NCBI GenBank assembly: GCA_951406725.2
Contig: OX597816.1
Span: 4,092,001 to 4,156,000, forward strand
Direction: 5' to 3'
DNA: 64,000 bases
DNA from: Octopus vulgaris
Lineage: Eukaryota
The translations under genes were made by a program, and so were the position numbers. The notes beneath the pieces are model-generated. The model did no database searches. It worked only from the letters and a program-made list of their open reading frames with translations, and was not told the DNA's origin. This document shows, one piece after another, positions 1 through 64,000 of the stretch; within the stretch, counting starts at the first letter, position 1, and the number at the start of each line of letters is the position of its first letter.

Positions 1-195
1 AACGGCAGATGAAACACGGCTACGCATTTCGCCCGGCGTGCTAACTGTTCTGCCAGCCCGTCGCCTTAATTTGCATCACTACCCTCGGCGGAATTTGAAC
101 ACAGAACGTAACGGCAGATGAAACACGGCTACGCATTTCGTCCGGCGTGCTAACGGTTCTGCCAGCCCGTCGCCTTAATTTGCATCACTACCCTC
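1..195 (-). mobile_element. SINE-B 5' head, locally duplicated in tandem (period 109 bp, includes ~19 bp of flank)
   Basis: 1-84 recurs near-identically from 110; it is the reverse complement of the tRNA-like head ggcgg..gctggcagaa..gttcaaattccgcc. Confidence 0.8.
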
Positions 196-927
196 TGCGT
201 GTTGAATCCGTTACACGATTTCCGATCATCTTAATATGACGAAATATGCCATCCGGATAGAGATAAATTTATCATAGTATTTTTTCTAATCTGTTTATGC
301 ATTCGTTCGTCAGTTTATCGATCATTGATCTGCGTTTGATTTTGTTATTTATTGGTGTCTATATACCTATAGATACTGTTTAACCTTCGATTCTTTATCT
401 TTTACTTTTATTTCTTTACTGTTACTCACAAAAGAACTTCCGAAATAACAATAAAATTCCGATGTGAAACCATTTTAAAATCTCAGAGTTGAATGTTTTG
501 TTTAAAGATAACATCATCCACACTGTTGTTAATCTCGCTAATAGATTTCATTTTATCCATGTTCTGTCATTTGTTTTGCTTTTGCTGTCTATTAATTGAA
601 TGAGAAATTTGTTCAGGTCGGTTTCTTAAAAGCAATAGGTCTGGTCAATTAAATCAATGTAATATATATATATATACTGCTAGTACTTAGAGACACTAAT
701 GAGCGTCAACAAAACACTAAATATAAAGAAGATTAAACTTGTGATTTCGATAAGAGAGACATACGAGGAATGAAAGAAAAACAGAAAGAGAACAAGACGA
801 CGATAAATACAGATGGGGAAAGAGAGATAGATAGATAGATAGAGAAAGAGAGAGAGAGGGAGAGAGAGGGAAAGAGACAAGAGACAGCGAGAGAAGCATT
901 ATGACTGGTATAGTTAACAAGGAAAAC

Positions 928-1645
928 TACGTTCTGAGTTCAAATTCCACCGAGGTCGACTTTGCCTTTCGTTCTTTCTGGGTCGATTAAATAAGTACCA
1001 GTTACACACTGGGGTCGATATAATCGACTTAATCCGTTTGTCTGTCCTTGTTTGTCCTCTCTGTGTTTAGCTCCTTGTGGGTAGTAAAGAAATAGGTATT
1101 TCACCCCGTTACGTTCTGAGTTCAAATTCCGCCGAGGTCGACTTTGCTTTCATCCTTTCGGGGTCGATTAAATAAGTACCAGTTACACACTGGGATCGAT
1201 ATAATCGACTTAATCCGTTTGTCTGTCCTTGTTTGTCCTCTCTGTGTTTAGCCCCTTGTGGGTAGTAAAGAAATAGGTATTTCACCCGTCGCTACGTTCT
1301 GAGTTCAAATTCCGCCGAGGTCGACTTTGCTTTCATCCTTTCGGGGTCGATTAAATAAGTACCAGTTACGCACTGGGGTCGATATAATCGACTTAATCCG
1401 TTTGTCTGTCCATTGTTTGTCCTCTCTGTGTTTAGCCCCTTGTGGGTAGTAAAGAAATAGGTATTTCACCCGTCGCTACGTTGTGAGTTCAAATTCCGCC
1501 GAGGTCGACTTTGCCTTTCATCCTTTCGGGGTCGATTAAATAAGTACCAGTTACGCACTGGGGTCGATATAATCGACTTAATCCGTTTGTCTGTCCTTGT
1601 TTGTCCCCTCTGTGTTTAGCCCCTTGTGAGCAGTAAAGAAATAGG
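928..1645 (+). mobile_element. SINE-B head-truncated concatemer, ~3.9 units of ~183 bp, inside one 13-bp TSD
   Basis: Units start at 928, 1110, 1293 and 1477; B-box-like GAGTTCAAATTCC; taacaaggaaaac at 915-927 and 1646-1658. Confidence 0.9.
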
Positions 1646-1699
1646 TAACAAGGAAAACAATATGAGAGAAAGTAATCAGGAATTGTTTTCTCGTAGTTA

Positions 1700-1836
1700 A
1701 ATTCGCCGAGGTCGACTTTGCGTTTCGTCCTTTCCAGTTTGATAAATTAATTACCAGCTGCATACTGGGGGTCGATCTAATCGACTGGCCCCCTCCCCCA
1801 AAATTTCCGGCCTTGTGCATAGAGTAGAAAAGATTA
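1700..1836 (+). mobile_element. SINE-B fragment with the alternative (beta) 3' tail
   Basis: gaggtcgactttgc...ggggtcgatctaatcgac followed by ccccaaaatttccggccttgtgcatagagtagaaaag. Confidence 0.8.
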
Positions 1837-2059
1837 TTTTCTCGTAGGTATTTCTTGCATTTAAAACATAAGCAAAACTGCTTAGACATTTTCATATTTC
1901 TATGGCACTTTTTCAATCTTTATTAGATTTATAGTATAGTACTATAGTATAGTACTATAGTACATATAGTATAGAGTATATATAGTATAGTATTATAGTA
2001 TATTTAACTAATATATTAAAACAAATACCAATAGAATATATCGATAATATTATAATATA

Positions 2060-2430
2060 CTCTCTCTTTTACTCTTTTACTTGTTTCAGTCATTTGACTG
2101 CGGCCATGCTGGGGCACCGCCTTTATGCGTGCAAATCGACCCCGGGACTTATTCTTTGTAAGCCCAGTACTTATTCTATCGGTCTCTTTTGCCGAACCGC
2201 TAAGTGACGGGGACGTAAACACACCAGCATCTGTTGTCAAGCAATGCTAGGGGGACAAACACAGACACACAAACACAAACACACACACACACACATATAT
2301 ATATACATATATACGACAGGCTTCTTTCAGTTTCCGTCTACCAAATCCACTCACAAGGCATTGGTCGGCCCGGGGCTATAGCAGAAGACACTTGCCCAAG
2401 ATGCCACGCAGTGGGACTGAACTCGGAACC
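2060..2430 (-). mobile_element. SINE-A (tRNA-derived, CORE-like box, internal TA/TG microsatellite)
   Basis: Reverse complement of the repeat at 24701-25136. Confidence 0.85.
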
Positions 2431-2742
2431 TGCATTAATATACTATACTATACTGCAACGAGCAGACTCTCTTGCTGTACAGAGTTGCGGAAACATTTAT
2501 GGAACTGATTTGCTTCTGACGAATCTGACAATGACAAATGAAGAGCGATTCAACAAATTATTTGCAACGTATACATCTCTGCATGTAGTTTATCAAATGC
2601 TTTGTCAAATGTCACCTTTAAGCAAGTAAATTCACATCCCAATGCAGCAACACGCATTGTGTTTTCACCAATGCTTAGAAATAAATACATATATAATAAT
2701 CCAACAACGATGCTAGACGATGTAAAGAGAAATGATGTAATG

Positions 2743-3175
2743 TAGGAGTGGCTGTGTGGTAAGTAGCTTGCTTACCAACCACATGGCTCCGGGTTCAGTC
2801 CCATTGCGTGGCACCTTGGGCAAGTGTTTTCTGCTATAGCCTCGGGCCGACCAATGCCTTGTGAGTGGATTTGGTAGACGGAAACTGAAAAAAGCCTGTC
2901 GGATATATGTATATATATATGTTTGTGTGTGTGTATATATATATATATGTATGTGTGTGTATGTTTGTGTGTCTGTGTTTGTCCCTCTAGCATTGCTTGA
3001 CAACCGATACTGGTGTGTTTATGTCCCCGTAACTTAGCGGTTCGGCAAAAAGAGACCGATAAAATAAGTACTGGGCTTATAAAGAATAAGTCCCGGGGTC
3101 AAGTTACTCGATTAAATGCGGTGCTCCAGCATGGCCACAGTCAAATGACTGAAACAAGTAAAAGAGAAAGAGAGA
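2743..3175 (+). mobile_element. SINE-A, full length
   Basis: tggctgtgtggtaag (A box), gggttcagtccc (B box), ggcaccttgggcaagtg, internal microsatellite, tail ...gactgaaacaagtaaaagag. Confidence 0.9.
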
Positions 3176-3512
3176 AATGCAGAGGTTGTAAGAAATAATA
3201 CATTATATATTTGCTTGGTCTCCCGTTGAGCGGAATGGTGCAGTGGAAGCGTACTGGGTTCACGCCCCAGGTGTCCGGAGATCAAAACCATCCTCTACGA
3301 AGAAAGGAATATTATTTTTCTTTCTTTTTTGGTACATTGCAGCAGAGTTGTCTACAAATATGCCAGTCATATAGATGTGCTTATACTTACAGGGATATGA
3401 ACAAATGTTATTATGTTGTTGAAATTTATCCAAAGGCATCGACTGACCGGGCTACACCAAAACCCAACGAGCAGAATTAGCAGAGACAGCTTAATACAGA
3501 AGAGAGTATATT

Positions 3513-4179
3513 CGTTTCTAATCTAGGCACAAGGGTCGAAATTTTGGAGGAGGGGGACAGTCGATTAGATCGACTCCAGTATACAACTGGTACTTAATTT
3601 ATCGACCCCGAAAGAATGACAGGCAAAGTCGACCTCGGCAGAATTTAAACTCAGAACGTAAAGACAGGCGAAATATCACAAATCATTGCGCCCGGCATGC
3701 TAACGTTTCTTATTTCTTTATTGCCCACAAGGGGCTAAACATAGAGGGTACAAACAAGGACAGACAAAGAGATTAGGTAGATTACAACGACCCCAGTGTA
3801 TAACTGATGCTTAATTTATTGACCCCGAAAGGATGAAAGGCAAAGTCGACCTCGGCGGAATTTGAACCCAGAACGTAACGGCAGACGAAATACCAGAAAG
3901 CATTTCGCCCGGCGTGCTTACGTTTCTGCCAGCTCGCCGCCTTTAAATATTTTTTTACTACCCACGAGGGGCTAAACACAGAGGGGACAAACAAAGACAG
4001 ACAAAGGATTAAGTCGATTATATTGACCCCAGTGCGTAACTGGTACTTAATTTATCGACCCCGAAAAGATGAAAGGCAAAGTCGACCTCGGCGGAATTTG
4101 AACTTAGAACGTAACGGCAGACGAAATACCAGAAAGCATTTCGCCCGGCCTGCTGACGATTCTGCGAACTCGCCGCCTT
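3513..4179 (-). mobile_element. SINE-B trimer or nest bounded by a 15-bp TSD
   Basis: Three SINE-B units; agaagagagtatatt at 3498-3512 and 4180-4194. Confidence 0.85.
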
Positions 4180-5142
4180 AGAAGAGAGTATATTAACAAT
4201 GTAAAGAACACACTGCACTATTGTACGCGTCATCAGAGATTCATTCTGGCTCTGAAAACCGCTTCACCTTTGTTGTAGGAGTAGCTTAAAAATAATTAAT
4301 CAGCAGAAAATGTGAAGATAATTTCATTTCCTTTCACAGTCCAGCGATCGGAAATGGAATCTCTCTCTTTCCCGTCTTCCATGTTCATATCAACGTAAAA
4401 CTCCACACAATGCCCTCTCTTCCGTTTTCGCTTTTCTTTGTAAGTATCCCTGCTTGAAGATTTCTTCTGCCATAATTGAGATGCAAAAATCTGTCTAGAG
4501 CTGATGTTTATATCGAGGCAAGATGTATGATTATTTCAAGTTGCAGCTAAAACCCAAATGCGCTGTGAATTGTGCATCGTCAAATGTTGCTAAGCCGCCA
4601 TCATTATCCGAGAAACAAAAAATTCATGTTTCAATGTTTTGAATTTTCAGAAAGTAAGTCGTTTCAGTTTTAAAATTACGAATGAATGATACAGCAGCAT
4701 TTTATCGAAATGAATTTATCTGAAAATTAATCAATACTTAATTTATTAAAACTTATTGGAAATTCCAGCTGTAATATTCTCCTTATTAATAGTGACACTG
4801 AACACCATATTTCTGAAAGACGATACTCGATTTTCTTCAAGATATGAGAAAAATGGTTGCATTAATAAATATATTACATTATTGGTAGGGAGTGGCGGTT
4901 AATGTTATCATTTTTAACCGTTTACTTCTCTCATGTGATTTCTGCGATTCATTAATAAATGTACTTATATTTTCGTAAATAAGGACTTTCCAATGATTTC
5001 TCATACATTTTCGTAAATATGTAAGTATCTAAGTATGTTATTAAAGCGAGTATTGCTGTCGCTACTCTGTAATCACTTTAACTAAATCGTACTGTATTAT
5101 CATCGTATTATTCATAATAGATACACTTTTTCGAATTTCTAC

Positions 5143-5306
5143 GCGCAGGAGTGGCTGTGTGGGAAGTAGCTTGCTAACCAACCACATGGTTCCGGGTTCA
5201 GTCGCACTGCATGGCATCTTGGGCAAGTGTCTTCTGCTATAGCCCCGGGCCGACCAATGCCTTGTGAGTGGATTTGGTAGACGGAAACTGAAAGAAGCCT
5301 GTCGTC

Positions 5307-5366
<60 letters not shown>

Positions 5367-5573
5367 GTGTGTCTGTGTTTGTCTCACTAGCATTGCTTGA
5401 CAACCGATGCTGGTGTGTTTACGTCTCCGTCACTTAGCGGTTCGGCAAAAGCGGCCGATAGAATAAGTACTGGGCTTACAAAGAATAAGTCCGCGGGTCG
5501 ATTTGCTCGACTAAAGGCGGTGCTCCAGCATGGCCGCAGTCAAATGACAGAAACAAGTAAAAGAGTAAAGAGT
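5143..5573 (+). mobile_element. SINE-A, full length
   Basis: Same consensus as 2743-3175. Confidence 0.9.
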
Positions 5574-5769
5574 AATGCCAACTATATAAATATATATATT
5601 GATAAAAACCCATTTTGAATGAGAATAATTAAACAATGCAATCATTTTGCCTTTCATAAGAACATTACCAACGTCAGGTGAACCGACATTAAATATGAAT
5701 CGAAGAACAAACCTCGTTGGGCACTTAGATTGCGTTCAGGTTTTCAACCACACATCCTCTAAACATTGA

Positions 5770-5975
5770 TTTCAGATTTTGGCACAAGGCCAGCAATATC
5801 CGAGGAGGGGGTGAGTCAATTACATCAACTCTAATGTTCAATTGGTACTTATTCTATCGACCCCGAAAGGATGAAAAGCAAAGTCGACCTCAGCGGGATT
5901 TGAACTCAGAACGTAAAGACGGACGAAACGTCACCTAGCATTTTGACCGACATACTAGCGATTTTGCCAGCTCGT
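5770..5975 (-). mobile_element. SINE-B (beta tail), diverged
   Basis: tcgaccccgaaaggatgaaaagcaaagtcgacctc...tttgaactcagaacgta. Confidence 0.8.
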
Positions 5976-7814
5976 TTTCTTTTATATCCTCTAAATATTT
6001 AGAAAGCAGTTCATTAAATAGATACAATTTTGTGTAAATAGATGTAAATTGCTGTATTCAGAGATAAAATGGAGCTCATACAAGCATTTACATACGAACT
6101 GAAATTAATATTAATCAACATTGTGCTGTTAATGAAACCGCAATTTTAGATTCAGCACAATGTACAAGAGACAAAACGATAGTCCTAGAGTGTTAAGGCT
6201 TCATATACATAATTTCATTACTTAAGATATGATGTGGAATAAAATTGAATCTGAAGAACATTAACGATATATTAAATCGAAGCCTGGAGGCAAAACCTGA
6301 AGCACTACTCATAAATATTAATGTAGAAACACGAGGTTAAAGATGCTGTATTATACGATGATAGCTAGAAAGGAAACCCAAGAGAGCAGATTACTGTATG
6401 AAGATGATAATGTATTACAATATTATAGACAAATGCATCAGTAACCACCTGAAAAATTAATCAGCTTTCATCTGAGAATTACCAAAACATTATAGTATTG
6501 ATTATGGATTAGAAAGACAAAATATGAACAAGATTATGTCTGTAGAAGAAGACGAGCGATTAGCTGTTCAGTTAAAGTAATCCTTGAAATAATTCTTAAG
6601 TCGTGTATGAAAGACATTCACAGCGCATGCGTTATATTTCGTTGGTTACTCTGTTAGAGTACAATGTATACCAAAACATGCTGGCCCACAATTTGACACA
6701 TCTACTCTGATGCCGGCCAAAATAGCTATTTATAGATATGTATATCATTTAATGTACAAAGTATAAAAACACGAGCTACGAATAGTTTCTTGCACTGGAG
6801 ACACAATGCTTATAAAAAGCTGCCTAGACCCGTGTCTTCAGACAAGTAACTATCAGTAACTCATATCTTTATACTTCGTATATTAAATGATATTTATCTC
6901 TCACTGCATGAAGTACTTTTTTGTTGATCTTACTTTAACAGGAATTCCGTGTGGTTAAAATAATGACAAAAAATGAAATACTGTTCGTTTGAATCCTTCC
7001 TTTGTACACTCGTTTCAATAATATTTTATCCACAAAACCACTTCTTCAGCTAAATATATCAAACTATGACTACAGACATTTAATACCACCTTTATGTAAC
7101 CAAAATGTGCCGAAATGTAAAAGCAGATTAACGGATTAAATACAAAATCAGGATCAAATTGCCAAATACAAAAATACGAAATTACAAAAGAAAAAAAAAT
7201 TAAATAAATAAAAAATATAATATGAGCAATAACAATAGCACTAACAGTAACATCTAGTGATTGTTTAATAAAAGATATATAACTATATCAAGTTGATAGG
7301 ACAATTTACATCCGGTTTAGCGGTTTGAAATTACAACTATATTGGGATACAAAGACCATAAATTCATGATCGCTTGAGTTAGAGCCGAATCGAGGTTAGG
7401 CTAGAGGGCGACAGGGGAAGAGTTATTGACAAGATTTATTACTCGCAGTGACATCAAAATTTATGCTGCTTGTCAGATGGTCCAACGGAACCATCTCGTT
7501 CCTTTGCGCGCCCTTCTCCCCGATAGTTCGATGTCTGTTACCACCAGACAGCTTGTCGGGTCTGGCTGCTGGAACAGAAACACGACTCTGTTGGAAGGTA
7601 GGGTCTAAAGAGAGTGCGGGCCAAAAGTATGCGCCCTTCCCCTCTATTAGTCAGTAGATTGTGTCACGTGACAGTTAGCCGGCACTGGCTGTTGGATCCT
7701 ACCGGCGTGTATTTAGAAGAAGATTTGGCGGGGTGGTCATTCGCCCGCTGACATTCATTGACGCTGCATCGAAGAAGCCAAAGAACAAACGGCCAAAGAA
7801 ATAGGGAAAAAAAT

Positions 7815-7975
7815 ACACTCAACGCCAGAGCTGAAGACACCCCCGAAAGAGGGTACCCTGCTACGTTGAAAACCGTAGAGGAGTAGGGACCGAAACCGGA
7901 CGTGGTTCCTCCCGATGATGTCCTTAGCCACAGGATCCTATGAAGGAACTGTTGAGGTAGCCAACCACGAAACGT
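7815..7975 (+). repeat. GC-richer dispersed repeat with an inverted copy at 9445-9612
   Basis: gtagaggagtagggaccgaaaccggacgtggttcctcc is the exact reverse complement of sequence near 9508-9547. Confidence 0.85.
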
Positions 7976-8367
7976 GGTTGGACATTTCTCCATTACGGTG
8001 CCAAATGCACACATTCCATTCCCACAATAAGACGCATACATATAAACACGTTTGCACAGAGGCATCCCGACATTTATATGCAGACCCATACCCACACATA
8101 CGGACAAGCTAACGTGCAGATACACCTACGCAAACAAACCAGCTAAGTACTTATAATTATGTACGCAAAGCATGAGGTATTTATTTAGCGTGGTATATAT
8201 TTTATCGACAAACAATTAAACAACATATATACACATGGACTGTAGACATTTAACAATAAACAGGTAAGTCAAACAACATAAAACTGAAATGATGCAATTT
8301 TTGTGATAGAGCTACCAAAGCTATATTGATTGAATTTCGATCTATCAACTTCAAAACTAAATATGTA

Positions 8368-8468
8368 CTACTACCCCGAGTTACACGTTCCTGTTCGTCG
8401 GTAGAAAGATGGTAGTAAACAATCAAAACTATCGGACGAATGGGAACGTGAAACTCTGAGTATCAGTT
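8368..8468. ncRNA. Degenerate inverted pair of hammerhead motifs (family of 14114-14207)
   Basis: Plus strand: actat CGGACGA atg-ggaa-cgt GAAA ctc-t-gag TA tcagt; decayed mirror copy at 8368-8404. Confidence 0.6.
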
Positions 8469-8509
8469 TTTTGTGATGTTTTTGTAGCTATAATAATAAA
8501 GTATATATA

Positions 8510-8697
8510 GGCGCAGGAGTGGCTGTGTGGTAAGAAGCTTGCTTCCCAACCACATGGTTCCGGGTTCAGTGCCACTACGTTGCACCATAGATAAATATCT
8601 TCTTCTATAGCCTTGGGCCGACCAAAGTCTTGTGAGTGGATTTGGTAGACGGAAACTGAAAGAAGCTCGTTGTATGTATGTATATATATATATATAA

Positions 8698-8758
<61 letters not shown>

Positions 8759-9400
8759 TATTTATATGTATATATTTGTGTGTCTGTGTTTGTCCCCCCG
8801 CCATCACTTGACAACCGATGTTGGTGTGTTTATGTCCCCGTAACTTAGTGATTCGGGTATTCGGCTCTCGGTCGTGAGTTTGATTGCCGGACGGGTGTTG
8901 TGTCCTTGAGCAAGACTTTTTGTTTCACGTTACTCCAGCCCACTCAGCTGGCAAGTGTGAGTAGGACCTGAATTTCCAAGTGCCAGCCTTGTCACACTCT
9001 GTGTCATGTTGAATTTCTTTGAGAAACTACGTTAAGGATACAGGTATCCGTGGGGTACTCAACCACATGCACATTAATCTCACGAGCAGGCTGTTCCATT
9101 GTTTAGATCAACTGGAATCCTCGTTGTGCTAGCTATATATAGATATGTATGTGTGTGTGTGTGTGTGTGTGTATGTGTGTGTGAGTTTGTGTCAGTGTGT
9201 TCGTCCACCACCGCTTGACAACCAGTGTTGGTGTGTTTACGTCCTCGTAACTTAGCGGCTCGGCAAAATATAGCGACAGAAGACAGCTATCAAGCTTTAA
9301 AATAAGTACTGGGCTCGATTCATTTGAAAAAAAAACATCACATTCTTTAAGGCGGTGCCCCAACTTGGCCGCAGTCTAATGACTGAAACAAGTAAAAGAA
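8510..9400 (+). mobile_element. SINE-A / SINE-F-C chimera / SINE-A tail cluster
   Basis: SINE-A 8510-8855; gtgtccttgagcaagac..ccactcagctg plus C-type 3' half 8856-9130; A-type 3' half 9135-9400. Confidence 0.75.
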
Positions 9401-10009
9401 AAAATTGAAGAAGTATCTGATCTCCACCTCGAGAAATTACAACCGTGCTTCGTGGTCTGCTACCACAACAGCTCCTTTATAGGATCCAGTTAGCTCAAGA
9501 CATCATCAGGAGGAACCACGTCCGGTTTCGGTCCCTACTCCTCTACCGTTTTGACGTGGCGCCCCACCTCACCATACTTTCGGAGGTGTCTTCAGCTTTG
9601 GTGTTGGGTGCATGTCTTCTTTCTCCTTTCTTCTGTTCCCTGGCCTCTTCGAATCTGAATGGACTTCTAAGCTCTTTACTATTTCACGTGTTGCTTACAC
9701 TTGCGATTTTGAAAACTCATTTGAAACTCGGTCGTGCTTCCACAATGCTTATCTCTCTTGCCTATATATTCATACTTAAAACATATCAACGTCCAATTGT
9801 CCTGTTATATCTCGTGTCATTATAACCTCACTATACAGTCGCTTTATTAATTTATAATTATTTTGCAAGCAGATACTACGATTCAATCAATATAACTTTG
9901 CTACGTATATGAAAAACTATCTTCGTAGGTAATATTTCTGCCGTTTGGGGTTAATTACATATTTAATTAGAGATCAACCTGGGACTATTGCCTGTGTAAT
10001 CCATACTCT

Positions 10010-10031
10010 TTTATTATTATTATTATTAATA

Positions 10032-10129
<98 letters not shown>

Positions 10130-10138
10130 GTTATTATT
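10010..10138. repeat. (TTA)n microsatellite
   Basis: Direct reading; source of the poly-Leu ORF. Confidence 0.95.
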
Positions 10139-10946
10139 TCTGTATTTTGTTTTATTGGTTCAGAGCATATATTTTATTCTTCGTTTTGTTTTATTCGTAT
10201 CCTTATTGTTATTTAGATCTGATAGTATGTAAGAGTGACACTAGAAACCTTTCGCCATAGTTCAATAACCTCGGCTGATGAGAAATATGTAAACCTTTTG
10301 AAGCGTGTCTTACCAATGAAGGATTCGAAATAACAATTCATTGCCTCCTGTCATTATTTCATTTGTATTCGGCTCTATTCCTCCGGTTATAACTTTAGGA
10401 ATGTGCAATATTATATTTGGTATATGCGTGCAATATCCGAGTAGCAGAGTTTAACCTGTCACATATATAATAAAGAATCCATGCATGGTAATGAGCCGTG
10501 TACCTTATGAACGCACGCATACACACATCACACACACACATACACATACATATATATATATTATGTACCCATATATGCATATATATATACATACACATAC
10601 ACACACACATAAATATATATGCGTTTTTTAACGTTTTTCTACTCGTCTCTATTTCGTGATTTTTCCTGCACAAGTGTCTTGATTGTCAAATAAATAGGGT
10701 ATGGGCTCAGAGCTCGGAGATTGCTTGGAGACACAAAGCCAAGCCTGTTATAAAAACCTGCCCAAACTTATATCCCCAAGGCATGAAACTATTGGTAGCT
10801 CGTATGCTGGTTATTGCGTGGAAATCTCGCAATTGAGTGTCACATATGGGCGGGGATAAAAAGTCCTTTGCCCTTAATTTATAAGAAAATGGAGAGGATA
10901 CCAAAACGACATACATCAGTCGGTAGACATTCTAATTTCTTATTTG

Positions 10947-11004
<58 letters not shown>

Positions 11005-11147
11005 GAATAAAAGAAAGAATGGAGTTGAACGAAGATGTTAACAAAATTCCTTTACTCTCGACACATGTTAAACGAATTTTCTATGCTGACGATAAACATA
11101 GGATAATTCATTCACCTACTTATATATATATATATATATATATAGAA

Positions 11148-11515
11148 ATGGAAGCACTCCGTCGGTTACGACGACGAGGGTTCCGGTTGATCCGAATCAA
11201 CGGAACAGCCTGCTCGTGAAATTAACGTGTAAGTGGCTGAGCACTCCACAGACACGTGTACCCTTAACGTAGTTCTCGGGGATATTCAGCGTGACACAGA
11301 GAGTGACAAGGCCGGCCCTTTGAAATACAGGTACAACAGAAACAGGAAGTAACAGTGAGAGAAAGTTGTGGTGAAAGAGTACAGCAGGGATCAGCACCAT
11401 CCCCTGGCGGAGCCTCGTGGAACTTTAGGTGTTTTCGCTCAATAATCACTGGGAATCGAAATCGCGATCCTATGACCGCGAGTCCGCTGCCCTAACCACT
11501 GGGCCATTGCGCCTC

Positions 11516-11517
<2 letters not shown>
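11148..11517 (-). mobile_element. SINE-C (tRNA-derived), near full length
   Basis: Minus strand ggaggcgcaatggcccagtggttagggcagcggactcgcgg...ggtttcgattccc-like head; 3' end ccctcgtcgtcgtaaccgacggagtgc. Confidence 0.9.
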
Positions 11518-11612
<95 letters not shown>

Positions 11613-11702
11613 AGTTAATCCAAACATGAAAACACAACAATGCGAGGACGTGGAACAAGTATAGTGTTATTCGACGTCCAGGAAAGGAAAGAAAGAAGGA
11701 GG

Positions 11703-11737
11703 ATTTAACGTTTCGAGCGGAGCTCTTCTTCAGAAAC
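11703..11737 (-). ncRNA. Minimal type I hammerhead motif in a short element (11612-11745) next to (TA)n
   Basis: gttt CTGAAGA a-gagc-tcc-gctc GAAA cg TT aaat; stem III is the palindrome AACGTT. Confidence 0.7.
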
Positions 11738-12139
11738 ATAGGAATATATATATATATATAATGAAAATAAATGAAAAGCAAATGAGAAACTAATGCTTGC
11801 TTTCCAGTGTAACATATTCACAGAACAAATTTAAGGCAATGTAATATATGGCAGGTTTTATAATTGCACTTTCATAAATTTTGATAACATTTGAAAGTAA
11901 TCTGAAAAAATTTCGTTGTAATTCGAGATTAACGTTTCAAATTTTCAGGCAGCTGTATTGTTGCGTGCTGTGTCTCTAAATATCGAAATATTTACAGTAG
12001 TATTCGTGTTTAACTCTTGTAGTGGCAATTAAGGAGTAGATATAGAGAAAAATAATTCGATATTTAGTGCATAAGGATAACCAATGTATGAAAAAATGTG
12101 GAGATAACTTTCGGCATTTTCAATCTAAAATGGAGTTTC

Positions 12140-12520
12140 TTCTCTAGGCACAAGGCCCGAAATTTTTATATAGGAGGCCAGTCAATTAGATTGACCCCAG
12201 TACGCAACTGGTACTCAATTTAGGATGAAAGGCAATGACGACATCGGCGGAATTTGAACTCAGAACGTAACGGCAGACGAAATACCTATTTCTTTACTAT
12301 CCACAAGGGATTAAACACAGAAGGGACAAAGAAGGACAGATAAACAGATTAAATCGATTATATCGACACCAGTGCATAACTGGTACTTAATTTATCGACT
12401 CCGAAGGGATGAAAGGCAAAGTCGACCTGGGCGAAATTTGAACTCAGAACGTAGCGGCAGATGAAATACGGCTACGCATTTCGCCCGGCGTGCTAACGGT
12501 TCTGCCAGCTCGCCGCCTTA
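12140..12520 (-). mobile_element. SINE-B dimer (full alpha unit plus head-truncated beta unit)
   Basis: Junction gaaatacctatttc at ~12279-12292. Confidence 0.85.
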
Positions 12521-12827
12521 GTTTCAACACAATATTAACATTATCTTTTATTGCATTATGTGCCTGCTTCGAAATAGCCTCCACCCCACCCAAAAACGCA
12601 GTTCTCGTTTATATATATAGCTTTCGTTCTGCAAACAAGTCAAACAGTAATCAAAACAAGATATAAAAAAAATTTAATCGGCTGAAATCACAACGTGACA
12701 ACAACACGGAGCGTTCGATAAGTATTATGAACGGCCCCTGATAAGTATTATGAACGGCCCCTGAGTCATATTTTAACTGCTGCCGATTCAGTACACATGT
12801 CTACAACATATATACAAACATGTAGGC

Positions 12828-12872
<45 letters not shown>

Positions 12873-12899
12873 CATACACACATATATGTATATATATAT

Positions 12900-13298
12900 A
12901 TTCTTTTATATGTTTCAGTCCAATGACTGTGGCCATGCTGGAGCACCGCCATTGTTGCGATCATCTTTCCATTTTCAGTTTTGTCGGAGAGGCTTTTGGT
13001 GAAGGATGGATTTCGATGTTTACTGCCCTCTTTTGAGTTTCTTGCCTAGATTTTGGCTCATCCGGGATCTTGGGGAGCCAGAAGTCAAGTTCACGTTTGA
13101 AAACGTCTACATTCACTCCATGGTGGCTCCTCAGATGCTTCGGAAGACAATTAAACAGTTGTGGTCTCCTGAAACCAAAGCTATTGCAGTACATCGTCCT
13201 TGCCCCAGATGAAGCAGTCGGCACAGTGGAGAGAACACAGTGACGCCTTATTCATAGCTCTTTATTCCAAAGTTTGGTACCAGTCCCTCCAGTATCTT

Positions 13299-13335
<37 letters not shown>

Positions 13336-13540
13336 ACTGAATACCTCTCCCGCCTTCGTTCCAGGGAACAGAGTCGTAGCTCTTTCAATCTGTCCCAGTA
13401 GCTCAGTCGTTCCATTGATGCAATTTTCTTTGTGTAATGTCGTTGGACTGCTTCAAGCTCTGCTATCGTCCTTGTAGTATAAGGTGACCATAGCTGAGCG
13501 CAGTAGTCCAGTCGGCTGAAGATAAATTGCTTCCATAGTG

Positions 13541-13545
<5 letters not shown>
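12900..13545 (-). mobile_element. 5'-truncated CR1-group LINE: ORF2 C-terminus and 3' UTR
   Basis: Translates as SRLDYCAQLWSP..LEAVQR..TKKI..LSYWDRLKELRLCSLERRRER..WKILEGL and FNCLPK..FKRELDFWLPKIPDEP, typical of the CR1-group region after the RT domain. Confidence 0.85.
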
Positions 13546-13594
<49 letters not shown>

Positions 13595-13601
<7 letters not shown>

Positions 13602-13890
13602 ATTCGAGACAAAAACACTATTTTGCAAAACAAACAAGGAAAGACTTAATCAATACATAAAAAATTTTAATATAAAGAAATAAACCGCCACTACAATCGT
13701 TTCATGTCTTCAATGACTTCATAAATTAAAACAGATTAGGAGATCGAAAATCCACCTGACGAATGTCATTGAAGACATGAATCGATTGTAGTGGCGGTTT
13801 ATTTCTTTATATTAAAAATGTTTATGTATTGATTAAGTCTTTCCTTGTTTGTTTTGCAAAATAGTGGTTTTGTCTCGAATTATATTATAT
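13595..13890. mobile_element. Fold-back non-autonomous element (~125-bp arms) carrying a hammerhead motif, Penelope pLTR-like
   Basis: Arms 13595-13720 and 13760-13890 are reverse complements; set between (TA)n tracts. Confidence 0.8.
13752..13794 (+). ncRNA. Type I hammerhead motif, GAAT instead of GAAA in this arm
   Basis: ccac CTGACGA atgtc-attgaa-gacat GAAt cgattg TA gtgg; the other arm keeps GAAAcgattgTAgtgg. Confidence 0.75.
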
Positions 13891-13973
13891 AATATTTTAC
13901 TATAAAATTGGATTTAATCCTAAATCTGATTTTTCCCTGTAAATTTGGATTTATTCCCTAATATTTATTATTA

Positions 13974-14009
<36 letters not shown>

Positions 14010-14011
<2 letters not shown>

Positions 14012-14240
14012 GGAGTAAACACATAAATGTGAAACAAGGTGGAGAAAAGAGAACTCAAATACCAGAGGTAGAGTAATATGCTTTATATAAAAGCAGTAGA
14101 AATATAACAAAAGCTGTTACTCAGAGTTTCAAGTTCCCGTTCGTCGGACAGTTCTGCTAAAAAAAAAAACTGTCCGACGAACGGGAACGTGAAACTCTGA
14201 GTAACAGCTCTTGTTATATTTCTGCTGCTTTTAAATAAAG
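14010..14240. mobile_element. Fold-back element with one hammerhead motif on each strand, between (TA)n tracts
   Basis: Arms ~14081-14153 and 14168-14240; further copies at 8368-8490 and 52695-52822. Confidence 0.8.
14170..14207 (+). ncRNA. Minimal hammerhead motif with variant core CCGACGA (mirror copy 14114-14151, minus strand)
   Basis: ctgt CCGACGA acg-ggaa-cgt GAAA ctc-t-gag TA acag; all three stems pair. Confidence 0.75.
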
Positions 14241-14244
14241 TATA

Positions 14245-14275
<31 letters not shown>

Positions 14276-14330
14276 TTTATATGCTTCAGCTGCAAAGTTG
14301 CGATCATGCATATAATGGCACTCACACACT

Positions 14331-14373
<43 letters not shown>

Positions 14374-14499
14374 ATACACGCGCGCGCGAAACATACACAG
14401 GTACTCACACACACACCTATGATGTATAACATATTTCACGGGTTGTGTAATGTAATTGTAACGTTATTCTACATGCATTTCATGAATTCACGCGTGAAA

Positions 14500-14997
14500 T
14501 GTTTACAAAGTCAGAAAACAGCACAGCTCCCATGACGTTCGGAAACATGTTTTCACGCTAAGATTTGCTGAAGCATGGAACAAACTGCCAGCATCAGTTG
14601 TTAGTTGTCGGAGCACTGCATCCTTCAAAAATTCCATGCTTCCTGAGATTCGCCAACACTACACTTCCATATATACGCAAGCATGTATCTGACTCATTCA
14701 CTGTTCACTTTCCTGACATTTGTACGTGACCGTTGCCAGCCCCACCTCGACAGGCCTCCGTGCCGGTGGCACGTACAAAGCACCAACCGATCGTGGCCGT
14801 TGCCAGCCTCCACTGGCACCTGTGCCGGTGGCACGTAAATAGCACCCACTACACTCACGGAGTGGTTGGCGTTAGGAAGGGCATTCCAGCTGTAGAAACA
14901 CTGTCAGATCAGACTGGAGCCTGGTGCAGCCTCCTGGCTTCCCAGACCCCAGCCGAACCGTCCAACCCATGCTAGCATGGAAAACGGACGTTAAACA

Positions 14998-15030
<33 letters not shown>

Positions 15031-15103
15031 CATATGCTTTATATGCACTTTTGACAAGTTGTGGTGCACCTGAGTACTGTATACAATAATTTCATTATTA
15101 TTA
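14500..15103 (+). mobile_element. CR1-group LINE 3' end, interrupted by the element at 14726-15030
   Basis: RKHVFTLRFAEAWNKLPASVVSCRSTASFK matches the WNxLPxxVV..FK motif; the 3' UTR resumes at 15031 and ends in (att)n. Confidence 0.7.
14726..15030 (+). mobile_element. SINE-D / RTE-tailed retroposon with (ATG)n tail
   Basis: Repeated gtgccggtggcacgta units; end acccatgctagcatggaaaacggacgttaaa(tga)n; second copy at 46749-47100 (minus). Confidence 0.7.
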
Positions 15104-16873
15104 TCTAAAAATTAGCATGTCATATTTCGTCGATATTTCAGTTCGCTCTTGGTAGGATACCATTACGAAAGCTGAGAAAGAATTTCCGTTAATATAGGCA
15201 AAGAGATAATAAACATGTGCCTTTTTCATTTAATATTTTCATTATGTGTGTTAGTAAACTAATTCTAGTGTGTATAAGCTAGGAAAATAATTAGAGTGTG
15301 TGTAAACATTTCAACTGTGAAAAAGGCCCCACCAGATATTTTAAATAAGGGTTGCTATTTTTGGAGGGCGTATATGTGTTGCTTAAATCATGTAAGAACT
15401 CCTTGACGTTTTTAAAATGTATCTTTGTGCTGAGCTTATGCGATTTTTCAATGAATTTTCTCTAATATTGACGCATTCAGATTCCTACTGCTTATTGTTA
15501 GATGTAAGCTCTTGCCTAAGTAACGGATTTTCTCTTAACCATTTGCCCTTTCTCGAACATACATTCTGTGAATTACTATCGCAATGTACGCATTGATATT
15601 GTTTATTTTCTGGTAAACAAAACAAAATTAATGCTTATTATGGAACATATACGCCATAAAAACGAGAAACCGGCCTTACGCTCCTTACAGAGTAATGTGA
15701 AGTAACCATTATTAACGGATCATAATGTCTTAGTTGTGGTGTTAAGCCGCTTGAGTTACATCTCTCGGATTTAAATCTTAGAAGCAAAAGAGCCGCGAGA
15801 CATATTGCAATGCATCCGGTCTAACAGTCTTAGAGCTCCACCTATCCACGGTCTTATCGATTTATGGACGAAAGGCTAAGTTTACCTCGACACGTATTGA
15901 ATACATTCGAGTTAGCATTCACAAATATCGGAAGATCCCAGTTACATTTTCATTCGAAAACTTTTCTCCGCAGTGCAGAGTTTACAGCTTTTGATACCAT
16001 CTGTATATCTTTCAACGATAGTTCAGTTACTATTTACGTTCTTGGCTAAAGACCAGATATGACTCGAGAGCGTTCGTTTATTTATATTTCTAAAATATTG
16101 CAAGCAGAGTGCCTTTAAAACACATTCCCTATCTTAAAACCTAAACAGAAACATTTAATCTGACAGGAATTAAAAGAATCACTTCACCAAGGTATCGATA
16201 TGTTTGTAAGTAAAACCAGAGATTCTCATTGTGTGAGCATACATGTAATTATATAGAATATCTAGAATATCGCCATTGCAGCTTACATACCATTCTTCAT
16301 AAATGTTCTTCTTACACTACTTGCACTAATATTCAGTGATACGGATTTCATGCAATTTTTCTGAAGGCATAATGCAATTTATGCAAAATAAACTGTTGGC
16401 TGTTCTTTAGAAGAGAAGAAAAAAAATCAGATGACTTCACTGAAACATATTTAACTTAGTTTGATGCTGCGAACTCTAGACATTAATTCACATGAATAAA
16501 TTTAGTTAGCAGACGTCAAAAGAATATACAACATGTAAAATGTTATGGCGTTCTTGTAACGCCGTGTATCAGTCTCTGACATTATACTTAAACAAAGATG
16601 ATACGGAAAGTAATTGCAATTGAAGTTCAAAATTGGTATTACGAAATTACACACACACATACATACGACCACATACACAAACACGAATGTATGTGTATGT
16701 GTACATACACACACGCACACACATCTCTCTCTAATATATATATGTGTGTGTGTGTGAATGTATGCGCGTATGTGTGTGCGTGTGTGAGTGTGTGTGCATG
16801 TTGTAATACCAATTTTCAATTTACATTTCAATTCCTTTCCCTATCATCTTTGTTTAACAATGCACACACACAG

Positions 16874-16920
<47 letters not shown>

Positions 16921-17036
16921 TATACATATCTATATCTATATACACACACATATATATCTCTATATCTATCTATCTATCTATCTCTATCTATCTCTCTCTA
17001 ATATATACACATCTAATTCCAATGCTATATATATTC

Positions 17037-17072
<36 letters not shown>

Positions 17073-17073
17073 G

Positions 17074-17116
<43 letters not shown>

Positions 17117-17165
17117 ATGTTGTGTGTGTGTGTTTGTGCGTGTGTGTGTGTGTGTATATGAGTGT

Positions 17166-17199
<34 letters not shown>

Positions 17200-17929
17200 A
17201 TAGCAATAGAATCAGATGTCCTCAGCCTCTAAAGATTTGCAAAACGTACTTGAGTCAACGGATGAAATCGAAAACTATTGCATTAAACAATTCATTCGTG
17301 ATTGAGACGCTAAGCCGACTTCTCAAAGTAATTTACTGCAGCACAACTCTCCTCCATCATTTATGAATCCATGAAAGACAACGTCGATGAAGTAATATTA
17401 TATTACATCGAGTATTTGTCAGTAGGATTGTGTGTGTGTGTGTAAGTGTATATGCAAAGTGGTGTTTCCATCTTCTGTCATAAAGATCAATTAATATCAC
17501 CATATTTTCTCCGATGTAGAGTGAATCCGGTTTGCGATACATTAGCGTAAATTTAAGGACCAGTCACTTAGCAAAAAGTACTTATTTGCCAGATTAGCTA
17601 AGTACTTTTTCATGTTAATTTCCTTTCCAATATTTGAAAATATGCATTCAAGCATTTTATATTCTGGAAATCTATTTCTCGCATATAACTTGAAAAAAAA
17701 AAAGAAACAAAATGTGGGGCTGATTGCATTTTATCCATGTCGGCAGGTGAACTTTCAAAGTAGGTTTAATCTTCAGTGTCATTTACTAATAGGTTTGACA
17801 CAAAGATACAGCAGTTTAAAAACAAAGCGTTAACACCTGATCATCCAATCAAAAACACTGAATTAGAGAAGATGGTGCTAAACATAGCCTCAACAACTGA
17901 GATATTCTTGTGCTAAATATATTCTTTTA

Positions 17930-18130
17930 TTCTTTCATTCTTTTATTTGTTTCAGTCGTATGACTGCGGCCATGCTGGGGCACCGCCTTTAGTCAAATAA
18001 ATCGACTCCGGGACTTATTCTTTGGAAACCTAGTACTTATTCTATCGGTGTCTTTTCCTGGTTGTCAAACGATGGTGGGGGGACATACACAGGCACAAAC
18101 ACACACACATACATACATACGTATATATAT

Positions 18131-18191
<61 letters not shown>

Positions 18192-18408
18192 TTCAAGCAT
18201 TTTATATTCGGGAAATCTATTTCTCGCATATAACTTGAAAAAATACTGATAGGGCACCGAAAATGTGTCTATAGCCAGCTGGAGGAGGTGTCCTCCTGGG
18301 GCTACAAACTACAGTAGCATCCACCCTTAGGGGTTAGCCATATTCAAATGGCAAATATACGTCACGATGTGTTGCTGCTACTGTTTATAACTGGCTCTGA
18401 GATTTATC

Positions 18409-18474
<66 letters not shown>

Positions 18475-19030
18475 ACGGGCTTCTTTCAGTTTCTCTCAAC
18501 CAAATCCATTCACAAGGCTTTGGTCGGCCCGAGGCTATACTGGATTCCCAGACTGGCTTGTGTGTTGTGTTCTTGAGCAAGACACTTTATTTCATGTTGC
18601 TCCAGTTCAGTCAGGTGTAGAAATGAGTTGCAACATCACAGGTGCCAAGCTGTGTTGGTTTTTGCCCTTCCTTTGGATAACATTGGTGGTGTGGAGTGGG
18701 GGGGCTGGTATGCATGGGCAATTGCTGGTCTTCCGTAAACAACCTTGCCCAGATTTTTGCTTCAGAGGGGTACTTTGCAAAGGGGGTCTTTACCCTTTTA
18801 GTATATCATAGTTGAATAATGAAATATGGTGTTCCAACAAGCAATAATATATGTGTACCAGTTGCCAGGAATGTATTTAATATATAAAACTATTATTTCC
18901 AATTTACACCATTAAATTTAGTGGCTATTTAAACAATATATTCGTGTTTGCCCAACGTGCCACGCAGTGGGACTGAATCCGAAACCATGTGGTTGGTAAG
19001 CAGGCTACTTACCACACAACCACTCCTACG
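17930..19030 (-). mobile_element. Fragmented SINE-A interrupted by (TA)n and by a plus-strand SINE-F-like insert (~18541-18810)
   Basis: A tail at 17930-18110, A body at 18470-18540, A head at 18948-19030. Confidence 0.7.
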
Positions 19031-19924
19031 TCTCTAGAAAAACTGATGGAAAGTTGTATATCCAGCATTTTCCTTCATTAATTCTATGCAAAGACTTATA
19101 ATTGATACGTGGTTGGTGCTTATAAGAATGGTTTTGACATTTCTAACAGATATTAGGTGTGGCAATCAATTCTACCAAACTTCCATTGCTTACTACTTTG
19201 ATAACTGATCGGTGAAGTGATAATAAGAAACAGAGACGAATACACAAGACGATGCTGAAAACATCAGAGAAGCAATTAGCAAGAGTAACCGATATATCAT
19301 TGACTTAGATAAGGAACTAGTGATCATTATCGCCTATTATTCGAACAAAATCAATTTTGAAACATATAACTATGTAACCTGATGTCACTGTAGAGGCTTA
19401 CGTTGTTCCACACGCATTTACAGACAACTGTATTTGGCTCTAACTAAAAGAAATACTTCACATTGTCACACAGCCTGCACAAAATAACAGCCACAAAGCA
19501 CGCCATGACGTCTTGAATCAGATACACTTAATTATGTAGTGTGGGTGGATATTTCTGAAAAACTACAGGTTGTTTACGGTTTGGAAATATTTTGATTATA
19601 GGGCTGATCTGGCAGTGTCTAATTGGGGGTTAAAATCAACGACAACAACACATAACAACAATGTCTCTTTGACGTGCTTGTAATATTATAGCAATAACAA
19701 AATACATTTTATTTCTTTGGTAATTATTTATTCTACGCATTTTCCGTTTACAAACATAACCAATAAATAAAGATTCATTTTGTTGTGTTGACAAACTCCA
19801 ATAAAATATAAAAATGTCACCCAATATTTTGTTATGAAATTAAGTTAATAGATATGGCGTCTGTTATATATAGGCGAGTGAACATTTCAAAACTGTCTTA
19901 ATCATAGTAAACAAACTTTAATAA

Positions 19925-21150
19925 TAATCTTTTCTACTCTAGACAGAAATTTTGGTAGTGGTGATGGTGGTACTGGTACTTAATTTATCGACCCCGAAAG
20001 GATGAAAGGAAAGTCGATCTCGGCGGAATTTGAACTCAGAACGTAACGGCAGACGGCAAAATTTAATAATAATGATATTGTTGTTATAATATGTTTGTTA
20101 ATTGAACTACATATATCATATGATTACTGAATACGCGTGGTGGTTAGGGTACTGCGCTCATGATACCTAGATAATGAGATCGATTCAAGGATCGGGCGCT
20201 GCGTTGTGTTCTTGAGCAAAACACTTCATTTCCTGTTGCTTCAGTCCACTCAGCTGTAGATGTCACGGACTAGTTTCCGATCCTTGGGAATGTTGGCATC
20301 AATACCTATTTCTTTACTACCCACAAGGGGCTAAGTACAGGGAGGACAAACAAGGACAGACAAACGGATTAAGTCGATTATATCTATCCCAGTGCGTAGC
20401 TGGTACTTAATTTATCGACCCCGAAAGGATGAAAGGCGAAGTCGACCTCGGTGGAATTTGAACTCAGAACGTAACGGCAGACGAAATATGGCTACGCATT
20501 TCGGCCGGCTTGCAAACGTTTCTGCCAGCTCGCCGCCTTATCGCATCGATACTGTGATATCATATCATAAATACAAACATAGATAAGGGAATCGATCATT
20601 TAATAGAAATATATTCATATGATTTTAATGTATTTACTCTCAGAGAAATTGCGAATAAATTAGGATAATTAATTTTTTTAATTAACCTTGTTACACGCTT
20701 TCAAAAATGCCATCACCATGCAACAATAAATACATATTTCATATTTGTATGAATATATACGTTTGGTTACATGGGAAATTTAAAATAAGAGAAACTCTAA
20801 GGCGATATATGCATAAGAGAACTTTTAGATAACATTCCTTTCTCTAAATGTTAATCACTTGATGGATTTTTTTTATTGCTCGTAGACACCATTTTCTTTT
20901 AGTCTCGTTACTATATATTTCTTTATTGCTAACAGGGAGCTAAACATAGAGAGTACAAACAAGGACAGAAGGACAGACAAAGGGAGTAAGTCGACTGCAT
21001 CGACCCCAGTGCATAACTGGTACTTATTTATTCGACCCCAAAAAGATGAAAGGCAAAGTCAATCTCGGCGGAATTTGAACTCAGAACGTAACGGCAGACG
21101 AAATATCGCTGAGAATTTCGCTTGGCGTGCTAACCATTCTGCCAGCTCAC
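19925..21150. mobile_element. Cluster of SINE-B copies (19925-20055, 20301-20540, 20915-21150; minus) and SINE-F (20135-20300; plus)
   Basis: Family diagnostic motifs. Confidence 0.8.
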
Positions 21151-21487
21151 CATTCCTAGTCGCTTTGCTATTTGAGAAATTCTTTAACTGTTAACGAAGC
21201 ATTGGCTAGCATCTTTTCTGACAGCTAATTACAGTTTTGCATAATGCTTCATGAAGAATTACATGTCTACCATAGAGACAGAACCCAGAAACAAAAGTTC
21301 CAATCATATAATATGAACCTTTCTATCATTAAAGCAATCACTCATTGCTCCCGTTGGTTCACCTTTTGGTAGCTACAACTTCGTTGCTACCTGGAACAAT
21401 AATTAATTAGCTTCGCTTTATCACGGTCTCGAATCCAATTTCAATTTACTAACCGATATATCATATTTCTATATAAACTTCCGGTAT

Positions 21488-21872
21488 ATCTTTTACTTGT
21501 TTCAGGTATTAGATTGCGGCCATGCTCGACCACAGCAATGAAGAATGTTTAATCGAATGAATCCCCAGTACTTAGTCTTTTAAGCATGTTACTTATTCCA
21601 TTATTCTCTTTCTCGAACCGCTAAGTTATGAAGACGTAAACACACCAGCACCGGTTGTTAACACGTAGTGCAAGATAAACACAAGCACAAACACTCAGTC
21701 AGTCTCTCTCTTTCTCTCTCTCTCACACACACACAACATACATACATACACATAAATGATGGCTTCTTTCAGTTTCCGTCTACCAAATCCGCTTACAAGG
21801 CTTTGGTTAGACCAAGGTTTTAATTGAAAATATTTGCTCAAGGTGCCACGCAGTACGACTGAACTCGGAACC
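21488..21872 (-). mobile_element. SINE-A, diverged
   Basis: Reverse complement of the A consensus. Confidence 0.8.
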
Positions 21873-21896
21873 AGAAACAAACATCATATATATATA

Positions 21897-22044
21897 TAGT
21901 TGGAATTTACAAAGACAAAAGACGAAGACAGGTGTGTAAACAACGAGCAGGTGTATTAGTTTGACGCTAGGGTAAGTGATAAATTCTTTTACGTATCGCG
22001 CGTACGCTCTTCAACAGAACGGAGCACGAAATAATAAAATGAGA

Positions 22045-22046
<2 letters not shown>
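21897..22046 (-). mobile_element. Short element with a decayed hammerhead-like motif; second copy at ~28420-28596 (plus)
   Basis: ttCTGtTGAagagcgtacgcgcGAtAcgTAaaag followed by the shared tail aaactaatacac..gttgtt..acacctgtc. Confidence 0.55.
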
Positions 22047-22129
<83 letters not shown>

Positions 22130-22136
22130 CATATAG

Positions 22137-22518
22137 ACGCAGGAGTGGCTGTGTGGTAAGAAGCTAGCTTCCCAAGCACATGGTTCCAGGTTCAGTTCCA
22201 CATCTTGGGCAAGGGTCTTCTGCTATAGCTTCGGGTCGACCAAAGCCTTGTGATTGGATTTGGTAGACAGAAACTGGAAGAAGCCCGTCGTATATATATA
22301 TATATGTGTGTTTGTGTGTATATTTATGTGTGAGTCTGTGTGAGTCCCCCATCGTCGCTTGACAACCCATGGTGTGTTTACGTTCGCGTAACTTAGCGGT
22401 TCGGCAAAAAATACTAGGCTTGCATAGAATAAGTCCTGGGGTCGATTTGTTCGACTAAATGTTGTGCTCCAGCATAGCCGCAGTCAAATGACTGAAACAA
22501 GTAAAAGAATAAAAGAAT
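22137..22518 (+). mobile_element. SINE-A
   Basis: Matches the A consensus. Confidence 0.85.
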
Positions 22519-22548
22519 ATATATATATATATTCATATACATACATCC

Positions 22549-22594
<46 letters not shown>

Positions 22595-22607
22595 GCATAT
22601 ATCTATC

Positions 22608-22640
<33 letters not shown>

Positions 22641-22744
22641 GTATGTATATGTATATAAACCGATATATCATATCTCTATATATGAACATTACGTAAATCA
22701 AATTCAGTGCAAACATATTTTATATTGGCAAGATTCCCCATAAA

Positions 22745-23361
22745 TAAGGTGGTGAGCTGGAAAAATCGTTGCCGCGCTGAGTAAAATGCTTATTGGCATT
22801 TTTTCCATCTCCGCAATCTGAGTTCAGGTTCCGGCAAGGTGGACTTTGCGTTTTACCCTTCTGGGTTCGATAAAATAAGTACCAGTTGGGAACTGGAGAT
22901 CGACAAAATTGTCTTCCCTCGTCGCTCGAAATTGCTGGCCTTGTACCAAAATTTAAAACCAACATTAATCTTTATCGTCGTGGCACTCCGTCGGTTGCGA
23001 CGGCGAAGGTTCCAGTTGATCCAATCAACGGAACAGCCTGCTCGTGAAATTAACGTGCAAGTGGCTGAGTACTCCACAGACACGTGTACCCTTAATATAG
23101 TTCTCAGGGAGATTCAGCGTGTCACAGAGTACGACAAGGCCGGCCCTTTGAAATACAGGTACAACAGAAACAGGAAGAAAGAGTGAGGGAATGTTGTGGT
23201 GAAAAAGCATAGCAGGATTCGCCACTACCTCCTGCCGGAGCCTCGTGGAGCTTTAGGTGTTTTCGCTCAAAAAATACTTACAACGCCCGGTTTGGGAATC
23301 GAAACTGCAATCCTATGACCGCAAGTCCGCTGCCCTAACCACTAGGCCATTGCGCCTCCAC
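22745..23361. mobile_element. SINE-B beta (22745-22960, plus) and SINE-C (22980-23361, minus)
   Basis: Family motifs. Confidence 0.85.
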
Positions 23362-24700
23362 CATCCTATATAATATAAAATGGCAAAAGAAAATGCTAAT
23401 GTTCAGTGACTAATTTTGTCATTTGTTTGGCAAATGCGGACTCAAATTTAGAGATATTTGGAGCCCTAATTTCGTCAGGGAAAGTTGTGCAGTGAATGTA
23501 AAGCAGCGTTCAGTGATTGACTGGGTTTTTACAAATGATATAATTCACAGACGCCACACGCCTTTTTATAAAAGCAACAAAAAAGAAACATGGTTAACTT
23601 ATATAAAGCATATATTATAGGCGTAGCTAGAAATAGATATGTCCTGGAACCCAAACGATATTAGTCAATATTTAATTGTAGTTTGATTTTCGAGTAAATG
23701 ATAGCGGTAACGTTAGATATTTATGATATCATGGTTATATTTCATGTGTTATTTACAATTATATAACGACTAGACAAAATAGCATCAGCGTATAATTTAA
23801 TTCCTAAATATTTCAAACTTACTTCGCCACTAAACGAAGAATTTCCGTTATTTACAGAGTGAATCACTCAAACATTACAACTAGAAGAATGGTGAAAGCA
23901 ACGCTTCACTTGCAAAATCAAAATTAATTCGAAAACCTTCCCGAAATTGTGTCTCGTATTTGCTTGGAAAATATAAATGATATTAAAATAAAATTATGCC
24001 ATTTGGTTAATATTTATATTTTCTTACCAAATATCTATTTCAGGTTTGATAACATTTCACGTAAATACGTTAATACTAACTTATCTGTAACTAAACTTTT
24101 TTAATTATTTAATCCGCACATGGTAAACTGCACTTTAGGAGACTACAAACTCAGAATGCGTGTTACTGGAACTAAATTCACCAAAGTGTTCACAGCGGTG
24201 ACCTCCTATTAACTCACTACTCCACACAACTATACCATTCCTACTTAAAGATTCTCCTATAATAGATAAGCAATAAATCCCCGGATGCTGATAAATGAAT
24301 TAATTTCCGCTCCTGTCGATTGCTTGTTGAAATCTTTGTAATTCATTTAGTAATATCTACAGGGGAAACCAAGCTCTTCACAACTAAGCATTTTCCATTC
24401 TAAATACGATGCCATCGTGCTTACGAACCCAATCTGTTTGTACTTTTGTGTTTGTACTTTGTTTGCTATCTCAATAAATTATTTCCAGTGATTGCGAGAT
24501 TTCCTCGCTTCGTCATTTTCTCTTCAAGAACGATTAACTAAACCATTTCCAATATTCGTCGTTGTTATTATCCAAGGAATATCATTTGTGGCGTTATTTA
24601 ACTTTAGACAGTCTTCCAATCATTTTCTACGCCTACTCAAAATTTAGCCTAGAGAAGCTTCTTCCGGTGTCATTAAACGACTTTCATAATAAAAAGGAAT

Positions 24701-24872
24701 AGGCGCAGGAGTGGCTGTGTGGTAAGTAGCTTGCTAACCAACCACATGGTTCCGGGTTCAGTCCCACTGCGTGGCATCTTGGGCAAGTGTCTTCTGCTAT
24801 AGCTCCGGGCCGACCAATGCCTTGTGAGTGGATTTGGTAGACGGAAACTGAAAGAAGCCTGTCGTATATATG

Positions 24873-24926
<54 letters not shown>

Positions 24927-25136
24927 TGTGTTTGTCCCCCTAGTATTGCTTGACAACCGATGCTGGTGTGTTTACGTCCCCATCACTTAGCGGTTCGGCA
25001 AAAGAGACCGATAGAATAAGTACTGGGCTTACAAAGAATAAGTCCCGGGGTCGATTTGCTCGACTAAAGGCGGTGCTCCAGCATGGCCGCAGTCAAATGA
25101 CTGAAACAAGTAAAAGAGTAAAAGAGTAAAAGAGTA
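24701..25136 (+). mobile_element. SINE-A, young full-length copy with (aaagagta)n tail
   Basis: Intact A and B boxes and a tail repeated three times. Confidence 0.92.
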
Positions 25137-25267
25137 TATATACAGGTTCGCACTTTCAACACGTACATACTGCTTAAATGCATGCAGAATCATGTCATGA
25201 ATATAGAGAGAGGTAGAGAGATAGATAGAAAGAGAGAGAGAGGGGGGAGAGAGAGAAAGAGAGAGAG

Positions 25268-25330
<63 letters not shown>

Positions 25331-26450
25331 AAGAGTGAGCGAGAGAGGGCAGAAGGGAAAGAGCGGAAAGCAAGAACGCTTGAGACTTGATGTAAGAAAA
25401 AAACATAATTGTATATATTCGGAAATTACAAAGTGTCAGCACACTTCGGTAAAATGGTATTCTTCTAAAATTCAGAACAACATCTTCAAGTATTGAAGTA
25501 GAACTATAATAAATATAAAGACAGACATTATTAAATTATCATTAATCATAAAATAGAGAACCATGTCTTTAATCAATGGATATGAGCTAAATTCCCATCA
25601 ATAAGTCGATACCTCGATAAAAATTTAGAATTCGCAAAATAAAATACCAATAATATTTTAATAAAATTTATCAAAAATCGACCACCAAATTCTTAAAGTA
25701 GAAGGCAGTTTCCAAATCTTTAAAATACAAAATACCAAAATATTTTTAGTCGAAAATTGTAGTTGTAATGGTTTCTAGGAAAGAATAGCATCTATATGAG
25801 GATTTTATTATCAGAGAGTCTCATATAATCGGCAAAGAAACTATTTTGTTTTGAATGGTATTGTACTGCACACACAAAAAACGAAAGAAAATAGAAAATA
25901 TGTACATAATGTCTGACTACTACTTCCGATATTGCTGCTTTTTTACATTCAGCTAAGAAGAATGAAGCATAGACTATAGCAGTCTTATTTGAATTCTGAA
26001 AGTTAATGGACAAAAGTGAACTCTTTTAGGCATAAAGTCTGGCTCCTTACTATTCCTGGCATTCCACAGTCTTTTAGAAGAAGCAGCAATTACAGTAAAT
26101 ATACAAATTCAGAAATATATCTCCAGACAGAGTTAAGATAACATACGGAGCTCTTCCGAATAAAATAACATCCTGCCCCATATCAAGTCCCTTAAAAGTG
26201 TGGTACCTATTAACATATTATTATAAGCTATGTGACTTTAGCTAGGGAAGAAATGCAACGCAAGGTATATGGATATAAAAACTGAACCTAGGAGTATATA
26301 AATAAAAAGATTTGCGAGCAAAGGCATTTCATGGACATAAACAAGAAATAGTTACATATCCAGATCCTAAATCAGAAGTGCTGATAAGTAAACCATCCAG
26401 AGATCAAAGAGTAACCGAGGCAACATTCGATTTGATTAGATCAGTAGTTT

Positions 26451-26683
26451 GGCGGCGAGCTGGCAGAAACGTTAGCACGCCGGGCGAAATGATTAGCGGT
26501 ATTTCATCTGCCGTTACGTTCTGAGTTCAAATTCCCCGAGGTCGACTTTGCCTTTCGTCCTTTCGGGGTCGATAAATTAAGTACCAGCTACGCACTGGGA
26601 TCGATATAATCGACTTAATTCGTTTGTCTGTCCTTGTTTGTCCTCTCTGTGTTTAGCCCCTTGTGGGTAGTAAAGAAATAGGT
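26451..26683 (+). mobile_element. SINE-B monomer with 11-bp TSD
   Basis: atcagtagttt on both sides (26440-26450 and 26684-26694). Confidence 0.92.
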
Positions 26684-26829
26684 ATCAGTAGTTTACATTA
26701 CTCCATAAGGAAATATGAAGGAGATGACCAAACGTTTTGCAACGTAAAGTCAGAGAATACCTTTATTATATTGGAGAGCGAAATATAAGATCATTGATGT
26801 TGGCTTTCGAAAAATACTAGCAATAAATT

Positions 26830-27330
26830 TGATTAGTGTAGATCAAAACCTTGTCGCTTACAAAACTGGTTTTTGATTGGTTTCGTTCCAAATAGTCACG
26901 GAATTTCTTCAAAGTGTAAATATTCAGGACAGCTCTAGCTGCAAATGGTCTTGAAGATATAAAACAAAACGAACTTCGCTGCTTCCATCTATTTTGTTAT
27001 AATATCATTTTATATTTCCAAATATTTCAAATTATATTTCAAAATTATTTAAACTGTTCGTCAGTAACTGATAATTTTATTTCTTTGTAAGGCGGCGTTT
27101 TATTTGCTCGCTGAAAATAAATTGTCGACTGATGACTTTTACCAGGCCTTTATATTTTTTTACTTTTTTTCAAGTGAATTTCGGCTTTACCTTAAATCTT
27201 TGGAACCATTCGAAGAAGAGAATTTTCAGAATATCATCAACATTTTTCAGGATATACTTCTGACCAATAAATTTCTTCGTAATTTCGTCATAAAGTCTTG
27301 CAATCTCTAATATGTTTGCCGTGATTCCCT
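26830..27330 (-). pseudogene. Highly decayed mariner-type transposase remnant
   Basis: Minus-strand peptides DDILKILFFEWFQRFK, SRNSLE and ILQDHL occur in the order expected for the mariner N-terminal HTH region. Confidence 0.45.
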
Positions 27331-27816
27331 AGCTTTAGCTTCTGTCTTAGAGAGAAAAAAAAAACATTCTTACGCAACGAAACGAATGCATACATCTCTA
27401 CTTAACTTATACGCAAACAATTATTTCTAAGTCAATTAACGTATATTTTAATATAAGTTTAATTAAAGATTCCTTCAATGTCAATTCAACAAATTGTGGT
27501 GGGGTTACATTTCAGCTGGTACGTTAAGGGTACGCGTGTCTGTGGAGCGCTCAGCCACTTACATGTTGATTTCACGACCAGGCTGTTCCGTCGATCGGAT
27601 AAACTGCGCCATTCGTCGTCGTAACCGACGGAGTGCAAGCTAGCTTTTTTAGTTAGTTATATTTCAGCTGAGGGCTTTCAAGGAAATAGAAGAATAAAAG
27701 GATTATCTTGCTGAAGAGACAATAAAATCAATCATGGGCATATATCAGTATTATTCTCTTCTTATCTCATATATAATTCAACCTCTGTTGTGTCATACTT
27801 AATATACACCTCTGGC

Positions 27817-28204
27817 GTGGAGGTGCAATGGCCCAGTGGTTAGGGCAGCGGACTCGCGGTCATAGGATCGCGGTTTCGATTCCCAGACCGGGCGTTGTGA
27901 GTGTTTATTGAGCGAAAACACCTAAAGCTCCACGGGGCTCCGGCAGGGGATGGTGGTGAACCCTGCTGTACTCTTTCACTACAACTTTCTCTCACTCTTA
28001 CTTCCTGTTTCTGTTGTACCTGTATTTCAAGGGGCCGGTCTTGTCACTCTCTGTGTCACGCTGAATATCCCCGAGAACTACGTTAAGGGTACACGTGCCT
28101 GTGGAGTGCTCAGCCACTTACACGTTAATTTCACGAGCAGGCTGTTCCGTTGATTCGGATCAACCGGAACCCTCGTCGTCGCAACCGACGGAGTGCTTCC
28201 TCCT
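27817..28204 (+). mobile_element. SINE-C, full length, with 14-bp TSD
   Basis: tatacacctctggc on both flanks; a partial copy lies at 27518-27637. Confidence 0.92.
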
Positions 28205-29093
28205 TATACACCTCTGGCATATCATTAAATACCTGTCTGTAAAATATCCCATCAGCTTTATATTGGGGCGCTCATACATCCTAATCAATTGGGGGTTTAG
28301 TTTTCTAAGCCAAGTTGATAAAGGATGAGCTTTTGGTACCTATATTTTATGCGTATAGCTTGTTCTCAAAATCCACTTCTGTTTTACTATTTCGAACCGC
28401 TAATATCCACAAGGTGTCTTCATTCGCTCTCTGTTCATTTTTTCATTCTCTGTTAATTTTCTCTTATTCCTTTCTGTTGAAGAACGTAGGCTTGTAGCGT
28501 AATAGACTTTTTTTTCCATTTTCCCGAACGCCAAACTAATACACTTGCTTGTTGTTCATACACCTGTCGCCTTTCGTTTTTCTATAGCCTTCAACTACAC
28601 ACACACACACACAAGTTTGTATGCTTATATATCCATGCACGTGTAGCTGTATCTACGTGCATGTATGTAAAGAGAAGAAGCGCGAGAAAGAGAGGCAGAG
28701 AGCTAAACTTGGTGCGTTATCGTAAAAGTGTTCCAAACGAATCAGCAGGATTAGAATTGATTAAAATTTCATCTTTTGGATTTTGAAATTGCATTGGAAG
28801 AAGCTCAAGAAAAGCTGTGTTTACATAGAGATTGGAAGGAGGAGATTGGAAAGTAAAGATTGAAAAGAAACAGAGAGGGATGAGTGAGGTAGAGGGAATG
28901 GATGTGGGAGGTGTGTGAGGTGGTACTTGGAAACAAGCAGAGTAGACGTAAAACGGTGACAGCGTAATGTAATTAGTCACAACGTAAAACAGTAAATGAT
29001 TCTTAGATTGGAAGGATACGTAAATTGGTTTCAAATTCTGGCACAAGGCCAGCAATTTCGGGGAAAGTGTAAGTTGATTATATCGACCCCATT

Positions 29094-29327
29094 AAGGCGG
29101 CGAGCTGGTAGAAACGTTAGCACGCCGGGCGAAATGCTTAGCAGTGTTTCGTCTGTCGTTACGTTTTGAGTTCAAATTCCGCCGAGGTCGACTTTGCTTT
29201 TCATCCTTTCGGGGTCGATAAATTAAGTACCAGTTTCGCACTGGGGTCGATGTGATCGACTTAATCCGTTTGTCTGTCCTTGTTTGTCCCCTCTGCGTGT
29301 AGCCCCTGGTGGTCAATAAAGAAATAT
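29094..29327 (+). mobile_element. SINE-B monomer nested in an older antisense SINE-B
   Basis: TSD tatatcgaccccatt at ~29079-29093 and ~29328-29342. Confidence 0.88.
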
Positions 29328-29372
29328 ATATCGACCCCATTGTTCAATTGTAATTTGTTTTATAGGCCCCTT

Positions 29373-30173
29373 GAAGACACAATTAACATAACTAACAACA
29401 CCGATATTTCAGTCTAATCATGTAATTTGGGAAAAATAAAATTCGTTCTATCACGTTTTTGATGAGATTAATTACATTCAGCAGAAAATGTAATTAGACA
29501 TTGTAAAAACTGATTGTAAAATGGAAGTCGACTTCAGTGGAATTTGAACTTAGAACGTAAAGACGGACCAAATGCTAATGATTTTCCCCTCATCCCGCAA
29601 CCTGACAGGAATATGTAAATTAAGAAAAACTCCTTTAATGAATATGGTGAAAAGATTATTCAGGAACTATATTTGTTTTGTGTTATCTTCAGTGTCAACA
29701 ATATAAGCTGCTTCAGAAAGGGATCTTTGAGAGGTTTCTTTTTTATTATCTGTTAGGAAGGAATAAAAGCTTCAAACAGCTGAATGCCTGAGGAATTTTA
29801 TGCATGCATCCAAATAACAATTTAGAATTACGGTTAAAGATGAATTTCCGACCATTTGTAAATTTCATTTACATTTTATCTTACCCCCCTCTCTCTCGCT
29901 CTTTCTCTCTCCATTTCATATTTGCCTTATTTTTCGGTAATGTTCATCTTTTCTATATTTCTTCCTCCGTCGCAGTTTATTTCCCTTCACAAAGTAATTG
30001 TATCTCACTCTCTTGCTGTCTGTCTGTCGGTCTCTCTCTCTCTTTCTCCCTGTTTTTCTTTGTACACCTATTCTATCCTTTCCAGATAACCGTACACCTA
30101 TTTCGTGTTTCTGTCACTCGAAATATATTGTGTCATAATGATTGATTTAAGCATACACACACACATACACACG

Positions 30174-30231
<58 letters not shown>

Positions 30232-30770
30232 GGCATACTGCCATTCTAGTTCAGAAAAGAACGTTCCGAAAATAAATGCTGCAAAATATTTATCTACGTT
30301 TTACCCACGTAGCTATTTACATCTTTGTCCTGTCCTGCACCAAACTGGTTCTTTCTTATCGGAGAAAGAAGAATGGGTGACATCAACGCCGGTACCAAGA
30401 GAATTGAGAAGCAACTGAAATGAAATAACGCCTACGAGAATGAAACTTAGATTTTGCAATCTAACAATTCATAAATTTAAGAATAATTTTCACGGTTTCT
30501 TACGCTTCTAACACAAGTAAATCTCAATCCCACATTGGTTTTTTTTATAAACCTTGGAAATTTCACTGACCGTAGTGGAATTCAGCATATGTAGAAGATA
30601 GCATCAAAGTTTATCACTTCCATTTTACAATCAGATTTTACGATATCTAATTGCATTTTCTGCTGAATGTAATTAATCTCATCGAAAACATGAAAGGAGG
30701 AATTTTATTTTTCCCAAATTTCATGCTGAGACTGCAAATATCGGTGTTGTTAGTTGTGTTGTGTTTTCGA
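29373..30770. repeat. ~150-bp inverted repeat pair (29373-29529 and 30616-30770)
   Basis: gatgagattaattacattcagcagaaaatg pairs with cattttctgctgaatgtaattaatctcatc. Confidence 0.85.
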
Positions 30771-31864
30771 GTTGAGTTATGAGTAAAGACTAAATGTCAG
30801 AACAAAAGGAAACGCGTGAGTAATGACATATTTACAGCCATTCTATTCTAATTTTGATAGAGTCTTACGTTAGCAGTGTTTATAAAAAAAAATTTTCTTT
30901 GTGAATAGTTAAACTAACTTGAAATATATCTTTGGAAAACGATGTAAAAGAGATAACAAAATGAAAGGAAAAAAATACTGACGAAGAACAGAATTTCATA
31001 ACCGTAAGAGAAAACGAAACAAGTCAGTAGAAATCAATAAATGATGACAAATGCTGGAGATACAGAAGAAATGAAGATAAATGAAAAAGATGCCGAGCAA
31101 TAGAAGAAGAGAAATCGTGATATGGCAAATTTATTTTTAAAAGAAATGCGAACAGACAAGAAGTCTCACAAGAATATATTTAGCAGATGATTTAGAGAGA
31201 GAGTTTGAGAAATTGCTATGTTTGAAACTTGTACGACTCCGGCTGATGATATGAGAAAAAGATAATGCTTTACGGCGTAACTGAAATGGTTGTATTCAAA
31301 CAGTTGCCAGCTCCAACGATGTCTTTTTTAGATCAGAAACTTTTAATATTTATATATCTCCTGATATATCAAAATCTTTCACATTAATCATGTTAAAGTA
31401 GTCATTGTATTAGAAATATGCACGATTTCTTTCCAAGCAAATTCTAATATTATACTTTGTCCATCAAAGTATTGCTGCAACCATCAGCTTAGAACAATCG
31501 AGAATTTGTTTGTCACATCCAAGGGAAAGTTTCTTCGCGCAAATTAACGACGAGAAACTGGTATATTCATCCACACCCCAAACAATTTTCACAGAGTTCT
31601 GAAATATAAACTAATGGTATTTTTCTTTAAAATACTCAGTCCGCTTATTATTTAATAGTCCTACATTTTCTATTGAGCGGAAAATACTCTGAACTAATGG
31701 TTTAATATTCTTATCACCTTATCATTTACTTCTATCAATGCTAAATAAATATAAATAGATTAAGCCACTGCCTCTTCATTTAATTGTTTTCTTCTTTTGA
31801 TTACCAAGTAGCTTCGGTAACATACCAGCATCTTGGTCCAGAATTCTTCTTCCTTTAAACTTCC

Positions 31865-32525
31865 AATAAATAATATATTTCTAAATATCTCAGAGAAATT
31901 TATGCAGCAACAGCGAGATAAAGTGATAGGATGTTGTCAACTTAATGTGACAGTCCCATAAAAGGGAAGAATGCTATTGTTATTTAGCCCTAGGAAACAC
32001 CGTTTCCTGTTGGACTTGACACATCTCCTATGTCCTTATGTTTTCAAAATGGGAACAAGCACCTCCACCCAGCAAAGCCAGCATCCAGAGACTAGTTTCA
32101 GAGTCATTGCTCCTCATCAGTCTGGAGTAGCATGGCTTGATAGCTGTCGATGCCTTTGAAAACATATATATTTCAAGTGGAATACATTCACTGATTATTG
32201 AAAATAGAAATAATACATTTCTAAATCTCTCGGAGAGATTTATGCAGTAGCAGCACGATAAAGTGATAGTTTGTTGTCAACTTAATGTGACAGTCCCATG
32301 AAAGGGAAGAATACTACTGTTATTTAACCCCAGGAATCACAGTTTCCTGTTGGACTTGACACTTTTCCTGTGTCCTTATGTTTTCAAAGTGGAGATAACG
32401 TAAGGACACAGGAAATGTGTCAAGTCCAACAGGAAACGGTGTTTCCTAGGGCTAAATAACAGTAGCATTCTTCCCTTTCATGGGACTGTCACATTAAGTT
32501 GACAACATTCTATCACTTTATTGCT
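31865..32525. mobile_element. Penelope-pLTR-like structure: direct repeat, HHR, direct repeat, inverted repeat
   Basis: A (31865-32055), A' (32205-32395) and inverted A'' (32401-32523). Confidence 0.8.
32085..32125 (-). ncRNA. Type I hammerhead ribozyme, perfect core
   Basis: ccaga CTGATGA ggag-caatga-ctct GAAA ctag TC tctgg; GUC cleavage triplet; palindromic stem III ACTAGT. Confidence 0.88.
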
Positions 32526-33558
32526 TAGATGCGTCTCATACTACATATGGCAACAACTGAATTTAGAGAATAATTAATACAAACTGGAGTCGGAAGCCTC
32601 TTGTGGTTGTGTGACGAGGCAAGAATTATTCGGAGAATTCCGTGAGTTTGGAAGAAAGGATAAAAAAAAAAAAAAAGTTATGAAGCTTCGGTGCTATTCT
32701 TTCATCTGGGAGAATAGAACATTTTCAAAGTGTGACATTTCTCTTTCTGTCTCACTTTCTCCTCCTCCTTCTCTCTCTCTTTCTGTCTCTCAGCGTCGGG
32801 AATGCTTAATCGAAGATAAAGCTATTTTAGTGCTCCGACAAAAATATCCATTAACACTGATTCAAAATCCAACGAAGAACATCGAATAAAATGAGGAAAA
32901 TGTCCAAAGTAAGTAATAACTTGACTCACCACCAGTGAAATGTTAATGCTCTTTACGTCGCGTTAATGTTGACACTAATGTCCTATTAGTAACCGCATTT
33001 TAGTGTACTAATGTCGCAAAAGTCAAATCTCTGTCAAACCACAAAAAATTTAAAAAATTGGCAAACAACACGAACAAAAGCAATGGAAACATTCGGCCAG
33101 GATTTAAACGGGAATGTCGACTTTCAGTTTTGGCCCATGATGTATAAAATAGAATTAAATGTGAACAAAAATTCGCGTCATAAGAAATACGTAAACCGTT
33201 ACGAACCGACAGAGATAATAATTGAAGGGTTAACTGACATTACTTGTAAAGTCCAGTAAAGATAACAAAAAGCGATGTGAACGGACAAGAGTAATACATC
33301 TGAATACTACGTTCATATTTTACAGCTATTCTCTACCTCACACGCGGAAATTATGAGACAAGTTCATATTTAATATATTGAAAGAAAATTCCTCTGAATT
33401 AAAAGCAATATTGGATCCCTACAGAGAAATGAATTTTATAAGATAAAGCTTAGAAATAGAATTCTTGGCAGGTCGAATGAAGAACGTAAAAACATAATGG
33501 TCATAATGAGAATATGTTTAGCAATTATGAGAAATTAAGCCCAAACCAAGCAAATGGC

Positions 33559-33571
33559 AATAATAATAATG

Positions 33572-33666
<95 letters not shown>

Positions 33667-33676
33667 AAGAAAAGAA

Positions 33677-33711
<35 letters not shown>

Positions 33712-33791
33712 AGAAGAAGAAGAAGAAGAAGAAGAAGAAGAAGAAGAAGAAGAAGAAGAAGAAGAAGAAGAAGAAGAAGAAGAAAAAGAAG
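33559..33791. repeat. Compound (AAT)n-(AAG)n microsatellite
   Basis: Direct reading. Confidence 0.95.
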
Positions 33792-33794
33792 ACT

Positions 33795-34395
33795 GAGAAG
33801 GAATCTATTCACAGACACGACAGAGTTGGGACCTATATACACTGGAAGCTATGCCAACATTATGGAATAACAACAGAAAAAAGATGGTATAGGCACACAC
33901 CAGAAAAGGTCACAGAAAACAAGAAAGCAACCATACTATGGGATATGCCAATACATACAGAGAGAGAAATTAAGGCCAACATGCCAGATATAGTTGTCAG
34001 AGATCACCAAGAAAAGAAGGCTTTTTAATCGATGGATCAATACGAGCAGATGACAACGTGTCTTCTAAAAGAAATGGAGAAACTTTCAAAATACAAAGAC
34101 CTGGAAATAGAGGTAACCAGAATGTGGAATCTAAAAACAGAAACAATCCCTATCATAGCAGGTGCATTAGGCATGATAAAAAAATATTCAGACAAATACA
34201 TAACAAAAACATCAGGATTTACAAACACATATAACATACAGAAAATTGCACTACTAGGCACTGCACACATTCTACGCAGAACACTTTCCATACAATAACC
34301 ATCTGAGCATCACAACAAATCACAGCACATACCCAAGGCACACAGAGCTGCGCTCGGTAGTGAAGTGAAAGCACGCTATAAAAATAAAACTACTG
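33795..34395 (+). mobile_element. 5'-truncated R4/Dong-type non-LTR retrotransposon (REL endonuclease C-terminus and 3' UTR), frameshifted
   Basis: HRHDRVGTYIHWKLCQHYG..ILWDMPIHT..PDIVV..FLID..KEMEKLSKYKDL..PIIAGALG; (AAT)n follows the 3' end. Confidence 0.88.
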
Positions 34396-34529
34396 AATAA
34401 TAATGATAATAATAATAATAATAACAATAATAATATATATATGGGAATATATATATATAAATATCAACATGTATATTTATACATGTATTCGTATATATAA
34501 ATACATGTATATATATACGTATATATATG

Positions 34530-34627
<98 letters not shown>

Positions 34628-35816
34628 CATGCATACATACATATATAAACACTGTATTAAGAGAAATAACTCAATATTCCTGGTGACATGAATTTGTACA
34701 ACAAAGTCGAATTGATAAATTAATTACTCCGACAAGATGAATGCTTGAACATACATACATACATGCACATAAGCGCACACAAGCATATGCACGCACACAT
34801 ATACACGAACATAATAATGTATGTACGCGAGCGCGTGCTAGCGTGTGCACACGAGGGGGCGCGCGCGCTTGTGTTTGCATATATGCATACAAGTTTATGA
34901 GAAAATGTATGTGTAACACGATGAACATCCATTTGAGTAAACAGAAGCCATGAAAATGCAATGTTCCTTTGTAAGAAATGAAATTGTTTTTATTTCTGTT
35001 GCGAGTTCATTTGGTCTTTTTTGGACGCATGCGGCACAATAGAATTGAGGAGAATCTAGGTTCATCGATCACAGTTGTTTGAGAACATCATTGCATGTGA
35101 AGTATATTGGTGAGATGTATTTCCTCGACTATACTTTATAAATCTCGATTCTAGCAACGGCATCAGCCTGTCCACCGATACAACACTGCTATTATTCATA
35201 TCTCTGCGATTTCGTTTTCTATTCCTATTCATGTTTTTTTTTGTTGTTTGTTTTGCATTTGTCGCTTTTCTTGTTTTGAATTTTCAGTCAACTTAAAAAG
35301 AATTTGCATTGACATGGCTTCTGTTTATTGAAATACAGAATCGCTTGATTCAATAACATATTCACAGAAAAACTGAAAAATACACGTACACATGCGCACT
35401 GAGATATGTACGCAGAAATCTATGGTAATAAATAACATGAAGCTACTACAAACAGCAATACCAAACGGAAGCTGAATTCGGAATACAAGCAAAACTGATT
35501 GCATTCTTTTCATTCACCAACTGACCGACTTATGTTGAACTTAGAATCGAGTTAACGGATCGTGGGTGAATATGTGTGCTTGTTGGGTCGGTGAAGTGGT
35601 TGAGAGAAGAACACCAACCTAAAACCTTGTGGCTACTGTCCAATCTTACGTGACCCATCTAGATAAGATAAAGCCCTCTCTCATACACTAGGATTTAATT
35701 CTCTCAGCGTGTAAGGTAAATATGTTTCAGATATTTTGGAATAAATTTGCATTGTTCGGTCTTCTCTTTATATATGTTTGTGCATACATAACATAGCCGT
35801 AGAATACAATATAGAA

Positions 35817-35981
35817 AGGCACAAGTGTGGCCGTGTGATAAAATGTTTGTTTTCCAACCATATATAGTTCCGGGTTCAGTCCCACTGCGTGGCACCTTGG
35901 GCAAGTGTCTTCTACTATAGCCTCGGGCTGACCAAAGCCTTGTGAGTAGATTTGTCAGACGGAAACTGAAAGAAACCTGTC

Positions 35982-36050
<69 letters not shown>

Positions 36051-36300
36051 TGTCTGTCTGTCTTTCTGTCAGTCAGCCTGCGCGCGCTCGCGTGTTTGTG
36101 TCTGTTTTTGTCCCGCGGCACCGAACCAGTTAGTGTCGGTGTGTCTCCGTCTTCGTAACTTAGCGGTTCGGTAAACAAGAAAAATAGAATAAGTAGCAGA
36201 CATTTTAGTAAAACAATTCATTTAATAAAAACTTCTTCAAAACGCTGCCCCAGAATGGCCTCAGTCTAATGGCTGAAACAATAAAAAACAAAAAATAAAA
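35817..36300 (+). mobile_element. SINE-A, diverged
   Basis: Matches the A consensus. Confidence 0.8.
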
Positions 36301-37263
36301 GATATATGGAATGCTCCTTGTGTAGAAATGGTAAGAAAACAATTCCAATGCGTATGCAGCGTTCAGGTTTTTTGGAGTGGATGTATTTATTTATAAGCAA
36401 ATAACTGTACAGGTTTCTTTAAAACCGATAAAGATCTGTGCGGCTGTCTTTATTTTATTTTCTTGCTTGCGTATGTGAATTTTTTGCGTGTAGCTGTGTG
36501 TTTGGGTGCTTCTGTGAAATTCTGCATATGGCTGCTGGAGTGGCAGTCTTTGCAAGCTTAATCCATGAAAAAATATGGATTAAGATTACAAGAATACGCT
36601 AATCTGGAATTGTGCTTCGTTCGTCTGATATAGTCTTCTTTCGTATATGCACATGCGTATATATGTTCGTGTTTTCCAGTGTGTGTGTGTGTGTGGTGTA
36701 TGTGCATGTGTCTGTGTGCGTGTGTGTTGTGTGTGTGCGTGTGTTAGGGTATCTGTGTGTATCGAAGTTTTGTTTTATAGAATGACGTATCAGAATATAT
36801 TAGTTAATGTATGTAGGTAGGTGTGTCAGCACGTGTGTGTACATACATGTGTGTACATATATACCTGCATATGTATAATTACGCACACACATACACGCGA
36901 ACACGCGCAGATGCGCATACACATGCACACGCACACACACATATATATATGTATTGTGTGTGCGTATGTATCATAGATAGATGACCAACAATACAAAAAC
37001 ACAAGCAGACATATCTCTCCCCCTCTCTCTATCTATTTAAACGTTTGCTTTTATGTTCAGCTATAATAAAAACATGTTTACATTAATCCGAAGGGTCACT
37101 CTATACTTTTGTAGAGTATAGAATTAATTTTCCTATACAAGAGTATTGTTCGTAGTGATTTCAATGTGTCGGCCAGTTAAGCCATCCTCGGACTACGATG
37201 TATTAGTCATGCCTTCATACAATTATGTGTTAAGTTAAAAATCTTCCTTGGGTGTCTGAGTTT

Positions 37264-37308
<45 letters not shown>

Positions 37309-37319
37309 TGTGGGTGTGT

Positions 37320-37500
37320 ATGTACTCGCAATACCAGAGGGCGCACACTCTCCTACCCTGATGTAATCTCCAGGGATACAGGCATCCAGCAACAGGACCT
37401 CCGTAATGCCATGATGGACCGTGAAGTCTGACGTAGCATGGTAAATTCCATTGTCTCATCCACGGTCGAACAATGATGATGATGATGATGATGATGATGT
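37320..37500 (+). mobile_element. RTE-type LINE 3' end with (TGA)n tail
   Basis: RGRTLSYPDVISRDTG..LRNAMMDREV*RSMV fits the RTE DRxxWR motif with W mutated to a stop. Confidence 0.7.
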
Positions 37501-38366
37501 ACATATATCAAATATAATGGCAGCCCAGTTTTTGATAGCATAAATAAGAAATGTCGAACTAATAGATGATCTACTCTATTAGATTTTCATTTAAGATTGG
37601 CCTAAAATTTAACTGTAAATTGACTTTCCTGAGGTTGCTTTATATGCCAAAATGTCAATGAAGAAATTAGGTAAATTTGGCAGATTACTGCGTCATGACT
37701 GACGGACATACCTCGGAACATTTTCAAAAATTGGCAGCGGTCTTGTATTGAATGTCCACTAGTCGCAACGCAGTACTTTATCAATATTAGACTAATTTTA
37801 TGATATCGTTTATAAGATCGAACGATTACCGATCAAGCCAGGGCAATCCGAGTAAGAGATAAATCAAAGTCTATATATTTGATGAAATATGGGTCTAGAC
37901 TTCTCAATTTGTGTCAATGCCCTACTAATTTTGACAAATTGTACACAGACTCATATACACACATCAAGCTAAGCTGTACATACGTTAATCCTTGTCTTCT
38001 TTTTGTTTTCAGGGTATCAAGCGGGTATGTATTACTGTAAGAATTTCAACAATTAACCCAGTTTTTCTTATATCGATACCCAGCGAGGTGAACCTGACAA
38101 GTGAAATACAGTATCGATAATTTGACTTTTGTAAACGTTGCAGAAAGGGGAAATTAATAAAGAAAAAAACGTTAGTAGTGCTTTTGACACCGCAATCAAA
38201 TACTTTTGGTAAAGAATTAATTAGCACAAATCTCAAATCAGGAAATTTTACTTCTGTGACGGGATATGAATTGATGATATTATAATTGATTCCTCGTTTA
38301 TTCGCTAATTGAAAATCGAATCCTCAATTCTCATTTCTCATTCAGTTAGTGCTGTTTCTCTGCCTA

Positions 38367-39146
38367 AACCTAACCTTGACAGTCTAATATTGTTTTACAT
38401 AATTTAACCTAACCTTGACAGTCTAATATTGTTTTACATAATTTAACCTAACCTTGACAGTCTAATATTGTTTTACATAATTTAACCTAACCTTGACAGT
38501 CTAATATTGTTTTACATAATTTAACCTAACCTTGACAGTCTAATATTGTTTTACATAATTTAACCTAACCTTGACAGTCTAATATTGTTTTACATAATTT
38601 AACCTAACCTTGACAGTCTAATATTGTTTTACATAATTTAACCTAACCTTGACAGTCTAATATTGTTTTACATAATTTAACCTAACCTTGACAGTCTAAT
38701 ATTGTTTTACATAATTTAACCTAACCTTGACAGTCTAATATTGTTTTACATAACTTAACCTAACCTTGACAGTCTAATATTGTTTTACATAATTTAACCT
38801 AACCTTGACAGTCTAATATTGTTTTACATAATTTAACCTAACCTTGACAGTCTAATATTGTTTTACATAATTAAACCTAACCTTGACAGTCTAATATTGT
38901 TTTACATAATTTAACCTAACCTTGACAGTCTAATATTGTTTTACATAATTAAACCTAACCTTGACAGTCTAATATTGTTTTACATAATTTAACCTAACCT
39001 TGACAGTCTAATATTGTTTTACATAATTTAACCTAACCTTGACAGTCTAATATTGTTTTACATAATTTAACCTAACCTTGACAGTCTAATATTGTTTTAC
39101 ATAATTTAACCTAACCTTGACAGTCTAATATTGTTTTACATAATTT
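38367..39146. repeat. Tandem array, 20 x 39 bp (aacctaaccttgacagtctaatattgttttacataattt)
   Basis: 780 bp / 39 = 20 units; only about three single-base variants. Confidence 0.95.
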
Positions 39147-39743
39147 CACGTATTTTTACTCTCTTAAAAAAAAAATAGAATTAAATAAATAAAAAAGAAC
39201 AAACAAAAATAAAATGCTTCCAATAATCCAGAAGACTTTTAGACACCAACACCATTCCATTCTTGGTAACAGTTACACATATTTAATTTAATGGATGAAG
39301 ATGCGATATCATTCTCCGGATCAAAATGGAAACCTGAAGATGTAATGGAATGATGGCTCCCGTAAAATATCATTCATTTAAATTTTCTATATCAAGCCAT
39401 CTGCAAAAGCGTTCCGTTTTGTGAGCCAATCATAAATTAAATCTGCGTATTTTTCTAAATGTCCACGATAATACACATATATGAATAGATGTTTTCTGCT
39501 GAAAACGGAATGAATGCAATCCCTCAAAGACCGAAAGTTACATGGAAAAAGGTAACTTTGTGAATGGATGTGCTTAAGTGTTTTGGATTGTATGACATGC
39601 GTTTAAATATAAATGTATCGTTTATGAGTGTATTTACGTTTAATATTGTGTGTCAGCCATGGTTATGAGTGTCAGGAATGGTCTTGTGAAGTCATGTTCT
39701 CACTATTTTAGCTTTTCATTGCCAAAAGTCAGACATTTACTTG

Positions 39744-39799
<56 letters not shown>

Positions 39800-39801
<2 letters not shown>

Positions 39802-39998
39802 TGTCGGTGCGAATGGCTTTTTATACGGCGACGTTTTACAATATAAGTTTAAAGCTTATGGCTATCATCGTGCAATGGCTAAGGAAAATAGTCTAATAAA
39901 GGTGCATATAAGTCCTCGACAGAAAAAAAAGAAGGCTTTCCTATCCACGTGGGAGTTGAACCTACAATCCTTTGTTAACGCGACTAAATGTGTTACCT
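39800..39998 (-). mobile_element. SINE-E (tRNA-like head)
   Basis: Minus strand ggtaacac..gtaggttcaactcccacgtggataggaaagcc; same body as 46415-46735. Confidence 0.7.
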
Positions 39999-40597
39999 TT
40001 ATATCAGCGAATCATCCCCCACCCTTTTTCTGTCAAATTATTCACTCACATACACACACTTATATATATCTCAATTTCGGATTCGGTTTGCAAGATTCTT
40101 TATGTAAGTTCGTGTGTTGAAGCATATTCTGTTCTGTGTGGGGAGACTCATTCTCTTTTAGTGCCTTATAAATTAACACACTCACCGGTAAACTTTCCAC
40201 TCATTTACTTTTTCATTCTCCCAAAATTTTCGTTGCGTCTTGAAATAAATTCTGTTCAAGAACATGCGATTGTCGCAAAATCATACGCACTGACTCTAAT
40301 CTCTCTTCCGGAAAGGCATTTGCTGTTTTTAATTAAGTGTTAATTGATTAATGTTATGTAATACAGTAGAATGACCAACCTGATATTATGTCTTGCCAAA
40401 TTCTCTATTTTTTTTTTTGTTCAAAGTGCAGATGTTATACGAGTAGTGAAAGGTAAGTTTTTTGCTTTCATCCTACTCAACTCTATAAAATAGGTGCAAG
40501 CCAATTATTCTTGTGTCTCTTCAATCGATTAAACTGCTTTTTATTTTTTCTTTCCTGCTATAATTCGGCCTTGTGCCAGCTGAGCACAAAAACTAAT

Positions 40598-40790
40598 CGA
40601 TCACTGAATTGGGTCGATCAAATGAACTCTACCGCTTTATAGTAGTTGTCATAAGACTGTGGTCGATTCACTTGGTTATGGCCTTTTCTGACGAAACTAA
40701 GCCGTGTGCCAAGTCAACAAAAAATGTATGTTAATATTGCTGTTGTTCATTGCGGTTTTTCGTTGCAGTTCGTGTTCGAAACATACACAC
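40598..40790. repeat. ~190-bp dispersed repeat with a direct copy at ~50118-50310
   Basis: Both share gctttatagtagttgtcataagactgtggtcgattcacttgg...ctgacgaaactaagccg. Confidence 0.85.
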
Positions 40791-42272
40791 ACGCATGCGC
40801 GCCGCTGTGTAAGTATATATTATGACTTCACTGAAAAGCTCAATAACATTACTAATAACCAATTGTTCGAATCCAATATACTTATGCTTTAGAGTAGAGC
40901 ATCAGGTGAGTGAAGAGTGTAGTATCAGTTAAGAAAGGACAAAAATTGTTATGAAATCCATATCATTAGCTTACAACTGTTTCTGCTACAAGGTGCGTTG
41001 CAGTCAGAGCTGAGTGGTCATCTTAAAGCTTTGTCAGAGACATCTAAATGAAATATTCACGCACACACACCACATATATTATATATGTGTGTGTGTGTGT
41101 GTGTGTGGATGTGTGTGGATGTGTGTGTATGTGTGTGTGCGCGTGTGTATGTGAGTGTGTGTGTATGTGTGTATATATGAATTCTTTGGAAAATATATTT
41201 TCTTCTGAAATACTCATAATAAACCCAACAAATAAAAGTTAAGGAAAATATATAATGAAATATCGATTTCTGATAGGGACCTTAAGAATGGATGGGTGGG
41301 TGTTGACTAATACCATATCCCAGCATCCCAGTCGTATATGATGCAGATCGAACCCAGTACGCAAGTGATGCTTAATTTATCGACCTCGAAAGGATGAAAT
41401 GCAAAGTCGACCTCTGTTGAATTCGAACTCAGAATGTAATGATAGACGAAATACCGCTAAGTATTTTGCCCCGCGTGCTAACGTTTCTGCAAGCTCGCCG
41501 CCTTCATGAAAGGAAACATCGGTATATCAAAAAGAAGTAAATAACAATGGAAGGATCTGTACGAAATGGCTTAGTGCTTTCTCATCTCATGGAACCAAAG
41601 ATGGATCCTAAGAGTGGTCTGACGACTTCCAGAACGTAAGAGGGAAAACTCACTTCAATTATAATCCACTTTGAAATACAACACATAGGAAAATTTAGTC
41701 TGAGGTAGACTATGCCTCATAAAAAAGTGCAATGATCCTAATCGAAACCCTCTACGGACGCTGTTTTGGGGCGAAGCAACAAGAACAACATTGGCAGCAG
41801 CAGCAGCAGCAGAAGTAGCAGCAGCAACCGGAAGCTAGCCCCGTGTGTATTGTTGCTTTTCATACTAGGAAATAAACGGATGTTGTGTTTGTATTGAAGC
41901 ATATTCAGTCTTCTGGGTCCTATTTGCTGCGGATGAATATGGCAGTAGAGGAGTGCCTGTTGCTATGGCGGCGTTGAATGCGTTATTTGTTTTATAAGGG
42001 AAAGGTTAGAGAGTAGATAAATGGTAGATATGTAGAAAACTAGAAGACATTATCGGTATGTGACGTTCTGTGTTACTTGAATGGCACTTGATTAACAGAA
42101 GGTTGACATACTCGAGACACACTGTGCCACTCTGGAGCTCACAAGAAGGAAAATCTTACATGAAGGACCGCATCACGCCTTTTCCGTTTTGTTATCACCA
42201 TTATTGTTATCGATATCGTTATCGTCAGTCTCATTAGGGACTCCATTAATATCGTATTGTCATCCTATTAAA

Positions 42273-42657
42273 TACCACCACCACCATCACAGCTGCTGCC
42301 ACCACCAACACCATCACCACCATCACTACCATTTCCACCTCTATCAAGGTCACCACCACCAAGACCACCACCACCATCACCACAACTACCACTACCATCT
42401 CCACCTCTGCCACCACCACCAAGACTACCAACACCACCACCACCACCACCACCACCACCACCACCACCAAGACTATCACCACCAAGACCACCACCACCAC
42501 AATCTCCACCACCACCACAACCACCACCACCACCACCACCAAGACTATCACCACCAAGACCACCACCACCATCTCCACCACCACCACCACCACCACCACC
42601 ACAACCACCACCACCACCACCACCACCACCACCACCACCACCACCACCACCATCACC
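42273..42657. repeat. Imperfect (CAC)n tract with internal higher-order duplication
   Basis: Direct reading; source of the His-, Gly- and Val-rich ORFs. Confidence 0.9.
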
Positions 42658-43414
42658 GTTAATAGCAAAGCTGCCGCGGCGGCCACCATTGCTGTTTGCT
42701 GTTCGCCCTGCAGGCAGCACGGTAAACCATCATCATCCTCATACGAATCCCTATTGCAATAGCCGTCATCATCATAACCGTCATCATCACCATCTTGAAT
42801 ATCATTGTTGTCACTGTAATTGACGCCAAGGAAGACAAAACGAAACCGATATAATCATCAACATCATCATCATTACCATCACCATAATCATCACCATCGT
42901 CATCGACCTCACCGTCGTCGTCCCCATCATCCTCGTCATCAACTTTGTCGTCGTCCTGATCAATTAATGCATTTTGTGTTGCGATAAATAATTTCGTGAC
43001 GCCTATTGAAGGATCCATCGCCGATTTCGACGATGAGCAGGCAATGGCAATTGATCAACTAAGCGCCCGTCCTACCATTCCCACCACATAATTATCCCTA
43101 TTCATTTAATAAAATAGTCTCCCTACCTCCCTTATGTATACATATAAGTTCAGTAAAAGTTTAGATTCAGTTGAATATGGTACTTAAGATATAGGCACCA
43201 GAATTTGGTATGGTATTATCGATATAATTCAAAATAAGGTGATTATAATCAAAATAAGCATCAAGGATGTCCAGAGGTAATGCAGTACGATCGTTTCATG
43301 CGACTTCATTTAACTGAACAATGCAAGTATTACATCGGTTTTAAAATGTGGAGCAATCTTCAGCTGCATATGGAATTTTTGGTTACATTTATATATATAT
43401 ATATATATATGTTT

Positions 43415-43446
<32 letters not shown>

Positions 43447-43638
43447 TGTACGTGTGTGTGCCTGTGTTCATATCCCACCATCGCTTGATAACTGGATATT
43501 GGTGTGTTTACGTCCCAGTAACTTACCGATTGGCAGTTCGATATAATAAGTACTAAATTTACAAAGAATAAGTCTCGGTGTCGATTTGCCCCACTAAAAG
43601 CAGTGCTCCAGCATCGCCGCATTTAAACGACTGAAACA

Positions 43639-43688
<50 letters not shown>

Positions 43689-43808
43689 AGATGTGGAACA
43701 CGAGTTGTGATATATAAAAAAAGGAAATGAAGAAAATGCTGACAAAAAGAACTTCACCTAATTAAATTACTTAAATTACTTAAATTATTTTGTCAGCATT
43801 TTCATTTC

Positions 43809-43865
<57 letters not shown>

Positions 43866-43867
<2 letters not shown>

Positions 43868-44265
43868 TTTGCGTGTTTCAGTCATTAGACTGCGGCCATG
43901 CTGGGGCACTATCTTGAGGAAGATTTACTCGAATGTATCGACTTCAGTGCTTGTATTTTATACGCCTGGTACTTATTCTATCGATTTCTTTTGCCGAAAC
44001 GCTAGGTTAAAGTGATGTAGACACACCAACACCGGTTCTCAAGTAGTGGTGGGGGATGAACACAGACACAAAAACACACACACACACGCACACATACACA
44101 TATAAGACGGGCTTCTTTCAGTTTCCGTCTACCAAATCTACTGATAAGGCTTTAGTTGGCCCAAGACCATAGTAGAAGATACTTGCCCAAGATCCCATGC
44201 AGTGGGACTGAACCTTGAACCATTTGGTTGGCAAGCAAGTTTCTTACCACACAGCCACGCCTGCA
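43866..44265 (-). mobile_element. SINE-A
   Basis: Matches the A consensus. Confidence 0.8.
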
Positions 44266-44384
44266 ATATTGAATCAAGATTTTATCGCTTGACGGAGTCA
44301 CACCAGTCATTCTGGGAGGATTATCTTCAAGGGTGTAGAGAAGCATATCAGTAATTATTTTATATGTTTGGCATTTATATTTAT

Positions 44385-44952
44385 TTTTGTATTGCTCCCA
44401 GGGGGTTAAACATAGAAGGGACAAACAATAACAAGCATAGGGATTAAGTCGATTATATCGACCCCAGTGAGTAACTGGTACTTAATTTATCGACCCCGAA
44501 AGGATGAAAAGCAAAGTTGAAGTCGGCGGAATTTGAACTCAACGAAATACCTATTTCTTTACTAACCACAAGGGACTAAACACAGAGGGGACAAATAAGG
44601 ACAGACAAACGGATTAAATCGATTATATCGACCCCAGTGAGTAACTGGTACTTAATTTATCGATCCCGAAAGGATGAAAGACAAAGTCGACCTCGGCGGA
44701 ATTTCAACTCAACGAAATACCTATCTCTTTACTACCCACAAGGGGCTAAACACAGAGGGGATAAATAAGGACAGACAAACGGATTAAGTCGATTACATCG
44801 ACCCCAGTGCGTAACCGGTACATATCTAATCGACCCCGAAAGGATGAAAGGCAAAGTCGATCTCGGCGGAATTTGAACTCAGAACGTAACGACAGACGAA
44901 ATACCGCAAACAGTTTCGCCCGGCGTGCTAACGTTCTGCCAGCTCGCCGCCC
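44385..44952 (-). mobile_element. SINE-B trimer
   Basis: Junctions aacgaaatacctat at ~44541 and ~44711. Confidence 0.88.
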
Positions 44953-45547
44953 TTTTGGCACTTTACCAGTGTTTGGTCAACAGTTACGCTGCACCAACAG
45001 CAGCATTTGTGTCGGGCAGCATAAATGAAAATACGCCTATTAACACATGCGCACACTCATAGATACACACACAAACACACAAACACTCTCTCTCAAAGAC
45101 GAACACACAAACATACGCACACGAACAACAACGACACCAACAACAACAACAACACACACACAGACACAGACACAAACACACGTATATAAACCGTTAGTAT
45201 AATATAGGTTAAGTCTCCCGATATACTAGCAGAGGTGTTTAGAACAATCTATTTTATTTGTCTACATGACAAGATAAAGCTGTGAAGAGATTTTAATTAA
45301 TTATGATAACGGGCTATAATGTATTATAATATATATTACATATATTATATTTGGGCGTGGTTTTGTGCTCATAGGCGCAATCGATACGGTGTGGTAAGAA
45401 TTTGCTTCCCACCCACATGGCTGCGGCTTCAGTCCCACAACGTGGTATCATGGGTAAGTGTCTTTTGCTATAGCCTCAGGCTAACCAAGACCTTGTGTGT
45501 GGATTAGGTTGTCGGAAACTGACAGAAGCGTGGCGTACAATAAACAC

Positions 45548-45580
<33 letters not shown>

Positions 45581-45795
45581 AACTTAGATAAACTTAGATA
45601 TGTTTCGACCAAAGATTGGTCCAGGTCATGTCTAACTTAATAGCACCACCTGATAGGATTATTTGAATCCTGTTTAAGTCAAGTTTTGTTTATGGTCCAT
45701 TCAAGTAGTGAGTTTTTGTTGGGTGAGTTGTATCCAAATATGGGTGGCTTATCTGGTATTCCTTGAAGGAATCGATCCAGACTCCGTTTAAAGTT
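45581..45795 (-). mobile_element. CR1-group LINE 3' end (same family as 48000-48540)
   Basis: Near-identical to 48010-48215; short repeated tail (tatctaagtt). Confidence 0.8.
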
Positions 45796-45851
45796 TATAT
45801 AATATTTATATTATTATGTGATTGAACGCGACGCATCCTTTTACAGGTAAG

Positions 45852-46256
<405 letters not shown>

Positions 46257-46414
46257 ATGATAATAATGATAATAATGATAATAATAATAATAATAATAAT
46301 AGCATGTGCCTGGTGTACCTTTATCAGACGGGTAGTCATGATGGGTATATTGGGCTTCGTATATTTTACCCCAGTGTCACTTTGATGGCATGAACTGCTC
46401 TCTCACTCAATAAT

Positions 46415-46735
46415 AATAATAGTGGTATTTATGTAAGCTTAAAGCTTATAGCGATCAACGTGCAATGACTATGGAAAATAGTCTAACAAAGGGGCATATA
46501 AGCCCTTGACAGAAACCATAGTAGGCTTTCCTATCCGCGTGGGACGTGGGTTCGAGTCCCATGCGGATAGAAAAGCCTTCTTTTGTTTCTGTCGAGGGTT
46601 CATATGCTCCTTTATTAGACTATTTTCCTTAGTCATTGCATGGTGATCACCGTAAGCTTTAGGCTTATATAAATACCACTATTATTGTTATTTACAGGAT
46701 TGTAAAACCCGGTACCGTATTACAAACCATTCGCA
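46415..46735. mobile_element. Fold-back (head-to-head) SINE-E with the B box at the hairpin apex
   Basis: Arms 46415-46545 and 46556-46686; GGTTCGAGTCC at 46549-46559. Confidence 0.85.
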
Positions 46736-46748
46736 TATATATACATAC

Positions 46749-47100
46749 ATCATCATCGTCATCATCATCGCTTAAATTCCGTTCTCCATGCTAGCATGGG
46801 TTGGACGATTCGACCGGGGATCTGGGAAGCCAGAAGGCTGCACCAGGCTCCAGTCTTATCTGGCAGTGTTTCTACAGCTGGATGCCCTTCCTAACGCCAA
46901 CCACTCCGTGAGTGTAGTGCGTGCTTTTTACGTGCCACCTGCACAGGTGCCAGGCGAGGCTGGCAACGGCCACGGTCGGATTCGTGCATTTTACGTGCCA
47001 CCAGCACGGAAGCCAGTCGAGGAAGCGCTGGCATCGGCCGCGATTCGGCTAGTGGTTTTTACGTATCACCAGTCCAGGGGTCCTGGCAACTGCCGGGTGC
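46749..47100 (-). mobile_element. SINE-D / RTE-tailed retroposon
   Basis: Reverse complement of 14726-15030. Confidence 0.75.
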
Positions 47101-47110
47101 CAGTCTTTTC

Positions 47111-47178
<68 letters not shown>

Positions 47179-47556
47179 CTATGTACATATACACATGTGT
47201 ATGTGTGTGTGATTTGTGTCTGTTCTTATCATCAATGACCACACACACACACCACCAACACCAACCCCTGACAAGCGTTGTTGTTGTCTTTACGTACCGT
47301 AATCTAGCAGTTCGGCAAAAGGTCCGGATAGAATGAGTGGCAGGCTTGACAAAAAGTAAATGATTACTAGGTTCAATCTATTCGATTAAAAATGCATCAA
47401 GACGATGTCCCAGAATGGTCGCTGTCTAATGACTGAATCAAGGAAGAAGTATATACGTTTATGCATATACATACTTATACATATATACATATATATACAT
47501 ATACATACATAGACATATGTATATACATACATACATATTTGTATGTGTGTGTGTGT

Positions 47557-47760
47557 GTGAAATAAAATGAGACAACAAAGCCAAGGCTGTGTAGAATTTT
47601 CAAGACACAAAGAGAATGTTAAAGTTAGTCTTATATCTGTTTCTGTATCCTGTTTCTTATATCCCTAATATCCCAGAAACAGCTGTAAGACAAAATTTCT
47701 CTTTATAAATGTCCTGAAAATTCCACACAACCTTGGCTTTGTTGTTTCATTTTATTTAAC
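47557..47760. mobile_element. Fold-back element with the 3' half of a hammerhead motif
   Basis: Arms aaataaaatgagacaacaaagccaagg and ccttggctttgttgtttcattttattt; GAAA cagctg TA agac at ~47676-47691. Confidence 0.6.
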
Positions 47761-47950
47761 GTATACATGCACATACATGACCTGTTTTAAACTCCTCGTT
47801 CGTATCATTATCGAACCGAGAGTTTAACTACGGTCCTTCCATAGCATTTGCGTAGCGTTACCTGCTTACTTGAGTCTACTGGATACCAATACTTCTCATA
47901 TGTATGTATGCATGTATGTATGTATGTATGTATGTATGTATGTATGTATG

Positions 47951-47994
<44 letters not shown>

Positions 47995-47999
47995 ACTTA

Positions 48000-48540
48000 T
48001 AAGTAAACTTAAATAAACTTAGATGTGTTTCGACCAAAGATTGGTCCAGGTCATGTCTAACTTAATAGCACCAGATAGGATTATTCGAATCCTGTTTAAG
48101 TCAAGTTTTGTTTATGGTCCATTCAAGTAGTGAGTTTTTGTTGGGTGAGTTGTATCCAATTATGGGTGGCTTATCTGGTATTCTTTGAAGGAATCTATCC
48201 AGACTCCATTTAAAGTTGATGGGATCCTTTTCCACTTTGATCTCTTTCGGGACAATGTTAAATAGGGCAGGGCCTGTTGAGGAAAAGAAATTATATTGCA
48301 GTGTACATGTATGCTGTGATCTTGAATTTGGCAGGGGACGTATGGCTCGTGGTCCCAGTCTTGGATGAACCTTGAAGCTAATGTTCAGGTCGTTTGGGCA
48401 AAGTTGGCGGTATATTCTCCACATTGTACAAATGATGTACCGCTCACGGCGATGCTGGAGAGAGTAAAGTTTCAAGGCTTTAGGGCGATCCCAATAATCG
48501 AGAGCAGCCATGCCTTCAATTCGTTTAGTGAGTGCCCTAA
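48000..48540 (-). mobile_element. 5'-truncated CR1-group LINE ORF2 C-terminus and 3' UTR
   Basis: RALTKRIEGMAALDYWDRPKALKLYSLQHRRERY..LFNIVPKEI..FKWSLDRFLQRIPDKP. Confidence 0.85.
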
Positions 48541-48826
48541 AGCCAATATGCTGATAACAGACTATTAAATCGTCAATTTCCACATATAATCTACTCACTA
48601 CAAAAATCGAAGAACTTAAGTCCGGCAAGTTGGCCGTTAGAATCTTTAAAATTCGTTATCTCTATATTGAATCAATTTCGGAATTAATCTCATAAAAGAA
48701 TTATTCCTCTTCAGTAGAGTTTACGAGAGAATATAAATAAGATACTTACATGCACCCATGGAAAAAACGAGTAGATCATATGTGGAAATTGACGATTTAA
48801 TAGTCTGTTATCAGCATATTGGCTTT
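48540..48826. mobile_element. Element with ~57-bp terminal inverted arms enclosing a hammerhead
   Basis: agccaatatgctgataacagactattaaatcgtcaatttccacatat and its reverse complement at ~48768-48825. Confidence 0.8.
48660..48719 (-). ncRNA. Type I hammerhead ribozyme, perfect core, extended stem II
   Basis: ctcta CTGAAGA ggaataattcttttatgagattaattcc GAAA ttga-t-tcaa TA tagag. Confidence 0.88.
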
Positions 48827-48955
48827 GAAATAATATTCTTTAGCTCTTACTTATAAGCTGTTTATAATTTTAACCGTAAAGGTATTTTAATATGCTGCCA
48901 CATTTCTTGACGGAATTTTTTTCTGGAGAGAAAAAAACTTCATCCTATATTAGTA

Positions 48956-49099
<144 letters not shown>

Positions 49100-50499
49100 A
49101 TGTATGTATCATGTTGTTCGTTGGCTTTTCTTTTCATCTTTCTTGCCGTATACATTCGCTAGCTTTCTTACAAAGGAGTCTAATACTCTTAGCTCAGACT
49201 CTTTGAGGGACAAGATCGAACCATCTCAAGTGTAACTGCCCGAAATGGTCATAACTTCTGGTACTTGACTGAGGAATGAAAGGCACGAATGATCCCTCTT
49301 TTTTTGCCTGTCCTTCTAATTTTTGTTTCTCTTGTCCGCCTGTGTCGTCTACCTGTCCGAACGTTTTAATCCCCTCTATTGCGTTTTTGTTTCATATATA
49401 TATATATATATAGAATCTCGGGAATTTTACCCGCCCTTGATAGATATATATTATATTACAGCATTTTGGTATGTACGGGTACTTAAATTAATTACCCGCC
49501 CTTCCACTTACAAACTTATACTTAGTCTAAGAATAGGGTTCATGGTGTTGGTAGGAACGGATGATCGGAATCTTATGGAGAACATACCATTTTACTATAG
49601 TGCTTGTAATTCAGTAGATGAGGCGAGGAGGCGGAGAAGAAAGGGGCCATAAGATTCCACGTAACCGATCTCCTCAAATGTTACTGATCTCTCCAACGAT
49701 GCAAAAAAGCTGAAAATGTCTTCGAAAGAAACAAAAAGAAACTTCCTCTCTGCATGATTTTAGCATCGAATTTGTCGGTTGTGTGCTCAGTGTTTTCAGG
49801 TACTGAACCAGGTTTTGCTTGGAATGCATCCGGGACATGAGAATATGTTCATCGGACTGTAATTTTAATTTATTTATATTCAAGCAAATTACAATGTTTC
49901 TTCTATTCTTTTCATGGCACTTGTTTAGCAAACTGTTCATCTTAATCTTTAGCACTAAACGCAAGTTGCAGTTGCTCCTGCGGCTATTGCAGGAATTCAA
50001 TTTGATGCTACATGTTTAGCGAAGAATCACATTTTCTTTTGTTACTGAACGAATGGAATTCTTGTATGCAACAGGCCTTAAATATAATTCCGGTGAACAC
50101 TATGCATGATTCCTGAATCGATCATTGAATTGGTTCGATTAAATGAGCTCTTCGGCTTTATAGTAGTTGTCATAAGACTGTGGTCGATTCACTTGGTTTT
50201 AGCCTTTTCTGACGAAACTAAGCCGTATGCCAAGTCAATAAAAAAATGTATGTTAATATTGCTGTTGCTCATTGCGGTTTCTGTTGCAGTTCGTGTTTGA
50301 AACATACACACGCACACACACACATGTACACATGCTCTCTCTCTCTTTTTTTCTCTCTCTCACCTATACACACATATACACGATATATAATATTTTTCGT
50401 ACTATCCAATAGCTTTTATTTAAAAATGTACTCATCAATTTCTTTAACTTATATTTATTGGTAAAAAGCCAATTAGTTATTTTTTTTTTACAGTTGTGT

Positions 50500-50830
50500 T
50501 GTGATTATCGCAGAGAGGACTTGAATATGTTGTAAAGATACCTGGTTTAAGCAAATAAAGCGAACTTCAAATAGTTTCTGTAGCAATAAATTGTTACTAT
50601 TTTGAAGATTGGCGAGGTGTGAGCACTTTTGCCATATTTGTAAACTGGTGGTTAAAACCATGAAGCAAGAGTTCGGAAACATTTGCCATATTTATATACA
50701 CGTTGATACTACAAGTTGGGTTACACCATATGGTATTCCTTTGTGTAGTTCATCTTATTGCCATTGATACCGCATACTAATTTTTGTGGTATATGCCTGC
50801 TTTTCAGCGAGTGAATTATCGTACCCTGAT
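50500..50830 (-). pseudogene. Decayed Penelope-like element ORF remnant (linker between RT and GIY-YIG)
   Basis: QRNTIWCNPTCSINVYIKYGKCFRTL..WF*PPVYKYGK resembles the recalled PLE motif RNIIWFNPPYSxNVxTNIGKxFLxL..HFP. Confidence 0.5.
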
Positions 50831-52694
50831 TCTTCTTCGGTGTCATAGACGGGGAATCAGTACAATGAAAGTAACGAGCTCGCGACATGTATGCAACGTG
50901 TTATGCATAATTATTTGAATTGTTTGATATCACATGTTGTTCGTTGTGCTACTTCAGATGACGACTCTAAAGTATGGAAGAAAAACAAGTAATTCATAGA
51001 CTACAGGTGAGGCCATATTCACACGCCATTGCTTAAATGTCTTTACACTGTTAATCAATGATGTATTACGTAGTCCAGGAAAACCATTGGCGGTGTAGGA
51101 GGAAAATAACACCATGGTTACTTATGAAAAGGTGATGATTGGGCAGAAGACAACAAGATGAAGAATAAATGAAAGAGATGAAGAGAAATAAATCAAGACA
51201 AAAAAAAGTTAAAATAATATGGAGGGCAGTTGAATAACAGAAATAATACAGGTAGATAAATTTGATCTGTTGGATGTAGGAAATGTAATACAAAGAAGGA
51301 AGCAGAATATGTGGAGCTGTTCAACAAAATAATCAGTAACTAGATAAATAGTAATTTTGTAATTAAATAAAAATAATTAACTAAGCGAATAGAAAAGTAA
51401 TTGGTGACTAAAAGCATAAGTGGGTAAATAAATAAACGAATAGTCTAATTGTGTATTTAATTGCTTCATTGTAAAAATAATTAAATCACTGATTTATTAC
51501 ATTTTAAATTTTGGTTGAAGGCCAATAATTTTAAGGGGAAGGGGTTAACTGACCCGATATCTTACTGGTACATCATTTTATCGATGCGAAATTTGAAAGG
51601 CAAATTCCATCTATGTCGTATTTGAGCGCACAACGTAGAGATGGAGAATTCTACCATCTCGCCTCTTATATAATGGTTTCAAAATTTGGCACTGGGCCAA
51701 CTGAGGGAGTTAATCGATATAATCCACGTTTCTACTTTATTGGTACTTAATCTTATCGACACCGAAGGATTGAAAAGCAAACTTAAGCCTGGTGGAATTT
51801 GAACTCAGAACGTAATGGATTGGATGAAATACCGCGAGGTATTTTTCCGACACTCTAATGACTCTGCGAGCTTGCCGCCTTATAATTGATTAATAGTATA
51901 AATGACGGAACCCACACTTTCGGGCAACAGCCTGAGGCGGTCATCGAGATTGATCCGGGGGAGGGGAGACGGCGTGAATATTTCCTGCTGTTAAAAATCC
52001 TTATTTCCACATTTGCAAGCCAGGTATTCATGATGTCAAAATGGCATCATCTGGACCTCATGAAGAAGTAGAAATACACCGATGAGCAAATTGTAAAGTA
52101 GTTGACCTGCTTAAGTGAATTCTCAGAAAAGAACCCTGCACCACATGTACGCAGCGCCTTAATTGGAGAAAACATGCTGAAGAGCTATAGCTCCTACACA
52201 GATCGATTCCAGAACCTTTGAATGTTCAGTCGAATCCCTTTTTGGTCGAGAGCATAACCTTAGAAATTTCAGTTTAAATTCCAGTTGAGAAATCACTTTT
52301 GTCGTTCAAAACTTCAGTTACAGATCTCATAAGCTTTAAACTAAAGATATAGAATCTGGAGCCAGATTTTCTGATTGAAACTGCCCTGAGATGTTATTGC
52401 TAATCATAGGTACGCATGCTTTTATTATAACTAGTTAAGGCATGTTATGCTAACGAGAATGTGTATAGTTAATTCATACGCCAAACTGAAGAGAAGATTG
52501 CTGAAGATATCACATGAGAAAGTCATAAATAACAACATGTGGTACACACAAAGTAGACACACTCAAGTATAAGCACATTCATACATAAATTATATATGTG
52601 TGTATATACATACAAATCTACGTATAGAGAGACAGTGACGCAGGCAAACACGATTAGGCCTGATATACATAAATGTATACATATACATATACTT

Positions 52695-52822
52695 GAACGT
52701 GAAACTCCGAGTAACAGGTTTTGTTGAATTTCTGGTGCTTTTAAATAAAGCATATTACTCTACCCCTGGTATTTGAGTACTCTTTTTTCCACCTTGTTTC
52801 ACATTTATGTGTTTACTCCGGT
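52695..52822 (+). mobile_element. Truncated copy of the 14010-14240 family (3' half of HHR plus tail)
   Basis: acgt GAAA ctccgag TA acag, then the reverse complement of 14010-14097. Confidence 0.8.
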
Positions 52823-52925
52823 GTACATATATATATATATACATATATGCATCGTGAATACATACATAGATACATAGATACATATATATATATATATATT
52901 ATAATAATATAATATATATATAAAA

Positions 52926-53031
<106 letters not shown>

Positions 53032-53807
53032 ACAAATAAATTACATTGAGTACCAAAAAAGAACCAAGAAAGAAAGGTCAGGCTTGGCCGAACACCGGTC
53101 ACGTGGAGAGAGAGAGGAGTGGTTACAACCAGAGGCGTAACCAGGTTCTAAAGTTAATGGGAGCGAACCTATAACAAAAAGGCACCGTGACACATACCGA
53201 GCAATTTTTAACTCGTTTCTCAATTGCTGAAAAAAGCGGCAATTTCGAAAGATGAGTTCGTGGAGAGCAGCCGCCACCCCACACCTGCTCCTCTATTAGC
53301 TACCCCACTCGTTTCACCCGCTTACATGATGAGTTCACTTCAGATCTAACTCTACTTCTCTTTCCATCGCACCCGAGTCAATAAAACAATAAAATCGATA
53401 TTTCAGTGAATACATTCTCTCCTTGCCAATGGTCGGACTTGTTTGAATGCAGAAAAATCGATATTTTAGTACCCGTTCTGTTATATCCATACGGTGTCAT
53501 CACGTTTCTCTTCGGATGGAAGATAGAACAGAACAAACTTTCATTTCAGCTCTTCTGAGAATGACCGTTATCTGCTTAGGTAAATATTCGCTCGGGAACT
53601 GGTCCGCGATGGCAGAGTGCAGATAGACCCGAAGGCTATATTTACGAAAATCTAGTCTCACACACGTATCCCGGATACCATATATCTCACTGCAAGTACG
53701 TATCGATCACTTTAATATGTTCGCACGGAAATCTATAAACACGCACAAATCGATCTCACAATGTACTTATGTTTAGACACAACACACACACAGACACACA
53801 CACAGAG

Positions 53808-53872
<65 letters not shown>

Positions 53873-53886
53873 TTATATATATATAT

Positions 53887-53953
<67 letters not shown>

Positions 53954-53968
53954 CACACATATATATAT

Positions 53969-54017
<49 letters not shown>

Positions 54018-54031
54018 TATATACATATATA

Positions 54032-54071
<40 letters not shown>

Positions 54072-54458
54072 CACGTGTGTGTGTATGTGTGTATGGATGT
54101 ATTTGCATACACAATAAAGTTAGATGTATACATACAACCATTTTTTTTCGCCTTCCTCTCTGTATCTCTCCCTCTGTGTGTGTATGTGTACGTATGCGTG
54201 CGTGTGTCTGTGTGTGTGTGTATGCGTATATGCGTGTGTGCATGTGCGCGCGTGTGTGTGTGTGTGTGTGTATGAATGTATATATGTGTATGTATTTTTA
54301 GCAATGGATCAGAAACAGTCAAGACACACGTCTAAGCACAATGCATTTGAGGAAAACAATTAGATCAACCCGTTTCTCACAAAACAGCCAACTTCGCTGC
54401 TGCTGTTGGTGCCACTAGCTGTAAACTCCTCTCTTCATTAATGAAATCATCCAACAGC

Positions 54459-54490
<32 letters not shown>

Positions 54491-55831
54491 CGGCAACAAC
54501 AACAGCAATGGCAACAGCAACAATAGCAATAATAATGTTAATGGTGACATCTATTGACGACAATAACTTTCCTTGACAACACCTATTGATAGTAAACAAG
54601 GCAATGAATATTAGTATAAACAATAATTGCAATAACGATGATAATTAATATATTGATGTTAAAAGAGAATTTGTTGAATGGAAGTGAACACAGAGGCAGA
54701 GATTCGTCGACAAGAGTCATTTTGCTTGGGAGACAGTTTTGTCGGCCTACGAGAGATGTCAGGATAATTGTCATGCATAGCATTAAGACCTTGTCTAACT
54801 AGAACTTAGTCCGTATTGTGGTTATAATTAATATGTAAATGGTTTTCTTGCTGGTAAACAAATTTGTTTCCGAATCGCAATCGAAGAGAGAAGCGGATAC
54901 CATAGGAAGGTGTGATATTTATTATATTTCCAAGGGTGTTACCGAAATAATTGAAAAGTTTCCAACTGGCATAGGGTGGAATCTTTTAAATTCGGCATCT
55001 CAAAAGTAGCCATTATATGAAAACCTTCGACGTTTAGCTGCGAGTGATGCCGAGCATGAGACACAGTCGGAAGTTCGTTGGTTACATTCCGTCGTTGCGA
55101 TGGAGACGAGATGAACTGATTGAAATTCTGAGAAAACGGTTTGAGAGTGAAGCCGATCCTGAGAGAGAAAGGGGATGGAGAGACGGGGGAATGGGGGGAG
55201 AGAGACAGAGAGAGGATGGGGGTAGAGAGATGAAGAGAGGGAAGGAGAAAGGCGGATGGGGAGAGAGAGAGAGAGTGAGAGAGGGTAAGAGAAAGGGTGA
55301 GACGGAAATCGATTATTTTATAGAACTTGCCAAGAAGAAAGACTAGCTGAATACTAGAACCTTCATTTCTCAAAGTTTTCTCTTGGAAACTTTGTGATTT
55401 TGTAAAAATACCCACCACCCTAAGCGATGCCGAAATAACTACATTAACGAACGCATGAGATCATTATTGTTTAAAGATAATTAGTTTTACCGTTTCGAAA
55501 GCCGACAAAGGTAATTTTCGTTATACACAGGAGGGTTTCATCAGTTTATTTATACGACATACACCGAAAATTGGTATGAAACACACAAATATCTTTGTGT
55601 CCTCACATAAAACAGGCGGAGAAGAGGAAGAGTAACGCCCACAACGATGTGGTTTATTGGTGCAAAGCCAAACAACCCACGTGAGCAATTGTCCGTTCTG
55701 TGCAACTGAAAATATTAAAACACAAACAATAACAGAATTGTTACAGGAGAGAAGAGATTTCTTTTCCTGCCCTCACGAACGGTGATGTACTCGGGCATGC
55801 ATACAAACATATATAAATATATACATTCAAA

Positions 55832-55960
55832 CATACATACATACATACATACATACATACATACATACATACATACATACACATACATACATACATACAT
55901 ACATACATACATACATACATACATACATACATACATACATACATACATACATACATACAT
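55832..55960. repeat. (ACAT)n microsatellite
   Basis: Direct reading. Confidence 0.95.
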
Positions 55961-56497
55961 AATATTTCCTGTGTGTATACAGTTAGCTATATAACTGCTA
56001 CTGGTGAATATAGAGTTTGCCGTAGAGTTTTATCGTCCAAACTGCTTCCGGCAGAGTTATATCAATACTACTGCACTTAGTAGTATTGTTCGTTATGACA
56101 AACAAAGCAATTGTCGGGAAGATATCATAAACACCGAGATGAAGTTTATAACATTTGGTCCCTACGTACGTTTCACCACTGTAACATTTCTATGATTTGC
56201 AGTGGATGTTCATAATGCAATCAGATGCTGACCTACAACGGATCATCAGAGGAACACATCATTGCACTATGCTTATGAAGATCAAATGCATATTTGTATG
56301 TATATATGCGCGTCTGTGTGTATGCATATATATGCATGTTTGTATGCATGTATGTATGCATGTATGTACGTACGTACACACGTATTTATGCATGTATATA
56401 TACATATATACATGTCTATATCGCTATCTATCTCCCTATATGTATATGCGCGTGGAGAAGTTGTAACTATGTGTTTATGTATATATGTATGCATGCA

Positions 56498-56545
<48 letters not shown>

Positions 56546-56651
56546 ATGAAGTTATCCAAATATGAATACAGTAAGAGAAAACACAACAACGCGAGGACGT
56601 GGAACAAGTAGAAGGTTATTGGACGCTCAGGAAAGGAAGGAAAGAAGGACG

Positions 56652-56686
56652 ATTTAACGTTTCGAGCGGAGCTCTTCGTCAGAAAC
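56652..56686 (-). ncRNA. Minimal hammerhead motif, second copy of the 11703 family (element 56541-56752)
   Basis: gttt CTGACGA a-gagc-tcc-gctc GAAA cg TT aaat. Confidence 0.72.
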
Positions 56687-56777
56687 ATAGAAAAAGGAAA
56701 GATTCAAGGAAGGGAGACGGAGGAAAAACATCGCCAACGATACGCACGCGGTCACACACACACACACACATACACAG

Positions 56778-56816
<39 letters not shown>

Positions 56817-57464
56817 CATATATTTATATACATATATATACACACACGCATACATATGTATGTATTTCTGTATATCCATATACGCCCAGCTTCAAACACA
56901 CACAGACACACACATGTTTACATGTTTGTACATTAGCTGATACAGGTTCATAATTAGGTATTACACTAGAAAACACTTCAGATGGTAATATAAAATTGTT
57001 CTTAGAGTTTATTCATTTGAAATTTCATGTGGTTTATATCGAACAGAGATGGATCCCGCAAGGCAACTTACACTTGGTTGCCTGCATGAAGGCAAAGTCT
57101 TTATGTAATAATCATTACAGGGCACTCTAAACACTTAAAGGTCCTTTGATCCCCAACAAAACCTTTCATCTTTATGTAGCGACTTGGAAGCAATTCAGTG
57201 AAGCGGATAACGATCTCTTTAAGATGTGGGAAAAGTCGGAGTTATTGAGACATGTGTTAATTACTCATCTAACAACCGGATTCTGTTGTAACAATATTCT
57301 GTTTACAGAAATGCATCCAGTCCAGTGAATTGGACAACGGCCCGGCGAGCAATTTCAAGGTCTAATAGAACCATGACCGCGACTAGGTTTTGAATCTGCA
57401 TTCTTACAAAGTCATTTCAGTTATGTTAAAAGGAATAAATTAAATGAGAAATTACACACAAGTA

Positions 57465-57505
<41 letters not shown>

Positions 57506-57512
57506 ATGTTTG

Positions 57513-57620
<108 letters not shown>

Positions 57621-58304
57621 CATATATATATATGCTTGTGCTTGCGTATCTGTGCATGCTTGTGTGGAGCATGTATGTTTGTATAATATGTGTGTGTACA
57701 TATATATATATATATTAGCATGGCTGCAGCTCTGAGCTGAAACTAAAAAATAAAAAAAAAATAAAAATATATATATACATATTCGCACCCACTCACCCAC
57801 ACACATGCATGTATGTATATAAATATATATTGATTGTTTTATTGATATTAACCTCTCACTAGTGTAAGTCTACCTTGTGATCAGTCTTAAGGTATATTGA
57901 TTATATATTCGATACATGCAGAATTGTGAAGCTTGCGTATTCAGCAGCTGTTAGAGTGCAGGATATGCATGAGGACATAAACCACGCGTAAATATACATA
58001 AGTACAGACACACACAGACACATATGAAGATATTTTTAAGCAGAGTTCTTCATTGATCTTAAAGAATTTCATCGATTATACTAATGCCAGTTCTCATTTT
58101 GGTGTGGTACTTATTTTATCGACCTTCATTTTTCAGCTAAGATATGGAACGTAAGGAGTTATCAACGTCAGCAGAACAATACGGGATTTTGGAAATGTGT
58201 ATATGGGGATAGACACCCTCGCAGGCGTTCATCAAAGTGTATAGACGCACATACACTCACACACCTACACTCGTTCACGCACTAATACACACACAAGCAC
58301 AAGC

Positions 58305-58335
<31 letters not shown>

Positions 58336-59190
58336 GTCGTTCAAGAATTTGGACCTGGAGATTTCCATTTCCAGCGATTTCAAGGGCCACCTCCTCCCAG
58401 TGGTGTCGGGCGTCAACGAAGAGCCCTCGACTACAACAAGACGACCAAAGTTTTCTTTTTCCAAGGTCTGGGGTCTCCCGCCCCTAAGCCCTAGACCATC
58501 ACCTAATCACCCTTACCCGTCTTGTTGCTTAACAACAACAACAACAACAACAACAACACACACACACTGTCGTAAGTGTAAGTGTGAAAATGTTGCTAAC
58601 GGAAATCAAACGTCCTCTCTATACCGTAAAGCAGTTGCGATTGCTCTACCAAGGCAGCATCCTAAGTTCGTTCTTCCAAATTCGAAACCTTAACCTGACA
58701 ATTCGGTTGCCTCTTACCAGCGCCCATATCAACAGGGAAATGAATTCTCACTCAATCAAGAATATGGTATCGTTTGTGTCTGTATGCGATAATCCTCTGC
58801 ACAATATCGGTGAACTAAATCATTCACAATTATTGATCAACTGCAATTTATATTGAAAAACTCTTGCCCAAATTTTGCGTAATAATATCGAATCCCAAAA
58901 CTTTGTAGCATAGAATGAAACGGGAGAGATTCTATAGTTTCTCTGGTTTCATAATTCGTATCTTCTGCCTCGGTTGCCTATGAATAGGAACATGTTCGCT
59001 CGAAATACCAAGATTATCAAATAATATAGTATGCTAACACTGTCAACATGGTTTCATTAATACTTAATTCATCTCCAAATGGCATTGCCAACGCACTGCA
59101 AATCCCTATCTCTTATTCTATTTAGCTATCCCCCTTTAGCTTATTTTTTTCTCTTCTTCTTGCCTAGCTTGTGTTATCTTTGCCCTTCAT

Positions 59191-59612
59191 ACTCTTTACT
59201 CTTTTACTCTTTTACTTGTTTCAGTCATTTGACTGCGGCCATGCTGGAGCACCGCCTTTAGTCGATCAAATCGACCCCGGGACTTATTCTTTGTAAGCCC
59301 AGTACTTATTCTATCGGGCTCTTTTGCCTAACCGCTAAGTGACGGGGGACATAAACACACCAGCATCGGTTGTCAAGCAATGCTAGAGGGATAAACACAG
59401 ACACACAAACATACACGCACACATATATATACATATATATATACATATATACGACGGGCTTCTTTCAGTTTCCCTCTACCAAATCCACTCACAAGGCTTT
59501 GGTCGGCCCGAGGCTATAGTAGAAGACACTTGCCCAAGGTGCCACGCAGTGGGACTGAACCCGGAACCATGTGGTTGGTAAGCAAGCTACTTACCACACA
59601 GCCACTCCTGCG

Positions 59613-59665
<53 letters not shown>

Positions 59666-59883
59666 ATATGTGTATGTATATGTGTCTGTGTTTGTCGCTC
59701 CAACATCGCTTGACAACCGATGGTGGTGTGTTTACGAACCCGTAACTTAGCGGTTCGGCAAAAGATAGAATAAGTACTAGGCATCCAAAGAATAAGTCCT
59801 GGGGTTGATTTGTTCGACTAAAAGGCGGTGCTCCAGCATGGCCACAGTCAAATGACTGAAACAATTAAAAGAGTAAGAGAGTA
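59191..59883. mobile_element. Divergent SINE-A pair: full minus copy (59191-59614) and plus-strand 3' half (59670-59883)
   Basis: A consensus on both strands around (TA)n. Confidence 0.85.
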
Positions 59884-60287
59884 AACTGCGTACGTAATAT
59901 TGATAAAACTCCAAAATTTTCATTTGCTTTCTCTACTTACTATCCAAGATTTTTTGGGTCAATAGTTATGCTAAATTCCACGTCTGTAAGGGGATGGCCT
60001 GATGGCAATGGGGAGAAAACAACCAAACATTTATTTCTGCCGTTATGTGGCACAAGGAGCGACTCAATGAGACGAGCTGGTGCTGAGCTGGTGTGCTTTT
60101 GATTCTGGTTTGGGTGCAATTTCATTTCTCTAAACAGTTTGAAAATTTAACAGCAGCCTTATCTCAAATGTTGTTCTTACACACACGCGTGCGCGCGCCT
60201 CCACATATATTGATAGAAAGATATTCATGCATACCCACACACACACATACATACATGCATATATATATATATATATATTTTTTTTTT

Positions 60288-60436
60288 TCTAGTTTCAGCT
60301 CAGAGCTGCGGCCATGCTGATGCACCGCCGTTTTGTGCTACACTGTTATTGCGACGAACCTCGTCTAATATGTGGCACTTGGTGAAGAATGGAGTTTGAT
60401 ACAGCTACTCTCATTTGCACCTCTTGCCGTGAGGTA

Positions 60437-60438
<2 letters not shown>
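60288..60438 (-). mobile_element. CR1-group LINE extreme 3' end (relative of 12900-13545)
   Basis: PTSRQEVQMRVAVSNSILHQ followed by ggcggtgcatcagcatggccgcagctctgagctgaaac. Confidence 0.7.
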
Positions 60439-60522
<84 letters not shown>

Positions 60523-61562
60523 ATATATATTTATATTTGTTTTTATTTCAATTTATGCTTAAAAACATTTCGACAGTAAACCGAACGATTACTCAATCCT
60601 TTTTTTTGTGGAATGCATGTTTATTAAAATTTTACGAACAGAAGCAACAACAAGAGACACAAAAGAATTTAAGCTTCTTTTTCCAGACTAATGCGTTTTA
60701 TTTATTGTAACGAGCAGCGGAAACCAAGTGCCGTGTCTTCGCTTGGTCCCATTCATTCCACCCCTATCACATAGTTTCTCATTTCTTCTATCTTTCACCT
60801 TGTAAATATCCATTTTCCTGGTTCCAGTGTTGAAGTAGAACCACCACCCTTTTCTAGTTTAATTTTATTTTTAGGTTTTATTTCTTTTCAAACACGCAAG
60901 CAACGTGTGAAACGTATCTATGTGTAAATTACATTTTAAAAATTAACAACAAAAATAAATTAATAATAGTATTGAAGAAGGAGGAGGAGGAGGAGAAGAA
61001 GTAGAAGTAGAAGAGGAAGGACGTGTGTCACGTTGTTGTGCGTTCATCACCAATGCAAGACGATGTAAAAAGAGGAAAAGTCAGTGTTAGAGACATCAAT
61101 AACAAGAAATGGAAGTAAATGTGGAGAGAGAGAAAGATAAAAAGACGAATTGTGTGGATGGAAGAATTACTGCAGCCGACCGAGCGCCATGCGCGTACAT
61201 GTCTTATATAGTCACAATATAAACATGTGAATAGAGACAATGAGAGTAATTAGCAAATATGGCCTGTGGTTAGTTATTTCGTGATGAAGGAGCGACAGTA
61301 AACAAGACAGTAAACAAAATGACGTGATCCGTGGTTTTACATTCGTTACGGTTTCGAGACCGACTCGAACCCCCGCTTATTTCCATTTGCAATGTTTATT
61401 TCCAACGAAGCAACATAAACGTCGCTCTTTCCAAACTTTTTTTCCTGCTGTGAGTATTTTTTTACAAAGCTTATACCTGTGATATTATCGGCTAATACCT
61501 GTAATATTATTGGTTAATACATGTAATACTATTGGTTAATACATGTAGTATGCATGTAACAT

Positions 61563-61935
61563 TGGAGGCGCAATGACCCAGTGGTTAGGGCAGTGGACTG
61601 GCGGTTTCGATTCCCAGACCGAGCGTTATGAGTGTTTATTGAGCGAAAACACCTAAAGCTCCACGAGGCTCCGGCAGGGGCTGGTGGCGAAACCCTGCTC
61701 TACTCTTTCACCACAACTTTCTCTCACTCTTTCTTCCTGTTTCTGTTGTCCCTGTATTTCAAAGGGCCAGCCTTGTCACATTCTGTGTCACGCTGAATCT
61801 CCCCGAGAACTACGTTAAGGGTACACGTGTCTGTGGAGTGCTCAGCCACTTGCACGTTAATTTCGTGGGCAGGCTGTTCAGGTGATCGGATCAACTGGAA
61901 CCCTCGTCGTCGCAACCGACGGAGTGCCACAACGA
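61563..61935 (+). mobile_element. SINE-C with imperfect TSD catgtaa(c/t)att
   Basis: Matches the C consensus. Confidence 0.88.
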
Positions 61936-62114
61936 CATGTAATATTAATAAGTTAACGAAGGTACTATAGTAAAATCACTGGTTGAATCCCCGAAAAGAT
62001 GTATTCGGGTGTTCAACGTATTTTCTGGTGTTCTTCGTGCTTCGTTCCTCAGGAGTCGAAAAAGGTGACTCGCGTATCAGTCTCACTTTGGTCTGCTATT
62101 CACTTGCACTAGAA

Positions 62115-62291
62115 TTCGCGGTATTTCGTCTGTGTTTACATTCTAAGTTCTAATTCCGCCGAGGTTGACTCTGCTTTTCACCCTTTTGGGGTCAATAAAT
62201 TAGGTACCAGTTATGTACTGGGGTCGATCTAATCGACTGGCTTCCCCAACCCCACAAAATGTCGGGCCTTGTGCCTAGAGTAGAAAAGAAT
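62115..62291 (+). mobile_element. SINE-B (beta tail)
   Basis: Matches the B consensus. Confidence 0.8.
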
Positions 62292-63901
62292 AAAATTCAC
62301 GGACTTTTGCCAAACATAAGAATCAATATTGCTTTGAAACATTGAAAGACCCGAAATGGTCAAATGCTAAACCTAGAACTGTCATAGGAATTATTACAAT
62401 AACTCATTTCTCCTCAACTGAAATCTCTACAGAGAAGATATTGTTTTACATTTATTTACAGTCAGGTTTAACAATAGCGGTGAATGCAGTCCAATTATAT
62501 TATAGTCATTTATATATCAACAGTTGGTTTTGTACCTAAAGATGAAATCTATATTTATAAATGTCGTTAAGTATACATTTTCGGCATATTCCGCCAGTCG
62601 CCTGTCTTCGATTCATATTTCTATATTTTCTGTGTATTTAGATCTGTACCCTTCTAAGAGGAAATTGTACTGTTATCGCTAAATCTCGTATCTGCCTTCT
62701 ACATATTCGAGCAATTGTTCCAAGTCAAAATTAAGAATATTTAATTAATTTGTCGTTTAATTATCGCTTTTCTATATCCCCATGTCAACCCTGATGAAAT
62801 AAATTTATGTTCCAGTCGTGACGAACACGTTAACCATTTTCAAACCGACTTTCCAGGAGTACATTTTCCACGCCGTGCCTTTTCATTTTGTAAAGTATTG
62901 ATTGTGATATGAAGTAAATTTAACTGCTATTTCAGCAGATTGGATGACCACGCACTCGCTTATGGTCAGGTCGAGGTTTTCCTTTATTAATTAAGCATAA
63001 AACTAACTTAAATAGAGAAGAGCGAACAGTATATACCAATTCTGTTTTTTATATCAAATTTTGAGAGAAAAGTGAGAAAGGGACACAAAAGATCTGCAAG
63101 TCGATTCTGTCCGAATTTGAACTCAGAACTTTGTAAACACACTGAGAAATGAATTTGATATTCTCCGTTCCCATTCAATCTTAATTCTCCAATGATAAAA
63201 TTCATTCTTTCATTGACTCGAGACAACACATTGGCTAACTGAACCGCACCCCTGATGTTGTTATCACTGACTCCAATACATACCTCGGTACATGTATAAG
63301 CGGCACCGGAGAAATGCAATATATAGGGGCTCTGTGTGTCCCTGAGCCAGGGGCGTAGAAGGGATGGAACTAAATAAACTTAAATACATTAAGACATTAT
63401 TTAGTCTGGCTTTCTACTGTTTACACTAAATTGTTGCTATTGATGCGGATGGAGGATTTTCTGTGGTTACTAGTAGAAACAGCTTCAACAACTCCTTAAA
63501 ATCATGCGCTATCATGTGGTAATCAAGGGGGACGAACGCATCTCTTAATGTAGTCATTGATATATTATGCCTGAACAGAATTAAAAAACCAAAAACCAAA
63601 AAAAATGACGACAATAAGAAAATATAGATTTGATTGAAGCTGGAACACATTTGATCGGAGAACTGTATTGATCACGGCTGACCTGAGGGAGAGGAGGTCG
63701 TAACAGCCACCACAACAATAACAACAGCAGCAACAACAACGCACTTGGAATTGTGGAATTTTTGCTTTGCTGCTAATGATGTCATACATACATACATTCG
63801 TACATACATACATACATGTATATACGTGCACACACACACATATACATACATGCACACACACACATATACATGCACACACACACACACATACACACACACA
63901 T

Positions 63902-63949
<48 letters not shown>

Positions 63950-64000
63950 GCACACACACACAGATAGACAGTTAAACAGACACAGAGAGATAGATATTAA

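What the first reader, a model, noticed from the sequence alone, without database searches (positions are those of the whole stretch)
32085..32125. Perfect-core minimal hammerhead within a tandem-plus-inverted repeat
Seen on the minus strand: (t)ccaga CTGATGA ggag-caatga-ctct GAAA ctag TC tctgg(a). It has a 5-6-bp stem I, an intact core, a GUC site (cut between 32090 and 32089) and a self-complementary stem III. It lies between two ~190-bp direct repeats, and the second folds back on an inverted copy (32401-32523) as a ~120-bp hairpin. This partial-tandem plus inverted layout is established for Penelope pLTRs. The ~340-bp repeat period suggests a retrozyme-sized monomer (inference).
Basis: partly seen in the sequence, partly recalled or inferred. 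Interest (0 to 1): 0.75.

Follow-up and report, generated by a model that had tools for sequence, protein, structure and literature searches.

The report
Locally spreading octopus hammerhead retrozyme
This is one copy of a non-coding 340-base repeat with a predicted self-cutting RNA motif, likely pasted around the octopus genome by Penelope-type jumping genes (a known kind of element), but its closest relatives all sit within 5 million bases and some neighbouring copies share the same internal seam, which suggests copying on the spot rather than from a free RNA circle.

Summary
The hammerhead and the tandem-plus-inverted layout are real. The locus is 1.55 units of a non-coding ~340-348-nt repeat plus a head-to-head arm; about 1,600 search candidates exist in this octopus genome. 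Insertions show the Penelope signature: 9-15-bp target duplications, inversions, and two fixed 3' ends 50 nt apart, one of each per inverted insertion (20 of 21; 14 of 14). The ribozyme has canonical type I geometry, not the minimal form; cleavage is untested, and this copy has only one. No autonomous partner was found. The scan already noted Penelope-type spread, an snRNA-type promoter and Tx1-like targeting for these repeats in this genome, and local spread in a ray genome. New here: all 8 insertions carrying this copy's 8-bp deletion lie within 5 Mb of a 2,800-Mb genome, with unrelated flanks; three pairs 0.7-1.3 Mb apart share an inversion junction; and arms of one insertion carry different subfamily states. 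This fits templates tethered at the donor locus better than a monomer circle. Gene conversion between neighbours is the main rival.

The parts
31868..32521 (.). Whole insertion: 1.55 units on the minus strand plus a head-to-head inverted arm; no TSD seen
31868..32207 (-). Complete 340-nt unit (family majority 348 nt), no ORF, 38% GC
32083..32126 (-). Type I hammerhead, predicted cut 32090/32089, palindromic helix III, U1.7 and loop-2 terminal A
32066..32146 (-). Extended helix I with internal loop, predicted
31868..31917 (-). 50-nt tail between the two fixed 3' ends (unit positions 290 and 340), containing a palindrome; this arm ends at the tail end
32208..32400 (-). Upstream 5'-truncated unit (partial tandem, pLTR-like), 89-92% identical
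32401..32521 (+). Inverted arm ending at the tail-less 3' end (unit 290)
32187..32195 (-). Motif shared with U1 snRNA gene promoters (PSE-like, inferred); 58 nt before the LINE target in most copies, 50 nt here
32151..32152 (-). Site of the 8-bp deletion that marks the local subfamily
32134..32145 (-). 12-nt site duplicated by target-specific LINE insertions in other copies; empty here, with one subfamily-specific change

Best explanation
This is one copy of a dispersed, non-coding ~340-nt repeat family with a predicted hammerhead ribozyme, likely mobilised in trans by a Penelope-like reverse transcriptase-endonuclease, and likely copied from templates still held at the donor locus rather than from a free monomer circle. 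Shown: the unit, the family, TSDs, inversions, two fixed 3' ends paired one per side, the 5-Mb cluster, shared junctions in neighbours and mixed states within one insertion. Inferred steps: (1) RNA polymerase reads through a genomic copy; the unit's own snRNA-type promoter points outward from the junction, so RNA spanning a junction must come from outside; (2) the Penelope protein binds this nascent RNA, nicks both strands of nearby AT-rich DNA 9-15 nt apart and starts DNA synthesis internally, at unit 340 for one strand and at unit 290 for the other; (3) synthesis runs through the ribozyme, through unit borders and sometimes through an older inversion junction, giving partial tandems and head-to-head arms within about 1 Mb of the donor. 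The hammerhead would cut slowly or as a dimer and would not define the integration template.
For: TSD score >=8 in 24 of 47 loci vs 11 of 376 mismatched controls; inversion in 31 of 47. One tail end plus one tail-less end in 20 of 21 classifiable insertions (p 1e-5; 9 more of 30 had a non-standard end) and 14 of 14 (5 more of 19). Same design in sister families. Deletion pattern: 10 matches = 8 insertions, all C3:1.98-6.98 Mb, control 0; second marker 8 of 8 vs 0 of 53; flanks unrelated; TSDs in 5 of 8; 9 of 162 family-wide core matches fall in this interval, about 0.3 expected. The three reciprocal, high-identity (89-96%) shared junctions are all among 37 near pairs of 1,830. The two arms of L004 differ at 7 states shared with L006. 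18 of 43 arms cross the predicted cut and 0 start within 3 nt of it. Internal initiation at two sites, extension of both strands and dispensable HHR cleavage are shown in vitro for PAc (PMC11167929); trans-mobilisation by pLTRs with introns kept is reported in PMC3846280.
Against: No autonomous element with a matching 3' end was found. Outside the cluster no copy had its nearest relative within 5 Mb (0 of 62), and the near-pair excess of rare variants is p 0.002-0.004 overall but only p 0.07 in the fresh set. Sister families S and W show no clear local signal. The cluster is not a supported clade (4 changes). Looser junction matches include 5 distant pairs against 2 near, and the junction of L033/L313 lies in an internal inverted repeat that is a hot spot. 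The tail is 50 nt against 30-40 in described PLEs. The window copy has no TSD. Core conservation over background is not significant in the two unbiased sets (p 0.09, 0.24).
Confidence: 0.62

Rival explanations
1. Same family and same Penelope-type integration, but the local pattern comes from ectopic gene conversion: head-to-head palindromes break and are repaired from a neighbouring copy, which transfers markers and junctions while each copy keeps its flanks and TSD.
For: Explains shared junctions, mosaic arms and equal divergence within and between insertions (0.086 and 0.086). All inverted insertions share both outer ends, so conversion has homology on both sides. In L036 both arms share a variant and a 6-bp deletion.
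Against: At least 9 copies lie in 5 Mb where about 3 are expected, and 9 of 162 core matches against 0.3; conversion does not add copies. L037 has the shared junction, a TSD and a non-standard far end, as a truncated copy would.
Confidence: 0.18
2. Classical retrozyme cycle: tandem arrays give monomers by double self-cleavage, monomers are circularised and reverse transcribed round the circle into more-than-unit copies.
For: Unit size and GC match mussel and axolotl retrozymes (PMC7229834); arms cross the cut site and the unit border freely; a two-ribozyme tandem exists inside the cluster (L006).
Against: A sense monomer circle cannot carry an inversion junction or give arms and tandem units with different subfamily states (7 states in L004, 8 in L006), and a diffusible circle should not insert locally. 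Only 1 of about 91 insertions has two ribozymes one period apart.
Confidence: 0.12
3. The repeats are truncated ends (pLTRs) of an autonomous Penelope-like element that was not sampled.
For: The layout equals that of Pen2a/Pen3a insertions (PMC3846280); only the best-scoring GIY-YIG matches were sampled (150 of 6,136 candidates), dominated by Neptune-type families.
Against: The exact tail-to-start junction recurs in many independent insertions, including 8 of 23 chosen by the 3' end only; the only shared sequence found upstream was a LINE with its own TSD; 220 family loci hold no PLE ORF continuous with the unit.
Confidence: 0.06
4. A DNA transposon-like foldback element or a chance motif.
For: Long terminal inverted repeats; local hopping is typical of DNA transposons (recalled).
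Against: Variable 5' truncation, variable TSD length and partial tandems; 0 strict hits in 200 shuffles; compensatory changes across three families.
Confidence: 0.02

Closest known systems
Metazoan non-LTR retrozymes (PMC7229834: coral, mussel 350-390 nt, axolotl; bioRxiv 10.64898/2026.07.22.740005)
   Same: Non-coding 150-450-nt unit, GC under 45%, canonical type I hammerhead with short palindromic helix III, U.U at the base of helix II in most copies as in HHR_Amex2, long TSDs, autonomous PLEs in the same genome.
   Different: Almost all copies are 0.5-1.6 units with inversions, not arrays; circles and cleavage are not shown; a promoter-like motif is present although PMC7761336 says retrozymes seem to lack promoters; the evidence points away from a monomer-circle template.
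EN+ Penelope-like element insertions (PMC8557442; Pen2a/Pen3a in PMC3846280; PAc in PMC11167929)
   Same: Partial tandem, inverted 5' copy, tail on one end only, 8-15-bp TSD, AT-rich targets, two fixed start sites.
   Different: No ORF; tail 50 nt; canonical rather than min-HHR; local spread with inherited junctions is not in the passages read.
Non-autonomous Chlamys elements such as MRC1 (PMC8557442 passage)
   Same: Non-coding, form pLTRs and head-to-tail copies.
   Different: Those resemble their autonomous partner at the 3' end and mostly lack an HHR; no partner was found here.
Target-specific Tx1-clade LINEs (Tx1 in Tx1D, Keno in U2, Tx1-Mar; PMC4494074 passages), for the LINE seen in relatives
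   Same: Fixed site in another repeat, TSD, tandem arrays at the site.
   Different: Target is 25 nt upstream of a hammerhead core; clade not tested by tree here; the window copy is not occupied.

Membership tests
Type I hammerhead ribozyme | Conserved core, three helices, NUH site | tested here: met
   stems I-III and the 3-8 pair (C-G vs U-A) change together across families U, S, W
Type I hammerhead ribozyme | Self-cleavage | not testable with these tools
   needs in vitro assay; 8 of 9 Xenopus dimers did not cleave (bioRxiv 2026.07.22.740005)
min-HHR of PLEs (PMC4209133) | No helix III, helix II 7-8 bp, helix I 4-5 bp, no loop-loop contact | tested here: not met
   helix I 6 bp plus extension, helix II 3-4 bp, palindromic III, U1.7 and loop-2 A kept in 3 of 3 families parsed
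Non-LTR retrozyme | Non-coding repeat of 150-450 nt, low GC, with type I HHR | tested here: met
Non-LTR retrozyme | Two or more consecutive units with complete HHR (definition of 'active' in bioRxiv 2026.07.22.740005) | tested here: not met
   not met by this copy; met by 1 of about 91 insertions (L006)
Non-LTR retrozyme | Expressed as circular monomer | not testable with these tools
   only contigs were available
Non-autonomous PLE-mobilised element | Partial tandem, inverted copy, one-sided tail, TSD | tested here: met
   TSD absent at this copy
Non-autonomous PLE-mobilised element | 3' end homologous to an autonomous PLE of the host | tested here: inconclusive
   no match in 70 PLE stretches; Penelope/Poseidon-type families not sampled
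Autonomous Penelope-like element | RT plus GIY-YIG ORF between pLTRs | tested here: not met
   no such ORF in the window or joined to the unit in 220 loci

The most novel reading that the evidence does not exclude
Penelope-type machinery copies whole head-to-head insertions, old junction included, to new sites within about 1 Mb of the donor, using locus-tethered read-through RNA (or the donor DNA) and the two fixed start sites to define both termini. Animal retrozymes would then spread by stepping-stone local retrotransposition and not by rolling-circle copying of circular RNA, which would also explain intron retention and the one-sided tail of PLEs.
Probability: 0.45. Interest if true: 0.78.

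Novelty: new member of a known kind. Interest (0 to 1): 0.55.

Why it matters
How Penelope-like elements and animal retrozymes are copied is open: PMC7229834 proposes circular templates, PMC11167929 shows internal initiation in vitro, and PMC8557442 calls intron retention unexplained. This family offers a genomic test. Local spread and inherited junctions, if they are true insertions, exclude a free monomer circle as template and point to nascent RNA or donor DNA. It is testable now by comparing orthologous sites in related octopus genomes. The element itself is a known kind, and its Penelope signature, promoter motif and LINE parasite were already noted by this scan.

Tried and rejected
Rfam found no hammerhead. 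Search for an autonomous partner: GIY-YIG family search and 40 longer stretches gave Neptune-type elements (intact 781-aa frames; RVT_1 and GIY-YIG) with their own U3-A8 or C3-G8 hammerhead-like motifs but no match to the unit; PLE fragments near 5 family loci are separate insertions where checked (2 of 5). A loose-end motif from reads led to one chance junction. Expression: no RNA holder on record was listed; contigs of runs guessed to be RNA carry family pieces but cannot show strand, ends, level or this copy. Simple twin priming on contiguous RNA was rejected for this copy because the long arm runs past position 290 twice. Segmental duplication of the cluster was rejected: 300-nt flanks share only one 35-nt out-of-register match. 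The 2-kb zinc-knuckle insert as a 'long form' of the element was rejected: it has its own TSD and tandem arrays and also sits in sister families. 18 junction matches of L026 were dropped as an artefact of the tail palindrome; L028 was left out of the end count as complex. A tool-based pair count on alignment A1 was not obtained; stems were read from family majorities (family V did not parse). Folding energy does not single out the motif. Two papers were not held.

Full report
Observation. The motif and repeats are as described; details are in the observation check. The window is C3:4,092,001-4,156,000 of a 2,800-Mb assembly; named protein hits place the host in or near Octopus.

Anatomy. On the minus strand the locus reads: upstream partial unit (32400-32208), complete unit (32207-31868), with an inverted arm (32401-32521) at the 5' side. 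There is one ribozyme, no ORF and no visible TSD. The hammerhead has a 6-bp helix I continued by an internal loop and further pairing, a short helix II and a palindromic helix III. PMC4209133 (parts 1-2 of 4 read) calls this the canonical metazoan type, which needs a dimer to cleave well; the min-HHR lacks helix III. Position 10.1 is U in 53, A in 13, G in 7 and C in 2 of 75 copies; this copy has G.

Family. A search with the ribozyme-bearing part gave 1,575 candidates, 40 scored; a 31-nt core pattern matches 162 times, control 0. Homologous families exist: S (360 nt, 2,887 candidates, 95-97% alike, in TA repeats), W (1,440 candidates) and V. Majorities of U, S and W keep all three helices with different sequences, S has the U3-A8 core, and all keep U1.7 and a loop-2 terminal A, the pair proposed as the tertiary contact (PMC11875169, passages). 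The core is intact in 11 of 14 and 7 of 15 copies in two sets not chosen by it, not significantly above background.

Insertion signature. TSD score >=8 in 24 of 47 loci against 11 of 376 controls; 31 of 47 inverted. 3' ends pile up at unit 281-293 and 330-12. Among insertions with two 3' ends, 20 of 30 and 14 of 19 have one of each, 1 has two tail ends, none has two tail-less ends, and the rest have a non-standard end. This is the PLE pattern (PMC8557442, PMC3846280, passages), and PMC11167929 (parts 1-2 of 4) ties the tail to two internal start sites. The genome holds intact Neptune-type PLEs, but none sampled matches the unit. The mobiliser is therefore inferred.

Promoter and LINE. A motif found 57-59 nt before 20 of 20 U1 genes lies 58 nt before a fixed site in 16 of 29 family copies and 50 nt in this subfamily. 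That site, 25 nt upstream of the core, is the target of LINEs: 29 of 30 loci found with their zinc-knuckle protein have a junction there or at the matching site of a sister family (counted by eye), with 12-bp duplications and tandem arrays; RT-bearing relatives occur in such arrays. I found the targeting myself; the promoter reading came from earlier notes of this scan and I tested only the motif and its spacing. An snRNA-type promoter in newt satellite 2 is recalled and could not be retrieved; PMC7761336 (passages) says retrozymes seem to lack promoters.

Local spread. This copy has an 8-bp deletion and a G>T change. A pattern for the deletion matches 10 times, in 8 insertions, all within C3:1.98-6.98 Mb and on both strands. 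The second marker is in 8 of 8 cluster copies and 0 of 53 others. Flanks are unrelated and 5 of 8 have their own TSD. Copy density is raised: 9 of 162 core matches against about 0.3 expected. Further markers are shared by L003, L004 and L006, which lie within 1.2 Mb. The tree clusters the label (0 of 500 shuffles as low) but does not give one supported clade. Outside the cluster the signal is weak: 0 of 62 nearest relatives within 5 Mb; near pairs share more rare variants (0.84 vs 0.27, p 0.002 overall; p 0.07 among 20 fresh loci that I chose for being near others); S and W show nothing clear.

Template. Of 92 loci, 61 have an inversion junction (1,830 pairs, 37 within 2 Mb). Three pairs share a junction reciprocally at 89-96% identity, and all are near: L033/L313 (1.3 Mb; whole element, both ends, different TSDs, no promoter motif inside), L036/L037 (0.7 Mb) and L324/L325 (0.9 Mb). 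Looser matches are 2 near and 5 far. Internal promoters point away from a junction, so a template spanning it must be outside read-through RNA or DNA (inference). Within one insertion, repeated parts are not copies of one monomer: the arms of L004 differ at 7 states shared with L006 (5 also with L003), and the two full units of L006 differ at 8 such states. In the set chosen by the 3' end, 18 of 43 arms cross the predicted cut and none starts there (0.9 expected by chance, so the second figure is weak).

Mechanism and rivals. I commit to trans-mobilisation by a PLE protein using locus-tethered, uncleaved templates and two fixed start sites (0.62). The identity as a PLE-type non-autonomous hammerhead repeat is much firmer (about 0.9) than the template. 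Gene conversion (0.18) explains junction sharing and mosaic arms but not the excess of copies. The monomer circle (0.12) explains unit fidelity but not junction inheritance.

Literature. Searches found no paper on this family, on local spread of PLE-type elements or on LINEs targeting hammerhead repeats. The library lacks most subscription papers and Repbase, and I read no supplements; those of PMC4209133, PMC7229834 and PMC8557442 may list cephalopod elements. Also read: bioRxiv 10.64898/2026.07.22.740005 (parts 1-3 of 5), PMC7229834 (passages, parts 2 and 4 of 6, section 14), PMC4494074 and PMC8869645 (passages). The scan has many notes on sister families and the LINE in this genome, none near this window or matching its sequence, and one on local spread in a ray genome.

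Verdict. A new member of a known kind. Interest 0.55, carried by the local-copying evidence; 0.78 if that holds (probability 0.45).

Noticed in passing
window 14081-14240: A second, unrelated head-to-head pair of hammerhead-like motifs (core CCGACGA, intact at 14174-14203 +) before a TA repeat; relatives in 7 of 342 fetched loci.
   Followed up: partly
window 48665-48714 (-): A third hammerhead-like motif with a long helix II; relatives in 2 of 342 loci.
   Followed up: partly
window 29407-29528 and 30616-30737: 122-nt inverted repeats, 89%, 1,087 nt apart; possible MITE; no relative in other loci fetched.
   Followed up: no
window 33639-34028 (+) and 48101-48655 (-): Fragments that read like LINE reverse-transcriptase C-termini (resemblance recalled).
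   Followed up: no
L177-L182, L213-L254: ORF1-only and RT-bearing LINEs with at least four different 3' ends share the site upstream of the hammerhead; L250 uses a site about 12 nt further on, next to the core.
   Followed up: partly
L203:1260-3017: A unit plus LINE composite with an inversion junction inside the LINE and the usual two outer ends, as if the composite was moved by PLE machinery.
   Followed up: no
L081-L084, L057-L080 3' regions: Abundant intact Neptune-type PLE (781-aa frame, upstream coding-like region, repeated CCAAT/TGACGT-like blocks) with a U3-A8 hammerhead-like motif about 75 nt before its TA target.
   Followed up: partly
L311 (C14 U1 gene) upstream 60 nt: Resembles the promoter part of older family copies beyond the PSE-like motif, hinting at capture of a U1 promoter.
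   Followed up: no
C3:1,914,245: A U1 match lies 65 kb from the first cluster insertion; probably coincidence.
   Followed up: no
window subfamily, 32134-32152: The deletion shortens the promoter-to-target distance and the G>T change alters the LINE target; none of the 8 cluster copies is occupied by the LINE. Possible escape variant, but numbers are too small.
   Followed up: no
L020/L021, L209/L210: Copies duplicated in tandem together with 2.3-kb and 5.7-kb of flank, ordinary local duplications.
   Followed up: no

What the first reader, a model, noticed from the sequence alone, without database searches (positions are those of the whole stretch)
48540..48826. Second perfect-core hammerhead between 57-bp inverted arms, abutting a LINE truncation point
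Seen on the minus strand at 48660-48719: ctcta CTGAAGA [ggaat-aat-t-ctt ttat gag-att-a-attcc] GAAA ttga-t-tcaa TA tagag, with all stems pairing and an AUA site. The enclosing arms look like MITE TIRs, but the ribozyme argues for a PLE-type inverted pLTR (inference). The left arm begins where the CR1-group LINE fragment is 5'-truncated, which explains the chimeric ORF 48101-48628.
Basis: partly seen in the sequence, partly recalled or inferred. Interest (0 to 1): 0.7.

Follow-up and report, generated by a model that had tools for sequence, protein, structure and literature searches.

The report
Penelope-dependent hammerhead repeat, LINE inserted later
This stretch is one of hundreds of copies of a 510-base non-coding repeat with a predicted self-cutting RNA (hammerhead); its copies end at two fixed points beside AT repeats and often lie as mirror-image pairs, so it likely borrows the enzymes of Penelope-type jumping genes, and the neighbouring LINE most likely jumped into its end later.

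Summary
The hammerhead (minus strand 48660-48719) and the 58-bp arms are real, but the arms are not terminal inverted repeats. They are the overlap of two head-to-head pieces (48539-48767 antisense, 48768-48957 sense) of an ORF-less ~510-nt unit with at least 322 intact-core copies in this genome. In 88 position-ordered loci, 97 of 120 outer 3' ends fall at two fixed sites (A, B; ~95 nt apart), mostly next to (AT)n; 5' ends are scattered. Inverted loci carry one A and one B end (15 of 16 classifiable; 22 of 24 in a second sample). An autonomous Neptune-type Penelope-like element (PLE) in the same genome shows this tail-on-one-end pattern (4 of 4). Best reading: a non-LTR retrozyme, i.e. a non-autonomous PLE; the partner enzyme was not identified. 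The LINE is not part of it: a 14-nt remnant of end A lies beyond the LINE's 3' tail, so the LINE most likely inserted later; the 'chimeric ORF' starts at TTG and is incidental. Cleavage and circular RNA are untested, and Rfam did not hit the motif. The scan noted this general layout once before in another genome.

The parts
47957..47992 (.). (AT)n target microsatellite on the left (end A side), continuing leftwards into (ATGT)n
   Evidence: sequence
47993..48006 (-). 14-nt remnant of the element's 3' end A, cut off from the left arm by the LINE
   Evidence: matches the family's end A exactly over 14 nt; not seen in 14 other LINE tails
48007..48538 (-). 5'-truncated LINE (RT-ORF C-terminus, 3' UTR, short tandem tail); secondary insertion, about 20 bp of the element lost at the site
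   Evidence: 97% to family copies; longer copies carry RVT_1, E 8.5e-32; the CR1-group label is recalled from motifs, not tested by a tree
48539..48767 (-). antisense (left) piece of the 510-nt unit, unit positions about 410 through the cleavage site to 131
   Evidence: 96% to nearest copies
48660..48719 (-). type I hammerhead motif, intact core, predicted cut between 48665 and 48664; near-palindromic stem III, predicted to be active as a dimer
48768..48957 (+). sense (right) piece of the unit, positions 73-262, passing site A and ending at 3' end B; the A-to-B stretch (about 48865-48957) is the PLE-type 'tail'
48539..48596 (.). left 58-bp 'arm': overlap of the two pieces, not a TIR (partner 48769-48826)
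   Evidence: junction positions vary among copies
48939..48951 (+). 13-nt motif just before end B that also occurs 29 nt behind the 3' end of a young autonomous PLE family of this genome
   Evidence: noticed post hoc
48958..49000 (.). (AT)n target microsatellite on the right (end B side), followed by (GT)n
   Evidence: sequence

Best explanation
The stretch is a head-to-head insertion of an ORF-less, ~510-nt hammerhead-bearing repeat (a non-LTR retrozyme) that is likely copied into (AT)n microsatellites by the reverse transcriptase and GIY-YIG endonuclease of a Neptune-type Penelope-like element, and a LINE most likely inserted into its left end afterwards. Shown: closed 510-nt unit, rare tandem copies, two fixed 3' ends at (AT)n, scattered 5' ends, inverted copies with one end of each kind, same end pattern in an autonomous PLE of this genome. 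Inferred: tandem master copies are transcribed; two hammerheads pair through their palindromic stem III and cut out monomers, which may circularise; a PLE protein (predicted by Frangieh et al. to be a dimer that cuts and extends both strands) breaks (AT)n and primes one cDNA from each DNA end, one at internal site B and one at site A; the two 5'-truncated cDNAs join head to head. The window copy has a single hammerhead and is probably a dead-end daughter copy.
For: Copy number: 1899 and 2846 first-look candidates, 40 scored each; 322 exact intact-core matches against 0 in the control. Unit: periods 509 and 510 in a 2.5-mer; two same-strand cores in 5 of 88 loci, four at 478-512 nt and one at 264. 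Ends: 97 of 120 outer 3' ends at A (49) or B (48), 90 of those 97 next to (AT)n; of 32 inverted loci 16 had both ends at A or B: 15 A+B, 1 A+A, 0 B+B, binomial p 2e-4 against the 28:23 ratio of single copies. B-anchored second sample: 22 of 24 adjoining inverted arms end at A, 1 near A (a place already in the first sample), 1 at B (counted by eye from the output). Comparator: 20 of 20 copies of a GIY-YIG PLE end in (AT)n, with or without a ~32-nt tail, and 4 of 4 inverted ones have the tail at one end only. Literature: tail at one of the inverted pLTRs and head-to-head junctions (PMC3846280, passages), two internal RT start sites bounding the tail and cutting of both strands (PMC11167929, parts 1-2 of 4), retrozymes as PLE derivatives (10.64898/2026.07.22.740005, parts 1-3 of 5). 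RNA structure: stem I outer pair U-A in 26 and C-G in 22 of 53 rows; U-A to C-G double changes in the hairpin before site B in 7 and 8 of 52 rows; 5 of 5 monomers fold as circles better than shuffles, z -3.1 to -9.0, 15 shuffles each; the two-strand double hammerhead (-25.7 kcal/mol) is within 0.6 of the cofold minimum, whereas the monomer fold has probability 0.0007. Most long copies read through the cleavage site, so the template was uncut, multimeric or circular RNA. LINE order.
Against: No partner found: no extended DNA similarity to the 3' ends of three PLE families examined; a fourth family was seen only around its RT. The shared 13-mer was noticed post hoc (null 1 of 2000 shuffles for that place, 87 of 2000 anywhere in the PLE unit), and none of 19 loci of that PLE family ended at it or was inverted. 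Rfam does not recognise the motif. Covariation in the hammerhead rests on one pair, probably one event; the basal stem II pair is broken in 10 of 53 rows and another in 23 of 53; mean column identity is 93%, so core conservation in young copies is weak evidence, and the 322-copy count demanded the core. 16 of 32 inverted loci had at least one end elsewhere. The tail (~95 nt) is longer than the 30-40 nt described for PLEs and the unit longer than the 170-400 nt of described invertebrate retrozymes. Only 1 of 9 predicted frog retrozyme dimers cleaved in vitro in the 2026 preprint. The LINE-order argument rests on a 14-nt AT-rich remnant that shares a few letters with the LINE's own tail.
Confidence: 0.8

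Rival explanations
1. The copies are 5'-truncated stumps (pLTR plus inverted pLTR) of an autonomous PLE that was not in my sample; the 510-nt tandem form would be a side product.
For: End anatomy is identical to that of autonomous PLEs here and in print; truncated PLEs are common; only about 90 of 322 intact-core sites were examined, 28 of them with just 1.5 kb of flank.
Against: Every long copy continues upstream into the previous unit, not into an ORF (56 segments run from before site B to the next hammerhead); tblastn hit PLE-like sequence in 5 of 88 loci, none joined to the unit as its terminal repeat; 52 5' flanks share nothing except one duplicated locus and one 54-nt match; subfamilies about 75% identical keep the same closed unit.
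Confidence: 0.11
2. The element is mobilised by, or fused during reverse transcription to, the neighbouring LINE (template-switch chimera), giving a chimeric ORF.
For: The LINE 5' end abuts the left arm in the same orientation; the LINE also ends mostly in (AT)n; similar divergence (97% and 96%).
Against: End A remnant lies beyond the LINE's 3' tail; 0 of 14 LINE loci hold the unit and 1 of 179 family locus records has this LINE, not at a junction; no shared 3' tail; frame starts at TTG.
Confidence: 0.04
3. A MITE or other DNA transposon with 57-bp TIRs that happens to enclose a hammerhead-like motif.
For: Near-perfect 58-bp inverted arms in an AT-rich target; a TA duplication cannot be excluded inside (AT)n.
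Against: 56 of 88 loci have no inverted arm; arm lengths run from 32 to 783 nt; the two outer ends differ (A versus B) instead of mirroring each other; tandem units exist.
Confidence: 0.01
4. A satellite-like unit spread by DNA-level processes (fold-back repair, break capture at microsatellites) with no RNA step; the hammerhead is a relic.
For: Palindromic junctions in 8 of 21 short inverted inserts could arise by DNA fold-back; no RNA evidence was obtained.
Against: Fixed 3' and random 5' ends are the polarity of reverse transcription; compensatory pairs and the kept core fit selection on RNA; extra AGT triplets at end B in several copies look like primer slippage.
Confidence: 0.04

Closest known systems
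Metazoan non-LTR retrozymes (Cervera and de la Pena 2020, PMC7229834; read parts 2-3 of 6 and passages; Li et al. 2026 preprint 10.64898/2026.07.22.740005, parts 1-3 of 5)
   Same: ORF-less unit of a few hundred nt, low GC (0.32-0.34), one type I hammerhead per unit, tandem dimers and many monomers, predicted highly paired circle, co-occurring PLEs.
   Different: Unit ~510 nt (170-400 nt in the 2020 paper; 51-972 in the preprint); no long arrays in my sample (at most 2.5 units); about a third of loci are head-to-head inversions; (AT)n targeting and two fixed ends were not described in the parts I read; RNA not shown here.
EN+ Penelope-like elements with inverted pLTR and tail (Arkhipova et al. 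2013, PMC3846280, passages; Craig et al. 2021, PMC8557442, passages; Frangieh et al. 2024, PMC11167929, parts 1-2 of 4)
   Same: 5' truncation, partial tandems, inverted 5'-truncated copy, tail on one end, AT-rich or microsatellite targets, palindromic junctions, hammerhead upstream of the 3' end.
   Different: No ORF; tail about 95 nt rather than 30-40; hammerhead has a full core and a 4-bp palindromic stem III rather than the minimal form seen in the two autonomous families here.
PLE hammerheads with palindromic helix III that work as dimers (Cervera and de la Pena 2014, PMC4209133; parts 1-2 of 4)
   Same: Short helix I, long helix II, palindromic helix III, predicted dimer activity; opposite-strand pairs 100-700 bp apart were noted there.
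   Different: Longer helix III (11-nt near-palindrome), AUA site, N7 = A in most copies.

Membership tests
type I hammerhead ribozyme | conserved core CUGANGA, GAAA, UH with three helices, helix I open | tested here: met
   CUGANGA in 48 of 60 copies with a 5' half by regex count; N7 is the core position that varies by subfamily
type I hammerhead ribozyme | match to curated Rfam hammerhead models | tested here: not met
   no hammerhead family at E up to 10
type I hammerhead ribozyme | covariation supporting the helices | tested here: inconclusive
   93% of cells paired, one pair with double change (22 of 53 rows); basal stem II pair broken in 10 of 53
type I hammerhead ribozyme | self-cleavage | not testable with these tools
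   folding predicts a misfolded monomer and a viable dimer
non-LTR retrozyme | non-coding tandem unit with a type I hammerhead in consecutive units | tested here: met
   L078 periods 509/510; 4 of 88 loci with two cores about one unit apart; no long ORF in six frames
non-LTR retrozyme | low GC, highly self-paired predicted circle | tested here: met
   GC 0.32-0.34, 63-66% paired, z -3.1 to -9.0 in 5 of 5 monomers
non-LTR retrozyme | expressed as linear and circular monomer RNA | not testable with these tools
   needs northern blot or divergent RT-PCR
non-autonomous Penelope-like element | PLE insertion anatomy: 5' truncation, inverted copy, tail on one end, AT-rich target | tested here: met
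   same in an autonomous family
non-autonomous Penelope-like element | sequence homology to the pLTR of an autonomous partner | tested here: inconclusive
   no extended homology to three families; one shared 13-mer in the tail position; other PLE families not examined
autonomous PLE | RT plus GIY-YIG ORF between pLTRs | tested here: not met
   none joined to the unit in 88 loci; no hit in the window
MITE | fixed symmetric TIRs and uniform length | tested here: not met
MITE | target-site duplication | tested here: inconclusive
   both flanks are (AT)n, so a TA duplication cannot be read

The most novel reading that the evidence does not exclude
This family is a circular-RNA retrozyme that hijacks a Neptune-type PLE enzyme by mimicking its tail signal, and its footprints reveal a rule of PLE integration: each two-ended event uses both internal RT start sites, one per DNA end (37 of 40 classifiable inverted loci here, 4 of 4 in the autonomous family), as expected from an asymmetric RT-endonuclease dimer. 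It would give a short, testable trans-substrate for the open question of how PLEs make inverted ends and tails.
Probability: 0.35. Interest if true: 0.6.

Novelty: new member of a known kind. Interest (0 to 1): 0.38.

Why it matters
That animal retrozymes are moved by Penelope-like elements has been argued from co-occurrence and pLTR similarity. Here the insertion footprints themselves (two fixed 3' ends, (AT)n targets, tail on exactly one end of inverted copies) match an autonomous PLE of the same genome, which is independent support of a different kind. The near-strict one-short-one-long rule constrains models of PLE integration. For annotation, such inserts mimic MITEs and will be mislabelled. 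The class, the inverted ends and the tail are already in print, so the finding is a good example rather than a new system.

Tried and rejected
Rfam scans: no hammerhead match; other hits were microsatellite or hairpin noise. Pfam on 7 window frames: nothing credible, including the 'chimeric' frame. Partner hunt: four PLE-like families found beside other loci were pulled; no extended homology to the unit; the family was seen only around its RT. The shared 13-mer as an end site of the young PLE family: 0 of 19 loci end there, and the 20 motif-plus-(AT)n places printed all belonged to the unit. Expression: no RNA holder listed; contigs of four runs guessed to be RNA cover most of the unit but cannot show strand, level, cleavage or circles, so this was not used as evidence. 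Simple fold-back from a B-primed first strand as the only cause of inversion: rejected, because the A arm reaches further 5' in 29 of 49 loci and the B arm in 19 (2 of 51 loci dropped as unassignable); palindromic junctions occur in 8 of 21 B-anchored loci (2.6 expected, p about 0.001) but in 0 of 28 loci selected for a hammerhead. A pile-up of 5' ends at the cleavage site: not seen (5 of 123 in the first 50 nt; that sample was selected for an intact hammerhead). Earlier scan notes by sequence: nothing. Literature searches for this family in cephalopods and for twin priming in PLEs listed no paper describing it; Repbase/Dfam and supplements were not seen, and the repeat libraries of PMC13282606 and PMC8557442 may already hold it.

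Full report
Observation. The minus strand at 48719-48660 holds a type I hammerhead layout with an intact core and an AUA site. It is the only hit of a strict descriptor in the window and one of four hits of a relaxed one. Stem II has one U-U mismatch in this copy and stem III is a 4-bp stem inside an 11-nt near-palindrome. Rfam did not recognise it. The arms are 48539-48596 and 48769-48826, 57 of 58 bases complementary, and the left arm starts at the LINE's truncation point.

What the arms are. A search of the window's own genome (2.8 Gb; probably an octopus, inferred from repeat make-up and not tested) gave 1899 candidates, 40 scored. Mapping 50 distinct places onto a real tandem copy showed a unit of 509-510 nt. 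The window holds two pieces of it head to head: an antisense piece 48539-48767 (unit positions about 410 through the cut site to 131) and a sense piece 48768-48957 (73-262) ending at (AT)n. The 58-bp arms are their overlap. An exact pattern for the intact hammerhead found 322 sites, against 0 for the reversed control, in at least three subfamilies about 75-95% alike.

End anatomy. I took 88 of these places in genome order from the first 100 rows listed. 56 were single-orientation and 32 inverted. Of 120 outer 3' ends, 49 were at site A (unit 158-180), 48 at site B (250-275) and 23 elsewhere; 90 of the 97 A/B ends abut (AT)n; 5' ends were spread over the unit. Single copies used A and B about equally (28:23). 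Among the 16 inverted loci with both ends at A or B, 15 had one of each (p 2e-4); the other 16 had at least one end elsewhere. In a second sample of 58 places anchored on end B (5 gave no mapping), 24 had an adjoining inverted arm: 22 ended at A, 1 near A, 1 at B. Either arm can be the longer (29 versus 19 of 49), and 8 of 21 short inserts have palindromic junctions.

Comparison with autonomous elements. A GIY-YIG element found beside a LINE locus has a 781-aa open frame with a CxxxxCxxC motif before the nuclease, the Neptune/Nematis mark given in PMC8557442 (passages). All 20 copies fetched end in (AT)n, 16 directly and 4 after a ~32-nt tail, and all 4 inverted loci have the tail at one end only. 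This is the anatomy described in PMC3846280 (passages), and PMC11167929 (parts 1-2 of 4) ties the tail to two internal RT start sites with cutting and extension of both strands. The unit has no extended DNA homology to this family or two others. A 13-mer just before end B recurs 29 nt behind the 3' end of a very young 4470-bp PLE family (1 of 2000 shuffles for that place, post hoc), but none of 19 loci of that family ended there.

Non-autonomy. Two same-strand cores about one unit apart were seen in 4 of 88 loci, which meets the retrozyme criterion of the 2026 preprint (parts 1-3 of 5 read).

RNA structure. In 53 distinct hammerhead rows 93% of cells pair, and the outer stem I pair is U-A in 26 and C-G in 22, but this is the only double change and the basal stem II pair is broken in 10. 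The hairpin before site B has U-A to C-G changes in one subfamily. Five monomers fold as circles with z -3.1 to -9.0. The window's hammerhead is predicted to misfold alone (probability 0.0007) and to form a double hammerhead with a second copy at near-minimum energy, in line with PMC4209133 (parts 1-2 of 4). No cleavage or RNA evidence was obtained.

The LINE. It is a young family (97-98% among copies; RVT_1 in longer copies; the CR1-group label is recalled). Behind its 3' tail in the window lie 14 nt that match the element's end A, then (AT)n. Joining that remnant to the left arm gives the usual A+B insertion, with about 20 bp lost. So the LINE most likely inserted into the finished element. 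It is not a regular companion: 0 of 14 LINE loci hold the unit and 1 of 179 family locus records has this LINE, about 200 nt away. The chimeric frame starts at TTG and has its first ATG inside the LINE.

Mechanism. Shown: closed unit, polarity of ends, target, one-of-each rule, same rule in an autonomous PLE. Inferred: transcription from rare tandem masters, dimer cleavage and possible circularisation, trans-mobilisation by a Neptune-type RT-endonuclease that primes one cDNA from each end of a break in (AT)n at sites B and A, and head-to-head joining of the two truncated cDNAs. Fold-back may contribute to the palindromic junctions but cannot be the sole route.

Novelty. The class (non-LTR retrozyme, non-autonomous PLE), the inverted ends and the one-sided tail are in print; an earlier AI note of this scan (e1-8829949) read similar fold-back elements in another genome as PLE stumps. 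My searches listed no description of this family or of the quantified A+B rule for a retrozyme, but repeat databases and supplements were not seen. Verdict: new member of a known kind, interest 0.38.

Noticed in passing
   Followed up: partly
window 14076-14245 (core at 14174, plus strand); related pieces at 8372-8509 and 52695-52848: A 170-bp near-palindromic element with a variant hammerhead (CCGACGA core) ending in (AT)n; 900 first-look candidates, many matching over the full 171 nt in both orientations. Fixed length makes it look MITE-like, unlike the element studied.
   Followed up: partly
L196-L215 (for example L196:1730-6967): Young Neptune-type PLE with many 781-aa open frames, a degenerate minimal hammerhead about 70 nt before the 3' end, a 32-nt tail with a palindrome, and about 1.3 kb of further coding-like sequence before a stop upstream of the 781-aa frame.
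   Followed up: partly
L252-L271: Very young PLE family, 100% identical over 311 nt in at least 35 places, in head-to-tail arrays of about 4470 bp, (AT)n at both ends, no inversions in 19 loci.
   Followed up: partly
L090, L100, L105, L116, L175 (end B): Extra AGT triplets added at end B before the (AT)n, suggesting slippage or reiterative copying at priming.
   Followed up: no
window 45571-45798: A second short 3' fragment of the same LINE family, 98% identical.
   Followed up: no
window 38364-39170: 39-bp minisatellite of about 20 near-identical copies.
   Followed up: no
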